Origin: an archaeon | GTDB lineage: Archaea > Iainarchaeota > Iainarchaeia > Iainarchaeales > CSSED10-239 | NCBI GenBank assembly: GCA_035357435.1 | Contig: DAOPNM010000025.1 | Coordinates: 1-7,353, forward strand | Direction of reading: 5' to 3' | Length of the DNA stretch: 7,353 nt | Shown: positions 1 to 7,353 of the stretch, piece after piece | Position numbering within the stretch: the stretch's first letter is position 1 | How the letters are laid out: every line of letters starts with the position of its first letter | Program-made: the position numbers and the translations under genes | Notes under the pieces: model-generated | Seen by the model: only the letters and a program-made list of their open reading frames with translations | Database searches by the model: none | What the model was told of the DNA's origin: nothing

Positions 1-467
1 AAACAATAACTCAACCAAGTTTAATAAATCTTGATTATGCAGATTTAAGAACTGTAATGGTTGGTAGAGGTTTAAGTGTTATTGCTGTTGGTGAAAGTCA
101 ATCTGCAAATAGAGTTGATGAAGTTGTTGAAGATACCTTAAATAATTTGTTATTAGATGTTGAAGTAACTGGTGCTACTGGTTGTTTAATACACATTACA
201 GGTGGTTCTGATTTAACATTAGGTGATGCAAATAGAGTAGGTGAATTATTAACTGAACAAATAGATCCAAATGCAGATGTAATTTGGGGTGCAAGACATG
301 ATCCAACATTTGATAATAAAATAGAAGTAATTGCAATCTTTGCAGGTGTTAAATCACCATATATCAAAGGAAGTACAAAATATACAGGAAAATCAAGTGT
401 TTCTGGATCTAAAAGTTCTTATTCATCAGCATCATATGATTCAGATTATGATTTAGCACGCTTATAA
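1..467 (+). CDS. ftsZ: Cell division GTPase FtsZ, C-terminal portion (5' end lies outside the window; reading frame begins at base 3)
   Basis: The frame is open from base 3 and translates TITQPSLINLDYADLRTVM before the listed Met at 57. LINLDYADLRTVM corresponds to the FtsZ T7-loop motif (GLINVDFADVRTVM type, with the N-x-D-x-x-D residues kept). It is followed by IAVGES...LLDVEVTGATGCLIHITGG.DLTL.....V.......DPNADVIWGA...D......EVIAIFAGV, which is typical of the FtsZ C-terminal domain. The protein ends in a S/Y/D-rich low-complexity linker and a short terminal peptide. Stop codon TAA at 465-467. Confidence 0.85.
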   Translation, partial: TITQPSLINLDYADLRTVMVGRGLSVIAVGESQSANRVDEVVEDTLNNLLLDVEVTGATGCLIHITGGSDLTLGDANRVGELLTEQIDPNADVIWGARHDPTFDNKIEVIAIFAGVKSPYIKGSTKYTGKSSVSGSKSSYSSASYDSDYDLARL

Positions 468-468
468 A

Positions 469-500
469 AGAAGTGTGCTAACTTCTCTTTTTCTTTTTTT
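469..500 (+). terminator. Hairpin plus T-tract downstream of ftsZ
   Basis: agaagt (469-474) pairs with acttct (481-486) around a 6-nt loop. It is followed immediately by ctttttcttttttt (487-500). Oligo-T runs act as archaeal termination signals. Confidence 0.4.
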
Positions 501-516
501 AATAGTTTATTATCTC

Positions 517-524
517 TTTTTATA
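517..524 (+). promoter_or_regulatory. Candidate TATA box for the RNase P RNA gene
   Basis: ttttatat is centred about 26 nt upstream of the first base of the P1 helix (547), the expected archaeal TATA-to-start distance. The AT-rich background makes chance matches likely. Confidence 0.3.
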
Positions 525-546
525 TTTTTCTCTATTTAATTATTTT

Positions 547-818
547 ATAATGGTTTGTGTTTAGTAAACTTCTTTTTTTGTAGAAATGCAAAAAAGAGGT
601 TAGGAAAGTCCACCCACCATTTAATTTTAAAAAACTTCTTAATGGAAGTATCTCTTGCACAGAAACAAGACGGCTTTAAATCAATATAAAGAATGATGTG
701 TAGAGCAGACAAGATTTAAAGAGAGGCTGAAAACTGCAAGAGTGAGGTGCAAGGAGAAACCTCTCCGCTTAGACAAATTACTATTTACTACAGAAGGTGG
801 CTTATAGCAAACCATTAT
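547..818 (+). ncRNA. rnpB: RNase P RNA (compact, ~272 nt)
   Basis: The universal conserved regions are readable. aggaaagtccaccc (602-615) is CR-I (GAGGAAAGUCC). gcacagaaacaag (657-669) matches the ACAGAAA-type J-region. ttagacaaatta...ctacagaaggtggcttatag (769-807) is CR-V (ACAGAAnCCGGCUUAU). The P4 helix forms between aagTccacc (606-614) and ggtggctt (796-803) with the conserved bulged U (t609). P1 closes the molecule: ataatggtttg (547-557) pairs with caaaccattat (808-818). An internal helix forms between gagagg (721-726) and cctctc (760-765). The region is locally GC-enriched and has no ORF. Confidence 0.88.
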
Positions 819-871
819 TTTTTTTAAATCTATTTTTAAAGTAATAGATTCTAATTTTATTGTGAAGTATT
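819..871 (+). promoter_or_regulatory. Promoter module of paralog 1 (TATA-like tttttaaag at 833-841, exactly 39 nt upstream of the ATG)
   Basis: The motif tttttaaagtaat occurs at the same 39-nt distance from the ATG upstream of all four paralogs (833, 1610, 2403, 3176). This implies a transcription start about 7-10 nt before the ATG, so the leader is very short and carries no SD. Confidence 0.5.
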
Positions 872-1558
872 ATGCCTTATAAAAAACCAATAAATTATAA
901 AACACCTAAGGAAGTAGTAGAATCTACGCCTAAAATAAAAAAAAAAGAAGCAATTTTTACAAAAGGGAATGGCCCGTTTTTAGAATATGAAGAAATTAGT
1001 ACTAAACGAAGAAAACATAATGTAATATATTCTGGAAATAAATTAAAAAATAAATTATATCACACTCATATTCAATATCAAAAAAAAATAAATTCTTCAG
1101 CATTTCCTTCTATTCAAGATTTAACAGTTTTTTTTTTAGACAGATCTTTAAGAGATATTTCTTATGAAGCAATTTTCGTAATTGATGAAAAAACAGGTAA
1201 AAACATTGGTAGGAGTGTTTATACATTTACACCAAAAACAGATAAAGTAATTAGTAATTTATTAGAGAAATATAATGATATGTTTTCTAAAAAAAAATCA
1301 GATAGTATAATATATAATATTTTTCAAAATTATGATGATTCAACTATTAAAAAATTATTAGATCCTGATCCTAATAGCAATCAACTTCTTAAAAAAAAAA
1401 TTTTGTTTAAAGAAATTTTAGAAGATAAGCATAAAAATTCAAGTAGTATCCATGATTTTTATGATTTTTTAATTAATGATCTTGGCATAAAAATTAGATT
1501 TGTGCCAATGCCTGGTTATAAATTTAATAAAGAAACATTTAGATTTGAAAAAAAATAA
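872..1558 (+). CDS. Hypothetical protein, paralog 1 of a 4-member tandem family; putative JAB/MPN (JAMM)-like metallohydrolase
   Basis: 228-aa ORF. Conserved E26 (KKKEAIF), H64-x-H66 (LYHTHIQ) and S80-x-x-D83 (FPSIQD), followed by the family-invariant IFVIDEKTGKNIGR hairpin and the C-terminal DLGIKIRFVPMPGYKFNKETFRFEKK. No signal peptide or TM segment. Confidence 0.6.
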   Translation: MPYKKPINYKTPKEVVESTPKIKKKEAIFTKGNGPFLEYEEISTKRRKHNVIYSGNKLKNKLYHTHIQYQKKINSSAFPSIQDLTVFFLDRSLRDISYEAIFVIDEKTGKNIGRSVYTFTPKTDKVISNLLEKYNDMFSKKKSDSIIYNIFQNYDDSTIKKLLDPDPNSNQLLKKKILFKEILEDKHKNSSSIHDFYDFLINDLGIKIRFVPMPGYKFNKETFRFEKK

Positions 1559-1740
1559 AGTTGTAGTACATACTTTTTTTATGTTTTTTTTATGTTTTTA
1601 ATAGATTTCTTTTTAAAGTAATTGTTTCTAATATTTTTGTGATGTCTTATGCCATATCTTAAACCATCTGGTTATAAAATTCCAAAAGAAGTTGTTGAGC
1701 ATACACCTGACATAAAAAAAAAAGAAGCAGTTTTTACAAA
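1496..1740 (+). repeat. Near-identical 245-nt patch, copy A (3' end of paralog 1, intergenic module, first 92 nt of paralog 2)
   Basis: By direct reading it matches 3063-3306 with one substitution (a/g in the gaaaaaaaataa / gagaaaaaataa stretch) and one T8/T7 length difference. Confidence 0.9.
1559..1648 (+). promoter_or_regulatory. Repeated intergenic module (T-tract terminators plus TATA-like promoter) between paralogs 1 and 2
   Basis: T7 (1574-1580) and T8 (1584-1591) runs follow the stop codon. tttttaaag lies at 1610-1618, 39 nt before the ATG at 1649. The module is nearly identical to 3126-3214 and similar to 2348-2441. Confidence 0.5.
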
Positions 1741-2347
1741 GAAAAAAGGTCCATTTTCAAAATTTAAGCAAATAGGGTTTGACCGTAAAAAAAATTGGAT
1801 TGACTATTTCCCATCAGATATAAAAGATAGGTTATATCATACACATATCCAATCAAAAGATTGGAAAGTTTATTTTATATGTACGCCATCTATTATAGAT
1901 TTAATTTCTTATTATACAGAACGAAAGACAAACAATATTCCAATTCAAGGAATATTTGTTATTGATGAGAAAACAGGGAAGAATATTGGTAGAACATTTT
2001 ATATGTTTACTGATAAAACAGATAAGATTATAGATGATTTATATAAAAGGTATAAAAAAGTTGTTTCTAAAAAAGAATCTGATCCATTTATTAAAAATTT
2101 ATTACTAAATTGTGATGAAGATACAAAGAAACTTTTAGAATCAAATACTGATACAGATGTTTTTCAAAAAAAACAAATTTTGTTTCAACTTTTGTTAGAG
2201 CAAAAAACTAATCAAAACACTAATGTGGTTTTATCTAAAAAAGAATATTATGATATATTGACTAAAGATTTAGGTATAAAGATAAGGTTTGTGTCAATGC
2301 CTGGTTATAAATTTAATAAAGAAAAATTTATATTTGAGAAAAAATAA
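1649..2347 (+). CDS. Hypothetical protein, paralog 2; putative JAB/MPN-like metallohydrolase
   Basis: 232-aa ORF with E26, H64-x-H66, S81-x-x-D84 (ICTPSIID), GIFVIDEKTGKNIGRTFY and the C-terminal DLGIKIRFVSMPGYKFNKEKFIFEKK. Confidence 0.6.
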   Translation: MPYLKPSGYKIPKEVVEHTPDIKKKEAVFTKKKGPFSKFKQIGFDRKKNWIDYFPSDIKDRLYHTHIQSKDWKVYFICTPSIIDLISYYTERKTNNIPIQGIFVIDEKTGKNIGRTFYMFTDKTDKIIDDLYKRYKKVVSKKESDPFIKNLLLNCDEDTKKLLESNTDTDVFQKKQILFQLLLEQKTNQNTNVVLSKKEYYDILTKDLGIKIRFVSMPGYKFNKEKFIFEKK

Positions 2348-2441
2348 AAAGTTGTAATGTGTTATTTTTGTTTTATGTTTTTTTATATTTTTAATAGATT
2401 TCTTTTTAAAGTAATTGTTTCTAATATTTTTGTGATATCTT
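2348..2441 (+). promoter_or_regulatory. Repeated intergenic module between paralogs 2 and 3
   Basis: T-runs follow the stop codon. tttttaaag lies at 2403-2411, 39 nt before the ATG at 2442. The last ~60 nt match the other modules almost exactly. Confidence 0.5.
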
Positions 2442-3125
2442 ATGTCATATCCTAAACCGCGTGGTTATAAAATTCCAAAAGATGTTATTGAGTCTACATC
2501 AAATATTAACAAAAAAGAAGCAGTATTTACAAAAAAAAAAGACCCATTTTCAAAATTGAAACAAATTGGAATTAATCGTGAGAAAAATTCTGTGGATTAT
2601 TATTCTGGTAATGTAAAAGATAGATTATATCATACGCATGTACAATCAATTGATGAATATTATTTTATGTGTATGCCCTCTGTTACAGATTTAATTTCTT
2701 ATTATAAACAAAGAAAAAAAAATAATATACCTATTCAAGGAATATTTATTATCGATGAAAAAACTGGCAAAAATATAGGTAGAACATTTTTTACATTTAC
2801 AAATAATACAGAAAAAATTATTGATACTTTATATAAAAGGTATAAAAAGTTTATTTCAAAAAATGAAGATGATTCATTAATTAAGGAATTATTATTTACT
2901 AGTGATAGTTCTGCTATAAAAATATTAACCTCTAATGTTGGTTCTAATGTTTTTCAAAAAAAACAAATTTTGTTTCAACTTTTTTTGAATAAAAAAATGA
3001 ATGATAACCAATCAGAAAGGAGACGTTATGATATATTAACTAAAGACTTGGGCATAAAGATAAGATTTGTGCCAATGCCTGGTTATAAATTTAATAAAGA
3101 AACATTTAGATTTGAGAAAAAATAA
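2442..3125 (+). CDS. Hypothetical protein, paralog 3; putative JAB/MPN-like metallohydrolase
   Basis: 227-aa ORF with E26 (NKKEAVF), H64-x-H66 (LYHTHVQ), S80-x-x-D83 (MCMPSVTD), GIFIIDEKTGKNIGRTFF and a C-terminus identical to paralog 1. Confidence 0.6.
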   Translation: MSYPKPRGYKIPKDVIESTSNINKKEAVFTKKKDPFSKLKQIGINREKNSVDYYSGNVKDRLYHTHVQSIDEYYFMCMPSVTDLISYYKQRKKNNIPIQGIFIIDEKTGKNIGRTFFTFTNNTEKIIDTLYKRYKKFISKNEDDSLIKELLFTSDSSAIKILTSNVGSNVFQKKQILFQLFLNKKMNDNQSERRRYDILTKDLGIKIRFVPMPGYKFNKETFRFEKK

Positions 3126-3306
3126 AGTTGTAGTACATACTTTTTTTATGTTTTTTTATGTTTTTAATAGATTTCTTTTTAAAGTAATTGTTTCTAATAT
3201 TTTTGTGATGTCTTATGCCATATCTTAAACCATCTGGTTATAAAATTCCAAAAGAAGTTGTTGAGCATACACCTGACATAAAAAAAAAAGAAGCAGTTTT
3301 TACAAA
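3063..3306 (+). repeat. Near-identical 244-nt patch, copy B (3' end of paralog 3, intergenic module, first 92 nt of paralog 4)
   Basis: See copy A. Identity drops sharply on both sides of the patch. Confidence 0.9.
3126..3214 (+). promoter_or_regulatory. Repeated intergenic module between paralogs 3 and 4
   Basis: T7 runs follow the stop codon. tttttaaag lies at 3176-3184, 39 nt before the ATG at 3215. It differs from 1559-1648 by a single T-run length change. Confidence 0.5.
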
Positions 3307-3901
3307 AAAGAATGCTCCGTTTTCAGAATTAGAAAAAATTAATGGTATTGCTACAAAAGATTCAGTTGAATTTAATTCTCATTTTTTAAAAGATCGTTTT
3401 TATCATACACATATTCAACCAAAAAATATAAAGGCTAGTTATATATGTATGCCTTCTTGGGAAGATATTGTTAGTCATTTTAATCAAAAAAAAGGTCGTA
3501 AAATGTACATTTCAGGAATATTTATTATTGATGAAAAAACTGGAAAGAATATTGGCAGAACATTTTATACATTTACAGATAAAACAGATAAACTTATTGA
3601 TAATTTATATGAAAGATATAAAAAGTTTATTTCTAAAGATGCAGAAGATTCATTAATTAAGGAATTATTATTAAATTGTGATGAATATACAAAAAAACTT
3701 TTAGAATCAAATATTGTTTCTGATGTTTTACATAAGAAACGGATTTTGTTGCAGCTTTTTTTAAAACAAAAATTGAATAACAAATTGTCTATAAAAGAAT
3801 ATTATAATGTGTTAACTAAAGATCTAGGTATAAAGATAAGATTTGTACCAATGCCTGGTTATAAGTTTAATAAAAATAAATTATTGTTTGAAAAAGAATG
3901 A
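3215..3901 (+). CDS. Hypothetical protein, paralog 4 (mosaic of paralog 2-like and 3-like segments); putative JAB/MPN-like metallohydrolase
   Basis: 228-aa ORF with E26, H64-x-H66 (FYHTHIQ), S81-x-x-D84 (ICMPSWED) and GIFIIDEKTGKNIGRTFY. It ends in TGA, whereas the other three end in TAA. Confidence 0.6.
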   Translation: MPYLKPSGYKIPKEVVEHTPDIKKKEAVFTKKNAPFSELEKINGIATKDSVEFNSHFLKDRFYHTHIQPKNIKASYICMPSWEDIVSHFNQKKGRKMYISGIFIIDEKTGKNIGRTFYTFTDKTDKLIDNLYERYKKFISKDAEDSLIKELLLNCDEYTKKLLESNIVSDVLHKKRILLQLFLKQKLNNKLSIKEYYNVLTKDLGIKIRFVPMPGYKFNKNKLLFEKE

Positions 3902-3919
3902 AAGGAGTAGTGAATAATT

Positions 3920-4351
3920 ATGGAAGAATATATACAATTTATTTCAAATCTTAAAAATTTTACATCAGTAAAAAAAATGAAAATAACCTCTGAAACTACA
4001 AATACAGATGTTGTTGAATTTTTAGCTTCTGTACAATTAAGTACAAATACAAAAATACGTGAATATCTAGAAAAAATAATTGATATAAAAAAATTAGAAG
4101 ATCAAACAAAATATTTATTTGATTTAGATTTTAATAATTTTTTTAAAGAACTAAAATCTTCAAAGTTAAAAAAAATTATTTTAGATCTTCTACCTCAAAC
4201 AATGGATAAAGCTTACAAAGATGCATTTTTAGAAAGTTATTATGTTTATTTAATAGAAAAATATTTTAAATTAAAAGAGATATCAATTGGTTATCATCAA
4301 ATACTTTATCCTACAAGAAAGAAACAATTAAAAAAGATAATTAAGGGATAG
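3920..4351 (+). CDS. Hypothetical small protein (143 aa), K/E/L-rich and probably all-helical
   Basis: The ORF starts 19 nt after the paralog 4 stop. It is preceded by aaaggag (3901-3907), the only clear SD-like site in the + strand cluster, which suggests co-transcription with paralog 4. No motif recognised. Confidence 0.55.
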   Translation: MEEYIQFISNLKNFTSVKKMKITSETTNTDVVEFLASVQLSTNTKIREYLEKIIDIKKLEDQTKYLFDLDFNNFFKELKSSKLKKIILDLLPQTMDKAYKDAFLESYYVYLIEKYFKLKEISIGYHQILYPTRKKQLKKIIKG

Positions 4352-4392
4352 TATTTATATTTTTTGCTATAGTAATATATTAAATGTGTCTA

Positions 4393-4530
4393 CCCTCCTT
4401 AGCACAGCGGTTAGTGCGTCCGGCTGTAGACTGTTTGTAGATACTGTGAGTATGTTTGTTTTTTATAAGAAAGACAAAACTACAAAAGGCAGTAACCGGA
4501 AGATCCCCAGTCCGAATCTGGGAGGAGGGA
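4393..4530 (+). tRNA. tRNA-Tyr (anticodon GTA at 4426-4428) with a 65-nt intron (4430-4494) at the canonical 37/38 position; no encoded CCA
   Basis: A full cloverleaf is readable. Acceptor: ccctcct (4393-4399) with aggaggg (4523-4529). D arm: gcac/gtgc (4402-4405 / 4414-4417) with loop agcggtta. Anticodon stem: tccgg (4419-4423) with ccgga (4496-4500). Anticodon loop: ctgtag|a. Variable loop: agatc. T arm: cccag/ctggg (4506-4510 / 4518-4522). Discriminator: A4530. C1-G72 is the archaeal/eukaryal tyrosine identity pair. The splice sites sit in a bulge-helix-bulge: a 4-bp central helix (4424-4427 with 4489-4492) is flanked by the 3-nt bulges a-g|a (4428-4430) and t-a|a (4493-4495), and the outer helix is 4434-4440 with 4480-4486. 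A possible TATA (tttatat, 4354-4360) lies upstream. Confidence 0.9.
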
Positions 4531-4562
4531 TTACACTCAATATAAATTTTGAATGTTGATTA

Positions 4563-4573
4563 TTTTATTTTTT
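4563..4573. terminator. T-rich tract between the convergent tRNA-Tyr and GNAT paralog 1 (possible bidirectional termination zone)
   Basis: ttttatttttt lies downstream of the tRNA. The convergent - strand CDS ends at 4584. The call is weak in an AT-rich background. Confidence 0.25.
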
Positions 4574-4583
4574 GAAATATTTT

Positions 4584-5177
4584 TTATTTTCTATTATGCA
4601 TTTTTCTTGAAAAAATTGTAATTGTATAACCTTGTAGATCTGCTCTTAGTTTTGCTGTATTTTTAAGGTCATATTTTACATATTTTGATTTTTGTGTTCT
4701 TGTTTTTTCTCCTGGTTTATTTGTTAATGGTCTTTTGCCAACTATTTTTTCATTTATTTTTTGCATTTCTTCTAAGGCGTTTCCATGAATTTTTTCAACA
4801 TTATATTTTGCTCTTAAATCTGAAATTAGTCGTATTTTTAATTTTAAGCCAATTCCTTTTTTTCTATATTTTATTTTAACAAATAAATGATCAACTACAA
4901 ATTCTTTATTTATATTATTTCCCATTTTTTCTATAAACATGTGCCCATTTGCAGATGCTGCGAGTTCGTTTCCTACATACACTAAATATATAATATATGG
5001 GGTAATTTTGTTGTTTATATTTTTTTCCCACAATTGGGCATATCTATTGAATTCCATTTCATTTGTATTATCTACAAATGGGTCTATTTTGAATATTTCT
5101 TTGAGTAACTCTGGTGTTAATTCGTGTCTATTTTTATAAGTTATTTTTTTATATGTAATTTTTTCATTTTTATTCAT
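4584..5177 (-). CDS. GNAT-family N-acetyltransferase-like protein, paralog 1 (most divergent)
   Basis: GNAT motif A is readable: DHLFVKIKY-RKKGIG-LKLKIRLISDL, i.e. a beta strand, R-x-x-G-x-G, then a helix. A motif B-like segment GNALEEMQKINEKIVG follows. The start is placed at the ATG at 5175-5177 (MNKNEKITYKKITYKNRHELTPELLKEI) because it aligns exactly with the start of paralog 2. The ORF track's upstream Met (5186) adds only MNN. Confidence 0.65.
   Translation of the reverse strand: MNKNEKITYKKITYKNRHELTPELLKEIFKIDPFVDNTNEMEFNRYAQLWEKNINNKITPYIIYLVYVGNELAASANGHMFIEKMGNNINKEFVVDHLFVKIKYRKKGIGLKLKIRLISDLRAKYNVEKIHGNALEEMQKINEKIVGKRPLTNKPGEKTRTQKSKYVKYDLKNTAKLRADLQGYTITIFSRKMHNRK
5093..5177 (-). 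repeat. 85-nt near-identical patch shared by the 5' ends of GNAT paralogs 1 and 2, copy A
   Basis: It matches 5821-5905 with a single mismatch (t5100 versus c5828), although the two genes are otherwise strongly diverged. Confidence 0.9.
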
Positions 5178-5329
5178 ATTGTTCACTATTTATTGTAGAT
5201 TATATGTATTTTTTAGTATAAATCTGTTTTTAATAGTGTTGTTTTGGATTTTCTATAATGTTTATAATAATTTATAACAAAAATTTGTTGTAAAAAATAA
5301 AGTTTAATCTAAAATTTATTATTGTTTAA

Positions 5330-5905
5330 CTATTTAGGTCTATTTTTTCTTTTAATAATTATTTTTTGTTCTTTTGTAGAACTATCTAATTTTGTTGAAC
5401 TAATTGTATATGCTACTCTTTCTGATTTTTGTGTTCTATATGTTCCATCTGGCAATGGCCTTTCTCCTGCTATTTTTTCATTGATTTTCTGCATTTCCTT
5501 TAATGACCAACTTCTTATTTTATTTATTTGTTTATAATTTTTTCTAATATCTGCAATCAAATATGTTTTTAATTTATATGCAAGTCCTTGTTTTTGAAAT
5601 TTGTCTTTAACAAATAAGTGGGACACATAAAATTCATCATCTTCTATGTATCCATCAGCCATGCCTGCAAATTCATTATTTACATATACAAGGTATATAC
5701 TATATGATAATATTTTTGATTCTATTTTAGCATATTGTTCCCTTTCAAATTGTTCAAATCGTATCCTGTCATATTGTTCATGGTTTTTGTTTGCATTATT
5801 TTTAAAAGGATTATGAATATATATTTCCTTGAGTAACTCTGGTGTTAATTCGTGTCTATTTTTATAAGTTATTTTTTTATATGTAATTTTTTCATTTTTA
5901 TTCAT
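5330..5905 (-). CDS. GNAT-family N-acetyltransferase-like protein, paralog 2
   Basis: 191 aa. Motif A reads SHLFVKDKF-QKQGLA-YKLKTYLIADIRKNY (Q-x-x-G-x-A). A motif B-like segment WSLKEMQKINEKIAG and a basic tail KIIIKRKNRPK follow. Stop codon TAG at 5330-5332. Confidence 0.65.
   Translation of the reverse strand: MNKNEKITYKKITYKNRHELTPELLKEIYIHNPFKNNANKNHEQYDRIRFEQFEREQYAKIESKILSYSIYLVYVNNEFAGMADGYIEDDEFYVSHLFVKDKFQKQGLAYKLKTYLIADIRKNYKQINKIRSWSLKEMQKINEKIAGERPLPDGTYRTQKSERVAYTISSTKLDSSTKEQKIIIKRKNRPK
5531..5632 (-). repeat. 102-nt perfectly identical block shared by GNAT paralogs 2 and 3 (motif A region), copy A
   Basis: By direct reading it is identical to 6226-6327. The flanking sequence is similar but carries scattered substitutions. 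Confidence 0.9.
5821..5905 (-). repeat. 85-nt near-identical patch, copy B
   Basis: See 5093-5177. Confidence 0.9.
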
Positions 5906-6024
5906 ACAGTTTCATCTATTTATTGTGTATCTTATGTATTTTTTAATATATATGTGTTTTTTAATGGTGTTGTTTTAAAGTATATATAATGCTTAATAAT
6001 TGAGAATAAACATTTATTGTTTAA

Positions 6025-6591
6025 CTATTTAGGTTTATTTCTTCTTTTAATAATTATTTTTTGTTCTTTTGTAAAACTGTCTAATTTTGTTGAGCTAAAT
6101 GTATATGCCACCCTTTCTGATTTTTGTGTTCTATATGTCCCATCAGGTAATGGCCTTTTACCCATAATTTTTTCATTTATTTTCTGCATTTCCTTTAATG
6201 ACCAACTTGTTATTTCATTTACTTCTTTATAATTTTTTCTAATATCTGCAATCAAATATGTTTTTAATTTATATGCAAGTCCTTGTTTTTGAAATTTGTC
6301 TTTAACAAATAAGTGGGACACATAAAACTCATCATTTTGTATTCTTCCTTCTGCCATGCCTGCAAATTCATCATTTACATATACAACATACAGAAGATAA
6401 GATAATTTTTTTGAATCTATTTTAGCGTATTGTTCTCTTTCAAATTGTTCAAATGTTTTTGTTTTTTTATTGTTTGGTGTGTTTAAAAAAGGATTGTGAT
6501 CATATATCTCTTTAATTAATTCTGGTGTTAATTCATCTTTATTGTCATAAGTTATTTTTTTATATTTTATAGATATGTTTTTGTTAATCAT
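6025..6591 (-). CDS. GNAT-family N-acetyltransferase-like protein, paralog 3
   Basis: 188 aa. The motif A/B region is the same as in paralog 2, the C-terminal two thirds are very similar to paralog 2, and the N-terminus differs (MINKNISIKYKKITYDNKDELTPELIKEI). Confidence 0.65.
   Translation of the reverse strand: MINKNISIKYKKITYDNKDELTPELIKEIYDHNPFLNTPNNKKTKTFEQFEREQYAKIDSKKLSYLLYVVYVNDEFAGMAEGRIQNDEFYVSHLFVKDKFQKQGLAYKLKTYLIADIRKNYKEVNEITSWSLKEMQKINEKIMGKRPLPDGTYRTQKSERVAYTFSSTKLDSFTKEQKIIIKRRNKPK
6226..6327 (-). repeat. 102-nt perfectly identical block, copy B
   Basis: See 5531-5632. Confidence 0.9.
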
Positions 6592-6667
6592 ATTCTTTCT
6601 TTTTTTGTTTAGTGTTTAATATATATTATTGGTATAATTTATTTATTAATATTTTGCTTTTTTGCTT

Positions 6668-7030
6668 TTATCCTTTTATAGTATCTATAATATATCTAAT
6701 AATATAGATTATTGTTGGGATAAAAATATACAATAATGCATGTCCTATTTCTTCAATCCAACCCCATTTTACAAAAAAATATATTCCAAGTATCCATCCA
6801 ACTATGTACCAAAAATTATATTTATGGTAATGATGAAGTATTAAGTATAAAGACACACTTATAACCATTATCTGTATAAATACGTCTGAAATAAGTTTTC
6901 GGCCTAACCATAAATATATTAAATTATCTAAAATGATTAATCCAAATGAGATAACTAACCCTAATATGATTTTAAATGTCAAATCCATTAATGCATGGAA
7001 TGCTGTTGTTTTTTTTTCATTTTTATTCAT
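6668..7030 (-). CDS. Small integral membrane protein (120 aa, about 4 TM helices), paralog A
   Basis: Four hydrophobic stretches follow a short polar N-terminus (MNKNEKKTT): ILGLVISFGLIIL..., FIQIMVISVSLYLIL, FWYIVGWILGIYFF and ALLYIFIPTIIYII. Its ATG overlaps the stop of the upstream paralog as ATGA (7027-7030). Confidence 0.6.
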   Translation of the reverse strand: MNKNEKKTTAFHALMDLTFKIILGLVISFGLIILDNLIYLWLGRKLISDVFIQIMVISVSLYLILHHYHKYNFWYIVGWILGIYFFVKWGWIEEIGHALLYIFIPTIIYIIRYIIDTIKG

Positions 7031-7353
7031 ATCTTTTCTATATTTTTGTTTAATATATTTTTAAATAAATATCTTCCAATCCAAATAATTGTTGGAACAA
7101 TTATTGCCAATAATGTAGAATTATATTTCATCAACCCCAATTTAAAAAACATATATGCACATATTATCCATCCGATAATATAAAAGAATGTAAATTTGTC
7201 ATTATGATATATTTGCATTATAATGGAATATACAAGAATAATTGTTGCTGTTGGGATCATTGAATTTAGGTTTATGTTAAAAAAAACATAAATTATATTA
7301 TTTATTGCAAGAACAATAAATGTTTTAACAAATCCTTTTACTGTGCCTATGAT
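7027..7353 (-). CDS. Small integral membrane protein, paralog B; 5' end probably outside the window
   Basis: The listed Met is at 7260, but the same frame stays open to the window edge. By hand translation 7353-7261 reads IIGTVKGFVKTFIVLAINNIIYVFFNINLNS. That extension aligns with TM1-TM2 of paralog A. The shared core is YH.(D/Y)(K/N)F..(F/W)YI(I/V)GWI......F.K.G........LL.I..PTII.I.RY. Confidence 0.55.
   Translation of the reverse strand: MIGTVKGFVKTFIVLAINNIIYVFFNINLNSMIPTATIILVYSIIMQIYHNDKFTFFYIIGWIICAYMFFKLGLMKYNSTLLAIIVPTIIWIGRYLFKNILNKNIEKI

What the first reader, a model, noticed from the sequence alone, without database searches (positions are those of the whole stretch)
872..3901. 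Four tandem paralogs carry a JAB/MPN (JAMM)-like metal-site signature with a non-canonical long spacer
All four ~228-aa proteins keep the same residues in the same order. These are Glu26 in a K-K-E-A-[IV]-F strand, His64-x-His66 in [LF]YHTH[IV]Q, and Ser-x-x-Asp (S80/81, D83/84) in PS[IVW][IQTE]D[LI]. A hydrophobic strand and an invariant hairpin, [AG]IF[VI]IDEKTGKNIGR, follow. The established JAMM motif is E-x(n)-H-x-H-x(7)-S-x(2)-D, with the same secondary-structure order after it. Here the H-to-S spacer is 13-14 residues, and the residue after the second His is I/V rather than the usual Pro. If the fold call is right, this is a divergent subfamily. The C-terminal ~110 residues form a variable helical region capped by the invariant DLGIKIRFV.MPGYKFNK, and I do not recognise that part at all. 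A 4-copy array of independently promoted JAB-like genes with no adjacent ubiquitin-like, E1-like or phage tail genes is not an arrangement I know from described systems.
Basis: partly seen in the sequence, partly recalled or inferred. Interest (0 to 1): 0.75.

Follow-up and report, generated by a model that had tools for sequence, protein, structure and literature searches.

The report
Unannotated archaeal JAB metallohydrolase gene array
Four side-by-side genes in an uncultivated, very AT-rich archaeon encode a previously unannotated branch of the JAB/MPN zinc-hydrolase superfamily (the fold of deubiquitinases and RadC); it keeps all the catalytic residues but has no ubiquitin-like partner nearby, so its fold is fairly clear and its substrate is unknown.

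Summary

The JAB/MPN+ reading is supported:
- Across 84 divergent relatives, Glu, His-x-His and Asp are kept in 80 and Ser in 72. About half read HTHP, and six have the canonical 7-residue H-to-S spacer.
- An AlphaFold model (pLDDT 94.7) puts each motif on the secondary-structure element expected for MPN.
- Foldseek's best PDB matches are BRCC36, Rpn11 and CSN5 (best E 4.5e-3, probability 0.93).
- Profile-profile comparison with RadC JAB domains gives 80% probability. This beats all 400 shuffles and a control between two accepted JAB families.

Caveats: no Pfam, NCBIfam or PDB-sequence hit reaches threshold, and I could not measure the metal-site geometry.

The "long spacer" is a loop insertion whose length varies across the family (6-38 residues). 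The "unrecognised" C-terminal half is a variable helical insertion (8-113 aa) followed by three conserved closing strands.

No Ubl, E1, phage or defence genes lie within 8-10 kb where the contigs reach that far; the array sits among housekeeping genes. It is a lineage-specific expansion with gene conversion. The substrate is unknown. This is a new family or variant within a known superfamily, of moderate interest.

The parts
872..1558 (+). Paralog 1 (228 aa): JAB/MPN+-like core, helical insertion and C-terminal strand motif
   Evidence: ORF; alignment; family HMM E 5e-56.
1649..2347 (+). Paralog 2 (232 aa), the protein modelled. Predicted elements: helix 12-17; strands 28-31, 43-46, 51-53 and 61-68; helix 82-95; strands 100-106 and 112-120; five helices spanning 122-207; strands 210-216, 220-223 and 228-231.
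   Evidence: pLDDT 94.7, pTM 0.90; Foldseek.
2442..3125 (+). Paralog 3 (227 aa)
3215..3901 (+). Paralog 4 (228 aa). Its 5' ~100 nt and its upstream unit are identical to those of paralog 2. It is frameshifted or truncated in one population (L020).
1061..1120 (+). Paralog 1 metal-site segment, H64-T-H66 ... P79-S80-x-x-D83; E26 is at 947-949
   Evidence: Read from the sequence. hhalign places HxH and PSxxD in register with RadC HNHP...PSxxD.
1838..1900 (+). Paralog 2 metal-site segment, H64-T-H66 ... P80-S81-x-x-D84; E26 is at 1724-1726
2631..2690 (+). Paralog 3 metal-site segment, H64-T-H66 ... S80-x-x-D83
3404..3466 (+). Paralog 4 metal-site segment, H64-T-H66 ... S81-x-x-D84
1559..1648 (+). 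Repeated intergenic unit. The others are at 2348-2441 and 3126-3214, with a partial copy at about 817-871. Each has T-runs after the stop codon, an invariant TTTTTAAAGTAAT box about 45 nt upstream of the ATG, and a GTGAT SD-like element. These are putative per-gene terminator, promoter and RBS signals (inferred).
   Evidence: Alignment A4, 83% mean column identity; sliding identity.
3920..4351 (+). 143-aa DUF2666-like gene. It lies downstream of the array in all 7 close lineages with enough sequence, but is absent next to divergent single-copy family members. Functional linkage is uncertain.
   Evidence: Pfam DUF2666 E 7e-7; neighbourhood clustering; HMM scan of further loci.

Best explanation
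Each of the four genes encodes a single-domain metal-dependent hydrolase of the JAB/MPN+ (JAMM, MEROPS M67-like) superfamily. They belong to a small family, so far unannotated, found in uncultivated AT-rich archaea.

Inferred mechanism, by analogy with solved JAMM enzymes: His64, His66 and Asp83/84 bind one Zn2+. Glu26 activates the metal-bound water. Ser80/81, at the N-cap of the following helix, helps stabilise the tetrahedral intermediate.

Family-specific elaborations on the MPN core:
- the 13-14-residue stretch between HxH and SxxD, which is a loop insertion;
- the ~85-residue five-helix segment, which is a variable insertion and probably decides substrate or partner recognition;
- the invariant GIKIRFVPMPGYKFNK strands, which I read as part of the same domain.

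The most likely chemistry is hydrolysis of an amide (peptide or isopeptide) bond on a substrate that is not encoded nearby. A classical operon-linked ubiquitin-like system is not indicated.

The four copies arose by lineage-specific tandem duplication of a gene-plus-upstream unit. They are still exchanging sequence by gene conversion.

Shown: the ORFs, the conservation, the fold similarity, the genomic context and the duplication pattern. Inferred: metal binding, catalysis and substrate class.
For: - Motif conservation: E/H/H/D is kept in 80 of 84 family representatives and Ser in 72. About half have HTHP, and six have the canonical x7 spacer, for example HTHPGNHVFPSSID.
- AF2 model, pLDDT 94.7: E26 lies just before strand 28-31, HxH in strand 61-68, and SxxD at the start of helix 82-95, followed by a beta-hairpin at 100-120. 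This is the MPN order.
- Foldseek PDB: BRCC36 E 4.5e-3, probability 0.93; Rpn11, CSN5 and eIF3h dominate the list.
- Foldseek BFVD: an annotated 'MPN family protein' and phage RadC proteins at probability 0.85-0.87.
- Pfam: Prok-JAB E 0.006-0.04 for members with short spacers, and DUF4329 (= Tox-JAB-2 per PMC3482391) E 0.001 for the family consensus. The accepted JAB protein YicR/RadC hits Prok-JAB only at E 0.0011, so this level is normal between JAB families.
- hhalign against RadC JAB: probability 80.4, E 1.3e-5. The score of 33.8 exceeds 200 column shuffles (maximum 18.2) and 200 block shuffles (maximum 29.2). The Mec-versus-RadC control gives probability 35.5.
- Insertion: the helical segment varies from 8 to 113 aa across the family, while the flanking core and C-terminal motif are conserved. 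Among the four window copies, identity is 50% in the helical part, 57% in the core and 86% in the C-terminal motif.
- Duplication and conversion: the four copies cluster together in an NJ tree. Copies 2 and 4 are 100% identical over ~200 nt but 47-60% identical further in.
Against: - No hit reaches a curated threshold in Pfam or NCBIfam.
- Profile searches of PDB sequences find no JAB protein.
- All Foldseek E-values are above 1e-3 and TM-scores are only ~0.3.
- Much of the hhalign score comes from the short motif blocks (block-shuffle median 20, maximum 29), and only 38 columns align.
- The spatial convergence of E26/H64/H66/D84 was not measured.
- No substrate, Ubl, E1 or E2 gene is linked. 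The amide-hydrolase chemistry therefore rests only on what the characterised JAMM enzymes do.
Confidence: 0.62

Rival explanations
1. The proteins are JAB-fold nucleases, or other enzymes acting on nucleic acids. This has been proposed from context for RadC-like and Tox-JAB-1/2 domains. The same metal site would hydrolyse phosphodiester bonds, and the basic N-terminus and helical insertion would bind DNA or RNA.
For: - The best profile-profile match is to RadC JAB (probability 80%).
- The family consensus hits DUF4329/Tox-JAB-2, which shares the E, H[ST]H, S, D signature (PMC3482391).
- PMC3482391 argues that JAB clades lacking Ubl partners may be nucleases.
- There is no Ubl system nearby.
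- N-termini are Lys/Arg-rich across the family.
- Neighbours are often nucleic-acid enzymes: FEN1 is directly upstream in L015 and L022, and TK, a DEAD helicase and RNase P RNA also occur nearby.
Against: - The literature read here offers only contextual inference for nuclease activity of any JAB domain, not a demonstration.
- No HhH or other recognised nucleic-acid-binding domain was found.
- Lys-richness is expected in a 23% GC genome.
- The neighbourhoods look like general synteny among housekeeping genes.
- The RadC template was simply the most diverse one I could build, so a higher score against RadC than against Mec is not evidence of closer kinship.
Confidence: 0.2
2. The proteins are conventional Ubl-specific JAMM isopeptidases or processing peptidases, like HvJAMM1, CsRpn11 or Mec. 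They would act on SAMP/MoaD/ThiS-type modifiers encoded elsewhere in the genome.
For: - The complete MPN+ catalytic set is present.
- The nearest PDB folds are deubiquitinases.
- Every experimentally characterised JAMM activity in the papers found here is cleavage after a Ubl C-terminus (PMC4443979 and PMC6043591, listed).
Against: - No ThiF/E1, E2, MoaD/ThiS-like gene, and no ORF ending in Gly-Gly, was found in any held locus covering 8 lineages.
- The Glu-to-HxH segment is short (mode 36-37 residues).
- Four fast-diverging paralogs in a ~1 Mb-class genome are not what a single housekeeping deconjugase would look like.
- Only 7-20 kb was examined per genome, so a distant Ubl system is not excluded.
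Confidence: 0.13
3. The motif is coincidental, or the proteins are catalytically dead scaffolds. In this reading the fold is not JAB, or the His/Asp residues serve a structural role only.
For: All database similarities are sub-threshold. Isolated sub-threshold hits to other families appear, including Lactamase_B_6, Peptidase_M54 and PD-(D/E)XK in BFVD.
Against: - Those alternative hits are not recurrent across members, and their signature motifs are absent.
- The JAMM residues are among the few near-invariant columns over 84 sequences.
- Scaffold MPN- proteins characteristically lose these residues; only one member, P0056, has done so.
- Structure, motif order and profile-profile evidence all point to JAB.
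Confidence: 0.05

Closest known systems
Prokaryotic JAB / M67 JAMM peptidases (Pfam Prok-JAB PF14464; e.g. M. tuberculosis Mec/CysO-cysteine peptidase, archaeal HvJAMM1)
   Same: E...HxH...PSxxD signature in the same order, on the same kinds of secondary-structure elements. Small stand-alone proteins. Recurrent though sub-threshold Pfam hits. hhalign register with a Mec profile.
   Different: - Scores are 14-17 bits against a cutoff of 25.
- The H-to-S spacer is 13-14 residues here (6-38 in the family) instead of 7.
- There is a large helical insertion and a conserved R-F-V-P-M-P-G-Y-K-F-N C-terminal motif.
- No Ubl or E1 neighbour is present.
- The genes are tandemly amplified.
RadC-like JAB domain (Pfam PF04002; E. 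coli YicR, phage RadC)
   Same: Best profile-profile match: probability 80%, E 1.3e-5 over HxH, PSxxD, the helix and the next strand. Phage RadC models are among the Foldseek BFVD hits. Like RadC, the family has no Ubl partner.
   Different: No Pfam RadC hit. HTH[I/V/P] instead of the invariant HNHPSG. No N-terminal HhH region. The invariant RadC D-H after the strand is only partly matched (D106 is D in 45 of 84). The family is archaeal rather than bacterial or phage.
Tox-JAB-2 / DUF4329 (PF14220) toxin domains of polymorphic toxins and NCLDV/phage proteins (Zhang et al. 2012, PMC3482391)
   Same: Identical motif description, 'E, H[ST]H, S, D'. The family consensus hits DUF4329 at E 0.001. The best BFVD structural neighbours are uncharacterised giant-virus and phage proteins of similar size, and Tox-JAB-2 is reported in NCLDVs and phages.
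   Different: The score is 19.5 bits against a cutoff of 28.6. The proteins are not at the C-terminus of Rhs/T6SS toxins. There is no secretion signal and no immunity-gene pattern. The genes sit in the core chromosome among housekeeping genes. The identity of the BFVD top hits as Tox-JAB-2 was not verified.
Eukaryotic JAMM deubiquitinases BRCC36, Rpn11 and CSN5
   Same: Top Foldseek PDB hits. BRCC36 also combines an MPN+ core with C-terminal helices. MPN proteins work as homo- or heterodimers, which suggests that the tandem paralogs might co-assemble (inference).
   Different: About 10% sequence identity and TM ~0.3. No Ins-1-sized segment lies between Glu and HxH. The helical part here is an internal insertion followed by conserved strands, not a terminal coiled coil.

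Membership tests
JAB/MPN+ (JAMM) superfamily | Catalytic signature E-x(n)-H-x-H-x(7)-S-x(2)-D | tested here: met
   All residues are present in all four copies and in 72-80 of 84 relatives. The spacer is 13-14 residues here but 7 in six family members, so the deviation is a loop insertion.
JAB/MPN+ (JAMM) superfamily | MPN alpha/beta fold, with HxH on a strand and SxxD at the N-terminus of the next helix, followed by a beta-hairpin | tested here: met
   The AF2 model (pLDDT 94.7) shows this secondary-structure order. Foldseek PDB top hits are BRCC36, Rpn11 and CSN5, with best probability 0.93 and E 4.5e-3. The support is moderate rather than decisive: TM ~0.3 and no E below 1e-3.
JAB/MPN+ (JAMM) superfamily | Significant sequence-profile match to a curated JAB family model (JAB, Prok-JAB, RadC, DUF4329) | tested here: not met
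   The best hits are Prok-JAB at 16.9 bits (cutoff 25) and DUF4329 at 19.5 bits (cutoff 28.6). However, hhalign against my own RadC profile gives probability 80% and beats all shuffles, and RadC itself hits Prok-JAB at only 19.3 bits.
JAB/MPN+ (JAMM) superfamily | E, H, H and D side chains converge on one metal site in 3D | not testable with these tools
   The tools do not return model coordinates; only secondary structure and pLDDT are given.
JAB/MPN+ (JAMM) superfamily | Bound Zn2+ and metal-dependent hydrolase activity | not testable with these tools
   Requires biochemistry.
Ubl-linked JAMM isopeptidase systems (SAMP/JAMM1, Mec-CysO, Cap3, Rpn11-type) | Genomic or functional association with a beta-grasp modifier and an E1-like (ThiF) enzyme | tested here: not met
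   No ThiF, MoaD, ThiS or Ubl Pfam hit appears among the called genes up to 8-10 kb either side in 8 lineages. No ORF ends in GG. Whole genomes were not examined.
RadC-like JAB (PF04002) | Pfam RadC match with invariant HNHPSG...PSxxD...DH; an N-terminal HhH region in full-length RadC | tested here: not met
   No Pfam RadC hit. The motif is HTH[IVP], and the extra D-H is only partly conserved. The similarity is at superfamily level only.
Tox-JAB-2 / DUF4329 | Pfam DUF4329 match; C-terminal toxin module of Rhs/T6SS/T7SS polymorphic toxins with an adjacent immunity gene | tested here: not met
   The consensus-only hit is below the cutoff. The proteins are stand-alone, lack trafficking domains, and sit in a housekeeping context. 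The H[ST]H signature is shared.

The most novel reading that the evidence does not exclude
The family is a JAB hydrolase that does not act on Ubl conjugates. Its rapidly diversifying tandem paralogs would co-assemble through the variable helical insertion, as MPN proteins typically dimerise. They would remove a so-far undescribed acyl or peptidyl modification, possibly one written by the similarly amplified GNAT-like paralog array a few hundred bases away. Together these would form a writer/eraser pair specific to reduced-genome archaea.
Probability: 0.07. Interest if true: 0.7.

Novelty: new variant of a known kind. Interest (0 to 1): 0.4.

Why it matters
JAB/MPN enzymes are the metalloprotease arm of ubiquitin-like signalling, and they recur in phage defence (CBASS Cap3, Bil) and in toxin systems. 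This family adds several things:
- a branch that curated libraries (Pfam, NCBIfam, PADLOC, PHROGs) do not capture;
- confinement, as far as seen, to uncultivated archaea;
- a new insertion architecture and a strongly conserved C-terminal motif;
- no Ubl partner nearby.

That a small, streamlined genome keeps two to four diverging copies suggests selection for diversity in substrate or partner. Finding the substrate would bear on the open question of what 'orphan' JAB domains such as RadC and Tox-JAB actually cleave. Practically, the 84-sequence alignment could seed a new family model so that these 'hypothetical proteins' get annotated.

Tried and rejected
- **Direct library scans.** Pfam, NCBIfam, PADLOC and PHROGs scans of the window proteins gave nothing significant.
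- **PDB sequence searches.** Profile searches with A1, A3 and the N-terminal-only profile A6 found no JAB; the hits were noise such as glutamate racemase, AGAMOUS and EhpR.
- **First AF2 run.** With 11 sequences it left residues 1-58 disordered, and its Foldseek list was ambiguous. It was superseded by the 84-sequence run.
- **Related-locus scans.** With A2 it found no relatives in GTDB representative genomes or in IMG/VR. Only the metagenome scan gave loci.
- **Mec homologue search.** It returned only sequences more than 83% identical, which made a shallow template.
- **Tox-JAB-2 representative.** I tried to obtain one from Xanthomonas phage OP1, but no ORF was recognisable with my HMM or a motif scan. 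A direct profile comparison with DUF4329 was therefore not done.
- **Lambda K.** The annotated gene lacks the N-terminal half of its JAB domain, so I dropped it as a seed.
- **Taxonomy.** It could not be resolved beyond 'archaeon'. A DPANN-like affiliation is only an inference from 23% GC and a ~0.98 Mb contig.
- **Isolated sub-threshold Pfam hits.** DNA_pol3_beta, Lactamase_B_6, Peptidase_M54, Stanniocalcin and others were considered and rejected. Each occurs in only one or two members, and none of their signature motifs is present.
- **DUF2666 neighbour as functional partner.** It is conserved only within the close, syntenic lineage and is absent beside divergent members, so I treat it as synteny.

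Full report
**1. The observation**

The window is 7353 nt and ~23% GC. On the + strand it carries four intact ORFs at 872-1558, 1649-2347, 2442-3125 and 3215-3901, of 228, 232, 227 and 228 aa. They are 48-68% identical to one another.
- KKEA[IV]F with Glu26;
- YHTH[IV]Q with His64 and His66;
- PSxxD, with Ser80/Asp83 in copies 1 and 3 and Ser81/Asp84 in copies 2 and 4;
- IDEKTGKNIGR;
- DLGIKIRFV.MPGYKFNK.

The same four-copy array recurs at more than 99.4% identity in four independent public assemblies, so it is real. Public contigs often break inside it.

**2. A family, not just four genes**

A word-indexed search of 5.8 billion proteins found only nine relatives. All are unnamed or 'hypothetical protein [archaeon]', and none carries a Pfam domain. 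An exhaustive profile search of 1.84 billion cluster representatives found 83.

In the 84-sequence alignment the mean column identity is 11%. The invariant or nearly invariant columns are M1, E26, K31, H64, H66, P80, D84, G114, G219 and Y220.
- 80 of 84 sequences keep Glu/His/His/Asp, and 72 also keep Ser.
- Two of the four exceptions are N-terminally truncated.
- One, P0056, has degenerated to R..H..T..N.

The residue after the second His is Pro in 41 of 84. The His-to-Ser spacer ranges from 6 to 38 residues with a mode of 12. Six members have exactly the canonical seven, for example HTHPGNHVFPSSID and HTHPNLDAVPSLND. The window's 'non-canonical long spacer' and missing Pro are therefore lineage peculiarities within a family that also contains textbook JAMM motifs.

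**3. Fold**

With 11 sequences, AlphaFold left residues 1-58 disordered. With the 84-sequence alignment, the model of paralog 2 has pLDDT 94.7 and pTM 0.90. The element order is:
- helix 12-17;
- strands 28-31 (Glu26 just before it), 43-46 and 51-53;
- strand 61-68, carrying HxH;
- a loop at 69-81, which is the 'spacer' (mean pLDDT about 83 for residues 71-80);
- helix 82-95, with SxxD at its N-cap;
- hairpin 100-106 / 112-120;
- five helices across 122-207;
- strands 210-216, 220-223 and 228-231.

This is the MPN order up to residue 120.

Foldseek against the PDB gives no hit below E 1e-3, but JAMM/MPN proteins head and dominate the list:
- BRCC36 (5cw4_A): E 4.5e-3, probability 0.93.
- Many Rpn11, CSN5 and eIF3h chains, about 20 of the top 50. 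The chain identities were cross-checked.

Against predicted viral structures, the best matches are uncharacterised giant-virus and phage proteins of similar length (probability 0.94-0.99). They are followed by an 'MPN family protein' and several phage RadC proteins (probability 0.85-0.87).

**4. Sequence-profile evidence**

No curated model is reached. The only recurrent Pfam families are two JAB-type families, and they always align on the HxH...SxxD segment:
- Prok-JAB: 5 of 84 members, and E 0.006-0.04 for N-terminal domains with short spacers.
- DUF4329: E 0.001 for the family consensus.

Zhang et al. 2012 (PMC3482391) equate DUF4329 with Tox-JAB-2 and give its signature as 'E, H[ST]H, S, D'.

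As calibration, the accepted JAB domain of E. coli YicR/RadC hits Prok-JAB at only E 0.0011, 19 bits.

I then built a RadC JAB profile from YicR plus 12 diverse phage RadC domains. hhalign of the family's N-terminal profile against it gives probability 80.4%, E 1.3e-5. It aligns 38 columns, running from the HxH strand through PSxxD and the helix into the next strand. Controls:
- 200 column shuffles of the RadC alignment reach at most 18.2, against the real score of 33.8.
- 200 six-column block shuffles, which keep the motif blocks, reach 29.2.
- The reversed alignment scores 8.9.
- Two bona fide JAB families compared the same way (Mec against RadC) give only probability 35.5%.

The similarity is therefore real and at the level seen between JAB families. 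It rests largely on the motif segment. Profile searches against PDB sequences found no JAB.

**5. The C-terminal half**

Across the family, the segment between the hairpin and the C-terminal motif varies from 8 to 113 residues, with a median of 60. Among the four window copies it is the least conserved part: 50% mean identity, against 57% for the core and 86% for the C-terminal motif.

The motif [RK]-F-V-P-M-P-G-Y-K-F-N is nearly family-wide (G219 and Y220 in 80 of 84) and is modelled as three strands. I read the helical part as a variable insertion in a position comparable to Ins-2 of eukaryotic JAMMs (that comparison is from my own knowledge). I read the final strands as part of the core domain. 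This could not be checked without coordinates.

Some members append C-terminal transmembrane helices, and others have ~200-residue basic N-terminal extensions.

**6. Context**

The array lies between an FtsZ gene plus an RNase P RNA and a DUF2666-like gene. Wider flanks hold HisRS, AlaRS, an ABC transporter, radical-SAM and Memo/AMMECR1 genes, PLD, ProRS and DNA ligase.

In related metagenome loci the family occurs as arrays of 2-4. Divergent single copies sit beside FEN1, Rad50, EF-1beta, MCM, RPA and the CCA-adding enzyme.

No ThiF/E1, E2, MoaD/ThiS, phage or defence gene appears in any locus, and no ORF ends in Gly-Gly.

The DUF2666-like gene follows the array in all seven close lineages with enough sequence but is absent next to divergent members. 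I treat this as synteny, not a proven partnership.

No relatives were detected in GTDB representative genomes or IMG/VR with the motif patterns used. Taxonomy is only 'archaeon'.

**7. Evolution of the array**

Each gene carries its own ~90-nt upstream unit (83% mean column identity). The unit holds T-runs, an invariant TTTTTAAAGTAAT box and a GTGAT element. This is compatible with separate archaeal terminators, promoters and ribosome-binding sites, but it is unproven.

In an NJ tree the four copies cluster together, while older paralog clades exist in other genomes.

Copies 2 and 4 are 100% identical over ~200 nt (the upstream unit plus the first ~100 nt of coding sequence) and then drop to 47-60%. 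That is a gene-conversion or recombination mosaic. One population has a frameshifted copy 4.

**8. Interpretation**

The best-supported reading is an active (MPN+) JAB metallohydrolase family with lineage-specific insertions.
- Shown: conservation of the catalytic set, fold similarity, context and duplication history.
- Inferred: Zn binding by H64/H66/D84, Glu26 as general base, and amide-bond hydrolysis. The last is inferred because the characterised JAMM activities described in the papers read here are C-terminal Ubl cleavage (PMC4443979 and PMC6043591).

The missing Ubl context, and the closer resemblance to RadC and Tox-JAB-2, keep a nuclease-type function alive as the main rival (PMC3482391).

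**9. Novelty**

This is a new, unannotated family or variant inside a well-known superfamily, not a new kind of system. Interest is moderate. It stems from the orphan status of the family (no partner, no known substrate), the unusual insertion and C-terminal motif, and the amplification in a streamlined genome.

Noticed in passing
window 549-816 (+): Archaeal RNase P RNA. RF00373 scores 76.5 bits, below the 84-bit gathering score, with E 1.4e-21. The full model is matched in only 268 nt, with reduced peripheral helices. The default gathering run missed it. It ends 55 nt before paralog 1, so most of the 'intergenic' space upstream of the array is an RNA gene.
   Followed up: partly
window 4393-4530 (+): A tRNA gene with an intron of about 65 nt in the anticodon loop (RF00005, 48.4 bits, E 1e-9). 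The loop reads CU-GUA, so this is probably tRNA-Tyr(GUA). ARAGORN and the Rfam gathering run both missed it. The 57-aa 'ORF' at 4386-4559 is this tRNA.
   Followed up: partly
window 4584-5186, 5330-5905, 6025-6591 (-): A second tandem paralog array: three GNAT-like acetyltransferase genes (Pfam Acetyltransf_10/_1). Copies 2 and 3 are ~86% identical at the DNA level. Homologues lie near the JAB array in four lineages. Their co-amplification with the JAB genes is unexplained.
   Followed up: partly
window 1549-1750 vs 3115-3316: Copies 2 and 4 are 100% identical for ~200 nt (the upstream unit plus the first ~100 nt of coding sequence). They are only 47-60% identical in the next ~180 nt. This is a gene-conversion or recombination mosaic between non-adjacent paralogs.
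   Followed up: yes
window 3920-4351 (+): A 143-aa DUF2666-like protein (Pfam E 7e-7, N-terminal half only). It is single-copy, much better conserved than the JAB paralogs, and always lies downstream of the array in the close lineage (with thymidine kinase in between in five lineages). No literature on DUF2666 was found.
   Followed up: partly
window 6668-7030 and 7027-7260 (-): Two small paralogous multi-pass membrane proteins (120 and 77 aa called) whose genes overlap by 4 nt. They match no family.
   Followed up: no
window 57-467 (+): The C-terminal part of an FtsZ gene (Pfam FtsZ_C, E 1.9e-27). The full 368-aa gene is seen in L018.
   Followed up: yes
P0060, P0069, P0083; P0031, P0039 (family members from other metagenomes): Some family members carry one or two C-terminal transmembrane helices after the conserved ...FEK end, which would make them tail-anchored. 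Others carry ~200-aa basic N-terminal extensions with no recognisable domain.
   Followed up: partly
L004, L006, L019, L020: Public contigs frequently start or end inside the array, presumably because of the identical ~200-nt segments. In L020, copy 4 is called as a 150-aa fragment, which points to frameshift or indel variation between populations.
   Followed up: partly
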